From an uncultured virus (IMG/VR IMGVR_UViG_3300003320_000087) (Duplodnaviria > Heunggongvirae > Uroviricota > Caudoviricetes), in IMG/VR virus record IMGVR_UViG_3300003320_000087, positions 1 through 64,000 of that record: a stretch of 64,000 nucleotides of DNA, one strand, 5' to 3'. This document shows, in pieces, positions 1 through 64,000 of the stretch; position 1 is the first letter of the stretch, and each line of letters begins with the position of its first letter. The notes under the pieces were generated by a model. It worked only from the letters and a program-made list of their open reading frames with translations, did not search any database and was not told where the DNA came from. The position numbers were made by a program, and so were the translations under genes.

Positions 1-1
1 A

Positions 2-403
2 ATGGACGCAATGACCGCAAAGGTTGCTCTCCGCATTCTCAAGAAATTGAAGCAGCGTGAGGCGGAATACTGGGAGGCTCGCCGCTATTGGTATGAAAGC
101 GGTGATGGACGTCCGTCCGATTGGCGAGTTGACCCGGAAACGGGTCGGCACTGGAATGCAGGCGGTAAGGGTTGGACCTATCCGGAATGCATTCATGGCA
201 CTTCCCGTTGGACGGATTATGACAACATTTGTGGCGGGTGCGAGGATGGATATTCCATCTATCAACTCGCCATTTGGGAGGCCCAAGAAAAGGTCGCTCA
301 ATTCAAGGAACGTGCCGAATGGGTTGGGGCAATGCCTAGTTCCTTTAGGCACACGGAAATGTATCATGACGTGCTCGATTGGGTTTTCGAGACCGTCCGG
401 TAA
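2..403 (+). CDS. hypothetical early protein (Cys/His-containing)
   Basis: 133-aa ORF with CIH and CGGC motifs, followed by an intergenic hairpin; start may lie upstream of the window. Confidence 0.7.
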   Translation: MDAMTAKVALRILKKLKQREAEYWEARRYWYESGDGRPSDWRVDPETGRHWNAGGKGWTYPECIHGTSRWTDYDNICGGCEDGYSIYQLAIWEAQEKVAQFKERAEWVGAMPSSFRHTEMYHDVLDWVFETVR

Positions 404-410
404 TTCCAAG

Positions 411-465
411 CTGTAGGGATTTGGGGGCGTTATCCGAAAGGATGACGTTCCCCATGTCCACACAG
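411..465 (+). other. long imperfect intergenic RNA hairpin with GAAA tetraloop (candidate processing site)
   Basis: CTGTAGGGATTTGGGGGCGTTATCC-GAAA-GGATGACGTTCCCCATGTCCACACAG; G-U pairs; ends at the SD of the next gene. Confidence 0.75.
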
Positions 466-477
466 AGGGGAAACGCA

Positions 478-951
478 ATGCAGCACTACAACCCGACCAA
501 ACCGCTTACGTTGGACAACTATGCTATTCAGGTTGACTATTACCTGAATGGTGAAAGCGGCGAAAAGTGCGCGCGGTTCGGTTCGGCAAAGGAATTTGCC
601 GAATGGATGGACTCATTCGACTACAGTTCGGGTGACATTACTGGCTGGACTGGCGACAGTGCGACCATGCAGGCGGTAAACAGTTACCGCAATGACAGGC
701 CATACCGCGCAATTCCGGAGTTCATCACGGAATTCAACACGAACGATGGTAGTTCGGAAATCGTTGGGGCAGACCAATTCCACAATTTGCGTCGCATGTT
801 TACCCGCGACCGCGATAACTACCGCGTTTACCGGCATTACGCCGATGACGCAAAGGTCTACTCGGTAATGTACGTCGGAAAGGGGGATGCCCGACTTTCT
901 TCCTACGTCTGGCATGTTCCTTTTGGAGCGGATGAAATTCCGATTTCCTGA
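478..951 (+). CDS. hypothetical early protein
   Basis: SD GAGGGG at 465-470, ATG 478 (MQHYNPTK) within ORF 379-951. Confidence 0.75.
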   Translation: MQHYNPTKPLTLDNYAIQVDYYLNGESGEKCARFGSAKEFAEWMDSFDYSSGDITGWTGDSATMQAVNSYRNDRPYRAIPEFITEFNTNDGSSEIVGADQFHNLRRMFTRDRDNYRVYRHYADDAKVYSVMYVGKGDARLSSYVWHVPFGADEIPIS

Positions 952-1031
952 AAAGGAACGTGCGAGAATGAAAGGGGGTGGTTTCCTTGCGACGTAGGCG
1001 CAAGCGCAAATTACCCGGGTAAAAACCCAAG

Positions 1032-1086
1032 CTAATTGATTTGGCCCCGGGCATTCTTCGGAATGTTCGGGGAGCATGTCCATTAG
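1032..1086 (+). other. long imperfect intergenic RNA hairpin with cUUCGg tetraloop
   Basis: CCCCGGGCATTC-TTCG-GAATGTTCGGGG core, closed by CTAAT/ATTAG. Confidence 0.75.
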
Positions 1087-1099
1087 AAGGGTGAAGCAA

Positions 1100-1513
1100 A
1101 TGGTGGATGAGTGGCATTACTATTCTGACCAATTCGATGCCCGCGAGACTGGGGAGCATGGTTGGCGGAAATCAAATGTGAAGCCACGGGAAAGCATCCT
1201 GCGTAGGGATTCAACACACCGCGCGGGAAGTCGTTGCGGAAAGCTGTGCGTTGACGGGCTGTGGCCTATTCCTAGGGAATTGACGAGTGTCAAGCCTCCC
1301 CAGGGTCCGGGCCCATTCGGATTCACTTCCAATGAATTCGCGTGTGCTTGGTATGTGACGCAAAACGGCCGGATTTTCAAGCTCATTCGCCACCACGGGA
1401 ACAATCACAATCTCGTGGTGGAAATTGCTTGGCAGATTCATCAGCCGTATTCATGGATTCCGAATTACCCCCGGACGCAAGTTTGGGATTGGGTCGGAGT
1501 TCAGAGCATCTAG
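1100..1513 (+). CDS. hypothetical early protein
   Basis: SD AAGGGTG, ATG 1100 (MVDEWHYY). Confidence 0.65.
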   Translation: MVDEWHYYSDQFDARETGEHGWRKSNVKPRESILRRDSTHRAGSRCGKLCVDGLWPIPRELTSVKPPQGPGPFGFTSNEFACAWYVTQNGRIFKLIRHHGNNHNLVVEIAWQIHQPYSWIPNYPRTQVWDWVGVQSI

Positions 1514-1601
1514 TGACATTTAGTGTGTCAGGGGACGCACAAGCCTTTCCGGTTGTGCTTTCCCCTAATGCATTGAAAGTCAATGCATGAAAGGGGTCAA
1601 A

Positions 1602-1781
1602 ATGCGTACCTGCACCGTGAACGGCCGGACGGGCATCATCACTGCACAGAACGGTAAGAGTGGCGTTCCCGCCACTCAGGTTTTCGTTCTGTTCGATGAC
1701 AACCGTCCGACCGAATCGGATGCTGCATGGTTCGACGTGTCCGCCGTTCTGCCCACGGGCATGGTGACTGTCACGTTCTGA
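1602..1781 (+). CDS. small hypothetical protein (SH3-like beta protein possible)
   Basis: SD GAAAGGGG, ATG 1602 (MRTCTVNG). Confidence 0.7.
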   Translation: MRTCTVNGRTGIITAQNGKSGVPATQVFVLFDDNRPTESDAAWFDVSAVLPTGMVTVTF

Positions 1782-1884
1782 GTGTCTGGGGACCGTTCTA
1801 AGCGACTCGGAACGGTCCCCCGGCCCGGTTGTCCAACCAAGCCACGAACGGCCGTTAGAACGGCACAGAGAGGTTTTTTGTACC

Positions 1885-2109
1885 ATGGCACGTACCAAGT
1901 GGGAAATCCTGACTGCCCGACTCGAAAAGGCACGGCAGGAAGTTGCCGAACTGGAAAGCATTATGCGGGGGATGGAAAACACCCCGGATAACGTTGCATG
2001 CTCCGGTTGCGGTGAACAGTTCCGAGTGAATGCCGATTTCGCGCGGCATTTCAAGATTCCGAATGAGCAATTGCTCAACACGGGATATTGCCCCAACAAT
2101 CCGCGATAG
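1885..2109 (+). CDS. small coiled-coil plus zinc-finger protein
   Basis: CSGC...H...C; SD AGAGAGG. Confidence 0.7.
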   Translation: MARTKWEILTARLEKARQEVAELESIMRGMENTPDNVACSGCGEQFRVNADFARHFKIPNEQLLNTGYCPNNPR

Positions 2110-2118
2110 GGGCGAGAA

Positions 2119-2364
2119 ATGGAAAACGCGGAAAACTGCAAGGATTGTCGGACTCCTATCACCTTTGCTTATCGCGAATGGTGGGATGAGAACGACGACA
2201 ATGCATGTCCCAAGGGTGGAACGCATTTCCCGTATTTCAAGACGGAACTTGCGCCTACTCCAGTTTTTTCGACTTCCGGGCCGATAGCGAAGAATCGCGA
2301 AAAGCGTTTTGTTCCGCTCCGGGCCCAAAGGGCACAGAGAAGGGGTTTGGTTACTGACGCTTAG
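2119..2364 (+). CDS. small zinc-binding hypothetical protein
   Basis: CKDC...C...H; SD AGGGG. Confidence 0.65.
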   Translation: MENAENCKDCRTPITFAYREWWDENDDNACPKGGTHFPYFKTELAPTPVFSTSGPIAKNREKRFVPLRAQRAQRRGLVTDA

Positions 2365-2440
2365 TTGTCTTGGGATTGCCATTCTTTCGGGAATGGCATT
2401 GCCCAAAATGTCTAAGGGTTAGGCATTAGAAGGGGCTGCA

Positions 2441-2773
2441 ATGCTTATTCAGATTCTCGACATTCTTTCTCGCCAGGTACCGGGACAGTCGGTTAAGAAT
2501 GCCCTTGAAACGGCGCGAGAGATTGAGTCTCTGGCTAGGGAGACTTCCCCTAAGTCTCCTGTTCGTTCGAATCACTCGGACGAGATTCCCCTTTCGGTCG
2601 ATATGATTCGCGCGACTGCATGGGCTGAGCGGGTTTTCAGTCCCGATGATTTGAGGAATTACAAGATTCGTGCAATCAAGGAAATCCGCACGAATTGGAA
2701 TTTGGGCCTTAAGCAGGCAAAGGACATTGCCGATAACGTTTACGGTTCGGCGCCTAGGTCCTATTGGGACTAG
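2441..2773 (+). CDS. hypothetical protein with ribosomal L7/L12 C-terminal-like motif
   Basis: KIRAIKEIRTNWNLGLKQAKDIAD resembles L7/L12 CTD KIxVIKxVRxxTGLGLKEAKDLVE. Confidence 0.7.
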   Translation: MLIQILDILSRQVPGQSVKNALETAREIESLARETSPKSPVRSNHSDEIPLSVDMIRATAWAERVFSPDDLRNYKIRAIKEIRTNWNLGLKQAKDIADNVYGSAPRSYWD

Positions 2774-2865
2774 CTCTCTGCGCTTTATGGTGGTGGCCAT
2801 TTCGGGCGGGTTTTGAAATGGCCATTCGCCAAATGCGTTAAGGGTTAACGCAGGAAAGGGAATCA

Positions 2866-3228
2866 ATGCGCACGGAAATGGTTCACCTCACCAATGCGTT
2901 TGTCCGTTACTGCGCTTCTGCTCGGAAGCTTGGTTACGACACTACGGATTGGGGACTTACGGTCGGTTCTAAGACCCAAGGGAACCCCTACAAGGTTGGG
3001 GTGAAGGGTGAATGCGGTAAGAGTCTTCCTGGCATGGGAGATGGAGATATCGGCCGGACCCGTGGCGAGGCTTACGACAGGTTGGTTACCGCCGCGAACG
3101 TGCTTGACGACGTGTGCAAGCATCTTTACGGATGTTCTGGAGACGGCTATGCGAGTGAAATGCCGCATGACACTTTCGTTCGGGAATCTCTGCACGTTTC
3201 CGGATTTCATCAGTACTGCAATAACTGA
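2866..3228 (+). CDS. hypothetical early protein
   Basis: SD GGAAAGGG; 120-aa ORF. Confidence 0.7.
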   Translation: MRTEMVHLTNAFVRYCASARKLGYDTTDWGLTVGSKTQGNPYKVGVKGECGKSLPGMGDGDIGRTRGEAYDRLVTAANVLDDVCKHLYGCSGDGYASEMPHDTFVRESLHVSGFHQYCNN

Positions 3229-3247
3229 ATAGAAAGGAAAAGACATC

Positions 3248-3439
3248 ATGCGAATTCAGCCGCGCCAAAGTGTTCAGACTACTTGGAATCGAGCTATCAA
3301 CGATTCGTTTTTCCGGTTTGAGCATTACGTTATTCCGGGCAAGGAATCCGCCACTTACGTTTATCGGCGGGTTTTCGATTCGTGGACTCCCGATGGACGT
3401 TGGGAGCTGGAAAAGCTCATTCGGCTCTATGCTGAATAG
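3248..3439 (+). CDS. hypothetical early protein
   Basis: SD GAAAGGA; 63 aa. Confidence 0.7.
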   Translation: MRIQPRQSVQTTWNRAINDSFFRFEHYVIPGKESATYVYRRVFDSWTPDGRWELEKLIRLYAE

Positions 3440-3508
3440 CTGAATGTCCGGGGCACAATGTGTCCCGTGGCATTGTCTATTCAGAGTGAGTAGGCAGGAA
3501 AGGGCATC

Positions 3509-3589
3509 ATGCGGAAGATTCTTGGTGACATTGCGCTTACGGTCGTTGTCTTTGTGGGCGTTACTGTTGCTTGGAATTGGCTTTTCTGA
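3509..3589 (+). CDS. 26-aa single-TM micro-protein (not in ORF track)
   Basis: SD GGAAAGGG, MRKILGDIALTVVVFVGVTVAWNWLF*. Confidence 0.65.
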   Translation: MRKILGDIALTVVVFVGVTVAWNWLF

Positions 3590-3653
3590 GTAGCTGAATG
3601 CGGCGGGTATGCCTTTATGGATATCCGCTCGCATTGTCTACTTAGGAGGAGCA

Positions 3654-3809
3654 ATGCGGGAAGTTGCCAGTATCTATCTTTCCAGCAATGGAAAGGAATT
3701 CCTGATTTATGACAGAAACGAGCAATTGGTTTCTGTCAAGGCAATTGGCGACCTTGCCAATTTGGGAGAGACGGTTGTCAATACTGTCTCGGAAGCTATT
3801 GAGGAGTAG
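3654..3809 (+). CDS. small hypothetical protein
   Basis: SD AGGAGG, ATG 3654 (MREVASIY). Confidence 0.7.
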   Translation: MREVASIYLSSNGKEFLIYDRNEQLVSVKAIGDLANLGETVVNTVSEAIEE

Positions 3810-3811
3810 AA

Positions 3812-4150
3812 ATGCCCTACGGAACGATTTCGCCGGAAGTCAAGAATTTCGTCGAAATGCGTGCAAGACAGGGGAACGTTTTCGGGCGCTTCGAACTTGA
3901 GCCGCAAACGTGTGAATTTCCCGATGACTGCGAAAAGTCGGAAAACTGCATCTGCTTTGTTCCGGGTCTTTCGCGAATCTCCATTATCGTCGAAGGTGCC
4001 CTAGACGAAGAATTCGAAATTCGCGGCGGCGGCTTTGAGGTCAACATTGCCGACTGGATTTCAGAATTCATGTTCTGTGAGAACGTCGGCAATTACTGGA
4101 TTATGGTTTCCGACAGTGAGGGAAACCTGACTTACTCGGTAGAGGGTTAG
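3812..4150 (+). CDS. acidic hypothetical protein
   Basis: SD GAGGAG; 112 aa. Confidence 0.75.
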   Translation: MPYGTISPEVKNFVEMRARQGNVFGRFELEPQTCEFPDDCEKSENCICFVPGLSRISIIVEGALDEEFEIRGGGFEVNIADWISEFMFCENVGNYWIMVSDSEGNLTYSVEG

Positions 4151-4250
4151 GCAGTAGATTGGTACATAGCTTGCTACAAAAAGGGGCTGTGTGCCTTTCT
4201 AGGGCCCCGGACAATCGAGCCGGGGTCATTGCCTAGGGGAGGTCCTGAAA

Positions 4251-4613
4251 ATGGCTTACAGCGCAACTGAGTGCAAGGGTGACGGCATGGGCGACTACGG
4301 GCGTCCCTGCAACGGATACGCACGTACCGAATCGCCGTGTGCGGTATGCGTGGTGGCACACAAGCTCTATTCCACTGAAGAGAATTCGGCCGGGTTTGTG
4401 GAGGCAGAAACAGAAGACTTTTTCCCAGTAGACATCTATGTCACAATCAATACAGGAGAAGTAGTGAAGGTAGAAAGGGTAAGGGAAAGCAGTATCAAGG
4501 CAGAGATGCGAAGTGGTGTTTCTACACTGTCCTTTGAATTCTGGGACAACAAGAATCGGATTGGGTATGTTCCGTTTCTGATGTTCTACGCTACGGAATT
4601 CACTACGAACTAA
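4251..4613 (+). CDS. hypothetical protein with N-terminal Cys cluster
   Basis: SD GGGGAGG; 120 aa. Confidence 0.7.
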   Translation: MAYSATECKGDGMGDYGRPCNGYARTESPCAVCVVAHKLYSTEENSAGFVEAETEDFFPVDIYVTINTGEVVKVERVRESSIKAEMRSGVSTLSFEFWDNKNRIGYVPFLMFYATEFTTN

Positions 4614-4726
4614 CTTTTGGAAAGCACTAACTAAAAGTTAGTGTAAATGTAGGGTATTTGTGCGGCTATCTAGGCGCAATTAAGCCGCATTTCTGCCTGA
4701 ATTCGGGCAAAAACAAGGGAAAAAGC

Positions 4727-4813
4727 ATGTATTCGCTTGCATTTCTTGCAATTACGGCCCTTTTCCTGATTGCCGCCTACTTTGCCGGGGTATTGCCGGG
4801 CGGTATTCAGTAG
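4727..4813 (+). CDS. 28-aa single-TM micro-protein (not in ORF track)
   Basis: SD AAGGGA, MYSLAFLAITALFLIAAYFAGVLPGGIQ*. Confidence 0.6.
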   Translation: MYSLAFLAITALFLIAAYFAGVLPGGIQ

Positions 4814-4833
4814 ATACAGAAAGGTAAATACAC

Positions 4834-5121
4834 ATGCCTATTGCTATTCAGTATATGGATAGGCCCAATTCTCCTAATGGTGCATACTATGGGGGGTATT
4901 GTGTGAATGATGGTAGCAATACCGTATTCATAGAAACCCGGGCTGCAAATAATCTCTTGCCTGTATATGCATGGCTAGGTAATGGAGATAGGGCTATTGG
5001 CAGGGAGGTCTATAAGACAGCTCTAGTTATGCCTAGCGTTACTCTCAATGCCAAGCAGTACAATACCTTGGTATGTTCTATTCCTACTCATGAGCAGAGG
5101 GCATATAGCAAAGGAGATTGA
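4834..5121 (+). CDS. hypothetical protein
   Basis: SD GAAAGGT; 95 aa. Confidence 0.7.
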   Translation: MPIAIQYMDRPNSPNGAYYGGYCVNDGSNTVFIETRAANNLLPVYAWLGNGDRAIGREVYKTALVMPSVTLNAKQYNTLVCSIPTHEQRAYSKGD

Positions 5122-5299
5122 GACAGAAATTCCCCCGAATTCTCCTGAAATCAATAGGGGAAAGGCAATTGCAGCTAGTTCTATAACTGTAGTTGTGGGA
5201 AGTGGCTTTTCTGCCTTGGTCATCATTGCAGTCTCGTTTATCCTGGTCACAATTCTTTGTGTCCTATGGGGCGTAGGGATTGCTATTTCGGCAGTATAG
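5090..5299 (+). CDS. possible membrane protein (start uncertain)
   Basis: long hydrophobic C-terminus in ORF 5048-5299. Confidence 0.4.
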   Translation: MSRGHIAKEIETEIPPNSPEINRGKAIAASSITVVVGSGFSALVIIAVSFILVTILCVLWGVGIAISAV

Positions 5300-5523
5300 G
5301 AATTCTTTAGTGGGACCCCCGAGATAATTTCAAATGGGTCCCCCGAATTCTTTTTGAATTCAATATGCATTTGCTTTTATGGGCGCACTAATTGCAAGTG
5401 CGAATTCTATTTGCCGGCCTATATCATACATCTACAAAATTTTTTAACATTTTGAATCTGGAAATTAGGTTACTTTGAGTTGATTGTAGCTAACTGAGAG
5501 TAATGGTCTGTAAACATAGAAAA

Positions 5524-5550
5524 TCCCCACACCCTTTTTGGGTGTGGGGA
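5524..5550 (-). terminator. intrinsic terminator closing the leftward block
   Basis: TCCCCACACC-CTTTTTG-GGTGTGGGGA; T-rich tail on the minus strand. Confidence 0.75.
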
Positions 5551-5556
5551 AGTCTT

Positions 5557-5706
5557 TCATGAATAAATCTGTGCATGCTTCTTACACATCATTCTCAAAA
5601 CGCCTCTGAAGAAAACTTTTTGAAATGGTTTATTTTGACATCTTGCCATGAAGCATTTGTTGTCGTTTCCTGACCTGTCTTCTCTCTTTGGTCCGCTATG
5701 TCCCAT
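5557..5706 (-). CDS. 49-aa C3H zinc-finger micro-protein
   Basis: MGHSGPK...KCFMARC...MCKKHAQIYS*; SD AAGGA. Confidence 0.6.
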   Translation of the reverse strand: MGHSGPKREDRSGNDNKCFMARCQNKPFQKVFFRGVLRMMCKKHAQIYS

Positions 5707-5824
5707 AGTATTCCTTACTATGTTTTTTACATAGGAGGAGTGTTCTTCCTCTTACTTTTGTCTTATAAACCCGGCCGGATTTCTTACATAGGAAACACTT
5801 GCCAGTTAACTTCTCTTCGCTCAT
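5696..5824 (-). CDS. 42-aa C3H zinc-finger micro-protein
   Basis: MSEEKLTGKCFLCKK...LCKKHSKEYYGT*; ATGA overlap with upstream gene. Confidence 0.65.
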   Translation of the reverse strand: MSEEKLTGKCFLCKKSGRVYKTKVRGRTLLLCKKHSKEYYGT

Positions 5825-6027
5825 TCTTCCTCCATAGAAAATGCGGGATTAGGGGTAAAGGTCAATCCCTTCTCATGCATATCCGCCAATTGTGTAGCCT
5901 TAACAGGGTCATGTACAGACAACAAAGCAAGGTTGATATCATACAGTCTCATAAGCATAATCAAGAGTACTGTTTGAAAATTTTCCGGGTCAAAAGCGAA
6001 GCCCGGCTGGATTTCTTCCTCACTCAT
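5821..6027 (-). CDS. hypothetical protein
   Basis: 68 aa, ATGA-coupled on both sides. Confidence 0.7.
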   Translation of the reverse strand: MSEEEIQPGFAFDPENFQTVLLIMLMRLYDINLALLSVHDPVKATQLADMHEKGLTFTPNPAFSMEEE

Positions 6028-6191
6028 TGAATAAACAACAACTTATCATTACGGTCTAGAACACACTTCAAATGCCCCACGAAAATATAGTTGGCGCCCT
6101 CTACTGTATTGGCACCAATCTTCTTTGCATACTTAATAATGTCCTTCTTGTTCTTACAACGAAGAAGGAGCTTTGCATTTGGTTCACTCAC
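6024..6191 (-). CDS. 55-aa hypothetical protein (GTG start)
   Basis: MSEPNAKLLLRCKNKK...LLFIQ*; SD GAAGGA; fills the gap exactly. Confidence 0.6.
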   Translation of the reverse strand: MSEPNAKLLLRCKNKKDIIKYAKKIGANTVEGANYIFVGHLKCVLDRNDKLLFIQ

Positions 6192-6399
6192 TGTATTCCT
6201 TCAATCTTTCAATCAAATCATGTAGAGCTTGATTTGCCAGGGCTGTGGCGGATGTAAGAGGTGGATACATTACCTTGTCTGACATATGAAGCCCGGCGTT
6301 TGCCTCGCTTTGTATTTGCAGATACTTTGTAACCTTCTCAAACACGCCCTCAACCTTTTCTAGCTCTCTAATCAAATCTTCGTTTTTCAAATTCTTCAC
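6184..6399 (-). CDS. hypothetical helical protein
   Basis: 71-aa ORF in operon. Confidence 0.65.
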   Translation of the reverse strand: MKNLKNEDLIRELEKVEGVFEKVTKYLQIQSEANAGLHMSDKVMYPPLTSATALANQALHDLIERLKEYSE

Positions 6400-7021
6400 C
6401 TATATATCTTGTATATGCTGGAGGAATGGCTTCGTTGATTTCTTTTGTAATCATCCAGTCAATTCCCATAGCTGCCCTCTTTGCCGCGATAGGAGCATTT
6501 CCTCCGCCTGTTACCTGAACGAACATATCATCAGTCAATGGCCGTCCAAAATGATGCTTTCGTTTATCGAATGTATATACGAGTGCTGTGTGCTTTGGAT
6601 GGTCTGGTTGTTTCAGAGACCAATTAGTCTCAAATAGTCTATGCCTGTAGACTCTAAGCCCCTTGAACATCCCGCCGCAAAGCATCACCGGCTGCTCCAA
6701 TGGAGCAGTATCTACATTCTCAATAACGTAAGGCAATCCAGAGTCCTGTAGCATTTCCCTCACAGGTTTAATTAGGTCTGGATATTCCTTGCCTGTTCGT
6801 TTTTGCAAGTCGCTGTATTTTTGGCAGGGAGGCGATGCGTGTACAAGGTCGAATCGACCAGACATCATCATACGCCAACCTACAGAAAGAGCGTCACCCA
6901 ATACGAAATTGAAAGGGTAACGCACTTGAAAACGATTGTCAACACCGACAACCTCAAATCCAGCTTGGTGATAGCCCATTGCACTACCACCAGCTCCGCT
7001 AAACAAATCCAATACTCTCAC
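6368..7021 (-). CDS. compact DNA (cytosine-5) methyltransferase
   Basis: motif I LDLFSGAGG, motif IV SPPCQ, motif VI ENV, motif VIII RHRLF, motif X-like NEAIPP. Confidence 0.85.
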   Translation of the reverse strand: MRVLDLFSGAGGSAMGYHQAGFEVVGVDNRFQVRYPFNFVLGDALSVGWRMMMSGRFDLVHASPPCQKYSDLQKRTGKEYPDLIKPVREMLQDSGLPYVIENVDTAPLEQPVMLCGGMFKGLRVYRHRLFETNWSLKQPDHPKHTALVYTFDKRKHHFGRPLTDDMFVQVTGGGNAPIAAKRAAMGIDWMITKEINEAIPPAYTRYIGEEFEKRRFD

Positions 7022-7260
7022 GAATCAATTTTATCAGATTCTGCGGGCTTTGTCTCTGTCCATTCGAAGAAATTCTTTACATAAATCACTAGATAAACTA
7101 CACATACTATAATAAACGGATATTGCTTAGTAAAGTATGCGTAAAGAATCCATAGGATTTGGTAAAGCGCTCCGATGGCCCATCCCCATCTGTTCTTCTT
7201 GCCAGCGATGTAGACACCAATGATGCCTACAGCCGCCAAAATCCAGCTAAAAAGTTCCAT
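7018..7260 (-). CDS. PnuC-like (nicotinamide riboside transporter-like) membrane protein
   Basis: three hydrophobic helices, KKNRWGW motif, 80 aa half-size protein. Confidence 0.65.
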   Translation of the reverse strand: MELFSWILAAVGIIGVYIAGKKNRWGWAIGALYQILWILYAYFTKQYPFIIVCVVYLVIYVKNFFEWTETKPAESDKIDS

Positions 7261-7454
7261 CAGCTAAGCTGCTTCACTACATGCTCAGCTACTGAAATAA
7301 TTGTTCCTTGAGTGTCCTCACTCTGGTAAATCTTTACAAGAGCGTTACCCCTCATATAATTTGAGGCAGCAAGGAATTCCCTTATTTCAGAAAGAGTGAC
7401 TTCTCCATTGCGACCAACGTTCATTTCTACTTTCGTCTTTACAATGCTTGACAT
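7260..7454 (-). CDS. hypothetical protein
   Basis: 64 aa, coupled to neighbours. Confidence 0.6.
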   Translation of the reverse strand: MSSIVKTKVEMNVGRNGEVTLSEIREFLAASNYMRGNALVKIYQSEDTQGTIISVAEHVVKQLS

Positions 7455-8221
7455 TACTTGTCCTTAATAGTTTCCATACATACAGGGAAGTGTTCGTGTG
7501 TCAACTCCCACACTCCCTTGGCGTAATCCTGAATTTCCTTCTGAGCATCATGCTCAAGTCTCTGGTGAAGGAAATGAGTTAGAGCGCCAAGAGAGCAAGT
7601 CCAGCGCCAACGGACATAAAGTCCATAAGCGGGGAGAAATAGTCTTGCTTGCTCAGCACAAACACCATTAGCCATGGCGGAGTCATAAAGGTCAACGCTC
7701 TTACGGACAAGCTCTGTAAGCTCGTCTGACCAGAAGTTTCCGTACTCCTCAGCAAAATCGTCCCTAACATCAAGTGAATAGTCGTTGTATCGCCAAGCAC
7801 CCCACTCAACATCATCAAGTGACTTGAGAGGTTCGCTTGAACCCTGCTTCTTGTTCTCTGGAGCAGAGCGCCACTCATTTGGTGCAGGAACATAAAATTC
7901 TGGGATTTCAGTTACATAACGACGACTCGACTCATTCCAACCATTCTGGTCCTCAAGATGAGTGGACGCTACTGCGTACTTCCACCACTGTCTTGCAACG
8001 AAGAGTGGTGCATAAACCTCAAAAGTGAGAGCGGAATGACGGAACACTGAGGAGTGCTCTTCACGTTGAAGAAAGGCGAGAAGTCGTGCCTCTCTATCTC
8101 CAAACTCTGCTGACTCCTTGGCAAAGGAAACTTTTGCTGAGTTCACTGGGTCCAAATCGTCACCCATGTGCTTAATGTATCTTACATAGCCCTTGTCAAG
8201 GACTTCAATCTTATCTATCAT
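7454..8221 (-). CDS. thyX: flavin-dependent thymidylate synthase
   Basis: HSSVFRH, APLFVARQW, NESSRRY, EQARLFLP, RLEHDAQKEI motifs. Confidence 0.92.
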   Translation of the reverse strand: MIDKIEVLDKGYVRYIKHMGDDLDPVNSAKVSFAKESAEFGDREARLLAFLQREEHSSVFRHSALTFEVYAPLFVARQWWKYAVASTHLEDQNGWNESSRRYVTEIPEFYVPAPNEWRSAPENKKQGSSEPLKSLDDVEWGAWRYNDYSLDVRDDFAEEYGNFWSDELTELVRKSVDLYDSAMANGVCAEQARLFLPAYGLYVRWRWTCSLGALTHFLHQRLEHDAQKEIQDYAKGVWELTHEHFPVCMETIKDK

Positions 8222-8432
8222 ATGTATTTCCCAAAACGTGTCTCATAAGTGCTTCGTGCTTGTTTGTCATTTCGTACTTTCGGCGGGCTTCGTCATAACC
8301 CGCCATAATTGCATTAGCGAACCAGCCATGCATCATGTCTTCATCAATTTGCAGATTGCCATCTTCAACAACCTTCATAAATTCTTCTGCCCAAGCAAGC
8401 GCGTCGGTGTTTGATGTATCGAAGTGAGTCAT
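8211..8432 (-). CDS. hypothetical protein
   Basis: 73 aa, DALAWAEEF...GWFANAIMAGYD. Confidence 0.7.
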   Translation of the reverse strand: MTHFDTSNTDALAWAEEFMKVVEDGNLQIDEDMMHGWFANAIMAGYDEARRKYEMTNKHEALMRHVLGNTYDR

Positions 8433-8584
8433 TGAATCTTATTCAAGTCATTCTGAAGTTTCTTGATTTTATTCTCAGCGCGCTTGGCACCAACTTCATT
8501 GCCCTCACGCTTATGCTGCTCAAGAATAGCCTTCTGATGATTAATCAGATTCGTCAGCCTCAGTGCCTCTAGCATCGAGCCCAT
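8429..8584 (-). CDS. 51-aa helical protein
   Basis: SD GAGGAGG; MGSMLEALRL...NKIQ*; ATGA overlap. Confidence 0.65.
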   Translation of the reverse strand: MGSMLEALRLTNLINHQKAILEQHKREGNEVGAKRAENKIKKLQNDLNKIQ

Positions 8585-8699
8585 TTACAACCTCCTCAAA
8601 CTTCTTAGAGTCATTGACCTTTTCCTGAGTGACGTAGAAAGCTCCATCGTCGTCCTGTTCGAATGGAATTCCGTCTGCGCCAATAACGACGTTTCCCAC
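8541..8699 (-). CDS. 52-aa acidic protein (GTG start, overlapping neighbours)
   Basis: SD AAAAGGAG; MGNVVIGADGIPFEQDDDGAFYV... Confidence 0.55.
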   Translation of the reverse strand: MGNVVIGADGIPFEQDDDGAFYVTQEKVNDSKKFEEVVNGLDARGTEADESD

Positions 8700-8868
8700 T
8701 TTGTCTCCTTTTCATAACAATCCAGCCCTTTTCTTGACATTGCCAGCAGGGTTGGAATACGTAGTTATCCATGTCCAGAACAGACTTTCGAATCTGACAA
8801 ACTGGACATGCGTAATCATGTTGTGCAAACAGGCCATCGGTTAGAATCTTTGGCTTATGCATCTTCAT
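8611..8868 (-). CDS. zinc-ribbon protein
   Basis: CPVC...CWQC; SD GAAAGGA. Confidence 0.7.
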   Translation of the reverse strand: MKMHKPKILTDGLFAQHDYACPVCQIRKSVLDMDNYVFQPCWQCQEKGWIVMKRRQSGKRRYWRRRNSIRTGRRWSFLRHSGKGQ

Positions 8869-8870
8869 TG

Positions 8871-9038
8871 CTACTTCCTTTCTCGGAAGAGCCTTACAAT
8901 TTCCTTATTGATTTTCTCAATTGCTTCGCGTGCCCTGCGCATACCAAGTTCATCGCCTGAATTTCTTGCGGCCTCATACTTGGTTGCCTGGACTACCTTA
9001 TCTTGCTTGAGATTTTGAAGTGTTTTCTTTCTGGACAT
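8871..9038 (-). CDS. 55-aa helical protein
   Basis: MSRKKTLQNL...LFRERK*; stop 2 nt before next ATG. Confidence 0.65.
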   Translation of the reverse strand: MSRKKTLQNLKQDKVVQATKYEAARNSGDELGMRRAREAIEKINKEIVRLFRERK

Positions 9039-9087
9039 AAAAATGCCGCTGTGAATACAGCGGCGGGTCTCCTTTTCTATTCACAAG

Positions 9088-9160
9088 AGCCTAGTGTGAG
9101 AATCGAACTCACGACCTCTTCCGTACCAAGGAAGCGTTCTTCCACTGCAACTAACTAGGC
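9088..9160 (-). tRNA. tRNA-Thr (GGT)
   Basis: acceptor GCCTAGT/ACTAGGC, anticodon arm CTTCC-TTGGTAC-GGAAG, T loop TTCGATT; no encoded CCA. Confidence 0.9.
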
Positions 9161-9211
9161 AAGTATAAGCTTGCCGGTATCAAGAAAGGAGAATAAAAAG
9201 ATACCGACCAG

Positions 9212-9283
9212 AGCCAAATAACGGATTCGAACCGTTTTCTCATCTTTACGAGAGATGCGTTTTTCCTATTAAACTAAGCTGGC
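9212..9283 (-). tRNA. tRNA-Thr (CGT)
   Basis: anticodon arm CATCT-CTCGTAA-AGATG, T loop TTCGAAT; one acceptor mismatch. Confidence 0.85.
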
Positions 9284-9288
9284 AAGAG

Positions 9289-9360
9289 AGCCGCCTGGGG
9301 ATTCCGAGACCCCGACCTGTGCTTTACAAGAGCACTGCTCTGCCTCTGAGCTAAGGCGGC
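9289..9360 (-). tRNA. tRNA-Thr (TGT) with non-canonical T loop
   Basis: acceptor GCCGCCT/AGGCGGC, anticodon arm GTGCT-CTTGTAA-AGCAC, T arm GGGGT-CTCGGAA-TCCCC. Confidence 0.82.
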
Positions 9361-9364
9361 AACG

Positions 9365-9434
9365 CCAGTATATCACATAGCTTCCCCTCAGGGCAAGATT
9401 TCTGTCGCATTCAGTCCTCTTGGTAACATACTGG
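9365..9434 (-). ncRNA. candidate structured RNA between tRNAs
   Basis: 12-bp closing stem CCAGTATGTTAC/GTGATATACTGG with G-U pairs enclosing two hairpins. Confidence 0.45.
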
Positions 9435-9479
9435 TAAGTTGGTTCCGTTAACAACGACCAACGGTTTCCGAAATGTCTC

Positions 9480-9553
9480 GTGCGCCCCTAGAGACTTAAA
9501 CTCCAGACTACCAGCGTATCAGGCATGGCGTGCAATCGTAACACTAGAGCGCA
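9480..9553 (-). tRNA. atypical tRNA-Ile (GAT)-like cloverleaf
   Basis: acceptor TGCGCTC/GGGCGCA, D stem GTGT/GCAC, bulged anticodon stem with loop CTGATAC, T loop TTTAAGT. Confidence 0.55.
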
Positions 9554-9641
9554 TGCGGTCAGTTTCTATTTCAACTATTTCATCAATCTGACCAAGCTTG
9601 GGATGCTTTGTTCGAAGCCCCATCCCTAGGCCAGTTACTAC

Positions 9642-9670
9642 ATCTTAGCATAACGGATTATGCGTGTCAA
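9642..9670 (-). promoter_or_regulatory. sigma70/HrdB-type promoter of the tRNA operon
   Basis: TTGACA-17-TAAGAT; spacer is an inverted repeat. Confidence 0.75.
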
Positions 9671-9673
9671 GAA

Positions 9674-10327
9674 TCAGTAGCCGCAACGTGGGGCTGTAAC
9701 CCAGTTGCCTGCTCCCCTTCCATTATTCCACAACTTCCAGAATGCCGCATCCTGTTGTGCAGGTGAGTAATTCATGGCCTTTCCTGAAAGTCCGGTCACT
9801 GTGTGCCAAGTGGCATCCATGAACTGATAAGCTCCTGATGCTCCAGAGCTAGGGTTTAGCGCTCTGTAGTTTCCACCTGACTCATACTTCCGGATACACG
9901 CGGCAATTCCTCCTGGGGCCGCGTAATTATTCTTTGGTTGAGTTGCCCTATGCTTATATACTCGTGGCTTAGAATTTAGCTGACGCTGCTTCCTGGCCTT
10001 TTCAGCAGCAGCCGCTAGGGCTGCCTTTCGGGCTGCTTCTTCACGAGCCTTCTTTTCTTCGGCCCGCTTCTTTGCTTCTGCAATATCCCTTAGGCGCTTC
10101 TCTTCAATTGCCTTCTGGTTATTGCGTTTATCAATTGCCATTTGTTCAACTTCTGAAACAAGTGGCTGCCGCGTTTCACTTCGTGATGTCCTATGGTCAT
10201 CTTCTCTGCTATCCGACTGGCTGTCGGCTGCTACGACAGGTCTTTCTGTATTACTCTCCACAACTACAAAAGATGTAGTTCCTCCGACTGCAAGGATTGT
10301 GGCTAGTGTTGCGATTGTTCTCTTCAT
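9674..10327 (-). CDS. secreted Rpf/SceD-like lytic transglycosylase
   Basis: signal peptide, charged coiled coil, C-terminal CIRKYESGGNY...GAYQF...W...QD...W...C lysozyme-like domain. Confidence 0.82.
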   Translation of the reverse strand: MKRTIATLATILAVGGTTSFVVVESNTERPVVAADSQSDSREDDHRTSRSETRQPLVSEVEQMAIDKRNNQKAIEEKRLRDIAEAKKRAEEKKAREEAARKAALAAAAEKARKQRQLNSKPRVYKHRATQPKNNYAAPGGIAACIRKYESGGNYRALNPSSGASGAYQFMDATWHTVTGLSGKAMNYSPAQQDAAFWKLWNNGRGAGNWVTAPRCGY

Positions 10328-10357
10328 GAGACCTCCTTTGTCAGCAACGATTCATCT

Positions 10358-10386
10358 AATGTATCAGAACTGTAACAGCAATGCAA
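10358..10386 (-). promoter_or_regulatory. promoter of the Rpf-like gene
   Basis: TTGCAT-17-TACATT, then SD AAAGGAGG. Confidence 0.55.
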
Positions 10387-10420
10387 GTACGATATTGGAA
10401 AAATTGCCGGGGTTTACTAC

Positions 10421-10450
10421 TTGACAGACAAAGGAAGGTGTTGGTAGAGT
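10421..10450 (+). promoter_or_regulatory. promoter of the glycosyltransferase pair
   Basis: TTGACA-18-TAGAGT. Confidence 0.6.
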
Positions 10451-10491
10451 ATTAATTATACTAGAAACAAAGGAAAGAAGAGTATCTACAA

Positions 10492-11496
10492 TTGAAAATA
10501 AGTTTTTATACAGTTAGAGGAGATATTAGAGAAGATAATGGATTCGGTTACGCTGGTAATAGCATTCGTAACAGCCTTCAGAATCTTGGTCATGATGTCT
10601 CCCTTTTTGATGACCAAGCAGACGTTCAACTGAGCTTTTGTCATCCAACATATTACGAGCCCAACCATCAGTATCAGATTGGTTACTCTCCATGGGAGTC
10701 CTCAGCCTTGCCAGAAGGATGGCTTGAAGGATTTAATTCTATGGATGAGGTATGGACTACATCTCGTAAGTGTCAAGAATGGTTTCATGATGCTGGCGTA
10801 GAGAAGCCTATTTATGTTTATGAACATGGTGTAGACTCTATTTGGACTCCTAAGCATCGAAAGCCTCAGCAGAAGATTAGATTTCTTCATATTGGCGAAC
10901 CCGCCCCAAGAAAGGGTGGACAGCTTGCTTTTGAGGCATTTATTGAAGCCTTTGGAGCAAGACAGGATGTTCATTTGACTATCAAGGCTAATGGTCATAA
11001 TACAACCAGAGCATACGTTCCCGGCCAAATTCGGCGGGGTGGTCCAAGGAACATTCTTGGATTGCCACATCAAGTTTATAGAAATGTTACATTGATTGAA
11101 GACTCCCTGTCTCTTGAAGAACTTGTTGCACTGTACCATAGCCATGATGTGTTGGTCTACCCATCCTGGGGAGAAGGTTTCGGACTCATTCCATTGCAAG
11201 CTTTGGCTACAGGAATGCCAACGATTTGTACAGCCGAATGGGCTTCTTACGATAGATTTCTTGGTAATCTCGCCCTTGATTCGCATGAAGTCTCATCGCC
11301 ATGGCCAGATATTCATCCTGGCATGATGTCAGAACCAGATAGACATCATCTAGTTGAGCTATACAGATATTCATATGAAAACTTTGACGCCTTGTCAAGG
11401 ACTCATTTTGATAACGCTGAGGATGTTCATAGCCAATATAATTGGAATGAACTTACTAAAAATGCATTTACATATTTGGAGAATAAGATTAAGTGA
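10492..11496 (+). CDS. GT-B fold glycosyltransferase (GT4-like)
   Basis: PWES, RKGG, DVLVYPSWGEGFGLIPLQALATGMP. Confidence 0.9.
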   Translation: MKISFYTVRGDIREDNGFGYAGNSIRNSLQNLGHDVSLFDDQADVQLSFCHPTYYEPNHQYQIGYSPWESSALPEGWLEGFNSMDEVWTTSRKCQEWFHDAGVEKPIYVYEHGVDSIWTPKHRKPQQKIRFLHIGEPAPRKGGQLAFEAFIEAFGARQDVHLTIKANGHNTTRAYVPGQIRRGGPRNILGLPHQVYRNVTLIEDSLSLEELVALYHSHDVLVYPSWGEGFGLIPLQALATGMPTICTAEWASYDRFLGNLALDSHEVSSPWPDIHPGMMSEPDRHHLVELYRYSYENFDALSRTHFDNAEDVHSQYNWNELTKNAFTYLENKIK

Positions 11497-12488
11497 AAAT
11501 TTCATTTCACACTGTAAAAGACAATCTGGATACAACACGTGGATACGGTAATGCTGGAATGCATGTTGTCAAGTCATTGCAATCTCTAGGTCATGAAGTT
11601 CCTTTTGACGACCCTACAGCTCCTGTTCAGATTTCCTTCTGCCCGCCGCATTGGTACAACTTCCATGAGGGGCAGTACAAGATTGGATATACTCCTTGGG
11701 AATCTACTGAATTGCCTAGTGGTTGGGCTGAAATCATGAATGAATGTGATGAGGTATGGGCTACATCACAGTGGGTTGCCGATGTTTATAAAAATGCTGG
11801 AGTGACAAAGCCAATCTACGTTTATCACCATGGCCTTGACCACAAGTGGAAGCCAAAGAAGCGTGAGAGAGGAGACGTAGTCAAGTTTCTTCATATGGGT
11901 GAGCCTGCTTTGCGCAAGGGTGGTCAGATGACTGTTGATGCATTTCGGGCGGTCTTTGGAGATAGAACAGATGTTCATCTGACAATCAAGGCTTATCATC
12001 AGCATTTTTTGCGGGTCTGGCATAACGGTAAGGTAATTGAACCGGATGATGCATACAATAATGTAACAGTAATCAAGGATTCTATTCCTGAGAATGAATT
12101 GTTGCAACTGTATTACGACCACGACGTTCTTGTTTATCCTTCATATGGTGAAGGCTTTGGTCTTATTCCATTGCAAGCACTTGGAACTGGAATGCCCGTG
12201 ATTTGTACAGATGAATGGGCACCATACAGAAATTACACACAAATGCTATCAATTGGCGGCCGGTGGGATAGAAGTATTTGGGCTCTTCACCCTGGTGATG
12301 TTTTCTATCCTGACTACGAATGGTTGAAGTCTAAGATGGAACGTCTTGTTGACGACGAACCAAACCTACTGGATAAGATGTTCAAGTACTATTTTGACCA
12401 GGCTGACCACATCCATAAGCAATTTGATTGGGATTTCCAAACTGAATATGCCTTCCGTCATATTGTTGAGAAGTTTACAGAAACGTGA
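11493..12488 (+). CDS. GT-B fold glycosyltransferase (GT4-like), paralogue of upstream gene
   Basis: PWES, RKGG, DVLVYPSYGEGFGLIPLQALGTGMP; GTGA overlap. Confidence 0.9.
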   Translation: MKISFHTVKDNLDTTRGYGNAGMHVVKSLQSLGHEVPFDDPTAPVQISFCPPHWYNFHEGQYKIGYTPWESTELPSGWAEIMNECDEVWATSQWVADVYKNAGVTKPIYVYHHGLDHKWKPKKRERGDVVKFLHMGEPALRKGGQMTVDAFRAVFGDRTDVHLTIKAYHQHFLRVWHNGKVIEPDDAYNNVTVIKDSIPENELLQLYYDHDVLVYPSYGEGFGLIPLQALGTGMPVICTDEWAPYRNYTQMLSIGGRWDRSIWALHPGDVFYPDYEWLKSKMERLVDDEPNLLDKMFKYYFDQADHIHKQFDWDFQTEYAFRHIVEKFTET

Positions 12489-12504
12489 CCTAAAAACTCC
12501 TGAA

Positions 12505-12533
12505 ACACCCCTGTCTTCTAAAGATGGGGGTGT
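12505..12533 (+). terminator. hairpin after the GT pair
   Basis: AACACCCCTGTCTT-CTA-AAGATGGGGGTGTT; weak U tail. Confidence 0.5.
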
Positions 12534-12598
12534 TATCATAGAAGAACCACAACATATTGTATATAGGCCCGGAAGGGTCAGAAGGAGTTTTGTTTTTT

Positions 12599-14545
12599 AT
12601 GGATTTCATCGACGCTTCGGGCCGGATTACCGACCCTTATCGTAACTTTATTCACTTGTCTCGCTACTCAAGATGGCTAGAAGACAAGGAACGCAGAGAG
12701 ACTTGGGTTGAGACAGTTGACCGTTATGTCAGTTTTATGCTTGACCATCTGAACAAGAACAATGGATATACACCACCTGAGCATGATGTTCAGCTTGTTC
12801 GCACTTTTATTCTTGAGCACATGGCACTTCCATCAATGCGTGCTCTTATGACAGCAGGACCCGCCCTTGAGCGCAATAACATTGCAGGATATAACTGCTC
12901 CTATGTAGTTTTGGATAATCCAACAGCATTCGATGAGATTCTTTACATTCTTATGAATGGAACAGGTGTTGGGTTCTCTTGCGAAGAGCGATATGTCTCT
13001 CAGCTTCCTGTTATTCCTCAACTTCATGATTCAGAAAATACGATTGTAGTTGAGGATTCCAAGGAAGGATGGGCAAATGCTTACAAGGAGCTTGTTGCAG
13101 GTCTTTACAACGGAGTCATTCAGGGTTGGGATGTTAGCAAGGTTCGACCAGCAGGCGCAAGACTTATGACTTTTGGTGGTCGCGCTTCCGGTCCAGCACC
13201 ACTTGTTGAGCTATTTGAGTTCACTATTGACACGTTTCTTCGTGCTCAGGGTCGTAAGCTGACTGACCTTGAAGCGCATGACATCGTGTGTGAAATTGCA
13301 AGCGTTGTAGTTGTTGGTGGCGTTCGGCGCTCCGCTCTTATTTCTCTGGGAGACCTAGATTCCTCTGGGCACCGTACAGCAAAGTCAGGTGCATGGTGGG
13401 AGAAGGACGGACAGCGCGCTCTTGCTAATAACTCAGCAGTATTCGATGAGAAGCCTTCCCGTGAGCGTTTTGATGAAGAATGGCAGTCATTGATTGATTC
13501 TGGTTCTGGTGAGCGTGGTATTTTCAGCCGGGTTGCTTCTCAGAAGCAGGCATCAAAGTTTGGTCGTAGGAGTCCAGATATTGAATATGGAACGAATCCA
13601 TGCTCGGAAATTATTCTTCGTCCTAATCAGTTCTGTAACCTGACAACAGTTGTTGTTTCTGGCGACGACGATTATCTGATTTTGTCAAAGAAGGTTGAAG
13701 CCGCAACCATTCTTGGAACATGGCAATCAACTTTGACAAACTTTAAGTATCTTCGTCCAATCTGGAAGCAGAACACTGAAGAGGAAAGACTTCTTGGAGT
13801 TTCAATGACAGGCCCGTTCGGTAACAAGTTGCTGAATGGCTCTCTTGGAATGAGGAAGACAGAAGAGGTTCTTTATGCTCTCCGCGCACATGCTGTAAAG
13901 GTTAACAAGATTGTTGCTGAGCAGATTGGAATTCCTCAGGCGTCGGCGGTTACGTGTGTAAAGCCAGAGGGAACATCTTCACAATTGACCCTTACTTCAT
14001 CTGGATTGCATGCTTGGCATAAGGAGAAGTACATTCGTACAGTAAGAATGGACCGAAAGGACCCACTTGCCCAGTATATGATGGACGCGGGCTTCCCATG
14101 GGAGCCTGATGTTATGAATCCAGAGAATACCGCAGTGTTCTCATTCCCTATTGCAGCTCCAGAGGGCGCATTGACAAGGAATGACCTTACTGCGATTGAG
14201 CACCTTGAGCTTTGGATGACATATCAGAGAATGTGGTGTGAGCACAAGCCTTCGGTTACTATTTATGTGAAGCCTGAAGAGTGGGAGGAGGTTGGAAATT
14301 GGGTTTATGACAATTTTGATGAAGTTTCTGGAATCTCATTCCTTCCTCATTCAGAGCACACATACCAGCAGGCTCCATATCAGGATATTACTGATGCCGA
14401 ATATGATGAGTGGATTGCTAGAATGCCTAAGGATGTTGATTGGGATATGCTTTCTTCTTATGAGTTGGAAGACACAACTACTGGAACGCAGGAGCTTGCT
14501 TGCGTTGCGGGTTCTTGTGAAGTCGTAGATACTGTTACTAGTTAA
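12599..14545 (+). CDS. nrdJ: class II (B12-dependent) ribonucleotide reductase
   Basis: PSMRAL, YNCSY, GGVRRSA, TNPCSEI, VKPEGT, C-terminal ACVAGSC; no beta subunit nearby; SD GAAGGAG. Confidence 0.9.
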   Translation: MDFIDASGRITDPYRNFIHLSRYSRWLEDKERRETWVETVDRYVSFMLDHLNKNNGYTPPEHDVQLVRTFILEHMALPSMRALMTAGPALERNNIAGYNCSYVVLDNPTAFDEILYILMNGTGVGFSCEERYVSQLPVIPQLHDSENTIVVEDSKEGWANAYKELVAGLYNGVIQGWDVSKVRPAGARLMTFGGRASGPAPLVELFEFTIDTFLRAQGRKLTDLEAHDIVCEIASVVVVGGVRRSALISLGDLDSSGHRTAKSGAWWEKDGQRALANNSAVFDEKPSRERFDEEWQSLIDSGSGERGIFSRVASQKQASKFGRRSPDIEYGTNPCSEIILRPNQFCNLTTVVVSGDDDYLILSKKVEAATILGTWQSTLTNFKYLRPIWKQNTEEERLLGVSMTGPFGNKLLNGSLGMRKTEEVLYALRAHAVKVNKIVAEQIGIPQASAVTCVKPEGTSSQLTLTSSGLHAWHKEKYIRTVRMDRKDPLAQYMMDAGFPWEPDVMNPENTAVFSFPIAAPEGALTRNDLTAIEHLELWMTYQRMWCEHKPSVTIYVKPEEWEEVGNWVYDNFDEVSGISFLPHSEHTYQQAPYQDITDAEYDEWIARMPKDVDWDMLSSYELEDTTTGTQELACVAGSCEVVDTVTS

Positions 14546-14557
14546 GAATACTCTTAG

Positions 14558-14585
14558 AACCCCGCCTTTTTGGCGGGGTTTCTTT
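14558..14585 (+). terminator. intrinsic terminator
   Basis: AACCCCGCC-TTTTT-GGCGGGGTT-TCTTT. Confidence 0.85.
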
Positions 14586-14638
14586 GTATTCACACATCTT
14601 TCAATGTATAATATGTAAAGGAGGTGAAGAAATAAGAT

Positions 14639-15523
14639 ATGGCAACACCAATGACATCCTCACAGATTGTAGCTCAGCTAAAGAAGTGGGGAATTAAGTA
14701 CAAGGAAGTAAAGTCATGGGAGACCCACAACCGTAATTCCAAGGGAGCTTGGGGCGGTATGAATGGTTTCATTTGGCACCACACCGGAGCTGATGTTTCG
14801 GCGGCTAATGCAGCATCATATGCTGGTTCTACTCTTTATAATGGGCTAAGTACATTGCCAGGACCGCTTTGCCACTTTGGTCTAGCGCCTGATGGAACAG
14901 TTTATCTAGTAGGTTGGGGTAGAGCAAACCATGCTGGTGGTGGAGACCCAGTAGTTTTGAATCATGTCATTAATGAAGATTATTCCGGTCAGCTAAAGCC
15001 AACTAAGGGTAATGCTGATGGTACAGATGGTAATGCTCACTTTTATGGTGTAGAAATTATGTATTCAGGAAGCCATAAGATGACTGATGCTCAGTATCAG
15101 GCAGCTCTAAAGCTTTCTGCTGCTATTCTCGATTTCCACAAGTGGACAGAGAAGTCTGTAATTGGTCATGGAGAGTGGTCTAACGATAAGTGGGACCCAG
15201 GTTATGCTTCTGGAAAGATTATGGATATGTCTGCTGTACGTAAGGATGTTCTAGCGACATTGAAGGCTGGACCTAATACAACACCAGCAAAGCCAAGTAC
15301 CCCTTCAACGGGAGGTGGAACTGTGACAACACCAGCAAAGGATGCAACGTATAAGTCAGTATGGGACCTTGATGTGGCTACTCCACCAAAGGGGCACGAG
15401 ACTACTGAGAATCCAAAGTGGGCGCCAATGAGTCTTCTTAAGGGAATTTATGAAAATCTGGATGTTCTTTCAAAGAAGGTCGATGAACTTTCTAAGAAGA
15501 TTGACGCTCTAGAATCAAAGTGA
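14639..15523 (+). CDS. endolysin, N-acetylmuramoyl-L-alanine amidase (Amidase_2)
   Basis: HHTG, LPGPLCH, RANHAG, GVEI, IGHGEW..KWDPG; Pro/Thr linker; SD AAGGAGG. Confidence 0.9.
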   Translation: MATPMTSSQIVAQLKKWGIKYKEVKSWETHNRNSKGAWGGMNGFIWHHTGADVSAANAASYAGSTLYNGLSTLPGPLCHFGLAPDGTVYLVGWGRANHAGGGDPVVLNHVINEDYSGQLKPTKGNADGTDGNAHFYGVEIMYSGSHKMTDAQYQAALKLSAAILDFHKWTEKSVIGHGEWSNDKWDPGYASGKIMDMSAVRKDVLATLKAGPNTTPAKPSTPSTGGGTVTTPAKDATYKSVWDLDVATPPKGHETTENPKWAPMSLLKGIYENLDVLSKKVDELSKKIDALESK

Positions 15524-15529
15524 TATAAT
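15501..15529 (+). promoter_or_regulatory. near-consensus promoter with extended -10
   Basis: TTGACG-17-TATAAT preceded by TG. Confidence 0.75.
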
Positions 15530-15535
15530 CTAAGT

Positions 15536-15638
15536 ACAGCCTATGGAAATGAGTCCGGGTTGTCTATGGCGCTAAGTGCAGCGCTACTTAGGTGGTTATA
15601 CTTACCGACATACCCCGTCTTTGGACGGGGTTTTGTCG
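15536..15638 (+). ncRNA. candidate ~100-nt small RNA
   Basis: own promoter, three hairpins and terminator ACCCCGTC-TTTG-GACGGGGT-TTT; no SD-led ORF. Confidence 0.55.
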
Positions 15639-15670
15639 TTTAATCTCCATAGTGATATACTTTAATTACA

Positions 15671-17389
15671 ATGACTTATGTATATAGTGTATTGAGAGAC
15701 GGACCTATTGGATTGTGGTCTTTTGATTCTCTACCACTTAATGATTCTACTGGATATGGTAACAATGCCACTTATTCAGGTACTCCACAAACAACCCGCC
15801 CAATTGTGGCGGGCGGTGTTGCTGCTCAGTATCTAAGCTCAGACGACACAGTAAATTATCCAGTGTCCTCAATTATGATTGCTGGTCGAGAGTCCAGGGC
15901 ATTTTCTCTGGAGGCGTGGATTAAGCCTCAAAGCGGTACAGCAGCAATCTTGGCAAGAGACAATAGCGGACTCTTCCTTGACGGATTGACCCTTAGATTC
16001 TCGATGGACTTTTCTTCACTGGTTAGTGTTATTTATGAACACTTGCAGGCTGGTGAAATCTATCATGTTGTAGCTGTCTATGATGGCAAGTCAATGGTTT
16101 TGTATGTTAACGGGGAAACTGTTGCCAGTTCTGATATTGACGACTCAGAGATTTTGGCCGGGATTTCAGATACAACCACCAATCTTAAGACTACAATGAC
16201 AACAACTATGGTTATGGATACTCCAGCAGTATATAACTATGGACTAGATTACGTTCGTGTAAGCAGACATTACAACACTGGAATAAAGTACCCGCAAGTT
16301 GTCAATCTTTCAGCGAATAATTCTGGCAAGTATTATCTGTTCTCAGATGCATACAGTTCGGTATATGACACAGTTTCATTTGGTGAAACTGATGACTGGA
16401 ATTCAGGAATTTTCGCGGGTAATGTAACGTCAGTAGACGATGAGCTTGTCAATCTATTTGATGAAACAACAGGAGAGTGGCTTACTGGAACATGGACATA
16501 CCAATATTCTGTAGCAGGAGACGAAGGTTCCGGTATTACACTCAATGGCTCAAGAATCACATGGGACTCGCTTGACACAATCACTGTAGAAACATCAACA
16601 GACAATGTAACGTGGACTCCAGTAACAAATGGCAGTTCAATTGTTGGAACTCAGAGTCTGTCTTCTGGATGGGCTATTGCTGTCAGAGTAACTATTCCAA
16701 CAACAACTGACCATCAATCCACTGTTAGCAACCTGAAGGTTGTATTTTACACAGACAAGCATATTAAGGGTTCCGACGAGTCTCTTGTTGCTTCATTTAA
16801 TGCACCACTGACAGTCACATTGGCAGATATGGCATATCCACCAGCAAGTTTCAATGATAACGCCGGGGTTTTGTTGCCAGCATCCAATGGGATTTCAATT
16901 CCAGCAGACACAGACTTTGACCCTTATTCTGTAGTGGAGATGACTGTTAAATTCGATACCAGCACAGCGAGTAAGACGGTCCTTGCCCTAGGTTCTGCTT
17001 CAATTACATCAAATGGTTCGGGCCAGTGGGTTTCTACAGGACTCACCGCTTTGTACGTTGATGGAGTATCGGTTTCATCACCATTTTCTATTGCTGCGGG
17101 AAAGTGGCACCATGTGTTGGCTGTATTTCCGGCAACAACAGATATTGTTTATATTGGAAATAGTTCAGCAGGTTCTGCGGGCTACCCAATGAGGGTCGGA
17201 TATGTTGCCTTGTATCCAGACACTATCACATCAGGCACAGCAACTGCAATTTATGATGCTTGGGTTGGGGTAGCAGCAGTTCAGATGGAAGATGAGAATA
17301 CATCGAACATTTCTGAGCATATTTTTTCAGATACTTCGTCACCATTCAGGGGATATTCATTCGATTGGTCTATTACGGGCGCCGGATAA
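15671..17389 (+). CDS. virion protein with two LamG/ConA-like domains
   Basis: FSLEAWIKP, YHVVAVYDG...LYVNGE, WHHVLAV. Confidence 0.8.
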   Translation: MTYVYSVLRDGPIGLWSFDSLPLNDSTGYGNNATYSGTPQTTRPIVAGGVAAQYLSSDDTVNYPVSSIMIAGRESRAFSLEAWIKPQSGTAAILARDNSGLFLDGLTLRFSMDFSSLVSVIYEHLQAGEIYHVVAVYDGKSMVLYVNGETVASSDIDDSEILAGISDTTTNLKTTMTTTMVMDTPAVYNYGLDYVRVSRHYNTGIKYPQVVNLSANNSGKYYLFSDAYSSVYDTVSFGETDDWNSGIFAGNVTSVDDELVNLFDETTGEWLTGTWTYQYSVAGDEGSGITLNGSRITWDSLDTITVETSTDNVTWTPVTNGSSIVGTQSLSSGWAIAVRVTIPTTTDHQSTVSNLKVVFYTDKHIKGSDESLVASFNAPLTVTLADMAYPPASFNDNAGVLLPASNGISIPADTDFDPYSVVEMTVKFDTSTASKTVLALGSASITSNGSGQWVSTGLTALYVDGVSVSSPFSIAAGKWHHVLAVFPATTDIVYIGNSSAGSAGYPMRVGYVALYPDTITSGTATAIYDAWVGVAAVQMEDENTSNISEHIFSDTSSPFRGYSFDWSITGAG

Positions 17390-17484
17390 CCAACTTATGG
17401 ACAAAACTTGCCTCTAAAGCTGAATTTTGACGCAAAACTTGCCTAAATTTGCTCATAGGCAAGGATAAAGGTATAATTTCTGAT

Positions 17485-17802
17485 ATGAAGACTACACGAA
17501 AGCAAATTGTAGAAGAGGTCCCCTGGGGTGTTTATGTCTGGGAAATGCCTGATGGTCGCTGGATTGGCGACGATGAAGGCAATTTCTTGAGTATTGCATC
17601 CATGAAGGGTGATAAGAAGCGAATGCAGCAGCTAAAGGACTCTGTTCGCTCATATGGTGTTACCGAGGGTAAGCCATTCTTCCTTTCTGGTCACAGAAAG
17701 GTCTCAGATGAAGAGTTCGAAAATCAGAAGCGACGCATGGAATTCGGTTTGATTCCAGATGAGCTTGATATTGCAGCGTTTAGAGAGGGTCAGGTTAGCT
17801 AA
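17485..17802 (+). CDS. conserved hypothetical protein upstream of portal (leaderless)
   Basis: TTGCTC-17-TATAAT-7-ATG; stop overlaps portal start. Confidence 0.75.
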   Translation: MKTTRKQIVEEVPWGVYVWEMPDGRWIGDDEGNFLSIASMKGDKKRMQQLKDSVRSYGVTEGKPFFLSGHRKVSDEEFENQKRRMEFGLIPDELDIAAFREGQVS

Positions 17803-19385
17803 TGGCAAATAAGGTTGTATCAGCAGAGGAAGAGTCAAGGGAAATTGAGGTTAAGGTAGGCTCAATCGTAGAATATTCGGCATCTTCTTCTGAAATTGAT
17901 GTATTCTCAAAGTCAGCAGATGAAGTCCGTAAGATGGATGGAATCACTCCTGCCCTTAAGAGGAAGACGACTCGTGAAATCCAGAAGTTCCAACGTGGAA
18001 CTGGTGGAGCAAAGACCAAGCGTGAAGAGCGAGACGAGATTACGGGGTACAACCTATTTGAAGTAGTTATGCCACCCTATAATCTTGATTATCTAGCAGC
18101 TCTATACGAGAAGTCTTCTCCACATGCGGCAGCTGTTAAGGCTAAGGTCAAGAATATCGCCGGGTTGGGTTATCAGTTTGTAGAATCAGAGGCAACGAAG
18201 GAACTTCTAGACAGAGCAGAAGGAAATGAGTCTAAGCTTTCTCAGCTACGTAGGAGACTGTCCCGTGGTCGTATCCAGCTCAACGAGTGGCTTGACTCAT
18301 GTAATGAAGAGGATGAATTCGATGAGACTCTAGGGAAGCTGTGGACAGATTATGAAACCACCGGAAACGCTTACCTTGAGATTGGTAGAAAGAACACTGG
18401 AGAAATCGGATATCTTGGACATATTCCTGCAACTACATTGAGAATCCGTAAGCAGCGTGATGGATTTGTTCAGATTATCTCAAATCGGGCGGTTTTCTTT
18501 AGGAACTTTGGTGACAAGGAAACAACCGACCCAATTGGTCATGACCCACGTCCTAATGAGATTATCCACTTCAAGAAGTACACTCCTACACATGGATATT
18601 ACGGTGTTCCTGATATCATTTCTGCAATGACGGCGGTTACTGGTAATGAGTTCTCCGCTCGATTTAATCTTGATTATTTTGAGAACAAGGCAGTTCCTCG
18701 TTATGTTATCGTTATCAAGGGTGGCAACCTTTCTGCTCGTTCAGAGCAGCAGATTCTAGAATTCTTCCAGGCTTCTTTGAAGGGTAAGAATCACAGGACT
18801 CTGTATGTTCCACTTCCAGCAGATGAGGAAGGCAAGAAGGTTTCGTTCGAAATGAAGCCTGTTGAAACTGGAACGCAGGATTCTTCGTTCAATAATTACC
18901 GAAAGGGCAATCTGAACGAAATTCTGATGGCTCATGGAGTCCCTATCTCAAAGGTGTCTCTTGGTGAGGGAGTTTCTTTGGCGGCGGCTAGAGATGCAGA
19001 CAAGACGTTCAAGGAACAAGTATGTAGGCCAGACCAGAGAATTCTTGAAAAGAAGTTGAACAAGATTGTCAAGGAACTCACACAAGTATTTGTGTTGAAG
19101 TTGAATGAGCTTTCTTTGACTGATGAAGATACTCAGTCAAAGATTGATGAGCGTTACCTACGTCTTGGTACCTATTTGCCAAATGAGGTTCGTGCTCGTA
19201 AGGGTATGCCTGGCATTAAGGGCGGAGACAAGCCTGTAGAACTTAAGCCACAGCAGGCGGCAGAGCAAAAGACTCAGGCTTCCGGTAATAGAAAGAGGGA
19301 CCAGGAGCGTCAGGGTAATTCGACAGATTCCGCTTCCTCAAATAACACAAGAAATCCGCAAGGGGAAGGAAGACAGACCGCCTAA
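17802..19385 (+). CDS. portal protein
   Basis: DYETTGNAYLE, EIIHFK...YYGVP, YFENKAVP, PNEVRA; position. Confidence 0.9.
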   Translation: MANKVVSAEEESREIEVKVGSIVEYSASSSEIDVFSKSADEVRKMDGITPALKRKTTREIQKFQRGTGGAKTKREERDEITGYNLFEVVMPPYNLDYLAALYEKSSPHAAAVKAKVKNIAGLGYQFVESEATKELLDRAEGNESKLSQLRRRLSRGRIQLNEWLDSCNEEDEFDETLGKLWTDYETTGNAYLEIGRKNTGEIGYLGHIPATTLRIRKQRDGFVQIISNRAVFFRNFGDKETTDPIGHDPRPNEIIHFKKYTPTHGYYGVPDIISAMTAVTGNEFSARFNLDYFENKAVPRYVIVIKGGNLSARSEQQILEFFQASLKGKNHRTLYVPLPADEEGKKVSFEMKPVETGTQDSSFNNYRKGNLNEILMAHGVPISKVSLGEGVSLAAARDADKTFKEQVCRPDQRILEKKLNKIVKELTQVFVLKLNELSLTDEDTQSKIDERYLRLGTYLPNEVRARKGMPGIKGGDKPVELKPQQAAEQKTQASGNRKRDQERQGNSTDSASSNNTRNPQGEGRQTA

Positions 19386-19390
19386 TTTAA

Positions 19391-19825
19391 ATGGTTAAGA
19401 TTCTAAGAAGGGCTTGGGAGAGCCTAGCCACAGCTTTGGCTAGGCCAATCAATAAAGTAGCCGCAGTAGTTTTGTCAGTTTATACATTTCTCTGGGGGTT
19501 CTGGATTGCCAACCCCTTCTGGGATGTTTTTGGAAATGCACATGTATATGATTGGCTATCTAGTGTAGCCCCAGAAGAATATTGGGGTAGTATGGCAATG
19601 GCTGTTGGCGCAATCATGACTTATGGGGTAATTCGCGGCTCCAGAAAATCCTTGACGATTGGAGCATTTGTCGGTTTTATTCATTGGCTAATCATTGCCA
19701 TGGGATATTTTGCGGGTGACTGGAGAAATACCGGTGGAATTACATCAAGCGCAATGGCACTTTATTGTGCAGCTATCTATCTAAACATCAGATACCTTCA
19801 TTTTAAAGAAACACATCCCGAATAA
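19391..19825 (+). CDS. four-TM membrane protein
   Basis: four hydrophobic helices. Confidence 0.75.
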   Translation: MVKILRRAWESLATALARPINKVAAVVLSVYTFLWGFWIANPFWDVFGNAHVYDWLSSVAPEEYWGSMAMAVGAIMTYGVIRGSRKSLTIGAFVGFIHWLIIAMGYFAGDWRNTGGITSSAMALYCAAIYLNIRYLHFKETHPE

Positions 19826-19861
19826 TTTGCCTTTTTAAAAGGCGGCTGATAATATACAACT

Positions 19862-21175
19862 ATGGAGATTAAGAAGGCTCAGTGGGCTTCAGATGGCGAA
19901 AGTATTCGTCTGACGATGCCACTTTCTAAGGTTGATAAGGAGAACCGCCTAGTTTCAGGGTGGGCCTCTCTTGACAACGCTGATAGCCAAGGAGATGTAG
20001 TTCTCAAGGAGGCCAACCAGCGTGCATTCAGCCGTTTCCGTGGAAACATCCGAGAGATGCATCAGCCAATTGCTGTTGGTCGCATGGTTGATTTCAAGGA
20101 AGACTCCTACTTCGACCAGGAGACGCAGAAGTTCTATAATGGAATTTTTGTTACAGTATATGTTTCCAAGGGTGCGCAGGATACTTGGGAGAAGGTTCTA
20201 GACGGAACGCTCCAGGGATTTTCTATCGGCGGTGCGATTAAGGATGCTGAGACTCAGTGGGTAAAGGAAGCAAATGCAGCCATCCGCTTTGTTAAGGACT
20301 ATGACCTAGTTGAACTAAGCTTGGTAGATTCTCCAGCTAACCAGCTTGCAAATATCTTCTCTATTACAAAGTCATCTGATGGTGAGGTTGTAATGAAGGG
20401 AATTGTAGCAGATACTCATTCAGAGAATGTCTACTACTGTGAGCAGGATGGTATTGCTAAGACTTCCACTGATGAGTCAGCAGAATGCGGTAACTGCGGT
20501 TCCGCAATGCAAAACATTGGATGGTTTGAGTACGGCAGCGATGAAGAGAAGGCGGAAAAGGTTTCGTCACTAGTTGCTGCACGTAATTCTTCTAACACGA
20601 GCGGTTCAGAGGAACCAATCGCTAAGCAGGATACTGCACAAAACGAAGGAGGTGTAATCGTGGCAGAAGAGAACAAGAATTCTGAGACTGAGGTTCCGGC
20701 CGGTTCTACTTCAACTGAGGTTAACGAAGTTGCAGAAGAAGGAAAGGCTGAGACTGAAGTTGAGTCAAGCACAGAGACAGTAGCAGAAGAGGCAAAGAAG
20801 GAAGAGGAGACCGCCGACAATTCGGAGGTTGCTCCAGAGCCAGACATTGCAAAGATGTTTGGTGACCTACAGACTGCTATTTCGTCTGGCCTTGAGAAGA
20901 ATGCAAAGGCGGCTGAGGAAGCAATTGCTAAGGCAGCAGAAGCATTCGAGACCAAGGTAGGAGAACTTGTAGAGAAGCACGAAGAGCTTGTAAATAAGTT
21001 TGAGTCTCTAAAGACTGACATCGGTGGCGTTGAAAAGCGTCTTGAGGGTGTAGAGTCTGAGACTGCTATGAAGAAGTCCGGAGACCTAGGCGGGTCAACG
21101 GAGGATACCCTAAAGAAGAGTAAGGGTTCAACGTGGGGCGGGCGCTTCCTCGGCCTTTCCGACCTACAAAACTAA
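19862..21175 (+). CDS. prohead protease fused to scaffold
   Basis: HK97-type IREMH, GFSIGG, ELSLVDSPAN; acidic coiled-coil C-terminus. Confidence 0.88.
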   Translation: MEIKKAQWASDGESIRLTMPLSKVDKENRLVSGWASLDNADSQGDVVLKEANQRAFSRFRGNIREMHQPIAVGRMVDFKEDSYFDQETQKFYNGIFVTVYVSKGAQDTWEKVLDGTLQGFSIGGAIKDAETQWVKEANAAIRFVKDYDLVELSLVDSPANQLANIFSITKSSDGEVVMKGIVADTHSENVYYCEQDGIAKTSTDESAECGNCGSAMQNIGWFEYGSDEEKAEKVSSLVAARNSSNTSGSEEPIAKQDTAQNEGGVIVAEENKNSETEVPAGSTSTEVNEVAEEGKAETEVESSTETVAEEAKKEEETADNSEVAPEPDIAKMFGDLQTAISSGLEKNAKAAEEAIAKAAEAFETKVGELVEKHEELVNKFESLKTDIGGVEKRLEGVESETAMKKSGDLGGSTEDTLKKSKGSTWGGRFLGLSDLQN

Positions 21176-21206
21176 TTTCTAGGAAATATGGAGGTGACAC
21201 AAACAG

Positions 21207-22205
21207 ATGAGTAATACAGAACTACTAGAGAAGGTTATCCGTACTACCGAGGTTGGTTCCGGTGGTGGTGGTCTTCTTAACGCAGAGCAGGCAGACCGTT
21301 TCATTGATTACATGTGGGATGCAACTGTACTTGGTTCACAGGTACGTACAATCCGCATGCGTGCAACGGAGCAGGACATCGACAAGATTGGTGTTGGAGA
21401 GCGTCTAATGCGTGTTGCAACTGAGGCTGTTGACGACGGTGTCAACGCTGGTGCGACATTCACCAAGATTTCTCTAACTACAAAGAAGTTGCGTCTTGAC
21501 TGGGAGCTTTCAACCGAGTCTCTTGAGGACAACATTGAAGGTGACGCTCTTGAGGACCACATTGCGCGCCTTATGGCAACGCAGGCGGGTAACGACATTG
21601 AGGATGTTGCTATTAACGGTAACACCGCTCTTACTTCAGACCCGCTGATGAAGGCATTTGACGGTTGGCGTAAGCTAGCCCTTGCAGGTGGACACGTTGT
21701 TGACCACGCTGGACAGCCACTTAACCGTGCTGCTGCCAACAAGGCTCTTAAGGCAATGCCACGTAAGTACATGCAGCGACGTAACGGTCTTAAGTTCTTC
21801 ACCGGTTCAAACCTAATTCAGGATTACCTATACGGTCTAACACAGACTGCTTCTGGCCTAATCAGCCTTGAGCAGGTTGCGCAGAACGTAACCCAGAACG
21901 GTGTTCGTACTGAGGGTCCTGCTGGATTTACCAGTCAGGCAATCTTCGGTGTTCCAGTTCAGGAGGTTCCACTATTCCTTGAGACAGTGGATGGTGACTA
22001 CTCAGGTGCTACAGGTGACCATGGTGACCTATGGCTAACATTCCCACAGAACATGCTTTGGGGTGTAAAGCGTGAGATTCAGGTTTACCGTGAGTTCAAG
22101 CCAAAGAAGGACACAATCGAGTACACAATGTACTGCCGTGTTGGTACACAGATTGAGAATGCAGACGCTTTCGTTGTTGTAAAGAACGTTAAGGTCTCAG
22201 CCTAA
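21207..22205 (+). CDS. major capsid protein (HK97 fold)
   Basis: GGGLLNAEQADRF, STESLEDNIEG, AINGN; strong SD, biased codons, follows protease. Confidence 0.9.
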   Translation: MSNTELLEKVIRTTEVGSGGGGLLNAEQADRFIDYMWDATVLGSQVRTIRMRATEQDIDKIGVGERLMRVATEAVDDGVNAGATFTKISLTTKKLRLDWELSTESLEDNIEGDALEDHIARLMATQAGNDIEDVAINGNTALTSDPLMKAFDGWRKLALAGGHVVDHAGQPLNRAAANKALKAMPRKYMQRRNGLKFFTGSNLIQDYLYGLTQTASGLISLEQVAQNVTQNGVRTEGPAGFTSQAIFGVPVQEVPLFLETVDGDYSGATGDHGDLWLTFPQNMLWGVKREIQVYREFKPKKDTIEYTMYCRVGTQIENADAFVVVKNVKVSA

Positions 22206-22219
22206 AATTCTGTTTGACG

Positions 22220-22244
22220 AACCCCGCCCAAAAGGGCGGGGTTT
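22220..22244 (+). terminator. intrinsic terminator after capsid gene
   Basis: AACCCCGCCC-AAAA-GGGCGGGGTT-TC. Confidence 0.8.
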
Positions 22245-22297
22245 CGTGTTTTACACAAGCTTCTGCTATAATGAAATCAACATGGAGGATATGATTA

Positions 22298-22687
22298 ATG
22301 AGTTTTGAGACACTAAAGAAGGAAGACCTTCTGAAGATTGCCGATGATTACGGCGTAGAAACAAAGCCAACCGACACTAAGGCGGTCATTATTGCTGCGC
22401 TTGCTGAGGATGGCGTTAATTGGGAAGATGTTGCTAAGATGGACAAGACTGTTGCAGAACAGGATGCTGTTCTAAAGGAAGAGGCTGCTGAAAAGAAGTC
22501 TAATGGACCTAAGCAGCTTCTTAAGATGCTTCGTGCGAATGGAACATACGAAATTCGCGGGATTAAGTTCACCAAGGAACACCCATTTGCTCTTGTACCA
22601 GAAGATGATGCTGAGTATATCGTAGAAAGCGATGCTCAGGGATTCCGTTACGCAACTCCAAAGGAGGCTGCGGAATATTATGGCTGA
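22298..22687 (+). CDS. hypothetical protein with N-terminal HeH/Rho-N-like motif
   Basis: LKKEDLLKIADDYGV...TKAVIIAAL. Confidence 0.7.
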   Translation: MSFETLKKEDLLKIADDYGVETKPTDTKAVIIAALAEDGVNWEDVAKMDKTVAEQDAVLKEEAAEKKSNGPKQLLKMLRANGTYEIRGIKFTKEHPFALVPEDDAEYIVESDAQGFRYATPKEAAEYYG

Positions 22688-23066
22688 TATTGTCTTCCCA
22701 GGAATGGCAGCGGGGGGTCCTATTGGACAGGACTATCTTCCTGCCAATTATGACCTTGTGCTGTATAAGGGAGACTATCTACCATTTACAGTAACTCTTA
22801 AGGACAGCCAGGGTAATGCGATTGACCTAACGGGTCATACAGCAAAGTGCAGTCTAAGGACGTCCTTTGATGCAGTAGAATCTTTTGACGCAGATTGCAC
22901 AATTACTCCGTCAGAGGGAACAATTGATATTGTATTTCCATCATCGTTGACATCAACTTTGACAGCAAGTTCCTACATTTGGGATTTTCAGGTAACTGAT
23001 GAAGATGGAAATAACAGAACGTATTTTGCTGGTGACGTCACAGTATACTCAGAGGTAACAAGGTGA
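22680..23066 (+). CDS. BppU-N-like virion attachment protein
   Basis: LYKGD...[13 protein letters not shown]...[15 protein letters not shown]. Confidence 0.65.
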
Positions 23067-23617
23067 CAACCCCATCAGGGCCAATTAATATTGAAATTGT
23101 GCAGGCGGAGTCCCCAATGGTATCTATTACCAGGACTCCGCCACCTGGTGTTTCTGTTTCAGGTTCTGGGCCAAGAGGTCCGCAGGGAATTCAGGGACCT
23201 ACAGGGGCTACCGGAGCGACAGGGCCCAAAGGAGATAAAGGCGACACTGGTAATACTGGTGCAACAGGAGCCACGGGCGCAACTGGTCCTGCCGGAAATA
23301 ATGGTACAGATGGTGCACAATGGTTGAATGGAACAGTAAATCCAACAAGTGGCCAGGGTGTTGTTGGAGACTGGTTTATTAATACAACAAGTCAGGATGT
23401 ATTTAAGAAGACTAATTCAACCACATGGACATTGCAAGTCAATATTAAGGGTGCCACTGGTGCTACTGGAAGTACAGGTGCGCAAGGTGTCAAGGGCGAT
23501 ACTGGAGCAGCCGGACCAAATAATTTGGTTATTGTTACGGCTGGAACTGCACTACCAACCGACCCAACAGAACTAGCTGCTCTTGAAGGCAAGTTGTGGG
23601 TGGAGTACACGCCATGA
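23063..23617 (+). CDS. collagen-like fibre protein
   Basis: two Gly-X-Y repeat tracts flanking a [10 protein letters not shown] module. Confidence 0.85.
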
Positions 23618-24396
23618 CAGGAGTTCTACTTGGTGAGTGGGGATTTCTCGATAATCTGAATGATACATCTGGTCATGGTCATACAGCTACTGTAAATTAC
23701 ACTCCAACGTATGTAAATGGACCTCATGCTGGTTCACGGGGGATTACATTTTCGGCAGACGGACAGACTATTACTTATGGCCGAACAGGTCTAGAACCAG
23801 TCGCATCAGACGGGGGTGTTTGTATGATGGCTTGGGTTAAACTTTCGGCATCATCAACCGGATATCTTGGAGTTATCCATAAGCACAGAGACCCAAGCTC
23901 ATTGTCTACTAGAGCAGGCTGTGACATGATTGGGAACAAGTTCAGACCATTTGCGAGATGGCGTGACCAGCTAGCTTTTGCAGATGGAATTGGCCCGGAT
24001 TTGAACGATAACACTTGGCATCATCTTGCTGTAGTAGATGCAGATGACAGATATGAATGGTATGTCGATGGAACAAGTGTTCAGTCTGCAAGTAGAACGG
24101 GAACGGGAAGTGTAACTTGGGAGCCTTATCCATGGTTTAGTGGTTTTACTGCGGACATGCATTCAAGCTCTCTGCTTTCAATTTCTGGAGTGAGGATTTT
24201 TTCCGGGTCACTGACAACAACTGAAGTAAATACATGGAAGAACACTGCTATTACATCTGCTCAGCCGGGAAATATTATTGTGGGCGGTATTAAGAAGCCG
24301 GTTTCTTCAAAGTCTGCCATTGTCGGCGGGGTTAAGAAGTCAGTTTCAGGTGCATATGTTATTGTAGGTGGAGTAAAGAAGCCTGCAAACCTATAA
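23614..24396 (+). CDS. LamG-domain fibre tip protein
   Basis: [23 protein letters not shown]-terminal IVGGxKK x3. Confidence 0.75.
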
Positions 24397-24440
24397 CTCA
24401 ATTTTAGGTTTTATATATTCAAATGTGATATACTGACGAC

Positions 24441-25361
24441 ATGGAAATCTATAGAAATGAACTAGCAAATATTGACCTGAAGGTGCCTGTCACTGCGGTC
24501 AGTGGAACCTTTGAGGTAGCTGCCTATGAAGGTAACACACTGCTGTACACGTTCGCAACTGTATCACAGATTTCTGGTGGCTATAGAGTCGTGCTTCCAT
24601 TCAGCCTTGTTCAGTCAGATAAGACTATCCAGATTAGATGGAAGTTCAATTATGTTGAAAATTCTGTAACCAAGACATACAACTACACTACTGTTGTTGA
24701 TGTTGTGACTCCGTATGTGACTTTGGATGAAATTAAGGAAGCTATTCCTGAAGTTTTGACCATGTTCGATACCACTGACAAGATGGACCTTGAGCTGAAG
24801 AGGCTTGAGAGAAGGATTCGCGGCATTATTGATAATTATACCGGGCAGTCATTTGGCAGGTATGTTGGAACACGTGAGGTGATTGGTTCTGGTGATGAAG
24901 AGCTTAAGCTTTCTGATAGGCTGGTTTCTCTAGAAAACATTGCTGGAGCGAATATTATTTACTCAAGTGACGGCATTTCTTCTCCTGGCCTTTACACTTC
25001 TAGAGGAGACGGATGGTACATTGGATTTTCCGCCCCAACTCCTACAGGTGATTATGTGTTTGAGAATGTTATCAGAGACCCGGACAGTGTTTATTCGCGC
25101 GGGTTTAGGGATAATTTTGTCTATACAATTACTGGAGTATGGGGATGGGACGATGTTCCTGCCGAAGTTAAAGAAGCAGCCCTGTCACTTTGTGAAGATG
25201 AATTGTGTCCACAAGCAGAATATAGAGACAGATACTTGAAGAGCATTTCTGGAGATGGCTGGAGATACGAGTACAATCCAAATGCTTACTATGGAACAGG
25301 AAGTGTGATTGTAGACCAGCTTCTTGAGCCTTTCCGACGTAGCACTATGGTTGTGATTTAA
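24441..25361 (+). CDS. head-to-tail adaptor
   Basis: PYVTLDEI, IDNYTGQSF, WGWDDVPAEVKEAA, VDQLLEPFR. Confidence 0.75.
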   Translation: MEIYRNELANIDLKVPVTAVSGTFEVAAYEGNTLLYTFATVSQISGGYRVVLPFSLVQSDKTIQIRWKFNYVENSVTKTYNYTTVVDVVTPYVTLDEIKEAIPEVLTMFDTTDKMDLELKRLERRIRGIIDNYTGQSFGRYVGTREVIGSGDEELKLSDRLVSLENIAGANIIYSSDGISSPGLYTSRGDGWYIGFSAPTPTGDYVFENVIRDPDSVYSRGFRDNFVYTITGVWGWDDVPAEVKEAALSLCEDELCPQAEYRDRYLKSISGDGWRYEYNPNAYYGTGSVIVDQLLEPFRRSTMVVI

Positions 25362-25850
25362 TTGATTAGATGTCTAGCAAGTGCGAAGTTCAGTATGCTG
25401 GCAGACATTGTGAAGCCTGATGCTGCACCAGATGATTCTTCATCATCAACAGGTCATTGGGAATGGGTTCAGGACCCTGATTCCTGGGCTTTCATTCAGG
25501 TTTGGGTAACAGATGACCCAAATACCCCGGATGTGGAAGGTCATGTTGTCACAGTTAAGTGTCGTGCTAAGGCTGCAATGACCGGAAGCATCCGAGCAGC
25601 AGAACAGTTTGGCTCAGAGTATTTGAATGAGGAGTGGGTTAAGCTCGAACTACCATTTAATGCCGATATTACTCTGAGAGACAGAGTAGCCAATATCAGG
25701 ACTCTCAAGGGACAGACTCTTTGGTCTGAAGAGGAATCTGATGGCAATCCACCAACTACATTCGATGTATTCAGGGTTTCTCCTGAAATCGACGGGTTTG
25801 GAATGCTTATTGGCAAAATTGCTCTAGTCAAGAGGGCGGTTGTTCAATAA
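25362..25850 (+). CDS. head-to-tail stopper (putative)
   Basis: size, position, DITLRDRV motif. Confidence 0.6.
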   Translation: MIRCLASAKFSMLADIVKPDAAPDDSSSSTGHWEWVQDPDSWAFIQVWVTDDPNTPDVEGHVVTVKCRAKAAMTGSIRAAEQFGSEYLNEEWVKLELPFNADITLRDRVANIRTLKGQTLWSEEESDGNPPTTFDVFRVSPEIDGFGMLIGKIALVKRAVVQ

Positions 25851-26674
25851 TGGCTAAAAAGTACATTGGTTTCAATGTTGACATTGCTGAGTCAGCCGCC
25901 CTCACCGGATTTTTGCAAGAGCTTTCTATGGGTATTAAGACATCTAGACATATTGGTCCAGTCCTTAAGTATACCCATGTGATTATGTCACAAGCATTTA
26001 CTGATTATATGTCAGTAGTTGGTCCAGCGCAGCCTTCAAGGTTCCATCATGTCTATGAATGGGGGCAGATTGGAGACCCTACAGCTAAATTGTGGGACGA
26101 TAAGCTTTTGGGAAGCGGTGCTACAAGGACAGCGACATTTTCTTGGCGGGCCTCGAAGCAAACTGTTCCAGTTCGGTCAGACTTTAAGGACGTTGGAGTA
26201 AAGCAAATCCATGTCTTTGTATGGAAGGCTCCTGTAATGGAATATGGAAAAAACATTTTGATTGAGCCAAAGAGAGGAAAGTTCCTCGCTTATTTCACAG
26301 GTCCCACGAATCCTAGTATGAAGTATGAGCGTCAAATTACTCAGAATCCTATCCATGTAACTGACCCTGGTGGACCTTTGGTAAAGGGTTCATTTACTAA
26401 GGAGTATGTTTCTTGGTGGGGTGGTTCTGGTGCTCAAGAGGTATTCAACTCATCAATTCGGCGGGTTCTAGAAGAAGACCTTGGTAAGATGCCTATTGAA
26501 TCAGCAACAAAGCCATTCAGAAGAGCAAGAACAAAGACGTTCGCTATTAACACTATTGCGGATGCCGAAGCTGCACAAAGAGCTGGTGCATTGGCAGCAA
26601 AGAAGTATCTAGAATCTCGCTCTAGAAAATATATTGAGGCGGCAAGAGCCAGGGAGGGGATTATTAATGGCTGA
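25850..26674 (+). CDS. neck/tail completion protein (putative)
   Basis: position between stopper and terminator; HHVYEW motif. Confidence 0.55.
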   Translation: MAKKYIGFNVDIAESAALTGFLQELSMGIKTSRHIGPVLKYTHVIMSQAFTDYMSVVGPAQPSRFHHVYEWGQIGDPTAKLWDDKLLGSGATRTATFSWRASKQTVPVRSDFKDVGVKQIHVFVWKAPVMEYGKNILIEPKRGKFLAYFTGPTNPSMKYERQITQNPIHVTDPGGPLVKGSFTKEYVSWWGGSGAQEVFNSSIRRVLEEDLGKMPIESATKPFRRARTKTFAINTIADAEAAQRAGALAAKKYLESRSRKYIEAARAREGIING

Positions 26675-27215
26675 AGATTATAGGGTTGTTGGTGCTCATG
26701 AAATCAACAAATGGCTTTGGGATAAGCTTAAGGCGTTTGAGTATAAGCCGGGAGTAAAGGCATTTAAGGATTATAAGGGTTCTGGAAATACTTCAGGATA
26801 TGATATTGTTCCTATTGTCCCTGGTTATCAGTGGCCACAAATGAGTGACATTACCGGAAATAGAAGCCCGTATATCGTTTACAATTATATTGTGTCTGCA
26901 TACTCATCTGAATGGTGGTTGTGTAGAGAGCAGTGTGCCTATGTAATTTATGACTTTGATGAAGAACGCTTGAGGGCAATTAATGCCTATATGGTTGACC
27001 TTATGAAGAGAATGGATTGGACAGCCCGGGATTTGAACAACAGTTCCTTGGTATCAGACAAGTTTGATTTCAAGTTTGTGCAGCTTACTTCTGCGGCTGG
27101 CCCTGATGATTTTGCGGTAACAACTGAAAAGACCCTTAGAGGAGCCATGGTAGTTGTCAATTACGAATATACAACTGATATGAATACTCAAGAGGGAAAT
27201 GGCATGAGAGCATAA
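26667..27215 (+). CDS. tail terminator (putative)
   Basis: PYIVY motif; directly before the major tail gene. Confidence 0.6.
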   Translation: MAEDYRVVGAHEINKWLWDKLKAFEYKPGVKAFKDYKGSGNTSGYDIVPIVPGYQWPQMSDITGNRSPYIVYNYIVSAYSSEWWLCREQCAYVIYDFDEERLRAINAYMVDLMKRMDWTARDLNNSSLVSDKFDFKFVQLTSAAGPDDFAVTTEKTLRGAMVVVNYEYTTDMNTQEGNGMRA

Positions 27216-27320
27216 TTGGTTAATTTTGCTTTAGAACCCAAATCAGGATAATATACTGATAGAGGAAGTGCCTAGCCAGCACACAAAACTTTTTAACCTA
27301 AATGGAGGTGACATTCAAAA

Positions 27321-27950
27321 ATGGCATATCAGGTACGTAACATTATCATTGGTGCAGCAGCTCTTTATATTTCTGCAAAGGATAGCACTGATGTAGCATG
27401 GTCCGGAGGTCCGGCACTGCCAGCAAATCCATCTTCAGGTCAGTCTTTCACGACTGCTCTAGATGCTTCTGCTGACTTCCGCCACGCCGGTTTTACGACA
27501 GAAGGTCTTGAGGTTTCTTATGAGCCAGACTACGGAGATGTAGAAGTTGACCAGCTTCTTGACTCAGCTAAGCTCTTCAAGCAGTCAATGCGAGTAACCA
27601 TCAATACTACTCTTGCTGAGGCAGCGCTAGAGAACCTTCTAGTTGCTTGGGGTCAGCAGTCTGCAACCCTTACATCAACAGCGAGCGTTACTGAACTTGG
27701 AATTGCGGCGGGTGCTCTAGGTGATGAGCCTGTAGAGCGTGCTCTAGTTGCTGTAGGTCCAGGTCCAAAGACTGCTGCTGGAGCCAAGCGTGAGCGTATT
27801 TATCACGCACGCAGAGTTCTGTCTGTAGAATCTACTGCACACAGCGTTAAGCGTAATGAGGCTACGGTATTCCCAGTTGCATTCCGACTTCTACCAGACC
27901 CTAACTTCAGTGGTTCTGAGTACGGAATCATTCGTGACCGTAACATCTAA
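27321..27950 (+). CDS. major tail (tube) protein
   Basis: NIIIGAA, GFTTEGLEVSYEP, VDQLLD; strong SD. Confidence 0.88.
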   Translation: MAYQVRNIIIGAAALYISAKDSTDVAWSGGPALPANPSSGQSFTTALDASADFRHAGFTTEGLEVSYEPDYGDVEVDQLLDSAKLFKQSMRVTINTTLAEAALENLLVAWGQQSATLTSTASVTELGIAAGALGDEPVERALVAVGPGPKTAAGAKRERIYHARRVLSVESTAHSVKRNEATVFPVAFRLLPDPNFSGSEYGIIRDRNI

Positions 27951-27966
27951 GATTTGATTTTCTATG

Positions 27967-27992
27967 AAGCCCCGCCTTTTGGCGGGGTTTTC
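27967..27992 (+). terminator. intrinsic terminator after the tail tube gene
   Basis: AAGCCCCGCC-TTTT-GGCGGGGTTT-TC. Confidence 0.8.
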
Positions 27993-28067
27993 ATTTTTGC
28001 CCCATAAAATTGCGCCCATGATTAAATCGTGGTAAACTGAGATTATAAATGGAAGGAAAGGTTTAAA

Positions 28068-28415
28068 TTGGCAACATCTGTATATGTAACAGAGGATATT
28101 GGTCTACAGGACGAAACCTCAGTTACTCTAAAGCCACTTAACATTAAGACACTGCGTACCTTTATGAAGGTAATGGAAAAGTTTGGCGAGGAAGGTGCAA
28201 CTGAAGAGGATGGTCTAGAAGTTCTTCTAGATGCGTCCGCTTTGTGCTTGAAGTCTCAGAGACCAGAGTTCTGGGATAACGACAAGCATACTGAGGCTTA
28301 TGAAGATGCCGTTGATATGCCCACTGTATATCACATTCTTGATGTATGTGGCGGAATTAAGCTCAACGACCCAAATCTTCTAGCGATGGCTCAGGAGGCT
28401 CTTGGAAGGAGCTAG
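28068..28415 (+). CDS. tail assembly chaperone (G-like)
   Basis: position between tube and tape measure; TTG start with SD. Confidence 0.8.
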   Translation: MATSVYVTEDIGLQDETSVTLKPLNIKTLRTFMKVMEKFGEEGATEEDGLEVLLDASALCLKSQRPEFWDNDKHTEAYEDAVDMPTVYHILDVCGGIKLNDPNLLAMAQEALGRS

Positions 28416-28708
28416 ACCTGGCCGAACTAGAGGCTGAGGTTTTTCTCCTAGGCCACTGGAAAAACTTCGAAGAGATTGAGGACAATCTTACTCTCGATGA
28501 GCTTCGAGCAATTCTAGAGGCATCGCGTGAACAAGAATACCGACGACAGAAGTTCGCGGCGGCTCTTAAGGGAATTGACCTAGACGAAAAGAAGAACAAT
28601 GATTCTTCATTCGAAGAGGTAAAGAGAAGGGCAGAGGCTAAACTTCGCGGGGTATCCGAAGAACAGCTTGAATTCTCCGATATTGGTATCGGAATTATTG
28701 AAGAATAA
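28370..28708 (+). CDS. tail assembly chaperone -1 frameshift extension (GT-like)
   Basis: slippery C CCA AAT at 28370-28376; -1 frame open 28361-28708 with no ATG. Confidence 0.75.
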   Translation, partial: PKSSSDGSGGSWKELDLAELEAEVFLLGHWKNFEEIEDNLTLDELRAILEASREQEYRRQKFAAALKGIDLDEKKNNDSSFEEVKRRAEAKLRGVSEEQLEFSDIGIGIIEE

Positions 28709-28726
28709 ATGAAGGAATGAGTTAAG

Positions 28727-31700
28727 ATAGAAAACATTCAGATTAGATTTAGCGGTTCCGCAAACTTTAGAGAAGTTTACGGAGAAGTAACCCGATTGAA
28801 CCAGCAGTTGCAAGTAATGCAGCGCAATATGGCATCGGGTGCTTTGTCTATGAGCAATGTAAATGACTCTCGTAACTCATTCCGTAGAGCCGTTTCACAA
28901 ATTGGTGACCTAGCCGTACAATCTGTACAGGCTAGGACTGCCACTTCCGTTCTGACTGAATCAATTATTAAGCGTGATATCAGTCTAAAGCAGTCAATGC
29001 AGGTCCACAAGCAGTTTACTAACATTCTGAAGGAACAGTATGCTCTTCAGCGTGCTATGGCTGTTCAGTGGACCACTTCAACTTCTGGCCGGGTTGGTGC
29101 GGACATGATTATTCCGCGCGGTAGCACAGAAAGAATTGAAGCAATGACCAACTCTCTTGCTGCAAACTCAAAGGCCATGGCTCGTGGCCTTATTGGCATG
29201 GGAGGATTGAACGAAGCTTGGTCAGTTATGCGTGTTCGTATTGGACTGACAACCGCCGCTTTGGGAGCAGCGTCAGAATCTCTTATTAAGTGGGGTAAGA
29301 ATACTCAGTGGGCTGGTCGTCAGCTTATGGTTGGTTTTACCGTTCCATTGATGGCATTTGGCGCGGTGGCTGGAAAGGCTGCCTATGATGTAGATGCTGC
29401 AATGACTCGTATCCAGAAGGTTTACGATACCACAGCAACTTCAGTAATGGGGAAGCAAAGAGAACTTGATGAACTACGTACTCAATCAATGAGTATGGGT
29501 GTTCAGGTTGCAAAGATGTATGGTCAGTCTTTGCAGGATACTCTCAGTCTAGAAGCTGACCTTGCTGCTACTGGTCTAAAGGGTCAGCAATTGCAGCAGG
29601 CAACTGTTTCTGTTACCCGCGCGGCTACTCTGGGTGAACTTGACAAGCAGCAGGCTATGAAGGCAACAATTGCACTTCAGTCTGTGTATGGAGATAGCGC
29701 AGAGCAGCTTACCAAGGACTTCAATTACATGAACGCCATCGAGAATGCTACCAGCCTATCAATGCAGGACTTTGTTGATGCTATTCCTCGTGGTGCTGGT
29801 GTTATGAAGGCAATGGGCGTTGACCTAAAGCAGATGGGTGTACTTCTAGTTGCCCTAAAGCAGAATGGTATTTCTGCGGCGGAAGGTATGAATGGTCTTC
29901 GTGCAGCGTCCCAGCGTCTTCTTATGATTCGTCCAGAAGGTGAAACAGAAAAGTCTTGGAAGAAGTTGCTTCCTGATGCACCTACCCTAAAGTCTATCGT
30001 TGACACCTATGAAGGAAAGTTTATTCCAATTCTTCAGGAACTGGGTAAGCAAATGGAAGGTCTTAAGCCTTACCAGCAGCAGGAAATGATTGCTCGTATC
30101 TTTGGTGTTTATCAGTCTAACAAGATTTATGGTGTTCTGAACGGCCTTGTAAACAAGACTGGGCAGGTTGGTACTGCCTACAAGATTATGGCTCAGGATG
30201 CTACAACGAACTCCACTATTGCTCAACAGGAGCTTGACAAGATGGCGGATTCTGCATCTGGTAAGTTCAAGCGTGCCCTTGAGTCTATTAAGGCTCAACT
30301 AGCAGTTGTCGGAGAACCGTTCCTTGAGGTTGGTTCTAAGATTCTCGGCTTCATCGGAAAGCTATTTGATATGTTCAATGCTATGCCGGGTGCCCTTAAG
30401 AAGGCAATGGCTGGTTTCATCATCGGTGGAGCGATTCTTGGTCCTATCATTATGCTTACTGGTCTATTTGCTAACCTAATGGGCCAGATTGTTAAGCTTG
30501 GTGGTCTTCTTACTGGACTTCTTACAAGATTCCGCCCTCTTTCAATTGAGCAAAAGGCGCAGGCTATGTTGGCTGAGCGTTCCACTTTGGCGTGGTCAAA
30601 TCAGGCTAGAGCTGCACAGGCTTTGTCTGGTCAGCTTTCTATGCTTACTTCTCAGATGGAGAGAATGGCCATTGCTCAGATGCAGGCTAATGGAATGGCC
30701 ATCACGAGATTTGGAAGTACTACACCGAACTATACAACAAATGTAGGTGGAATTGGTCCGGCTCTTCCAACTGGTCAGTCTCCATATCGTCAGACAGCCA
30801 ATGGTAGATATCAGAATGTTACAACCGGACGTTTTGTCTCAACACAAGAGATGAATGCATATGCGGCTGCGCAGGCAGCCGGTGCCCGTTCTGCACAGCA
30901 AGCGGCTGCTGCCTCAACTGTAACATCAAGAAACTGGGGAAGAATTTCACTGGCAATGGGTGGGGTTGGACTTATGGCTGCAACAATGATGACAGCTTCC
31001 GGCTCTTCGGGTGAAATCATGAACAACATTAGTCTTGCTCTTGTTGCTGCTTCCATGCTTGGTCCTATGCTGGTAAAGGCTTTCCGTAATGCTGGAATTG
31101 CGGCGGCTGCTTCAAATGTCGGTGCGGCCTTTGGTCTAGGTTCTCGTGCTGGTTCAATTGCTGGTAGGGGTGCAGTTGGTAGATTTGCTTCTGGATTGTC
31201 GGCAGCAATGAGACCGGCATTGGCTCTTTCTGGAGTAATTCTTAGATTTGCTGGCCCTGTAGGACTTTTGGCGGGTGGAGCAATTCTTGCATTTAAGCTT
31301 TACCAGAATATGAAGAAGGGTGTAGAAACTCAGAAGAGAATCAATGAATCTGCTAAGGACTGGGCGGACGTTCTTGGATTTGTATACACAGAAGCTGGTC
31401 AGGTAAAGGATGCCAATGACAAGATTGTCAGCTCTATTGATGCTCAGGTAACAAAGCTGAAGGAAAAGAACGCCGAGCTTGTTAAGAGTTTGCAGCTTGC
31501 TAAGGATAATGAGGATACTCAGAATGCTATCAACTTGGCGATTGCTGAGGGTCTTAAGGTGAAGAATCATGGTGGTTCTGCTGAAGATGCAACTTCTGCA
31601 ACTGAACTATCTCTACGTGCTGCTGGATATAAGAGTTCAGAAGTTCAGGAATTGATGGTAAAGGTTCGTGCCCAGGTTGATTTCTCAGATGCAGAGAGCA

Positions 31701-34700
31701 CCATGAGAGAGCAAATGCGCCAGTTCAAGGATACCTTTAACAAGGTTGCCAATAACGAATTTGGTCAGGGAACTTGGGAAGGCTTTACTCGCGTATTCTC
31801 TGGTCGTGGAGATATTAACAAGAATGCTGCTGAACGTGGTAAGGGAATGGCTGAGGAATTTTGGACGGGATTCCAGGCACAAACAACACAGTCAGAAAAG
31901 AAGGATTACTTCAGTAAGTTCTTCAAGTCTGTAGAGGCCGAACAGCATGAGGCTTGGGGTCGTCTTGGTAATTCTAACCGTAAGGACCTTCAGAAGGTTG
32001 GTATTGACTCATGGCAGGAATTTGCTCAGGCTTACACAGACGCTCAGAACATGACTGATGTGGAGTTTAAGTTTGCGTGGGGTGATGGTGATATTGAGCA
32101 GGCAAAGAAGGTTAAGGCAGCTTTGAACGGTCTTGGTTCAGAGACAACCCGATATGCCGAGAAGCACATTGATGCGGAGAAGTATATTGCTCAGGCTATT
32201 GCTAAGAAGAATAACATGTCTGATGAAGATATCAAGCGTGTCCACACCCTTGCTGACCTTTATAACATTCTTGATATGTCGTTCTCAACAGTAACTGAGG
32301 CACAAAAGGGTTACAACGAAGCAATCATGAACTACAATAGACAAGGTACAAAATTGTCTAAGGATGAGCAGCTTCGTATCCTTAACATCTATCGTGCAAA
32401 TGCTGGGTTGACAAAGGCTACCAGTATTGAGCAGGGATTTGGAGATGCAGTTGACTCCGTAACCGGAAAGGTTAAGGAGAATGGACAGGCCATGGAAAAT
32501 TCTGTGGCAAGCATCGACGAATGGGCTAGCGCCAGACAGAAGGCTATGTCTGGGGCTCAGGATTATGCATTCCAGGCCGCTGAGGATATTTGGCAGGAGA
32601 AGGCGGATGCGGAAACTGATGCTATTGAAAAGCGGGGTCAGCAAAGAGAGGATGCTTTGGATGACCAGGCTGAGCGTCAGGATAAGCGTTTTGATGATAG
32701 AGCTGATGCGGCGGATAAGAGATTCGACAGGCGTTCAAAGGCTCTTGATAAGCGCTGGGACAAGATTGATGAAGATTTCGATAACAGGTGGGATGCTCGT
32801 CTAAAGAGAGAAGAGGACGCCTATAACAAGAAGATTGACAACATCAAGAAGACAATGGATGCTGAAGAGAAGGCTGAGGAGCAGCGTCAGAAGATTTTCG
32901 AGGCTGAAAAGACACGTCTCGAAAGAATGGCGTCCATGGCAAATTCTCAGATTGACTTCAATGTTGCTGTAAATACTGGAAATCTTGATGAGGCTGCAAA
33001 GATTGCTAATACTATGCAGTCTACAGAAGCTGGTTGGTCTCTTGATGATGCGGCGGCCTCTAGTCAGTCTCAGTCTGATGCTCGTAAGGAGCAAATGCAG
33101 GGACAGATTGATACCCTTGAGGCAGCACGAGATAAGCGTATTGATGACCTAAAGAAGGTTGAGGAGGCTGAAAAGAAGGCTCTTCAGGATAAGAAGGAGC
33201 GTGAACAGGAAGCTCTTCAGGCTGAGCGTGAGCGCTATAACAAGGCTTTGGAAGCAGAGCGTGAACGTTACCGTAAGGGAATTGAAGCACAAAAGAAGGC
33301 TATTCAGGAGCAAACTCAGCGTGATACTGAGGCTAAGCGTAAGGAGCTAGAGCGTCAGAAGAAGACGCTTGAGCTTGAACTTTTGGCAATTCGTGCATCT
33401 GTTCCACGTAATAAGAAGGAATATGATGCGCAAATCAAGACTATTGAAAAGATGTACTCCAAGTATGGTGTAAATCTTAAGGCTCAGGGTAACCAGTGGT
33501 CAAAGATTATTGGTGATGGTCTAACTGCTCATATTAAGGAAGCTTCTGCCGACCTTCAGAATGAAATCAAGTGGAAGAACATTGGTAATGCCGTAACTCA
33601 GAAGATGGTTGACGGTGGATTCAACATGTCTACCGCAGAATTTATGAAGTGGGTTACCACAGGTGAGCTTCCAAAGAAGTACAGTGCACCTGCTAAGCCA
33701 AAGACCCGCCACACTGGTGGTCCGGTAAATGGTTCTTCTAAGTATGACAATCGTGGTGGACGTAACTGGGGAACGGGTCTTCGTCGTGATGAGTCAATGA
33801 TGCTTCTGAAGAATGACGAGTATGTTCTTAATGGAAAGGCTCACAAGGCTCTTGGTACTGACTACCTAGATAATATCAATAAGACTGGTGGTCGTGGAAC
33901 TGGTGGAATTGGTGGCGCTGGACTTGGTCTAGTGGGAATTTATGCGGCAGCAGCGGAAGGAATGTATGAAGCAGCGGCAGATGCAGCAATTCAGGCAGCC
34001 GGAAACAATGCCATGGGATTTGGTATTGACGGAATGGCTATTGCTGGTAAGGCTGGAACATACGGCGGGGTTCCGCTAACAGCCACACAGCTTCAGAATG
34101 CAGCTACCATTATTGGTGTAGGTAAGGGAATGGGTGCAACTACAAATGACCTTATCGTTTCCCTTATGACTGCAATGCAGGAGTCTACTCTTCGTAATCT
34201 GAATTATGGTGACCGTGACTCTTTGGGTCTGTTCCAGCAGCGTCCTTCTCAGGGTTGGGGTACTCCTCAGCAGATTATGAATCCTTCATATGCTGCACGT
34301 AAGTTCTTTGAGCACTTGCTAGCAATGAAGGGCCGAAATAAGTTGAGTCTAACACAGCAGGCTCAAAGAGTTCAGCGTTCTGCATTCCCTGAGGCTTATG
34401 CAAAGTGGGAGGCAATGGCACGTCAGGTTGTTGCTGGAACTTCGTTCCAGCCGTTTGCTGGTTTGACAGGCGGAGGAAAGGTTCGTCCTGTTAATGGGCC
34501 GGTTTCTCGTGACTACGCTCATCACACTAATTTGCCAAGAGCTACAGACTTCGGTGTTGGTGTCGGTACTCCAGTTCGTTCAGCTATGAATGGACAGGTT
34601 ATTACCTCTGCCGACCTTAAGGGTCCGGGCGGATATCGTTCGTATGGTCGATACATTGTTGTTGCAAATGGTGCTGAGAAGACTCTGTATGCTCACCTTT

Positions 34701-35107
34701 CTCAGAGAGGTGTTCGTGCTGGACAGACTGTTAGGGCTGGACAGCTAATTGGTTATTCTGGTAACACAGGTAATTCAACTGGTCCTCACCTTCACTTTGA
34801 GACATGGCGTAATGGAAAGACTTTGCCACCAGGCCCATTTGGAATTCCGGGAATGAGAAAGGGCGGGTTTACTTTGAGCGATGGTTACGCGAAGTTGCAC
34901 GCAAAGGAAGCTGTTCTCACAGCACCATTGACTGACCAGCTTAAGTCTGGAATCCAGAAGATTGACCAGGGCATTAATAACGATTATAATGTAAATGTGA
35001 ACTTTTATGGACCAGTCAGCTCAGATGTTGACGTAGAGAAGGCTGTAACGGCAGCTTTGAACAAGAGAGATAGTAAGCTAGGAAGAAGTAGGAGTGTTAA
35101 GTCATGA
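28727..35107 (+). CDS. tape measure protein with C-terminal transglycosylase-like and M23 peptidase domains
   Basis: >2100 aa; AMQES...GLFQQRPSQGWG; YAHLS...GNTGNSTGPHLHFE; start either ATA 28727 or TTG 28796. Confidence 0.92.
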   Translation: MENIQIRFSGSANFREVYGEVTRLNQQLQVMQRNMASGALSMSNVNDSRNSFRRAVSQIGDLAVQSVQARTATSVLTESIIKRDISLKQSMQVHKQFTNILKEQYALQRAMAVQWTTSTSGRVGADMIIPRGSTERIEAMTNSLAANSKAMARGLIGMGGLNEAWSVMRVRIGLTTAALGAASESLIKWGKNTQWAGRQLMVGFTVPLMAFGAVAGKAAYDVDAAMTRIQKVYDTTATSVMGKQRELDELRTQSMSMGVQVAKMYGQSLQDTLSLEADLAATGLKGQQLQQATVSVTRAATLGELDKQQAMKATIALQSVYGDSAEQLTKDFNYMNAIENATSLSMQDFVDAIPRGAGVMKAMGVDLKQMGVLLVALKQNGISAAEGMNGLRAASQRLLMIRPEGETEKSWKKLLPDAPTLKSIVDTYEGKFIPILQELGKQMEGLKPYQQQEMIARIFGVYQSNKIYGVLNGLVNKTGQVGTAYKIMAQDATTNSTIAQQELDKMADSASGKFKRALESIKAQLAVVGEPFLEVGSKILGFIGKLFDMFNAMPGALKKAMAGFIIGGAILGPIIMLTGLFANLMGQIVKLGGLLTGLLTRFRPLSIEQKAQAMLAERSTLAWSNQARAAQALSGQLSMLTSQMERMAIAQMQANGMAITRFGSTTPNYTTNVGGIGPALPTGQSPYRQTANGRYQNVTTGRFVSTQEMNAYAAAQAAGARSAQQAAAASTVTSRNWGRISLAMGGVGLMAATMMTASGSSGEIMNNISLALVAASMLGPMLVKAFRNAGIAAAASNVGAAFGLGSRAGSIAGRGAVGRFASGLSAAMRPALALSGVILRFAGPVGLLAGGAILAFKLYQNMKKGVETQKRINESAKDWADVLGFVYTEAGQVKDANDKIVSSIDAQVTKLKEKNAELVKSLQLAKDNEDTQNAINLAIAEGLKVKNHGGSAEDATSATELSLRAAGYKSSEVQELMVKVRAQVDFSDAESTMREQMRQFKDTFNKVANNEFGQGTWEGFTRVFSGRGDINKNAAERGKGMAEEFWTGFQAQTTQSEKKDYFSKFFKSVEAEQHEAWGRLGNSNRKDLQKVGIDSWQEFAQAYTDAQNMTDVEFKFAWGDGDIEQAKKVKAALNGLGSETTRYAEKHIDAEKYIAQAIAKKNNMSDEDIKRVHTLADLYNILDMSFSTVTEAQKGYNEAIMNYNRQGTKLSKDEQLRILNIYRANAGLTKATSIEQGFGDAVDSVTGKVKENGQAMENSVASIDEWASARQKAMSGAQDYAFQAAEDIWQEKADAETDAIEKRGQQREDALDDQAERQDKRFDDRADAADKRFDRRSKALDKRWDKIDEDFDNRWDARLKREEDAYNKKIDNIKKTMDAEEKAEEQRQKIFEAEKTRLERMASMANSQIDFNVAVNTGNLDEAAKIANTMQSTEAGWSLDDAAASSQSQSDARKEQMQGQIDTLEAARDKRIDDLKKVEEAEKKALQDKKEREQEALQAERERYNKALEAERERYRKGIEAQKKAIQEQTQRDTEAKRKELERQKKTLELELLAIRASVPRNKKEYDAQIKTIEKMYSKYGVNLKAQGNQWSKIIGDGLTAHIKEASADLQNEIKWKNIGNAVTQKMVDGGFNMSTAEFMKWVTTGELPKKYSAPAKPKTRHTGGPVNGSSKYDNRGGRNWGTGLRRDESMMLLKNDEYVLNGKAHKALGTDYLDNINKTGGRGTGGIGGAGLGLVGIYAAAAEGMYEAAADAAIQAAGNNAMGFGIDGMAIAGKAGTYGGVPLTATQLQNAATIIGVGKGMGATTNDLIVSLMTAMQESTLRNLNYGDRDSLGLFQQRPSQGWGTPQQIMNPSYAARKFFEHLLAMKGRNKLSLTQQAQRVQRSAFPEAYAKWEAMARQVVAGTSFQPFAGLTGGGKVRPVNGPVSRDYAHHTNLPRATDFGVGVGTPVRSAMNGQVITSADLKGPGGYRSYGRYIVVANGAEKTLYAHLSQRGVRAGQTVRAGQLIGYSGNTGNSTGPHLHFETWRNGKTLPPGPFGIPGMRKGGFTLSDGYAKLHAKEAVLTAPLTDQLKSGIQKIDQGINNDYNVNVNFYGPVSSDVDVEKAVTAALNKRDSKLGRSRSVKS

Positions 35108-35505
35108 CAATGACGTTTTCTAATCCAAGACTGATGAGATGGAATGGTAATGCTATTACCGACCATAATCGTCAGCCTCTGGCAATTGATGTTGAGCGTA
35201 TTGAAAAGAAGCAAAGAATGGCTAACGGAACTTTGCGTAAATATATCGTTGCTGACAAGCGTTCTTTTACTACGTCATGGAATATGCTTCCAAAGAATAC
35301 TTCTCAGACTGTTGACGGATTCTGGGGGGCCGATGATATTGAACAGTTTTATAATACTGTAACAGGCTCCTTCTCTCTTGAGATTTCTGATGGAGATGCA
35401 GAAACTTATACATATAATGTAATGTTTTCTGATTTCTCGAAGACCATTTCTAAGCGTGGAAGTGTTGATTTTTGGGAAATCAATGTAAGTATGGAAGAGG
35501 TCTGA
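35104..35505 (+). CDS. distal tail (Dit-like) minor tail protein
   Basis: RMANGTLR motif; follows tape measure. Confidence 0.7.
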   Translation: MTMTFSNPRLMRWNGNAITDHNRQPLAIDVERIEKKQRMANGTLRKYIVADKRSFTTSWNMLPKNTSQTVDGFWGADDIEQFYNTVTGSFSLEISDGDAETYTYNVMFSDFSKTISKRGSVDFWEINVSMEEV

Positions 35506-35506
35506 T

Positions 35507-38500
35507 ATGCAGTCGGGCTCATTGTTCATTCAGAACGCCCTAAAGGAGGGCGAGAACCTTACTCCAGCAGCACGTGTAATTGCTGAGTGGAATCACAATC
35601 GCTATACAGAAATCACCACAGTAGATAATTTTGGTCATGCTGAGGAAACCTATGGCTATGACCTTGATATGTATCCCATTGAGACTATTACGCAACCTCT
35701 TCGTCCAACGGCGGGTTTGTTGAAGGCTCGTGTTGGTGAGGGTGCTGTAGTTCAAGGGTATTCTGATACTCCTGGTGTTTATAGGACGTATACTGCTGAC
35801 CCTGATTCAAAGTACAAGTACTGGACTGGTCCCTCTCAATCAAATACAACGCCTTATTCGGGCGGTGGATATACGCTACCCGAAACTGTTCAGCCGTATA
35901 TCATCTACGCGAATCCTGTTTTGACGAACAAGATTTATATTTGCATCGAGAATTCATGGGCCCGGCCACAGAAGTGGGATATTCAGATTACAACTAACGG
36001 GACTACTTGGACAACAATTGCTTCCGATGTGGTAACGAATAGCAAGGGTCAGGTCATCCTGTATTTGCAGGATGCTGGAACCACATGGTCGTCTACTGTA
36101 GCACGCGACTTTGCAATGGATATTAAGGGTATTCGTCTTGTTGTTCATTCAATGAGTAGAATTAATTCTTGGTTCAATCTAGTTGAACTTGGCGCTCGAC
36201 TTGAGAAGGATTTGTCAGACAGAGTCGTTGATTATTCCGTCAGCAATGAGCTTGGTGATACTGATTTTATTACTCCAATGGGAACCATTAGTTCAAATAC
36301 TGGTTCTGTAACGCTGTCTAATTATGATGGCATTTTTCATATTGACAACGTAGATTCTCCTTATTATGGGCTTATTGATGCCAATGTAAAGTTTACTATC
36401 GATTTTGGTATTGATGTTTCCGATTGGGGCGGCTCAGGGATTGAGTACATCAGACTTGCGACCATGTACTCAGAAAATTGGGGCGGTGGAGATGAAACAG
36501 TTCAGGTTCCTCTCAAGGATGCCTCAAAGTTTCTTCAGGAGATTAAGCCTCTCAAGGAACTGATGCAGGATGTAACCATTGGTATGGCTATTTGGCGTAT
36601 GCTGGATTCGGTCGGGTTCATTGATTACGAATACACAAGAAGCGCTGAAGTTGCGTCTAATAATATTGCATTCTATTGGACAGATGATGAGAAGACAATT
36701 TGGGACCATATTCAGGAACTATGTCGTGTCACTCAGTCAGCTTGCTACTTTGATGAACATGGAATTCTGCAAATCAAGACAAGGGACTCTGCTTTCAATA
36801 AGACAGCACCAGTTGTTTGGACTTTTGATTATGCTAAGAATGGGAGTAAGCTTCCTGACATTGTAAGCCTACAGGTTGGTGACAACTTTGAGGCAAACAA
36901 GGTTACTGTAAAATATCAGAAGACCACTCTTGCTCAAGATTCTCAAGGAAGGCCAATTTCTGAGGTTGTTTGGCAACCTGATGACACTATTGTTTTGCGT
37001 AGCTCTGCTTTGACTACTGCTATGACTAAGGAAGATATGCACTTCTGGATTGACAAGAAGGACGTTACTGATTGGCCGTATGAAGGTATGGTAAATATTC
37101 GTGGTGAGCTTATCAAGTATAAGGGTAAGGGATATCGCTATTATCCGGCCGGTGGTTCATATACTGGAAATATCAATGCTGATACAGTGTTCAAGGTAAT
37201 CTATACCAGTGATGAAAAGTTGCAGATTGATAATGAACTCTCTTCAGAGACTGATGGTTGGAGAAATTATTTCACTGGCTATATGAATGTTGAAGAGCGT
37301 GGTTACGATAGCACAACGGCGAAGGACTATCCTCTTATTCAGAATATTTGGTTGAGCAACGGGTCCTATTTTGGCAGTTCTGGAACGCAGAAGCTATGGA
37401 ATGGTGGAACAAAGTTCATGCCAACCGATTCTCTTCTAAGACTACAGGCTACTGGAAAGAAGGCTACATCAAAGCATCTTTACACAGCACGGCGAGGTGA
37501 CTGGGAGGGTGAAGCTCCAAGGTTCATTGGAACCAGAGTTAAGTTTCCTTCTAACCCTAAGGGAAGTCAGTCAATCGGCGGGGTTTGGTTCTGGGGAAAC
37601 ACATCTCATAATCAAATGTATTGTGTAGATATTCAGAGAACGGCCACTTTGAACAGGAATCTTGGAAATGAGATTCAGGTTTTGAAGAGGAAGTCTGATG
37701 GTTCATTGACTCAGATTGGTGGGAAGGGTGCTACATTCGCAATTGATTATGATAAGTGGTATGACATTGATATTGTTGTTTCTGGAACATCTAGAGTAAC
37801 TGTTGCAATCAATGGAAATGTCGTTCTGAACGTAATTGATAGTGACCCTATTCCTGCTTCTGGTTGGGCTGGACTTTACGCTAGAGGAGATAGTGTTGTT
37901 GATTTTGAGTATTTCTACATGATGGCTGATGGGGGTATTCAGGAAACAGACCTAGATAATTCTTCATATCTTGATTTGATTCGCGGCGGTTATTATTCAA
38001 GTCAGTACTACAGAGACTTCGTAACTCGTACAAGAACATGGATTAGAAGAAGAGGAAAGAAAACGGTCCTTGACACTCAATGGTATGACCAGAGGTACTT
38101 TGATGAGTTTGGTATGCAGGTTCATGAGTATAGACCTTATGACATTACCTTTGAAAAGTCGCCGGTTCTGTATTCCAGCCTATATGTGAGCAATGATAGC
38201 CAAATTGTACAGGATGAGTATATTCACAATCCATTTGGTGCCAAGTTCATCATTGCCAACGCATCGAGAGTAAATTCTGTAGTTAATGGTGAAGACACAT
38301 TGACTTTTGGGGCGGATAATCCTGTAGACCAGAAAATCATGATTATTGGCAGAACAGTTCAGCAAGCAGAAACAACAGACTATGTTGTACAGAATGATGT
38401 AGCAATTCGTGCTCGTGGTGAGATTGCTATTGAATTCTCCTCTCCTTGGATTCAGTCTGAGGCAACAGCTAAGGCTCTCGGAGACTGGATTGTCGAAAAC

Positions 38501-38695
38501 TGGGGTTCTCCTGCTGACCAAGTTGAGCTAGAAGTCTTTGGAAATCCCCTTCTACAAATTGGTGATATTGTGGCAATCAACTATTCCCCTAGGGATATGA
38601 CTGAGTCTACACATAAGTATTTCGTTGTTTCAGTTGACCAGAATTGGGAAGCTGGGCTTACAACTACATTGACTTTGCGTAGAGCAAGAATTTGA
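35507..38695 (+). CDS. large minor tail protein (hub/Tal-like)
   Basis: 1062 aa; YFDEHGIL, GNPLLQIGDIV motifs. Confidence 0.8.
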   Translation: MQSGSLFIQNALKEGENLTPAARVIAEWNHNRYTEITTVDNFGHAEETYGYDLDMYPIETITQPLRPTAGLLKARVGEGAVVQGYSDTPGVYRTYTADPDSKYKYWTGPSQSNTTPYSGGGYTLPETVQPYIIYANPVLTNKIYICIENSWARPQKWDIQITTNGTTWTTIASDVVTNSKGQVILYLQDAGTTWSSTVARDFAMDIKGIRLVVHSMSRINSWFNLVELGARLEKDLSDRVVDYSVSNELGDTDFITPMGTISSNTGSVTLSNYDGIFHIDNVDSPYYGLIDANVKFTIDFGIDVSDWGGSGIEYIRLATMYSENWGGGDETVQVPLKDASKFLQEIKPLKELMQDVTIGMAIWRMLDSVGFIDYEYTRSAEVASNNIAFYWTDDEKTIWDHIQELCRVTQSACYFDEHGILQIKTRDSAFNKTAPVVWTFDYAKNGSKLPDIVSLQVGDNFEANKVTVKYQKTTLAQDSQGRPISEVVWQPDDTIVLRSSALTTAMTKEDMHFWIDKKDVTDWPYEGMVNIRGELIKYKGKGYRYYPAGGSYTGNINADTVFKVIYTSDEKLQIDNELSSETDGWRNYFTGYMNVEERGYDSTTAKDYPLIQNIWLSNGSYFGSSGTQKLWNGGTKFMPTDSLLRLQATGKKATSKHLYTARRGDWEGEAPRFIGTRVKFPSNPKGSQSIGGVWFWGNTSHNQMYCVDIQRTATLNRNLGNEIQVLKRKSDGSLTQIGGKGATFAIDYDKWYDIDIVVSGTSRVTVAINGNVVLNVIDSDPIPASGWAGLYARGDSVVDFEYFYMMADGGIQETDLDNSSYLDLIRGGYYSSQYYRDFVTRTRTWIRRRGKKTVLDTQWYDQRYFDEFGMQVHEYRPYDITFEKSPVLYSSLYVSNDSQIVQDEYIHNPFGAKFIIANASRVNSVVNGEDTLTFGADNPVDQKIMIIGRTVQQAETTDYVVQNDVAIRARGEIAIEFSSPWIQSEATAKALGDWIVENWGSPADQVELEVFGNPLLQIGDIVAINYSPRDMTESTHKYFVVSVDQNWEAGLTTTLTLRRARI

Positions 38696-38734
38696 TAATT
38701 TGACTTTCATTTGACTGAAAGATATAATTACATT

Positions 38735-39118
38735 ATGAGTCAGATTTCCACAGCAAATGTCATTAAGACCCCAGAGGTCGTTCTTCATCCGGCGTTCTTT
38801 TTGCCACCGGATGTTGTTGATATTCGTGTTTCCGATACATCGGACCCATCTGAGGAAGATGGCGTAACGTTTGATGATGTAATCGATGCTGATGATGTAA
38901 TTGATGGCTCTGCCGACGATGGTGGTATCTCTGATACCCCAAACATTCCTACAGACGATGATGGTGAGGGAGTAGAAGTGCTCCCTACACCACAATGGAT
39001 GAACATTATTAGTCAGCAGGTAAGAATCGCCCCGGATGGTAAAGCAGTTGTTGATGTTGTAATCGAGCTTGAAGACGTAACCGGAGCATCAGAATACGAC
39101 GTAAGGATTACCAAGTGA
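38735..39118 (+). CDS. acidic minor tail protein (leaderless)
   Basis: TTGACT-17-TATAAT-6-ATG. Confidence 0.7.
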   Translation: MSQISTANVIKTPEVVLHPAFFLPPDVVDIRVSDTSDPSEEDGVTFDDVIDADDVIDGSADDGGISDTPNIPTDDDGEGVEVLPTPQWMNIISQQVRIAPDGKAVVDVVIELEDVTGASEYDVRITK

Positions 39119-40011
39119 GAGGCATCTACCGATTTTATCAGAATAATGAGCTTATTGCAGAACATGAAAACCTCATTACCACAGAAGGTAAGAGGCTTAT
39201 TTTGCGCTATCTTGCCGGACAATCACCTTCTCTAGGTGCTGCGATTGGTTTGGGAGTTTCCGGAGTTGCGGCAACTTCAGCCGATACCATTCTTGGGTTT
39301 GAAATTGACAGAGTTGCTGTCGATTTGAAGAATGCAGACTATGTAAACAATGTTGTTTTGTTCAAGGGAACAATCGAGCAGGATGCTGCTTTCAGCATTT
39401 ATGAGGCGGGTTTGTGGAGCACCGCGACAAATGATTTGAGTGGAGAATTCGACTCAAGACTTATGACGACTTTTGATTCTGACCTTGAAGCATGGACAAA
39501 CATCACTCTAGATTCTTCAGTTGCAAGAACAGGTCCGGATGCTGCAAAGGTAAGTGCCGGGTCAAGCGCAACCACATCCCCAAGACTAGATGTTGATATG
39601 GATTTGTCTGGTTATTCAGCAAATGACACATTCTATCTAGCATTCAGCAAGCCGAATAATAACATTGCATCAATTAAGCTGATTTTTGAGGACACATCAA
39701 CCGGTGGGTCTTTTTCCCTGACAAAGACTGTATCTTCTCTTCCTACGGGCTATAACATTCTAGCTTTTAGAAAGGGAGATTTTGTTGTATCTGGAACAAT
39801 CAGTTGGGACAGCATTACTCGTTTCGGATTTGATGTAACAGCCACAGCAACGGCGGGCTATGTTATTTTGGACGGGCTAAGAATTGAAGACCTAGATACA
39901 GTGAATCAGAATTTCGTTCTTGTATCACATACAGTATTGTCTTCTCCATTGGTAAAGTCAAGTACGGCTCCAATGGACGTTGAATATGCATTGGACTTTA
40001 GCGTAACATGA
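39115..40011 (+). CDS. minor tail protein
   Basis: NLITTEGK...IYEAGL baseplate-type motifs. Confidence 0.75.
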   Translation: MRGIYRFYQNNELIAEHENLITTEGKRLILRYLAGQSPSLGAAIGLGVSGVAATSADTILGFEIDRVAVDLKNADYVNNVVLFKGTIEQDAAFSIYEAGLWSTATNDLSGEFDSRLMTTFDSDLEAWTNITLDSSVARTGPDAAKVSAGSSATTSPRLDVDMDLSGYSANDTFYLAFSKPNNNIASIKLIFEDTSTGGSFSLTKTVSSLPTGYNILAFRKGDFVVSGTISWDSITRFGFDVTATATAGYVILDGLRIEDLDTVNQNFVLVSHTVLSSPLVKSSTAPMDVEYALDFSVT

Positions 40012-43000
40012 CAAGAATTCTACTAAGAGACCTTGAGCCAGGAAGGCTCTATCGAATTCAGGCCAGAGCAAATAATGGTGATGACACCTCTCAGTGGTCA
40101 CAACTCTGGGACCTTCAGACAACCAGCGATATTATGCCACCAGCCGCACCTACCAGTCTTTCTTGGACTGTTGAGGGTACGGCTTTTAAGGCTGTCTGGA
40201 CAGGGCCAACAACAAATCAAGATGGTAGCACTCTAAAGGATTTCAAAGACTTTCAAGTAAAGGTTTTCTCTCCAGCAGCACCTTCTACTATTGCTACATA
40301 TTATACTCCAGCAGCTAGATTTGATTTCCCATTTGAAATGAACGTCAATGCTCTTGGAACCCCTCGCGCTCAGGTAACAATTGAGGTAAGAGCACGTGAT
40401 AATTCGGGGAATCTTTCTTCGGCGGCAACATCAACTGTTTCAAATCCTGCCCCGGCCAATGTGACGGGTTTCACGGCAACTGGAGTAACAGACTCCATCG
40501 CTTTGTCATGGAATCAGAATACAGACACTGACCTAAAGTATTATCAGGTTTATCAGGGAACTGCGCTTGGTGCAGAAAATACTTTGGTATATACAGGATT
40601 GGGCAATTCATATAAGTTCGATACACTGTCAACAAATCCACAGTACTTCAAGATTTATGCGGTTGACGTATTTAATACACAGTCAGCAACTGCGGCACAA
40701 GCCAACGCAACCGCACGAAGCTCCATTGGTGTTGATGTGACTCCACCAGCAGCACCTACAGGAGTTACGGTTTCTTCTGCTCTTGATACTTCTGACGCTT
40801 CTGGTGGAAGAGCTTATATCGATGTTTCTTGGACAGGTGTAGCAGATACAGACCTACAGAATTATAGTGTTCGTTATAGTACTGGAACTACTTGGGAATA
40901 CACTAATGTCCCAGATGGCGTTACTAATGCTCGAATCAATGGTCTGCGTCCGGGTACTGCATATAATGTTGCTGTTGCAGCAGTAGACTTCCAAGGAAAT
41001 TCTAGCGCATACACAAATGCAGGAACGTATCCAATTACGACAACTTCAGATACAACAGCCCCCGCCGCTCCAACTGGAGTGACTGTGGGTGCCGGTGTAA
41101 CTACAATGACGGTTTTCTGGAATGAGAATACCGAGAATGATGTAAAGAATGGCATTGGATTCTATGAAGTACAACTAGATACAGTTAATACATTTAACTC
41201 AGGTAACCTTATCACAAAGAGAGTGACTGCTACAATTACTTCATTCTCAAACCTTACTTCAAATACAACATATTATACAAGAGTGAGGGCTTATGATGCA
41301 TCTGCCAATGCAAGCTCATATTCTTCAATTGTATCTGGAACTCCGCGTTATGTAGCCAATGCTGATATTCAGGCAGGTACTATCAATGGTGACAGAATTA
41401 CCGCTGCAACCATTAATGGTGACAGAGTTATCGCAAACAGCCTTGATGCAAATACAATCAAGGCTAATACGACATTCTCTCAGAACTTGACTGTTGGTTC
41501 AACCTTCACAATTGGTACCAGCGGAATTATGCAGAGCGCGAATTATTCCGCTGGCGTTGCGGGCTGGCAGCTAACTAACAGCACGCTAGAAATTAACCAG
41601 GGTACCATCAGGGCTGCGGCGCTACTCCTTCAGAACGGCCACAACATGCTTCACCCTGCTTATGCCGATTGGGAATTCCTTTCAACATGGTATTCAGGAA
41701 AGCTGGAAACTGTAACGCCATCTGGAACTCTTACTGCCACAATCGTTGATTCGGTAACACAGGCTCCAAAATTTGGCGGGCAGTGCCTGAGAGTTGTGCG
41801 CTCAGGAGGTTCAGCAGGAGATGATTCAGACGTATGGCTAGGAGCTAGCTCAACATCATACAATGTTGCTGTTGAACAGAACACTACATACATCTTTTCT
41901 GTATGGATTTTCAATGCTTCTGGTTCTGGTGCAAAGAATGTCCAGCTAAAGCTTCGCTCTAGTGATGGAACGTATCGTTCCTTTGACTCAATGTCATCAA
42001 GGGCGGCAAATGGTGCATGGACAAGATATTCTGGAACACTGACAACTGGAACATATAATGCAATTACAATTGGATTGTCTACAGAAACAGATGGAACGCT
42101 GTATTTTGATGGCCTTCAGCTTGAACCGCAATTGACTAGTTCTACATCACCTTCACCATGGAAGCCACCAAGTCAGACTACTATTGATGGTGGAATCATC
42201 AGAACTGGTTCTATTCTGTCCACAGCTTCAGCCAATGGCTTGGCTGGTCAACCAGCATGGTCAATTAACGTGTCTGGTGCAGCTCAGTTTGGTGATGCTA
42301 CAATTCGTGGACGTCTTGTTGTTGGTGACCCAAGCAACCCGTCTGCTGATGGTGTTAACAGTAAGATTATGTCATCCAACTATTCGGCGGGTTCTGCCGG
42401 ATGGGTTATCAGAAATGACGGATTTGCTGAATTCAATAACGTAACTATTCGTGGTGGAACTGTAGTTTCTGGTACAGGATTGTACTACAACGGAACTCCA
42501 GCGGCCGGAAACTTGCTATTTGCTATTGCTGCTGCTTCTGGAACAGATTCCTTTGGTAATACATACCCAAGAGGTGTCAGTGCTGGAGTAAGTACCGGGC
42601 CTCAGGTAATCATGAACACTAACAGTGGCGCCGGATTTATTCAGTTCCCAACACATAGGTCAATTGAGAACGTTGCCGGTAGAATTCTTGTTGGTGTTGT
42701 TAATTCTGGAGCTGTAAATGAGTATGCGTCGCTTCAGCTACTTGGTCCAACAGTAACAGGGGCAACGGACAGTGCAAGTCTTTTGCTAGCTTCACAGAAT
42801 AATGATGGAAGCTCCAATGCAAATGCTACCATTGCCACTGGAACGTCAAATGTTACCATCGATAAGGACCTTGTTCGACTAGTTGGAAACCGTTTGCAAA
42901 TTAGCCCCACTCCATCATCAAGTTCTGTTATTTTCATTAATCCTCAGTCTACTTATACTGGAAACTTCCTTAGATTCCAGAATGATGGAACGGATGTATT

Positions 43001-43418
43001 TTCACTCTCTATTGATGGTGTAATTACAAATTATTCGCAAAATGCATTTGGAACATATACTCCTTCTATTACTGGAGGAGGAACAGTTACATGGTCATCT
43101 TTGACTGGTTGGTACCAAAGGATTGGTAAGATGGTTTACGTAAATATCTGGGCGGTGGCCAGCGCTGCTGGTTCAGGAAGTTCGACCTTGAGTGTAACTA
43201 CACCAACAAGCGTAGAGCGTACTAATCAGCAAGTTCTGGTTGGTCATATTGCAGGTTCTTCAGCAATTAACGGAACAGTTGCAGCGGTTGCCCTGACTTC
43301 AGGTTCTGGAACTACAGTTGACCGTATCAGAACAAATGCGGGTGCTAACATTACTGGTTCTCAAATTAACGCTTCGGGATGGTCGATGAATCTTCAGGGT
43401 TGGTATCGAGAAGCGTGA
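40008..43418 (+). CDS. tail fibre with FN3 repeats and carbohydrate-binding-like module
   Basis: repeated PAAPT...W...Y FN3 units; YIFSVW...WTRYS...FDGLQLE module. Confidence 0.85.
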   Translation: MTRILLRDLEPGRLYRIQARANNGDDTSQWSQLWDLQTTSDIMPPAAPTSLSWTVEGTAFKAVWTGPTTNQDGSTLKDFKDFQVKVFSPAAPSTIATYYTPAARFDFPFEMNVNALGTPRAQVTIEVRARDNSGNLSSAATSTVSNPAPANVTGFTATGVTDSIALSWNQNTDTDLKYYQVYQGTALGAENTLVYTGLGNSYKFDTLSTNPQYFKIYAVDVFNTQSATAAQANATARSSIGVDVTPPAAPTGVTVSSALDTSDASGGRAYIDVSWTGVADTDLQNYSVRYSTGTTWEYTNVPDGVTNARINGLRPGTAYNVAVAAVDFQGNSSAYTNAGTYPITTTSDTTAPAAPTGVTVGAGVTTMTVFWNENTENDVKNGIGFYEVQLDTVNTFNSGNLITKRVTATITSFSNLTSNTTYYTRVRAYDASANASSYSSIVSGTPRYVANADIQAGTINGDRITAATINGDRVIANSLDANTIKANTTFSQNLTVGSTFTIGTSGIMQSANYSAGVAGWQLTNSTLEINQGTIRAAALLLQNGHNMLHPAYADWEFLSTWYSGKLETVTPSGTLTATIVDSVTQAPKFGGQCLRVVRSGGSAGDDSDVWLGASSTSYNVAVEQNTTYIFSVWIFNASGSGAKNVQLKLRSSDGTYRSFDSMSSRAANGAWTRYSGTLTTGTYNAITIGLSTETDGTLYFDGLQLEPQLTSSTSPSPWKPPSQTTIDGGIIRTGSILSTASANGLAGQPAWSINVSGAAQFGDATIRGRLVVGDPSNPSADGVNSKIMSSNYSAGSAGWVIRNDGFAEFNNVTIRGGTVVSGTGLYYNGTPAAGNLLFAIAAASGTDSFGNTYPRGVSAGVSTGPQVIMNTNSGAGFIQFPTHRSIENVAGRILVGVVNSGAVNEYASLQLLGPTVTGATDSASLLLASQNNDGSSNANATIATGTSNVTIDKDLVRLVGNRLQISPTPSSSSVIFINPQSTYTGNFLRFQNDGTDVFSLSIDGVITNYSQNAFGTYTPSITGGGTVTWSSLTGWYQRIGKMVYVNIWAVASAAGSGSSTLSVTTPTSVERTNQQVLVGHIAGSSAINGTVAAVALTSGSGTTVDRIRTNAGANITGSQINASGWSMNLQGWYREA

Positions 43419-43490
43419 CAATTTGATAACGCAGTCTTGACAACCCTCCGAAATCATGATTATAATATACAAAGGTAGAAAGAAAAGGTT

Positions 43491-43682
43491 ATGGATAATA
43501 GTAAGAGACTAGAACTAATTATTACTGCTCTAAAAGAGAGTCTAGCACAAAAGGTTACTAGCTATGAAGAGCAGCTAGCATTGATTCGGGCGGATGCTAC
43601 AATGATTGTAGAAGAGAACAATTTGAGAATTGCAGAACTGGAAAAGAGGCTAGCAGAGCTAGAAGGTGGAGATGTTTCGTAA
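43491..43682 (+). CDS. small coiled-coil protein
   Basis: 63 aa, own promoter TTGACA-18-TATAAT. Confidence 0.7.
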   Translation: MDNSKRLELIITALKESLAQKVTSYEEQLALIRADATMIVEENNLRIAELEKRLAELEGGDVS

Positions 43683-44070
43683 GAAGAGTGAGCAGCGCCC
43701 GATTCCTACAACAAGAACAGAATATCCATACGGGGTGTTTCTTTGTACAGAATCCGGATTCTTTCTTGTAAGAGATAAGTGCAGATTCAAGATTAAGTCT
43801 CAAAGAGCGATGGCTAGCTGGTCGGCACCTGTGCTACAATCTTCAGAGAACGCTGTGAAACACCTCCCAATTTTGGGAACTGTTGGATTTAGGGACGGGT
43901 CTCTTGTAAGAAACTTTGCTGATGGCAAAGTTTATCTTATCTCAAAGAATCTGAAAAGGCACATTCAATCTCCGGATGTGTTTGACAAGTTTGGCTTGAA
44001 CAAGAATCTTATCATTGATGCTTCTCTTGAAGAGGTAAATATTCATGAGGATGGGGAGGTGTTGAGCTAA
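43672..44070 (+). CDS. hypothetical protein
   Basis: GFRDGSLV...KVYLI...KRHI repeat-type motif. Confidence 0.7.
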   Translation: MFRKKSEQRPIPTTRTEYPYGVFLCTESGFFLVRDKCRFKIKSQRAMASWSAPVLQSSENAVKHLPILGTVGFRDGSLVRNFADGKVYLISKNLKRHIQSPDVFDKFGLNKNLIIDASLEEVNIHEDGEVLS

Positions 44071-44511
44071 TTGTCCGTTTCATCATTTAAAGATGTTAAT
44101 TGGGGTTCCAATGAGTATCTAGCAAGTGACAAGTTGAATACAATGGTATCAAATACAAGATACCTGTTTGAAAGGGCTCCAAAACTTTATTATAATTCAT
44201 ATTCAACAAAGAAAGATACTGGAATTAAAATTGCTTGCGGAACCGCAACAATTGCGCCGGGTAAGGTACATTACTATACAAAGACAATCAACTTTGGTTC
44301 GTTCTTTACTGTAGGTTCTAAGCCGGTAATTGTTACTAGCGTTACCTCTCCATATAATAGAAGAATGATTCTTTCTCATTGGGGAATTCAGGGAACTGGT
44401 TATGTTCCAGACCATAGAGGCTTTGTTGTTTGTGCAGCAACGGCTACAGTTGAGAAGTCGCATGTTTTGTCTAAGCAGATTTATGTGAATTGGCTAGCAA
44501 TGGGATACTGA
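44071..44511 (+). CDS. putative virion protein (H-type-lectin-like C-terminus)
   Basis: KLNTMVSN, INFGSFF...PVIV, VNWLAMGY. Confidence 0.6.
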   Translation: MSVSSFKDVNWGSNEYLASDKLNTMVSNTRYLFERAPKLYYNSYSTKKDTGIKIACGTATIAPGKVHYYTKTINFGSFFTVGSKPVIVTSVTSPYNRRMILSHWGIQGTGYVPDHRGFVVCAATATVEKSHVLSKQIYVNWLAMGY

Positions 44512-44530
44512 TATAAACTGGAAAGGGGAC

Positions 44531-44818
44531 GTGTCTGTGAAATATTCACCACTTCAGAAGTGGTATAGACGCGACCGTCGCCTAAACTCTAACGGATATG
44601 TTCTGGTTTGGGTTCCAGAGCATCCAAAGAGTTTTGCGGGCGGATGGTACTATGAACATAGGCTTGAGGCAGAGAGGAGTGTGGGAAGAATTCTCAAATC
44701 ATGGGAAACCGTGCACCATATCTCTGGAGACAAGACGGATAATTCATGGTGGAACCTGTTCGTTTGCACCAGGAAAGAGCACGATAACGCTGAACGGTTG
44801 ACACCGCAAATTGCGTGA
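44531..44818 (+). CDS. HNH endonuclease
   Basis: YEHRL...ETVHHISGDKTDN...NL...EH. Confidence 0.85.
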   Translation: MSVKYSPLQKWYRRDRRLNSNGYVLVWVPEHPKSFAGGWYYEHRLEAERSVGRILKSWETVHHISGDKTDNSWWNLFVCTRKEHDNAERLTPQIA

Positions 44819-44884
44819 GCTACAATAAGATGTACGTTGAACGGGGCTGGGTAACTGGTCCCGTTCTTTTTGATAGGAGAGTAT

Positions 44885-45700
44885 ATGAAGTGGGCTTTTG
44901 TAGGAGATTTGCAAGCACCATATCATGACAAGAGGGCGGTGGACCTTTTCTTCAAGGCGATGAAATGGTGGAAGCCCGATGCGATGGATTTCCTTGGTGA
45001 CATTGATGACCAGCTAGAGTATAGTCGGTTTTCTGATGGAACTACTGACGAATTCTTCAGTCAGCTAAAGAAGGAAAAGAAGATTGAGGAAGAGACTGAT
45101 GAGCAGTTTCGCGGCCGGGTTTCCCCTCTTCCATTTGTAAAGAAAAATGCAGAGGTGGCAAAGGAGTTCTATTCGTTTGCTAGACTTCAGCATAAGGATG
45201 CAGACATGCATGCTAGTTTGGGAAATCATGATATCCGTGCCAAGGGATATATGGATAAGAAGTTTCCTGAGTACGTTGATGAAGTAACCCCAAACATGCT
45301 GTGGTCATTGGATGACCTAGGAATTGCATGGAGGCCATACGAATTGCCGCCAGTGGAAAGATTCGGCGGGATTTATGTCCATCATGGTAATACAACAACC
45401 ACAACAGGTCTAGCAGTAAAGAGTGACATTGAGAACTACAATATCTCTTTGGCTCGTGGTCATGACCATCGCGGTGGTGTAGTATACAAGTCTTATCCAA
45501 TGACAGGGACCACATTGGTTGGTCTAGGCACTGGTCATATGTGTGACCCAAGTGCATATGGATTGCGTTATACAACGAATCCATCCTGGGAATTGGGATT
45601 TGGAATTGGGCATGTTATTGATAATGTTCCATTTCTTCAATTCATTCCAATTTCTCCAGAATATGTTATTGTTCTGGACGGGAAGGTTTTCAAGGGATGA
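44885..45700 (+). CDS. calcineurin-like metallophosphoesterase
   Basis: GDLQ, GDIDD, GNHD, HHG, GHDH. Confidence 0.85.
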   Translation: MKWAFVGDLQAPYHDKRAVDLFFKAMKWWKPDAMDFLGDIDDQLEYSRFSDGTTDEFFSQLKKEKKIEEETDEQFRGRVSPLPFVKKNAEVAKEFYSFARLQHKDADMHASLGNHDIRAKGYMDKKFPEYVDEVTPNMLWSLDDLGIAWRPYELPPVERFGGIYVHHGNTTTTTGLAVKSDIENYNISLARGHDHRGGVVYKSYPMTGTTLVGLGTGHMCDPSAYGLRYTTNPSWELGFGIGHVIDNVPFLQFIPISPEYVIVLDGKVFKG

Positions 45701-45764
45701 TTGCCCTTGAACGTGCGCTCTGCTATAATGGGCGTAGATAAAAAGTAAAGGAGGTATAACCTAT

Positions 45765-46109
45765 ATGGCTTATGCCAAGTCTCTACTAGCAGTTCTTGTT
45801 ACTGCTATTACAGCTATTGTTGCTGCACTTACTGATAACGTTATTACAAACGTTGAGTGGATTAATGTTGGTATTGCTGCTGCTGGTGCTGCTGCTGTTT
45901 TTGCTGCACCTAATGTTCCTGGTGCACGTTACACAAAGGCGGTTCTCGCAGTAATCACCGCAGTTCTTACATTCTTCGTTACTGCTGTAACTGACGGAAT
46001 TTCAGCGGCTGAGTGGATGCAGGTACTTGTTATTGCTGCTGGTGCTATTGGCGTCTATGCAGTTCCAAACAAGCCTTCGACCACGATTGGTCAGCCTGGT
46101 GTACTGTAA
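45765..46109 (+). CDS. holin (putative)
   Basis: small multi-TM protein with duplicated EW...AAGA..V.A.PN unit; own promoter. Confidence 0.7.
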   Translation: MAYAKSLLAVLVTAITAIVAALTDNVITNVEWINVGIAAAGAAAVFAAPNVPGARYTKAVLAVITAVLTFFVTAVTDGISAAEWMQVLVIAAGAIGVYAVPNKPSTTIGQPGVL

Positions 46110-46290
46110 GAAGTGTGGCGGTCGAGTAATGTTCGACCGAGTGTTTTCGGAAAAGAAGCACGTAGAGCTGTTTTGCATTCTCTGTGGAAACAGATGGATG
46201 CTTGATAAGACTAAGAATAGGTTTGCTGCATGGCTATGGAAAATGGAACAAAGCCACGCCAACGCCGCAATCGCAAGTCTGCCAGACTGA
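46099..46290 (+). CDS. zinc-ribbon protein
   Basis: MYCKKCGGRV...FCILCG. Confidence 0.7.
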   Translation: MYCKKCGGRVMFDRVFSEKKHVELFCILCGNRWMLDKTKNRFAAWLWKMEQSHANAAIASLPD

Positions 46291-46766
46291 GATATTTCTT
46301 CCTGAATGGAGACTTGCACAAGGTCCTGAGTGTTACACGTGCTCAGGACCTTGTCGTTTGTTGGAATTATCCACAGGAGAAGCGGGTTGGATATGTGTGG
46401 TCAGATGTCAAGAAGAGGCATCAAAAAGCGTTTAAAATGCAAGAGGTATCTAAGATGATTGGCCGCCATCGCACAAATATTGAACGCGATATTTTGGCGG
46501 GTAACATTAAGGCACCTCAGCGTTCTTATGTACTTGCAAATAGAAGGCCATTGTATTATTTCTTTAGTGAAGAAAATGTATTTGACCTTCATGACTATCT
46601 TTTGACAGTTCACGTCGGAAGACCTAGAAGTGATGGTAAGATTACCCCAAGAACAACATTGCCATCAAAGGCCGAACTAAGAGCCATGATGAAGCATGAT
46701 GTTGTGACCTATGTAAAAACTGAGCAAGGAGAGTTTGTTCCGGTTTGGAAGGAGCAGGATTGGTAA
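46230..46766 (+). CDS. helix-turn-helix DNA-binding protein
   Basis: FKMQEVSKMIGRHRTNIER MerR/excisionase-like HTH. Confidence 0.7.
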   Translation: MAMENGTKPRQRRNRKSARLRYFFLNGDLHKVLSVTRAQDLVVCWNYPQEKRVGYVWSDVKKRHQKAFKMQEVSKMIGRHRTNIERDILAGNIKAPQRSYVLANRRPLYYFFSEENVFDLHDYLLTVHVGRPRSDGKITPRTTLPSKAELRAMMKHDVVTYVKTEQGEFVPVWKEQDW

Positions 46767-47065
46767 GAGTCAAGCCCGTTACGTATGAGCCCTTTGGTAA
46801 TGAACTAAGTGCTAATGTGGCACTTGTTCAGGCTGCATCTACTCTTGACGCAGCCGCATATCTAGCGGTAGAATCGAAGAATGTAAGTAAGTTGCTGGAC
46901 ATTGCCGCCATGTGGATGGGGTTGGCTGAGCGTCTGACTATTGAGGTTGATGAAGAGGAAGACGATGAAGATGAGCCAACAGATAAGAAGGCGTTTGGAT
47001 TTGGCAATGGACATATTTCACAAGTTGATGAGCCTACAAAGGAGGTAATTGCAGAAGATGCATGA
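46760..47065 (+). CDS. hypothetical protein
   Basis: SD AAGGAG, TTG start. Confidence 0.65.
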   Translation: MVRVKPVTYEPFGNELSANVALVQAASTLDAAAYLAVESKNVSKLLDIAAMWMGLAERLTIEVDEEEDDEDEPTDKKAFGFGNGHISQVDEPTKEVIAEDA

Positions 47066-47288
47066 AATTGAAAAGCCGGGCCACCGAGTAAAGGTGAGCC
47101 TTGGATACACTCGTAATATGCAGAACTATGAGTCTCTTCGTGTAGACATTGGCCTTGAGGCCGATGGTACAGGAAACCCTAACGACACATTTGATAAGGT
47201 CTACAGCTTTGTTGAGCGAAAGTTGCTTGAGAAGGTTGAAGAGGTTGAGGCAGAAATCCGGGGTGTGAAGGGAAAGTACGAGAACTGA
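47058..47288 (+). CDS. conserved phage hypothetical protein
   Basis: LGYTRNMQNYESLRVD motif. Confidence 0.7.
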   Translation: MHEIEKPGHRVKVSLGYTRNMQNYESLRVDIGLEADGTGNPNDTFDKVYSFVERKLLEKVEEVEAEIRGVKGKYEN

Positions 47289-47289
47289 T

Positions 47290-47634
47290 ATGACCACTGA
47301 CGCGGTAATTAACAAGCAGGCTAATGGCCTTTATACACTTTACCAGAAGAATTATACTGAAAAGTATGGGCGTGGTCCGAATGGTAATCGTTACCGCGCC
47401 AAGTGGGGTCTTCGGGATATGCTCGAAGATTATACGTATGACCAGTGCAAGGAAATTGTAGAGTATTACTTTAGAACTGGTAAGCAGGGTCATCCAATTG
47501 ATTTTCTTCTGACGAATTATGACCGTGTGTTTGAATTCATGGTTGAGCGTAAGGAAGATGAACGAAAGCGTGAAGAGCTGCGTAAGCAGACTGAGCAAAA
47601 TGTAAGGAAGTGGGAGTCTAAGAATGACGGCTGA
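47290..47634 (+). CDS. hypothetical protein upstream of helicase
   Basis: 114 aa in operon. Confidence 0.7.
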   Translation: MTTDAVINKQANGLYTLYQKNYTEKYGRGPNGNRYRAKWGLRDMLEDYTYDQCKEIVEYYFRTGKQGHPIDFLLTNYDRVFEFMVERKEDERKREELRKQTEQNVRKWESKNDG

Positions 47635-48841
47635 AGCAAATCTCATTAGCGCAGTCTGTGAGAACAAGGATATTTCTGTTCTTTATTCAGAAAACGTTGA
47701 TGACCTATTCGTGTCTCATGGTGATGTCTGGGATACAATCAAGGAATACTACACCAGATACAAGTCTGTACCAACACTAGAATTTCTTGAAAAGAAGCAT
47801 AGTGAGTTTGAGCCGGAACGTGTTTCTGGTGCTACTGAATACTATCTTGATGAATTGAAGAATGAGTATTTGAAGGCGCGCATTCAAAGCATCTCTTTGC
47901 GTGCTGCCAAGGAACTCAAGGCTGGCACTGCTCCAAGTGAAGTTCTCGACAAGACTAATGGGGCTCTGTCAAAGTTGGGGAAGTTTACGAATAATGTTCG
48001 AGATGTTGATGTGACTGATTTTGCAGCGGCGGAGGAGCATTTTGCGGCGGTTCGTGAACGCAGCAATGCGACTGGTAGCCCTGGCATCCCAACGACCTTC
48101 AAGTCTATTGACTCTGTCTATCCTACTGGAATGGCCCCTGGTCACCTTATTGTGGCTATCGGATGGCCTGGTAAGGGTAAGACATGGTTCACTTCCTACC
48201 TTGCCTGTAAGGCATGGGAGCAGGGTTTTAAGCCCATGATTGTCTCTCTTGAGATGTCTCCTGAGAATATGCGCGACCGTATCTACACAATGATGGGTTC
48301 TGGTCTGTTTAGAGCCTCGGATTTCGCCAAGGGAGACGTCAATATTGATGATTTCCACGCTTGGGGTAAAAGAAGGTTTGATAATCGCGGCGGTTTTGTG
48401 GTAGTATCAAATGAAGGACTATCGGATGTAACTCCGAATACAGTACAGGCTAAGATTGACCAGCATAAGCCAGACCTAGTGATTTGTGACTATCACCAGT
48501 TGTTCCAAAACAATGGTCGGTCTAATAGTCCTACTGAGCGTGGTATGGCGGTTTCTCGTGAATTCAAGATGCTTGCGGTTACCAACAATATTCCGCTGAT
48601 TGATATTACGGCTGCAACTCAGTCTGACCTTTCAGACCGTGACAATCCTCCGATGATGAGTCAGGTTGCTTGGTCAAAGGCAATCGAGTATGATGCTGAC
48701 ATGGCGTTCGCAGTTCATCGCAATGAGGATTCTGGCCTGGTTGAAATTGCCTGCCGAAAGAATCGTCATGGAAGTATGTTTGACTTCTACCTTGACTGGG
48801 ACATTGACCGTGGTATCGTGAATGAGAAGTTCTCACTTTGA
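47624..48841 (+). CDS. dnaB: DnaB-like replicative helicase
   Basis: GWPGKGKT, SLEM, DYHQL, IEYDAD, KNRHG. Confidence 0.92.
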   Translation: MTAEANLISAVCENKDISVLYSENVDDLFVSHGDVWDTIKEYYTRYKSVPTLEFLEKKHSEFEPERVSGATEYYLDELKNEYLKARIQSISLRAAKELKAGTAPSEVLDKTNGALSKLGKFTNNVRDVDVTDFAAAEEHFAAVRERSNATGSPGIPTTFKSIDSVYPTGMAPGHLIVAIGWPGKGKTWFTSYLACKAWEQGFKPMIVSLEMSPENMRDRIYTMMGSGLFRASDFAKGDVNIDDFHAWGKRRFDNRGGFVVVSNEGLSDVTPNTVQAKIDQHKPDLVICDYHQLFQNNGRSNSPTERGMAVSREFKMLAVTNNIPLIDITAATQSDLSDRDNPPMMSQVAWSKAIEYDADMAFAVHRNEDSGLVEIACRKNRHGSMFDFYLDWDIDRGIVNEKFSL

Positions 48842-48844
48842 TAC

Positions 48845-49165
48845 ATGCATAAGACAATTAAGCGTTTTGGAATGTCGGGCAAAATTGGTGACGATGCTGA
48901 TTTTGCCCGGCTTCGCGCACAGTATGAGAATATGATTCTCAACGATATGAGAGACCTTGGCTATGTTCCTGTTTTGGACCTTGGGCCATATTGGTCTACA
49001 GAATACGACAAGCCGGGAAACAATTATGAATTTGTTATCTCGGTTTATGGCGTTTATCTAGGAAGGAGGCGGTCGTGGGAAGTGGAAGGGATTTCAAATG
49101 GGAGGGAAATGTTGAGACCTACACCCCCAACCAAATCGAAGCCACCATCAGAGCCTGCGGGGTAG
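48845..49165 (+). CDS. hypothetical protein
   Basis: MRDLGYVPVLD motif; overlaps primase start by 91 nt. Confidence 0.7.
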   Translation: MHKTIKRFGMSGKIGDDADFARLRAQYENMILNDMRDLGYVPVLDLGPYWSTEYDKPGNNYEFVISVYGVYLGRRRSWEVEGISNGREMLRPTPPTKSKPPSEPAG

Positions 49166-50172
49166 ATGTTGAGGGCGAAACAACGAATGACTTTCTATGC
49201 TTCTGCCCCTTTCACGGAAACAGATTCACTCCATCATTCAGTGTATCTAGAACAAGTGGAAAGTACATCTGCTTCAATCACTCTTGCGGTGTTTCAGGTA
49301 CTCTGGTAGACTTGGTGAAGAAAATCCCAATGAGGGATGGTACTCACAGGAATGAATTCGCTGCTCGTAGACTCATCATTAAGAAGGGTTCAGAAACCGA
49401 ACAGGCGTTTGAAGACCAGCTAGCGAAGGAATTCGAACCAGAAGTAGATTTTATTGAATTTCCTCAAAATGTACTTGACAGAATGTATGATGACTTCTGG
49501 AGGAATCCAGAGGCAGTTCGATACATGGTTGAAGAGCGAGGATTTGAGGAGGAAATTCTAGACTTCTTTAGAATTGGATATTCTTCAAAGAAAGATATCA
49601 TTGCAGTCCCTATGCACAATGGAAAGGGACTGCCTGTAGGTGTTATTGGCAGACCAGCCGATACGGAAAACAAGTTCTTTAAGAATTCCCGTGGGCTGCC
49701 AACGAGTAAGACTCTTTGGAATATGCATCGTGCAAAGAAGCATGGCGATACGGTAATTATTTGTGAAGCATCTTTTGATGCCATGAGGATTCACCAGGCT
49801 GGATATCCCAACGTGGTTGCCTGTCTTGGCGGAAACTTTAGTCCGTATCATTTTGACCAGTTGAGTAAGAACTTCAGCCGGATTATCATCATGACTGACT
49901 TTGACAGAAGAGAGAAGCATATCTACAAGAACTGTCGTAAATGTAAGAAGATTGGCCTAAATTTGTGTAAGGGCCATAATCCAGGGCGTGACCTTGGTGC
50001 AACAATTGCGGCGGGTCTGCATACAAAGGAAATCCTTTGGTCTTCATATGCAGATAAGATGATTTACCCCCATGATGCGAAAGATGCTGGCGATATGACA
50101 GATGATGAAATTCGTCAGTGCCTCAGAAATGCAGTGACTAACTTTGAATATGAAAGTTGGGGATTGTACTGA
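49075..50172 (+). CDS. DNA primase (DnaG-like)
   Basis: CPFH...CFNHSC zinc domain; TOPRIM CEASFDA, DFD, KDAGD; SD GGAGG. Confidence 0.9.
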   Translation: MGSGRDFKWEGNVETYTPNQIEATIRACGVDVEGETTNDFLCFCPFHGNRFTPSFSVSRTSGKYICFNHSCGVSGTLVDLVKKIPMRDGTHRNEFAARRLIIKKGSETEQAFEDQLAKEFEPEVDFIEFPQNVLDRMYDDFWRNPEAVRYMVEERGFEEEILDFFRIGYSSKKDIIAVPMHNGKGLPVGVIGRPADTENKFFKNSRGLPTSKTLWNMHRAKKHGDTVIICEASFDAMRIHQAGYPNVVACLGGNFSPYHFDQLSKNFSRIIIMTDFDRREKHIYKNCRKCKKIGLNLCKGHNPGRDLGATIAAGLHTKEILWSSYADKMIYPHDAKDAGDMTDDEIRQCLRNAVTNFEYESWGLY

Positions 50173-50278
50173 GAATGCCGGGTTCGCCCGGCAAGCTTGT
50201 GCCACATCGTGACAGATGGTACAATAGTAGAAGAAGCCTCATTGAAGGCTCAATTATACTAGGAGATTATTAAACAAA

Positions 50279-50980
50279 ATGGCAAAGATGATTAAGGGCC
50301 TCGCAGGAATTAAGGCTAATCAGCAGGCTCAGCAGGAGCGCGCTGAGGCTGGCAACCGTCCAAAGGCGGAGTGGTTCAAGTTTCCAAAGGGTGTTGCGAA
50401 TGTAACCGTTCGATTCCTTCAGGAGCTTGACCCTCAGATGAACAACTATAAGGAAGAGCGCGGCGTCGGATTCATCGCAACTGAGCACAATGCCCCTGGC
50501 CCTGATGGCTGGAAGCGTCGTGGACTTTGTACCATTGACGATGGCGAGTGCTATGCTTGTGAGCGTCACAAGATGAACTACAAGGAAGGATGGCGACAGA
50601 AGCAGAACCTTTACATCAATGTTCTTGCCAACATTGGTGATGGTGAAAAGGTCTATGTGCTTACTCGTAACGCCAATTCTGCATTTACTCAGGCTCTTAT
50701 TGAAGAGGCTGTTGATGAGGGAAGCATCACGAATGCAAACTACCGAATCACTAAGACTGGTGAGGGAACTACTACTCAGTGGCTTTTGAAGCGTCTTAAG
50801 GATGAGCCTCTTGATGACAGTAATGTTGAGGTATTTGACCTTGACAAGACTGCTGTTCGTGAGGTTGAGTATGAGAAGCAGCACGAATACTATGGTGCGG
50901 TTTACCAGGATGAGTCTACTCCTGTTCAGGTTTCTGACCGTAAGCCTTCCCCTCAGGCTGCCGCTGATGATGAGTGGTGA
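50279..50980 (+). CDS. single-stranded DNA-binding protein (gp32-like)
   Basis: VRFL, H..C..CYAC, RITKTGEGTTTQW, acidic tail ADDEW. Confidence 0.8.
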   Translation: MAKMIKGLAGIKANQQAQQERAEAGNRPKAEWFKFPKGVANVTVRFLQELDPQMNNYKEERGVGFIATEHNAPGPDGWKRRGLCTIDDGECYACERHKMNYKEGWRQKQNLYINVLANIGDGEKVYVLTRNANSAFTQALIEEAVDEGSITNANYRITKTGEGTTTQWLLKRLKDEPLDDSNVEVFDLDKTAVREVEYEKQHEYYGAVYQDESTPVQVSDRKPSPQAAADDEW

Positions 50981-50996
50981 CATGACTTTGTGAAGA

Positions 50997-51026
50997 GACC
51001 CCGCCTTGAAAAGGGCGGGGTTCTTT
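50997..51026 (+). terminator. intrinsic terminator overlapping the HNH promoter
   Basis: GACCCCGCCTT-GAAA-AGGGCGGGGTT-CTTT. Confidence 0.8.
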
Positions 51027-51041
51027 GCTATAGTGAAGCTT

Positions 51042-51341
51042 ATGAGTTTTGAACTGACAGAGGACTATAAGAAATACATTAAGAGTCCCCAATGGAAAGC
51101 AAAGTGTGCTCGGTACTGGGCTCTGTATGGCAGGAAGTGTCAAGCATGCGGCTCCAGAAAAAATCTACACGTCCATCATAATACCTATGATAGATTCAAG
51201 CGTGAGATTATGTCAGACCTCACAGGTGTTTGTCATGACTGTCATAGACGCATTCATCAGCAACACCGCGCAAATCGGCGGGTTAGTCTGAAGCTTGTTA
51301 CATACAACTTTGTAAAAGCAATGCGTAATAAAAGACTATGA
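51042..51341 (+). CDS. HNH endonuclease (leaderless)
   Basis: CQACG...LHVHH...CHDCHRRIH; TATAGT-7-ATG. Confidence 0.85.
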   Translation: MSFELTEDYKKYIKSPQWKAKCARYWALYGRKCQACGSRKNLHVHHNTYDRFKREIMSDLTGVCHDCHRRIHQQHRANRRVSLKLVTYNFVKAMRNKRL

Positions 51342-51371
51342 CCTTACACAGAACTTGACTATCACGATTAA
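51338..51371 (+). pseudogene. frameshifted remnant of the original dnaE 5' end
   Basis: ATG+A+CCT TAC ACA GAA CTT GAC TAT CAC GAT TAA = M-PYTELDYHD* versus DnaE MPYCELHLHDY. Confidence 0.7.
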
Positions 51372-51389
51372 TCGTGATACGATATTTCT

Positions 51390-52022
51390 ATGTATATTAA
51401 CGAAGCATGGCTAGCAGGATTTATAGAGGGCGATGGATGCTTTTCTGTTAATTCTCAACAGGGCGGACGATACGTTTACCCAAAGATTGAGATTCATCAA
51501 AAGAATACAGAGCCGCTGAAGGCAGTAAGAGACCAATTTGGATTTGGATTTTCTCCGGGAGGAAAGATTCCTCGGGTTCAGATTGTCGGAAGACCAGCGC
51601 AGGCGGTTTTTGATAAAATTTCTCCGTATCTTTCGTCAAAAAGAATCGAACAGGCCGAAACAAAAGGTTTTATTTTCAATGGCGTAAGAAAACCACACAA
51701 CCGTTCGTGGTTTGCCGGATATTATGAAGCTGAGGGATGTATTTATACAAAAACAAATGGTCAGACTAAAAGAGACGGTTCTAAAACTTTGTTTGTTGCT
51801 ATGACAATTTCTCAGTATTACTCGGATGAAACAAGTAGGTTCTGCAAAAATGCACTCGGCTTCGGACGGGTGGCAGGACCATATATGGCTAAGGGAGAGA
51901 GAAGAGCTTACTCATTCAATCTCTCTGGTCGACAAGCAATCCAGACCGTTGAGTCTATTCAAAATATGCTCTCCGAAGAGAAGCGTCACCAATTGAAAGA
52001 GGTAAAGAATGCCGTATTGTGA
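51390..52022 (+). mobile_element. free-standing double-motif LAGLIDADG homing endonuclease
   Basis: WLAGFIEGDGCF and WFAGYYEAEGCI; own leaderless promoter; overlaps dnaE start. Confidence 0.85.
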
Positions 52023-55000
52023 ACTCCATTTGCATGACTACTATTCAACTCTTGATGGATTGAATAGTCCAGAAGAATATATGATTCGCGCAAAGGAATT
52101 GGGAATGACCCATCTTGCGCAGACTAATCACGGTACACTTCTTGGCCACCGTGAATTTCAGAAGGCTGCCAAGAGTGCGGGCATTGTCCCTATTCTTGGT
52201 GTTGAGGCTTATATTTCGCCCACCGACCGTTTTGACCGTCGAGCTAAGGCTAAGCGTACTGATGGTACGAATGTCTATAATCACCTTATTATCCTGTCAC
52301 AGGGTGAGACTGGTTTGAAGACTCTTCAGACCCTCAATGAAAAGGCTTGGACAGAAGGATTTTATAACAAGCCACGCATTGATATGGAGCTTCTTGAAGA
52401 GCATAATGAAGGTCTTATCATTTTGTCTGGATGTCTTAATTCGATGCTGTGTAAGGCAATTGAGGCAGGCAATTATGAAGAGGCTGAGCAGATTGCCCTA
52501 GAGTTCAAGCGTATTCTTGGTGACCGATTCTATATTGAGGTTCAGGCTCATAATCCAAAGAAGATGAATGAGGCTCTATTCAAGATTGCTGATAGCAATG
52601 GCATTAAGCCTGTTGTTACTTCTGACTGTCATTATGCTCGAAAGGAAGAGCTTTGGATTGAAGAGGCTATGCTGATTCTTTCAACAAAGCCCGGATTTGG
52701 TAAGGAATTTGACTTCAGCAAGTCTCAGAAGATGGATATGCTTGAGAGGTTTAACTACCTATATCCTGACCGTAAGATGACATTCGAGGAAATTCAGATT
52801 TATATGAAGTCTGCTGAAGAGCAACTTAATGATTTCCAGAAGAATGGATTTGAGCGTGAGGATATTGTAAAGAATACTGAGGAAATTGCTTCTCGAATTG
52901 AGGAGTATCCTTTCCACCAAGGTCTTGACCTTCTGCCTCGCCCAAAGAATGGAAATCCTGATGAGCTTCTGGAAAAGAAGGCTCGGGCGGGTCTTCGTAA
53001 TAAGGGTCTGGATAAGAATCCAGAGTACGTAGAGCGTCTTAATGAAGAGCTTGAGATTATCAAGAACAAGGATTTCTCGACCTACTTTCTGATTCTTGCC
53101 AATACGATTAAGTGGTCTAAGGACCAAGGAATTTTGGTTGGTCCTGGTCGTGGTTCTGGTGCCGGTTCTTTGGTCAACTATGTTCTTGGTATTACGGATG
53201 TAGACCCGATTAAGTGGGGTTTGCTGTTCTTCCGATTTATCAACCCTGAGCGTAATGACTATCCTGACATTGATACAGACTTTGAAGACCGTAGGCGAAA
53301 TGAGGTCAAGGATTACCTAACCCGAAAGTTTACTCATGTCGCATCTATTGCTACTGTGGGTTACTTCAAGGATAAGGGTGTTGTTCGAGATGCTGCGCGG
53401 GTTTTCCGTATTGAGCAGTCAGAGACAGATGAAGCACTAAAGACTATTTCAACATATGAAGAATATCTGACTTCACCTGCTACTGAGGCTTACCGAAAGA
53501 AGTATCCAGAAGTTGAGAAGTTGGCCAATGAACTTCGTGGCCGAATTCGTCAGACTGGAATGCACGCGGCGGGCATCGTTATCTCAAAGGAGCCTATTGC
53601 AAAGTATGCTCCAATCGAGACTGCTGCTGACCCAAAGGATAAGTCTGCGCCTAGGCGTATGCTTGTTGCAATGGACATGAATGAGGCTGCCGACCTCGGT
53701 CTGATTAAGTTGGATGCCCTTGGCCTGAAGACTCTTTCCGTTATGGGTGATGCTTTGAAGATTATCAAGGAGCGGCACAACCGTGACATTACACTCACAG
53801 AAATTCCTCTTGAGGATAAGAAGGTGTATGAGATGCTTTCTGCTGGTCATACAAAGGGAGTTTTCCAGTGTGAGGCTGCGCCATATACCGGCCTGATTGT
53901 CAACATGGGTGGTATTGATAACTTTGCTGAGCTTGCTGCGTCCAACGCACTTGTTCGGCCGGGTGCGATGAACACTATTGGTGCTGAATATATTGCTCGA
54001 AAGAACAATGAGTCTCCAGTGACGTTTCACCACGAAGATATGCGGTGGTTTACTGAAGACACCTATGGTGAGATTCTGTATCAGGAGCAGGTTATGCTTA
54101 CGATGACTGAATTGGCCGGGATGTCTATGGCAACTGCCGATAAGGTTCGTAAGATTATCGGTAAGAAGAAGGATGCTCGTGAATTCGATGCTTATCGTGA
54201 CGAATTCATTGCGGGTGCTTCTAAGAAGGTTTCAAAGGCCGTGGCTGAAAAGCTATGGCATGACTTTGAGGCTCACGCAGGCTATTCTTTCAACAAGTCT
54301 CACGCTGTTGCATATTCCATGATTTCTTACTGGACTGCATGGCTGAAGACTTACTATCCTGTTGAATTCATCTACGCAATGATGAAGAATGAGGAAAAGA
54401 AAGAGAACCTTACCGCCTATCTCCTTGAGGCAAAGCGCATGAAGGTGAAGATTAAGTTGCCTCATGTCAATCACTCTCAACTTGATTTTTCGATTGAGGA
54501 CGACTCTATTCGATTTGGTCTTGCTGACATCAAGTTTATCTCTCACAATCTGGGAGCTAAGTTGATTGAAAAGAGGCCGTACAGAGATTATGCCCATTTG
54601 TACGAGACTGTGAAGGAAAAGGGAAGTGGCTTGAATGTCCGGGTTTTGTCTTCAATGAATGCTATTGGAGCTGCAACCTTTCCGGACAATCCGAAGCGTG
54701 GCGATGAGAGGCACTTCCTGTACGAGTATCTAAATATTCCGGCGTTTGAAATTCCTGACATGCCTGATGGTGTCAGGTCACAATTTACGCCGCTCAGTGC
54801 TTTTCGTGAGGACTCTACGAGTATCATCATGGGAATGGTCAAGAACGTGAAGCGTGGAAAGGGATGGTCTCGGATTGAGGTTGTTGATGAGACTGGTGAG
54901 GCTTCTTTCTTCCACAAGGAAGACACACTCATTGCACCTGGTAATATGTACGCCATGCTGATTGCCAACAAGCGTCTGGCACGCTATGTAGAAATCAGCG

Positions 55001-55299
55001 ATTTTGTACGGGGTTCTAGTAACACATTTGTAAGATTTGTGTACACAAAGAACTTTGCATCACTGACTGATGGATTTTATTACGTTGTTTCCAATCAGAG
55101 TCGAAAGACGAAGGCTGGAAAGAATATGGCTGACATGGTACTTGCGGACCATGATAAAAACCTGTATCCTGTACTAGTGTTTCCGCAAATGTTCCACAAG
55201 GCTTACGGATTCTGTAAGGAGGGTTCAGTAATTGAGGCCACTCTTAAGCAGACTCAAGATGGAGATTCCTTCTTTCTTGATGAAGTAATTCCGCGCTAA
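52009..55299 (+). CDS. dnaE: DNA polymerase III alpha subunit
   Basis: PHP HLHD/TNHG, GPGRGSGAGSLV, PDIDTDF, KLDALGL, YSFNKSHA. Confidence 0.95.
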   Translation: MPYCELHLHDYYSTLDGLNSPEEYMIRAKELGMTHLAQTNHGTLLGHREFQKAAKSAGIVPILGVEAYISPTDRFDRRAKAKRTDGTNVYNHLIILSQGETGLKTLQTLNEKAWTEGFYNKPRIDMELLEEHNEGLIILSGCLNSMLCKAIEAGNYEEAEQIALEFKRILGDRFYIEVQAHNPKKMNEALFKIADSNGIKPVVTSDCHYARKEELWIEEAMLILSTKPGFGKEFDFSKSQKMDMLERFNYLYPDRKMTFEEIQIYMKSAEEQLNDFQKNGFEREDIVKNTEEIASRIEEYPFHQGLDLLPRPKNGNPDELLEKKARAGLRNKGLDKNPEYVERLNEELEIIKNKDFSTYFLILANTIKWSKDQGILVGPGRGSGAGSLVNYVLGITDVDPIKWGLLFFRFINPERNDYPDIDTDFEDRRRNEVKDYLTRKFTHVASIATVGYFKDKGVVRDAARVFRIEQSETDEALKTISTYEEYLTSPATEAYRKKYPEVEKLANELRGRIRQTGMHAAGIVISKEPIAKYAPIETAADPKDKSAPRRMLVAMDMNEAADLGLIKLDALGLKTLSVMGDALKIIKERHNRDITLTEIPLEDKKVYEMLSAGHTKGVFQCEAAPYTGLIVNMGGIDNFAELAASNALVRPGAMNTIGAEYIARKNNESPVTFHHEDMRWFTEDTYGEILYQEQVMLTMTELAGMSMATADKVRKIIGKKKDAREFDAYRDEFIAGASKKVSKAVAEKLWHDFEAHAGYSFNKSHAVAYSMISYWTAWLKTYYPVEFIYAMMKNEEKKENLTAYLLEAKRMKVKIKLPHVNHSQLDFSIEDDSIRFGLADIKFISHNLGAKLIEKRPYRDYAHLYETVKEKGSGLNVRVLSSMNAIGAATFPDNPKRGDERHFLYEYLNIPAFEIPDMPDGVRSQFTPLSAFREDSTSIIMGMVKNVKRGKGWSRIEVVDETGEASFFHKEDTLIAPGNMYAMLIANKRLARYVEISDFVRGSSNTFVRFVYTKNFASLTDGFYYVVSNQSRKTKAGKNMADMVLADHDKNLYPVLVFPQMFHKAYGFCKEGSVIEATLKQTQDGDSFFLDEVIPR

Positions 55300-55341
55300 G
55301 TGGTTGGGCCTTCGGGCCCAAGCTTACCTATAGGAGGAAAA

Positions 55342-55533
55342 TTGGCTAACGAGCCTACGCAGATTGACCTTGCCCCATTTTTGGCGGCGGCTGTGGAAGA
55401 GGCAGGCGGCGAAATCCGTATTCCATATGACACATTCCGAAACCAAGTAGGGCAGAAGGCACTTGCGATTGATATTGAAGATGACGGAGCAACAGTTGTG
55501 CTTCGTGTAGTAGATGGGATTCCAAATGACTGA
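55342..55533 (+). CDS. small hypothetical protein
   Basis: SD AGGAGG, TTG start. Confidence 0.65.
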   Translation: MANEPTQIDLAPFLAAAVEEAGGEIRIPYDTFRNQVGQKALAIDIEDDGATVVLRVVDGIPND

Positions 55534-55876
55534 CCTTGATTTCGATAAGTATCAGCTTGCCACTGCTGATACTGCTATTTATCCCGGAGCGCTTGAGGGA
55601 AATGCTGACGCACTTTCCTACGTTGCTCTCGGTTTGGTTGGCGAGGCTGGTGAGATTGCCAATAAAGTCAAGAAGATTCTTCGTGACAAGGCTGGTCAGG
55701 TAAAGTATGAAGATACTCTGGAGCTTTCCAAGGAACTTGGTGATGTTCTGTGGTATCTTGCCCGATTGGCTGATGAGATTGGTTATCCTCTTGAGGCTAT
55801 TGCGCAGAGCAATTTGAATAAGTTGAATTCTCGCAAGGCGCGAGGTGTTATCAGCGGTAGCGGTGACAACCGTTAG
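55526..55876 (+). CDS. mazG: MazG-like nucleotide pyrophosphohydrolase
   Basis: LGLVGEAGE...KELGDVLWY...GSGDNR. Confidence 0.9.
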   Translation: MTDLDFDKYQLATADTAIYPGALEGNADALSYVALGLVGEAGEIANKVKKILRDKAGQVKYEDTLELSKELGDVLWYLARLADEIGYPLEAIAQSNLNKLNSRKARGVISGSGDNR

Positions 55877-55897
55877 TCAGCCTGGTATAATATCAGT

Positions 55898-56092
55898 ATG
55901 AATGTGAACGGCTACTTCCTCCGGGGAATCAATGAAGACAACATTTTGGTCTTTAGGTCTGAGGACCCGGAGGAATTGCTACGTATTATTCAGCGGCTGT
56001 GCGCCAGTCGCGATAAACAAATTAGGGCGCTAGCACAAAAACTTGAAATTGACTGGAATAGTCGAAATTACAATAAGGACAATAAAAAGTAG
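55898..56092 (+). CDS. hypothetical protein (leaderless)
   Basis: TATAAT-6-ATG. Confidence 0.7.
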   Translation: MNVNGYFLRGINEDNILVFRSEDPEELLRIIQRLCASRDKQIRALAQKLEIDWNSRNYNKDNKK

Positions 56093-57114
56093 TGGCATTC
56101 GAAGATTTTATGGCTAAACTGGACCCGAAGACAGCGAAGCGTTTGAAGACAGCTCAGGAAATTGAGCTTATCAAGTTTCCGCTGGCAAGTACGGGTCTAA
56201 CTACTGCTCTAGGTGGAGGTATTGGAGCAGGTAGAATTACACTGGTTTATGGAAATACCAGTAGTGGAAAGTCTGTTCTCATGATGCAAACTGTTGGTCT
56301 TCTTCAGAAGATGGGCAAGGTTTGTGCATGGGTTGATGTTGAAGGTACATATGAGAAATCATTTGGTGCCAGACTTGGAATCAACAATGATGAGCTTATT
56401 CTGATTCAGAAGAAGTCATTCGGAGCAATTACAGATTCTATTATGCCGCTGATTCGCGGCGGGATTGACTTGATTGTCGTTGACTCAATTAGTGATGCTC
56501 TTCCAGAAGTCTTTGTAGATAAGGACGGAGAGGCTGTAGAATTCGAGAAGATGAAGCAGCTTGGAGCACATGCAAAGTCTTGTACTATGATGGTTAATGC
56601 TATTCATTATGAGAATGAGCAGACGGCCGTTGTTTTGATTTCACAGACAACCACAAAGATTGAAGCCACCTATGTTAAGCAGGTTCCTCACGGTGGTCAG
56701 AAGGTGCCATTTGCATCTTCGCAGATTATCAAATTGACTTCTTCAAATACGGAAAATCAGCAAAAGAAGGGAATCACATATATTGGTGATATCCAGATGG
56801 AAACTCCAATTGGCCGCAAGGTTGAATTTTATGTAGAGAAGAACAAGTTGGGTCCTCAGTCTCGTAAGGGTGAGTACGACTTGTTCTATGACGGTTCCTT
56901 TGTTGGTATTGATTCTGTTGGAGAAGTTCTAGATGCTGCTGAAAAGTATGGCATTGTCACAAAGAAGGGGGCATGGTACACTGTTGAAGAGAAGCAGTAC
57001 CAAGGTCGTGATAATGTGATTGCGATGCTTCGTGAAAACGATGTACTGCTGAAGTCTTTGACGGAGAAGGTGAATCTAGTCCTAACGGGCGAACTACCTG
57101 ATGACGAAGTTTAG
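56092..57114 (+). CDS. recA: RecA-like recombinase
   Basis: GNTSSGKS, DVE, IVVDS, KNKL, KKGAWY...QGR. Confidence 0.92.
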   Translation: MAFEDFMAKLDPKTAKRLKTAQEIELIKFPLASTGLTTALGGGIGAGRITLVYGNTSSGKSVLMMQTVGLLQKMGKVCAWVDVEGTYEKSFGARLGINNDELILIQKKSFGAITDSIMPLIRGGIDLIVVDSISDALPEVFVDKDGEAVEFEKMKQLGAHAKSCTMMVNAIHYENEQTAVVLISQTTTKIEATYVKQVPHGGQKVPFASSQIIKLTSSNTENQQKKGITYIGDIQMETPIGRKVEFYVEKNKLGPQSRKGEYDLFYDGSFVGIDSVGEVLDAAEKYGIVTKKGAWYTVEEKQYQGRDNVIAMLRENDVLLKSLTEKVNLVLTGELPDDEV

Positions 57115-57295
57115 CGATTTCGTTGCACAGAGTCAGGCAGAAGAGGCACCCAAGGGTATGGATATCTCCGGTGCCTTTGGGTGCCAAACCTGTCACGAGC
57201 AGTGTGACGATGCACAGTATTTTAATGTTGAGAAGATTTTGAAGTGGACTTGTTCAAAGGGGCACATTTCGTATGTTGAGGACTTTGTTCTCTGA
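57101..57295 (+). CDS. small zinc-binding protein
   Basis: CQTC...CSKGH. Confidence 0.7.
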   Translation: MTKFSDFVAQSQAEEAPKGMDISGAFGCQTCHEQCDDAQYFNVEKILKWTCSKGHISYVEDFVL

Positions 57296-57410
57296 TATTA
57301 TTCGAGATGTCAGTCTATTTTTGAGCGGGTTGCTTTTGGGGGTAGCTCTGGGAATCATTGCTACCCTCATTTGTGTTTCGGCCTATACGAGTAGGGATAG
57401 AGATGTTTGA
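57285..57410 (+). CDS. 41-aa single-TM protein (not in ORF track)
   Basis: MFSDIIRDVSLFLSGLLLGVALGIIATLICVSAY...; fills the gap with overlaps. Confidence 0.5.
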   Translation: MFSDIIRDVSLFLSGLLLGVALGIIATLICVSAYTSRDRDV

Positions 57411-57573
57411 AAGAATGTTTGAGTGGAAATGGTTTTACGCAGCCTATTCGTCACGACGTGACTGGGGCGTCGGCTTTGATTTTGCTGGACAGAAAGATTA
57501 TGCTTTTGCAAGTTTTAGAATCCTAAAGTGGCAATTCGAAATTCAGTGGGACAGGGATTATGTCAGAAGCTGA
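57403..57573 (+). CDS. small aromatic-rich protein
   Basis: ATG 57403 in ORF 57358-57573. Confidence 0.55.
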   Translation: MFERMFEWKWFYAAYSSRRDWGVGFDFAGQKDYAFASFRILKWQFEIQWDRDYVRS

Positions 57574-57886
57574 CGAAATTAAGCGTGATGGTGCAACGCC
57601 GGTAAAAAATTCCGGGCGGTCCAAGGGAGTAAACAAGGGTGATGCTATCCTTGAACCTTTCCTTGTAGACTATAAGGAGTATAAGAAGTCTTTCAGCGTA
57701 ACAAAGGATTTCTGGTCAAAGATTTCTACCGATGCTATTCATAATGGACGAAGGCAACCAGCACTCAAGTTGGTAATTCGGGAAGATGATGACCCTGAAT
57801 CAAAGACTCCAAAGACTCGGCTGTGGGTTATTGGTGATGCAATGTTTCATGAAATGCTAGAGGCATGGAGAGAAAAGTATGAGTAG
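57560..57886 (+). CDS. PD-(D/E)xK Holliday-junction resolvase-like protein
   Basis: NSGR...KGDA...DYKE...W.KI. Confidence 0.7.
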   Translation: MSEADEIKRDGATPVKNSGRSKGVNKGDAILEPFLVDYKEYKKSFSVTKDFWSKISTDAIHNGRRQPALKLVIREDDDPESKTPKTRLWVIGDAMFHEMLEAWREKYE

Positions 57887-58250
57887 ATTTTTTGTCCTGC
57901 GAGAAGAGGGCGTTGGACCTGGTGGAGATATCATTTTCCGGAAGTGTCATCCAGAATACCAGTGGTATTATGTATGTCTTGATGATGTAAAGATTGGTCA
58001 GGCGATGTTGGATACCATGAACCGTTGGACAGCAATTTCATTTGCAGAGCACAGTGAGTGGTTTAACGTAAATTCAATGGAAGGCTTTGCCACTCGATAC
58101 GATGCGGCCAGATTTGTTATTAAGCACAATGGATATTGGATGCATCAAGAGAAGGATATGAAGGCCAGTCATGAACGTGCAGAAAAGTTTTTGAGAAAGA
58201 TTATGATGGAAAAGAGCCACGCGATTGTGGTAAATTCGGAGGTTTTGTGA
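57879..58250 (+). CDS. hypothetical protein
   Basis: 123 aa in operon. Confidence 0.7.
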   Translation: MSRFFVLREEGVGPGGDIIFRKCHPEYQWYYVCLDDVKIGQAMLDTMNRWTAISFAEHSEWFNVNSMEGFATRYDAARFVIKHNGYWMHQEKDMKASHERAEKFLRKIMMEKSHAIVVNSEVL

Positions 58251-58645
58251 AGTATGTAGCAAGGCCAGTGGAGACGGAAGCGATTCAGTTTACTGGCAAA
58301 AATTGGGCGGAGGTAGATGAGTTTTCTGGTAATCATCAGATTGACACCAATGCCTATTTGAATAACTTTCTTCCAGCAGAAGAAATGTGGGTTGACATCC
58401 CAGAAGATATTGTTGCTATTGTTTGGGTAGAGCCAAGTAAGCAATGGGCAGGCGTAAAAATCGGGGATTATATTGTCAGAGATGCAGCAGGTGATGTGTA
58501 TCCTTGTGAAAAGACAATCTTTGAGCGCAAGTATGAACCTGTGGAGATGAAGGTCGATGTGAATGTTCAGGGTGTTGTAACGTCTGAGCAGATTAAGAAG
58601 GCAGTCGGTCAGAGTATTCAGCAGAGTCGGAGGTTTCGGGGTTGA
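58247..58645 (+). CDS. PGDYG-like conserved phage protein
   Basis: EAIQFTG...GDYIV...YPC...FERKYE. Confidence 0.75.
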   Translation: MKYVARPVETEAIQFTGKNWAEVDEFSGNHQIDTNAYLNNFLPAEEMWVDIPEDIVAIVWVEPSKQWAGVKIGDYIVRDAAGDVYPCEKTIFERKYEPVEMKVDVNVQGVVTSEQIKKAVGQSIQQSRRFRG

Positions 58646-58830
58646 AGCTGAGAATCACTATTCTGCCAAAGACAATAGACGTTGAATTGTCTGATGAAGA
58701 ATACCAGAGATACCTTGATATAAAGCGCCGGGTTGATGAAGGAGAGCTTTACGATTGGGAGCTAGATAATTTTTGGGACTGTGAAATCTCTGATATAGAT
58801 GCAGAAAAGGAGTGGGAAGTAATTGAGTGA
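58642..58830 (+). CDS. small acidic protein
   Basis: 62 aa, overlaps neighbours. Confidence 0.6.
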   Translation: MKLRITILPKTIDVELSDEEYQRYLDIKRRVDEGELYDWELDNFWDCEISDIDAEKEWEVIE

Positions 58831-59155
58831 ATATGAGGACCCAATTTTGACAGTATCAAAGATTACTGAGTTCAATGATATTATCGAATATATGCAGGAC
58901 CCAGACCTTGATAGGGTTCTTGACCTTGCAATCAAATGTATCGCAAAGCCAGAAATTAATGCTCAAAAGATTCCATTGGTTATTGTAGAACTTCAGGCAA
59001 TTTCATTGAAGTTTTCGGTAAAGGCTGTTGAGTATGCAACTATCAAGAAAGATAGAGCGGGTACAGACAACAATAACCGAAAGTACATCTATCGCAGCAC
59101 GAAGGAAGCAGTTGACCGTTTGGTTGATGCTCTTAAGTACATGGCTAGGATGTAA
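58823..59155 (+). CDS. hypothetical helical protein
   Basis: LVDALKY C-terminal motif. Confidence 0.7.
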   Translation: MSEYEDPILTVSKITEFNDIIEYMQDPDLDRVLDLAIKCIAKPEINAQKIPLVIVELQAISLKFSVKAVEYATIKKDRAGTDNNNRKYIYRSTKEAVDRLVDALKYMARM

Positions 59156-59210
59156 ACTAGTCAACCAAGATTTACCGTGCTATAATTAATGTACAATAAC
59201 AAGACTAAGG

Positions 59211-60002
59211 ATGAAATTGGTAACAAGAGATATTGTCCAGGGTCTCAAGTTTCGTAAGCAGCCCAAGGGTTTCGATGCTAATAAGTTGGCTGAAATGCTT
59301 GAGGCTGCTTACATGCAACAGAGACGACCTGACAAATTTACACAGAAGAAGACTTTTTCCCCAAGTACTATTGGGTATGGTCATGGAACCTGCCCACGAT
59401 ATTGGTACATTGCGTTTAACGGTGCTCATTACGTTGAGACCGTAGACGCTTTGGGTATTGCCAATATGGCCAATGGTACACAGGCGCATGAGAGAATTGA
59501 GGCATTGTTTGATGCTTCCGGGATTCGTCTTGGAAATGAGATTGAAATCCTGAACGACAGCCCGCCTATTCGCGGGTTTGCCGATGTTGAAATCATGTGG
59601 GAGGGCGAGGAAGTAATTGGTGAGGTAAAGACAACACGCCAGGAAGCCTTCCTTGTTAGACAGGCAACAATGAGACCTAGCCCCAATCATCTATTTCAGA
59701 TTCTTACGTACATGAAGGTACGTAATCGTAGGCTAGGATTTTTGCTTTATGAAAATAAGAATTCTCAGGAATTTCTTATCATTCCAATTGAGATGAATGC
59801 CGAAAATGAAAAGTTGATTGACGATGCTTTTGATTGGATGCGGCGGGTTTATAAGTCATACGAAGACAATGAAGTTCCCAATAGACCTCTGACTAAGCGT
59901 AGTAAGATTTGCAAGGGTTGTCCTTTCTACGAATATTGTTGGAGTGATGGGGCTCCTGAAGGAATGGTAGATATTCCTGTAATGGAGGTTCCAAAACTTT
60001 GA
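59211..60002 (+). CDS. Cas4-like PD-(D/E)xK exonuclease
   Basis: SPS...CPR, GTQAH, D...EVKT, QILTY, CKGCPFYEYC. Confidence 0.85.
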   Translation: MKLVTRDIVQGLKFRKQPKGFDANKLAEMLEAAYMQQRRPDKFTQKKTFSPSTIGYGHGTCPRYWYIAFNGAHYVETVDALGIANMANGTQAHERIEALFDASGIRLGNEIEILNDSPPIRGFADVEIMWEGEEVIGEVKTTRQEAFLVRQATMRPSPNHLFQILTYMKVRNRRLGFLLYENKNSQEFLIIPIEMNAENEKLIDDAFDWMRRVYKSYEDNEVPNRPLTKRSKICKGCPFYEYCWSDGAPEGMVDIPVMEVPKL

Positions 60003-60280
60003 AATGTGCATATGCTGAATGTGGCCAGGAATTTGAGGCCAAGACACATAATCAGCGATATTGTTCAGATGATTGCTGCCGAAAGGCAACAAACGCCAGG
60101 CTAATGAAGCAGTACTACGAAAAGAAGGCCAGATTGAAAGGTCACATTCGTGTATGCACAAGCCCGGACTGTGACACTGTCTTGTCTAGATATAATGAGA
60201 GTGAGACGTGTCGCAAGTGCGAAGCAGCTCAGGAACGAAAGAATCGCACCGAGTTGTTGTTTAATCTAGTGGGAATTTGA
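59999..60280 (+). CDS. double zinc-finger protein
   Basis: CAYAEC...YCSDDC; CTSPDC...CRKC. Confidence 0.75.
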   Translation: MKCAYAECGQEFEAKTHNQRYCSDDCCRKATNARLMKQYYEKKARLKGHIRVCTSPDCDTVLSRYNESETCRKCEAAQERKNRTELLFNLVGI

Positions 60281-60281
60281 T

Positions 60282-60866
60282 GTGGCACTAGCCAATTTGA
60301 AGAAAACAAAAGCCAGCAGAGTCATGGGAATTGATTGTTCGACCCACTCTTTGGCGTTCACCATCTTTTACAATCGGAGACCTGTTCAGTGGGGCAAGAT
60401 TGTATTTGAAGGGGCGGATGTCTTTGAAAGACTTGAGGATGCCGCCAATAAGTTGCGTGCAGTAAAAGACTCATTCAATGTAGATTACATTGCATTTGAG
60501 GGTGCTATCATGGCTAAGGTAAAAAATCCGGACGTCACAATTAAACTAGCAATGGTCTATGGAGCTTGTATTGCAGAGCTTATGAGAAAGAATGTAAAGG
60601 TTGTCACAGTACAGCCTTTGTCGTGGCAATCATTCATTGGGAATCCAAACTTTAAGACTGCTGAAAAGAATGCACTTAAGGCTGAATTTCCCGGAATGTC
60701 AGCATCATGGTATTCAACAAAGATTCGTGCCATTCGCAAGCAGAGAACTATGGATATCTTCAATAAGAAGTGGCCCGAAATGAATCTTGAAGATAATGAT
60801 GTTGGTGACAGTGCTGGCATTGCTTATTATGCATATCATCAGCTCACGACTCGTGGGACTATATGA
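60282..60866 (+). CDS. RuvC-like resolvase
   Basis: MGIDCS, IAFE, DNDVGDSAGIA. Confidence 0.82.
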   Translation: MALANLKKTKASRVMGIDCSTHSLAFTIFYNRRPVQWGKIVFEGADVFERLEDAANKLRAVKDSFNVDYIAFEGAIMAKVKNPDVTIKLAMVYGACIAELMRKNVKVVTVQPLSWQSFIGNPNFKTAEKNALKAEFPGMSASWYSTKIRAIRKQRTMDIFNKKWPEMNLEDNDVGDSAGIAYYAYHQLTTRGTI

Positions 60867-60899
60867 TATGCTGGGCTTCGGCCCAAGCTAGGAGGAGAT

Positions 60900-61385
60900 A
60901 TGAAGGTGGGAATTACCGGTCATCGTCCTGAGAGAATTTCTCAGCCTGATATGATTAAGGACAGGCTGTCTGAGTCACTGGATTATTTGCATGCGGCCCT
61001 GGTTTATCAGGGCATGGCTGCTGGGGTTGACCTATGGTCTGCCAAAGAGGCTTGGAAGCTCAAGATTCCTTACGTATGTGTCAGACCATGGAAGGGACAT
61101 ATGCCCAGGGTTGCTGATTCTGTAGAATATGCCAAGGTCATAAAGCATGCGGCGGGTATTGTCTGGACAAATGAGTCAATGGAATACCCTGGTATGATGT
61201 GTTATCACACAAGAAATGAATACATTGTTGATAATTCTGATGTGATGATTGCAGTATGGGATGGAAAGCCTTACGGCGGAACCTACTCATGTATCATGTA
61301 TGCTTGGGAAAAGGCCGTTCCTGTATGGAGAATTGACCCTGATACGGGAGGTACTGGATATGTCAGTGAAGAGATACCATTCTAA
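60900..61385 (+). CDS. SLOG (YspA/DprA-like) protein
   Basis: GITGHRP, GMAAGVD, RNEYIVD...IAVWDG...GGT. Confidence 0.82.
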   Translation: MKVGITGHRPERISQPDMIKDRLSESLDYLHAALVYQGMAAGVDLWSAKEAWKLKIPYVCVRPWKGHMPRVADSVEYAKVIKHAAGIVWTNESMEYPGMMCYHTRNEYIVDNSDVMIAVWDGKPYGGTYSCIMYAWEKAVPVWRIDPDTGGTGYVSEEIPF

Positions 61386-61515
61386 ACAATGGTTGAGAAT
61401 GCAATATGTAACAAAGAGCAGGAGTATTGCAGACATCGCAGAACAATGTGATGTATCAGAGATGACGATTCGTCGGTATCTCGAAAAATTTGAATTGATA
61501 AGGAAAAGTAAGTAA
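61360..61515 (+). CDS. small HTH protein
   Basis: SIADIAEQCDVSEMTIRRYLEKF; SD GGAGG. Confidence 0.75.
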   Translation: MSVKRYHSKQWLRMQYVTKSRSIADIAEQCDVSEMTIRRYLEKFELIRKSK

Positions 61516-62106
61516 ATGGCTCACGGAGCACAAAGAGTATTTTTTGAGGAAGTCAAGCGAGAGTTTCCGGAGTTTTTCTCTGGTCAGAGGGTTCTGGAAG
61601 TAGGGTCTTTGAATATTAATGGAACAGTTCGTGACTTCTTTGACAACTGCGCCTATATTGGTGTAGATGTAGCTGCTGGACCAGATGTTGATGTTGTCAT
61701 GCAGGGTCAGGATTTGACCTATCCAGACAATTCATTTGATGTTTCCGTTTCAGCAGAATGTTTTGAGCACAACCCACATTGGCGTGAGACTTTTGTTAAT
61801 ATGGTGAGGATGACAAGAGCCGGTGGTCTGGTGGCTTTTACGTGTGCTGCTGAAGGTCGTCCGGAACATGGAACATCACGAAGCGATATTGGCTCGTCAC
61901 CATTGACAGTCGGTCTTGGATGGGATTATTATAGGAACCTTGGCGAGGCAGATTTTACCGAGGATGACCTTGCTGGATTTTCCAGTTATGCATTTTATGA
62001 CAATCGGGTGAATCTCGATTTGTATTTTGTGGGGGTTGTTGGTAAGAAGAAGGACGCCCGTGTAAACAATGTACTCAAGGCATTGAAGGCAGTTGACTGG
62101 CAGTGA
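61516..62106 (+). CDS. class I SAM-dependent methyltransferase
   Basis: VLEVGS...YIGVD...FD...ECFEH. Confidence 0.85.
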   Translation: MAHGAQRVFFEEVKREFPEFFSGQRVLEVGSLNINGTVRDFFDNCAYIGVDVAAGPDVDVVMQGQDLTYPDNSFDVSVSAECFEHNPHWRETFVNMVRMTRAGGLVAFTCAAEGRPEHGTSRSDIGSSPLTVGLGWDYYRNLGEADFTEDDLAGFSSYAFYDNRVNLDLYFVGVVGKKKDARVNNVLKALKAVDWQ

Positions 62107-62861
62107 AAGTAGACTGCTTCACATTCTTTAATGAACTGGATGTTTTGAAGATTCGTCTTGAAGAATTGTATGAAGTGGTTGACAGGTTTGTCCTCGTTGA
62201 GTCAAATAAGACTTTCCGAGGACAGCCGAAGCCATATTACTTTTCTGAAAATAGAGAATTGTTTGACAAGTATCTTGATAAAATTGATGTAATTAGTTTG
62301 ATAGATGATAACACATTTTCGTCGGATTACAGATTCGAATCCTGGGAGCGTGAGTATTGGCAGAGGAATCAAATTATGCAGGGAATTTCAGAATGCAATG
62401 ATGAAGATATCATTATAATTTCTGATGTTGATGAAATTCCTCGGCGTGCAGTTATTTCAGAATTGAATTTTGAAGATATAGTATCAATTGAATTGACTGG
62501 ATTCTCCTATTCAATCAATATGCATGATAATGGTTTTTATACAATTAAAGCTGTAAAGAAGGGTTATATTTCAACTCCTCAGGTTATCAGGACAACGCCG
62601 CCCAAGGAAATTATTCGCGGGGGTGGCTGGCATTTCTCATCGCTTGGGGATGAACATCATATCTCGCATAAGCTCAGTTCATTTGCTCATTGGGAACTTG
62701 ATGTTCCTGAAGTAAATAATCCAGAACTTATTAGAAGAAGAATGCTTTCTGGTCAAGATATGCTGGGTGATGGTCATCAATATACAAGACTAAACATCGA
62801 TGATTCTTGGCCAGAAGAAATTAAAAACAATAGAGAGTATTGGAGAAAATACGAACTGTGA
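62103..62861 (+). CDS. GT17-like glycosyltransferase
   Basis: DCFTFFNELDVL.IRL, VES..TF.G.PKP, QRN, SDVDEIP, GWHFS. Confidence 0.85.
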   Translation: MKVDCFTFFNELDVLKIRLEELYEVVDRFVLVESNKTFRGQPKPYYFSENRELFDKYLDKIDVISLIDDNTFSSDYRFESWEREYWQRNQIMQGISECNDEDIIIISDVDEIPRRAVISELNFEDIVSIELTGFSYSINMHDNGFYTIKAVKKGYISTPQVIRTTPPKEIIRGGGWHFSSLGDEHHISHKLSSFAHWELDVPEVNNPELIRRRMLSGQDMLGDGHQYTRLNIDDSWPEEIKNNREYWRKYEL

Positions 62862-63490
62862 TTTCGTTTATTGTACCGGTGATGAAGAATTTCCAGGGGT
62901 TTGCGGAACTAATGGAAAGTGTCGATGAAGAGGTTAGGCCAATCGTTATTCCGAACTGGGTAGAAAACCTTGGCGTGTCAAGGGGGTGGAATGACGGTCT
63001 ACGTCTAGCTATTGACATGAAGTCTGAGTATGCTGTAGTGTCAAATGATGATGTCGTTTTGAAGCCGGGCACTCTTCACAAGATGGTCATGGGATTGAAT
63101 GATTTTGACCTTGTGTCAGGATTTAATTCATCTGATGGTGAAACTTATGAGGGATATGATGAACATCCCGACTTTAGCTGTTTTGCCGTAAGGCCACGGG
63201 AATTTGTTGAGAAGTTTGGGTGGTTCGATGAGAATTTTTCACCTGCGTACTTTGAAGATAACGATATGGCACGTCGCATTCTCGTAGCAGGGGGCACCTA
63301 TCGTAGAGACTTGAGTGCTGGTATGCTTCATAGAGGTTCTGTCACACAGAACATGGATGGGCCTGTTGTGTCATCACCTATGTTTGAGCGTAATCGTGAG
63401 TATTACGTAAAAAAGTGGGGTGGCTGGCCTGGTGCAGAAAGATTTACATCCCCATTTAATGATGAATCAAAGACAATCAAGGATTGGTAA
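62858..63490 (+). CDS. GT2-like glycosyltransferase
   Basis: NLGVSRGWN, NDD, FDENFSPAYFEDND. Confidence 0.85.
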   Translation: MISFIVPVMKNFQGFAELMESVDEEVRPIVIPNWVENLGVSRGWNDGLRLAIDMKSEYAVVSNDDVVLKPGTLHKMVMGLNDFDLVSGFNSSDGETYEGYDEHPDFSCFAVRPREFVEKFGWFDENFSPAYFEDNDMARRILVAGGTYRRDLSAGMLHRGSVTQNMDGPVVSSPMFERNREYYVKKWGGWPGAERFTSPFNDESKTIKDW

Positions 63491-63491
63491 A

Positions 63492-63983
63492 ATGAAAGAT
63501 TTTGTATTTGTTGACTGCGAGACTACGGGTTTGGACCCTAAGAAGGATAAGCTGGTAGAAGTCACTTATGCTGTAAATGAGCAGGACCCTGTTACACTCT
63601 TCTTTGGTGTGAAGAGGGTCCCTGCATTTATTGATGACCTGACGAAGTTTTCTGAGCGGCGGGTTTACGATGAGCCTGAGGCAACAGAGCTTCAGAAGTT
63701 TGAATTTAAGAAGGCTCTAGAGAATCAGACTATGGTTGCTGGTAATGCCAAGTTTGATTACGGCTTCCTTGAGGAGAACGGTCTATGGACTGGACACTAC
63801 AGGTCGCTTGAGGTACAATCTTACGCAATGGCAAAGTTGGACCTTGACTTTGTTCCGAGCATGAATGAGATTTATAACTTGCTGACGGAACGTGGCTTCA
63901 AGTTTACTGAGCCTGACCACTCTTCCCGAAATGACGTCCTCTTTATGCGAGAGGCTTTCAATGTATTGAGGTATCAGATTTAA
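63492..63983 (+). CDS. DnaQ-like 3'-5' exonuclease (DEDDh)
   Basis: DCETTGLD, NAKFD, HSSRND. Confidence 0.85.
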   Translation: MKDFVFVDCETTGLDPKKDKLVEVTYAVNEQDPVTLFFGVKRVPAFIDDLTKFSERRVYDEPEATELQKFEFKKALENQTMVAGNAKFDYGFLEENGLWTGHYRSLEVQSYAMAKLDLDFVPSMNEIYNLLTERGFKFTEPDHSSRNDVLFMREAFNVLRYQI

Positions 63984-64000
63984 TGATTATCGGCTTGGCA

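What the first reader, a model, noticed from the sequence alone, without database searches (positions are those of the whole stretch)
1514..3497. Overlapping two-hairpin RNA switch repeated in front of early genes: possible cut-and-refold 5' mRNA cap
Seen: four intergenic spacers share one architecture despite mostly different sequences. A long imperfect hairpin (1514-1582, 2361-2415, 2771-2847, 3432-3484) has a 3' arm that can instead form a short 8-11 bp hairpin with an A-RRG-U purine triloop: ATGCATTGA-AAG-TCAATGCAT (1568-1588), AATGTCTAA-GGG-TTAGGCATT (2407-2427), TGCGTTAA-GGG-TTAACGCA (2834-2852) and TTGTCTATTCA-GAG-TGAGTAGGCAG (3473-3497). Each short hairpin is followed at once by a GAA(A)GGG SD and begins within about 2 nt of the internal loop or mismatch of the long stem. 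A looser overlapping pair occurs at 4611-4644. G-U pairs point to RNA on the + strand. Known: T7 and SP82/SPO1 early transcripts are cut by host RNase III at internal loops of intergenic stems. Inference: a single cut would let the downstream mRNA refold into a 5'-terminal protective stem with an exposed SD. Alternatively it is a ribosome-driven switch, since the long stems overlap or abut the upstream stop codon. I do not know of a description of this double architecture.
Basis: partly seen in the sequence, partly recalled or inferred. Interest (0 to 1): 0.82.

Follow-up and report, generated by a model that had tools for sequence, protein, structure and literature searches.

The report
Phage mRNA cut-and-refold spacers
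Between the small genes at one end of this Streptomyces phage genome, the messenger RNA folds into long stems shaped like cutting sites of the host enzyme RNase III, and in many of them the piece freed by a cut can fold into its own small protective hairpin, a stronger version of a trick already known from Bacillus phages.

Summary
Observation confirmed. The window begins a 129.9-kb Streptomyces phage of the Loccivirinae. The four spacers are 4 of the 5 strongest long stems before 158 SD+start sites in the genome. In 14 genomes, 39 of 40 comparable unique spacers with room before the SD carry the overlapping hairpin (shuffle null 23%), and the shared arm co-varies with both partners. A second class (18 spacers) has the same long stem, no cap, and buries the SD. 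Best reading (0.6): host RNase III nicks the 3' arm; the upstream RNA keeps a 3' stem, the downstream RNA refolds into a 5' hairpin. No cut was observed; no RNA run was listed. The design is not new: SPO1 sites fold the same way in miniature (4 of 6), and S. aureus cspA is a proven cut-and-refold case (PMC3386247). The triloop is not defining (17 of 39), 'early' is unproven, and 4611-4644 is a different element beside the terminal repeat. The scan noted the same design before in another phage (e1-5965441). New variant of a known kind.

The parts
1514..1582 (+). S1 long stem (precursor fold): GC-rich upper helix, C-A mismatch, G-U-rich lower helix
   Evidence: covariation in 11 related spacers
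1568..1588 (+). S1 short hairpin; predicted new 5' end at 1567
   Evidence: cut position inferred
1589..1595 (+). SD of ORF 1602-1781
   Evidence: sequence
1514..1530 (+). optional mirror hairpin of the 5' arm (-4.9 kcal/mol)
   Evidence: present in 21 of 39 relatives, null 29%
2354..2423 (+). S2 long stem
2407..2427 (+). S2 short hairpin; predicted 5' end at 2407; SD 2429-2434; ORF 2441-2773
2771..2847 (+). S3 long stem
2834..2852 (+). S3 short hairpin; predicted 5' end at 2832; SD 2854-2859; ORF 2866-3228
3432..3484 (+). S4 long stem, T7-like geometry: AAUG/CAUU helix above a 3x2 internal loop
3473..3497 (+). S4 short hairpin; 5' end either 3477 (7-bp hairpin) or about 3472 (11-bp); SD 3498-3503; ORF 3509-3589
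404..471 (+). class B long stem without second hairpin; base pairs with the SD of ORF 478-951
1026..1092 (+). class B long stem, about 80 nt from the upstream stop; SD of ORF 1100-1513 at its base
3585..3648 (+). class B long stem S5, paralog of S4, SD inside the stem base; ORF 3654-3809
2..5121 (+). tail of the rightward operon of small, mostly unannotated ORFs at the genome's right end
4624..4643 (.). not part of the family: perfect 9-bp inverted repeat about 17 nt left of the terminal-repeat start (about 4660)

Best explanation
The spacers are host RNase III processing sites that cut a long phage transcript into mono- or oligocistronic mRNAs. Steps: (1) SHOWN by folding and covariation: the nascent RNA can form a long irregular stem, and its lower 3' arm has a second, downstream partner. 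(2) INFERRED: RNase III nicks the 3' arm once at the junction of upper and lower helix (predicted new 5' ends 1567, 2407, 2832, 3477 or about 3472). In S1-S3 the favourable proximal-box letters (N-A-W-G) follow the cut on the 3' arm while the 5' arm offers G-C pairs that disfavour a cut; in S4 an internal loop limits the cut, as in T7. (3) COMPUTED: the upstream product ends in the upper stem, the downstream product folds a 7-11 bp hairpin with 0-2 free 5' nucleotides. (4) INFERRED: these ends slow PNPase and RNase J/E, and the hairpin also helps the nicked product leave the lower helix by strand displacement. In class B spacers the same cut instead frees an SD buried in the stem base.
For: 39 of 40 comparable unique spacers with room have the second hairpin, shuffle null 23% (five other-type elements set aside), in 14 sequence clusters. 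Alignment A1, 11 spacers: long fold 94% paired, 10 of 22 pairs with two-sided change; short fold 89% paired, 2 of 9 pairs with two-sided change; 0 of 500 shuffles reach either covariation score; columns 60-61 change together with both partners. Same three-way change in S4 versus TunaTartare. AU(G/C) in the junction window in 46 of 57, null 35%. Junction 13-17 nt from the loop in 28 of 37, above the 11-bp minimum; proximal box W,A,W,G; internal loops limit cleavage to one bond and leave protective 3' hairpins (PMC1540722). [quoted passage not shown] S. coelicolor RNase III cuts at an internal loop of an intergenic hairpin and its RNase J prefers 5'-monophosphate ends (PMC10126417). Mirror control: the 5' arm has a hairpin in only 21 of 39, null 29%. 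SD more open after the cut in 18 of 18 class B. No phage RNase III or dsRBD match.
Against: No cleavage or RNA data. The two folds are near-equal in energy (within 3 kcal/mol in 20 of 37; long fold better in only 9 of 37), so the uncut RNA may often lack the lower helix; for S4 the short fold is 81% without any cut. Proximal-box pairs 1 and 2 in the lower helix are G-U wobbles in 10 of 11, not the Watson-Crick pairs E. coli prefers. The rules come from E. coli; S. coelicolor cut its rpsO-pnp hairpin mainly on the 5' side of the loop. One third of sites have no cap, and one S4-type stem occurs with and without it. Relatives are related, so counts are not independent; the junction anchor was chosen by pattern. 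SD after the cut is only 0.34-0.81 unpaired in the four sites.
Confidence: 0.6

Rival explanations
1. Translation-gated site: a ribosome ending at the upstream stop opens the lower helix, the short hairpin snaps shut, and this decides whether RNase III cuts (blocked, or kept cleavable through coaxial stacking of upper stem and short hairpin).
For: Lower helix lies within 12 nt of the stop in 35 of 39. Masking 10 nt past the stop moves the short fold from 0.22, 0.01, 0.06, 0.81 to 1.00, 0.91, 1.00, 1.00. The short hairpin has Watson-Crick U-A and G-C where the lower helix has wobbles. Coaxially stacked helices can be cleaved (PMC1540722).
Against: 3 of 39 lie 50-91 nt from the annotated stop with the full architecture; class B is as close to stops (14 of 18), so closeness may be mere compaction. 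The SD is not buried in most class A precursors.
Confidence: 0.17
2. The stems are RNase III sites, but the second hairpin serves only to release the nicked product or to keep the SD free, with no effect on decay.
For: Class B works without it (18 spacers); hairpin ends 0-1 nt from the SD in 25 of 39; SD openness rises in many class A after the cut.
Against: Hairpin begins 0-3 nt after the junction in 35 of 37, as a 5' cap requires; 5' hairpins after RNase III cuts raise half-life in cspA.
Confidence: 0.12
3. Another nuclease or factor (host RNase E or J, or an unidentified phage protein) reads 'stem followed by AA(U)GC', akin to the hairpin+AAGCU elements elsewhere in the genome; or the stems are U-less terminators or pause sites.
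For: 46 of 193 plus-strand AAGCT follow a hairpin, against 1-8 for control 5-mers; junction letters look similar.
Against: Would not explain the conserved, co-varying lower helix. None of the four scores as a terminator and no plus-strand promoter-like site was found in 1-5700 (a sigma-70 scan, weak for Streptomyces).
Confidence: 0.08
4. DNA-level hairpins (hairpin promoters, recombination aids) or a by-product of duplication.
For: Spacers are modular and shuffled between genes.
Against: 109 of 844 class A precursor pairs are G-U; plus strand folds lower in 59 of 63. No single-subunit RNA polymerase match, though that search's control was silent.
Confidence: 0.03

Closest known systems
Bs-RNase III sites and 5' stabiliser of SP82/SPO1 early RNA
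   Same: Intergenic looped stems cut once on the downstream side (PMC1935012 passages). Six such stems in SPO1; 4 of 6 fold a 4-bp hairpin from the A after the loop with P at least 0.9, with compensating letters between sites. SP82 5' element stabilises mRNA (PMC11805744, PMC7509114 passages). That it needs a 5'-terminal stem-loop (Sharp and Bechhofer 2005) and that the cut is 5' of that A are recalled; the paper was not held.
   Different: Caps are 5-11 bp rather than 3-4 bp and usually abut the SD; sequences unrelated; SPO1 spacers mostly carry promoters; Streptomyces host; no cut mapped here.
T7 RNase III sites R0.3-R1.3
   Same: Upper helix, internal loop, lower helix, single 3' cut, 3' hairpin left on the upstream RNA (PMC8708148, PMC1540722 passages). 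The R1.1 fragment folds a -6.8 kcal/mol hairpin 1 nt after position 5887.
   Different: 3 of the other 4 T7 sites give no such hairpin and the fourth a weak irregular fold (their positions recalled). In S1-S3 the favourable box is below the cut.
S. aureus cspA 5' UTR
   Same: RNase III cleavage of a long stem lets the rest fold a smaller stable 5' hairpin; half-life from under 2.5 to over 16 min; better 30S binding (PMC3386247 passages).
   Different: Double cut in one host 5' UTR, not a repeated intergenic cassette in a polycistron.
S. coelicolor rpsO-pnp intergenic hairpin
   Same: Same host genus enzyme, intergenic stem, cut at an internal loop (PMC10126417 passages).
   Different: Cut on both sides, mainly 5'; destabilises the transcript.

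Membership tests
Phage RNase III processing site (T7/SP82 type) | Intergenic irregular stem of about two helical turns on the mRNA strand | tested here: met
   26-36 bp stems; covariation
Phage RNase III processing site (T7/SP82 type) | At least 11 bp between cut and apical loop | tested here: met
   junction 12-21 nt from loop in 35 of 37, (junction is inferred)
Phage RNase III processing site (T7/SP82 type) | Proximal box W,A,W,G next to the cut | tested here: inconclusive
   letters enriched (46 of 57 vs 35%) but paired as G-U wobbles in the lower helix; rule is from E. coli
Phage RNase III processing site (T7/SP82 type) | Distal box UA/UG | not tested
   not scored; not conserved across species per PMC3074117 passages
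Phage RNase III processing site (T7/SP82 type) | RNase III-dependent cleavage in vivo or in vitro | not testable with these tools
   needs experiment
Phage RNase III processing site (T7/SP82 type) | On an early polycistronic transcript | tested here: inconclusive
   co-oriented small ORFs at the genome end, no internal promoter-like site; timing unknown
5'-terminal stem-loop stabiliser (SP82, cspA type) | Hairpin with very few free nucleotides at the processed 5' end | tested here: met
   0-2 free nt at the four predicted ends; 0-3 in 35 of 37; depends on the inferred cut
5'-terminal stem-loop stabiliser (SP82, cspA type) | Raises mRNA half-life | not testable with these tools
   needs reporter assay
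Translational-coupling RNA switch | One fold buries the SD, the other frees it | tested here: not met
   class A SD mostly open in both folds; met only for class B, which has one fold
Intrinsic terminator | U-tract after the stem | tested here: not met
   purine SD follows; none of the four listed
Any Rfam family | Match to a curated model | tested here: not met
   2 matches at E up to 1, both far below gathering score

The most novel reading that the evidence does not exclude
The element is a three-state, translation-sensing RNase III cassette: lower helix and short hairpin are interchangeable halves of one site, so a ribosome terminating upstream flips the RNA into a coaxially stacked form that sets whether and when it is cut, and the same hairpin then ejects and caps the product. 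That would couple processing of each cistron to translation of the one before it.
Probability: 0.17. Interest if true: 0.75.

Novelty: new variant of a known kind. Interest (0 to 1): 0.5.

Why it matters
It predicts that a whole subfamily of lytic Streptomyces phages depends on host RNase III (AbsB) to punctuate its terminal operon, and gives base-level predicted ends to test. Nine literature searches listed no description for Streptomyces phages, but the library lacks most subscription papers. About 60 natural spacer variants would help define Streptomyces RNase III specificity, and a compact one-cut, two-protected-ends spacer could be a useful part for tuning polycistronic expression in Streptomyces. 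The principle itself is known.

Tried and rejected
RNA runs: no RNA holder listed for window 300-4700, so no reads were laid. Cluster BE phage Sushi23 terminal region: different spacers, no such family seen. DekoNeimoidia showed long stems mainly without a strong second hairpin; Byblos 2 of 3 with one. First pass of the hairpin search mis-called the SD inside hairpin loops and was redone. The 0 of 18 for class B is partly built in, as there is no room for a hairpin. Symmetric rod/cruciform model: only partly supported. A promoter pattern over contig 128,300 to window 5,300 gave no hit. Single-subunit polymerase search had a silent control. Proteins: 2 of 14 hit unknown-function PHROGs, 1 of 14 a sub-threshold L7/L12 C-terminal domain. 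Sharp and Bechhofer 2005 not held. PMC3997798, PMC4838370, PMC2358910 and bioRxiv 2023.03.12.532304 passages gave background only. No supplements were opened; Table S4 of PMC6212723 would allow a formal site score.

Full report
Context. The window is positions 1-64,000 of a 129,916-base virus contig. All 28 records matching 1000-4700 are Streptomyces phages, filed under Loccivirinae. The stretch matches their right end: a rightward run of small hypothetical genes that stops at the terminal repeat (777 bp in TunaTartare, mapping to about window 4660). The operon starts near the contig's end and continues into the window; a near-identical contig shows 79 more bases at that junction. That these are early genes is an inference.

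Observation. Every named hairpin folds as described, at z -3.4 to -4.4. Among 158 SD+start sites genome-wide, 15 had a long stem by my filter, 5 at or below -34 kcal/mol; four are the named elements. Six weaker stems also had a second hairpin and one real stem was missed, so the scan is rough. The 4611-4644 pair is a different thing: only its 9-bp perfect hairpin recurs, no SD follows, and it abuts the terminal repeat.

Relatives. I took 135 spacers of at least 50 nt from 14 genomes (this one and 13 of the fetched records); 97 had a long stem of -27 or better and 63 unique ones passed the SD and geometry filter. Of these, 45 leave at least 6 nt before the SD and 44 have an overlapping hairpin of -5 or better, against 23% of shuffles. 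Five of the 44 are other element types (four three-way junctions, one terminal) and were set aside with the single miss, leaving 39 of 40, in 14 clusters at 75% similarity, in BK1 and BK2 phages. The other 18 (class B) have the SD at the stem base and no room for a cap; a cut opens the SD in all 18 (0.00-0.57 to 0.57-0.88 unpaired). One S4-type stem occurs with the cap in two phages and without it in a third: the long stem is the core, the hairpin an add-on. Loops vary (A-RRG-U in 17 of 39).

Both folds are under selection. In 11 aligned S1-type spacers the long fold is 94% paired with 10 of 22 pairs changed on both sides, the short fold 89% paired with 2 of 9; no shuffle of 500 reaches either score and slid controls fall to 16-53% paired. 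Columns 60 and 61 change together with both partners. The tool warns that relatedness inflates such tests, and the structure came from one of the sequences. G-U pairs are 109 of 844 and the plus strand folds lower in 59 of 63. A mirror hairpin on the 5' arm is found in only 21 of 39 (null 29%), so the design is asymmetric toward the downstream product.

Mechanism. The short hairpin starts 0-3 nt after a junction reading AAU(G/C) in 35 of 37 anchored cases, 13-17 nt from the apical loop in 28 of 37 (two anchors were plainly misplaced and are the two misses or outliers). The motif is enriched without anchoring (46 of 57 vs 35%). E. coli RNase III needs 11 bp to the loop, prefers W,A,W,G next to the cut, is inhibited by G-C at box positions 2 and 4, and cuts one bond at looped stems, leaving a 3' hairpin (PMC1540722 passages; PMC6212723 passages). 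Applied to S1-S3 this favours a 3'-arm cut and disfavours the G-rich 5' arm; S4 has the T7 layout. Predicted 5' ends 1567, 2407, 2832 and 3477 (or about 3472) give hairpins with 0-2 free nucleotides and an upstream product ending in the upper stem. Streptomyces has RNase III that cuts at an intergenic internal loop and RNase J that prefers monophosphate ends (PMC10126417 passages); the phage shows no RNase III or dsRBD match. Against: nothing here observes a cut; the lower-helix box pairs are wobbles in 10 of 11; the folds are within 3 kcal/mol in 20 of 37 and the long fold is better in only 9; S4 is 81% short fold uncut; the SD is 0.34-0.81 unpaired after the cut when coding sequence is included.

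Ribosome gating. A ribosome at the upstream stop would flip all four to the short fold (0.91-1.00), and 35 of 39 lower helices lie within 12 nt of a stop; but 3 lie 50-91 nt away and class B is as close (14 of 18). It may modulate processing; it is not why the architecture exists. Because stacked helices can be RNase III substrates and the short hairpin has the better box pairs, the flipped form may itself be cut. This is the boldest reading left open (0.17).

Known systems. Six SPO1 stems of the SP82 type were found by motif; 4 of 6 fold a 4-bp hairpin from the A after the loop (P at least 0.9). [quoted passage not shown] Its need for a 5' stem-loop and the exact cut are recalled, the paper was not held. 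T7 R1.1 also yields a -6.8 hairpin 1 nt after 5887, the other four sites do not (position from PMC8708148 passages). S. aureus cspA is a tested cut-and-refold stabiliser (PMC3386247 passages). Of all 13 papers I saw only searched passages, no supplements. No Rfam family matches. The scan earlier noted the same design in another phage; I could not see that DNA and it is not support.

Verdict. Real, conserved, doubly co-varying RNA cassettes; they work like RNase III processing sites with a built-in 5' cap (0.6), membership unproven until cleavage is shown. New variant of a known kind; interest 0.5.

Noticed in passing
contig G000:C1 50,193-127,900 (first two at window 50193 and 51291): 46 of 193 plus-strand AAGCT follow a hairpin of -9 or better, against 7 of 215 on the minus strand and 1-8 for control 5-mers; already noted by the scan as e1-8103579.
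   Followed up: partly
window 1856-1898 and 4159-4201: 43-nt, 74% complementary pair: the SD/start region of ORF 1885 versus an arm of the 4149-4235 structure. It is the best partner in 4 BK1 relatives and in Byblos, where the two halves are swapped; both copies seen in several genomes. Long-range RNA pairing or an inverted DNA site.
   Followed up: partly
window 4149-4235: Conserved three-way-junction RNA (base stem plus two arms, A-rich loop) before ORF 4251, with many substitutions across BK1 phages.
   Followed up: partly
window 1790-1875: A further conserved spacer type: strong hairpin, then two small hairpins, before the ORF at 1885 (weak zinc-finger hit); recurs in BK1 and BK2.
   Followed up: no
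window 4624-4643: Perfect 9-bp inverted repeat about 17 nt left of the terminal-repeat start; in 6 named BK1 records, not matched in Gilsonvirus or BK2 loci; candidate genome-end or packaging signal.
   Followed up: partly
window 2441-2773: ORF with a ribosomal protein L7/L12 C-terminal-like stretch (PF00542, E 5e-5, below the cut-off).
   Followed up: no
window 961-1025: Conserved structured stretch with its own SD-like run and no annotated gene, found alone as a spacer in Gilsonviruses.
   Followed up: no
L010:5888-5909 (T7 R1.1): The R1.1 downstream fragment folds a 7-bp hairpin overlapping the phi1.1B promoter sequence; may be coincidence.
   Followed up: no
window 1-4000: G+C is 51-53% against about 44% in most of the window.
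   Followed up: no
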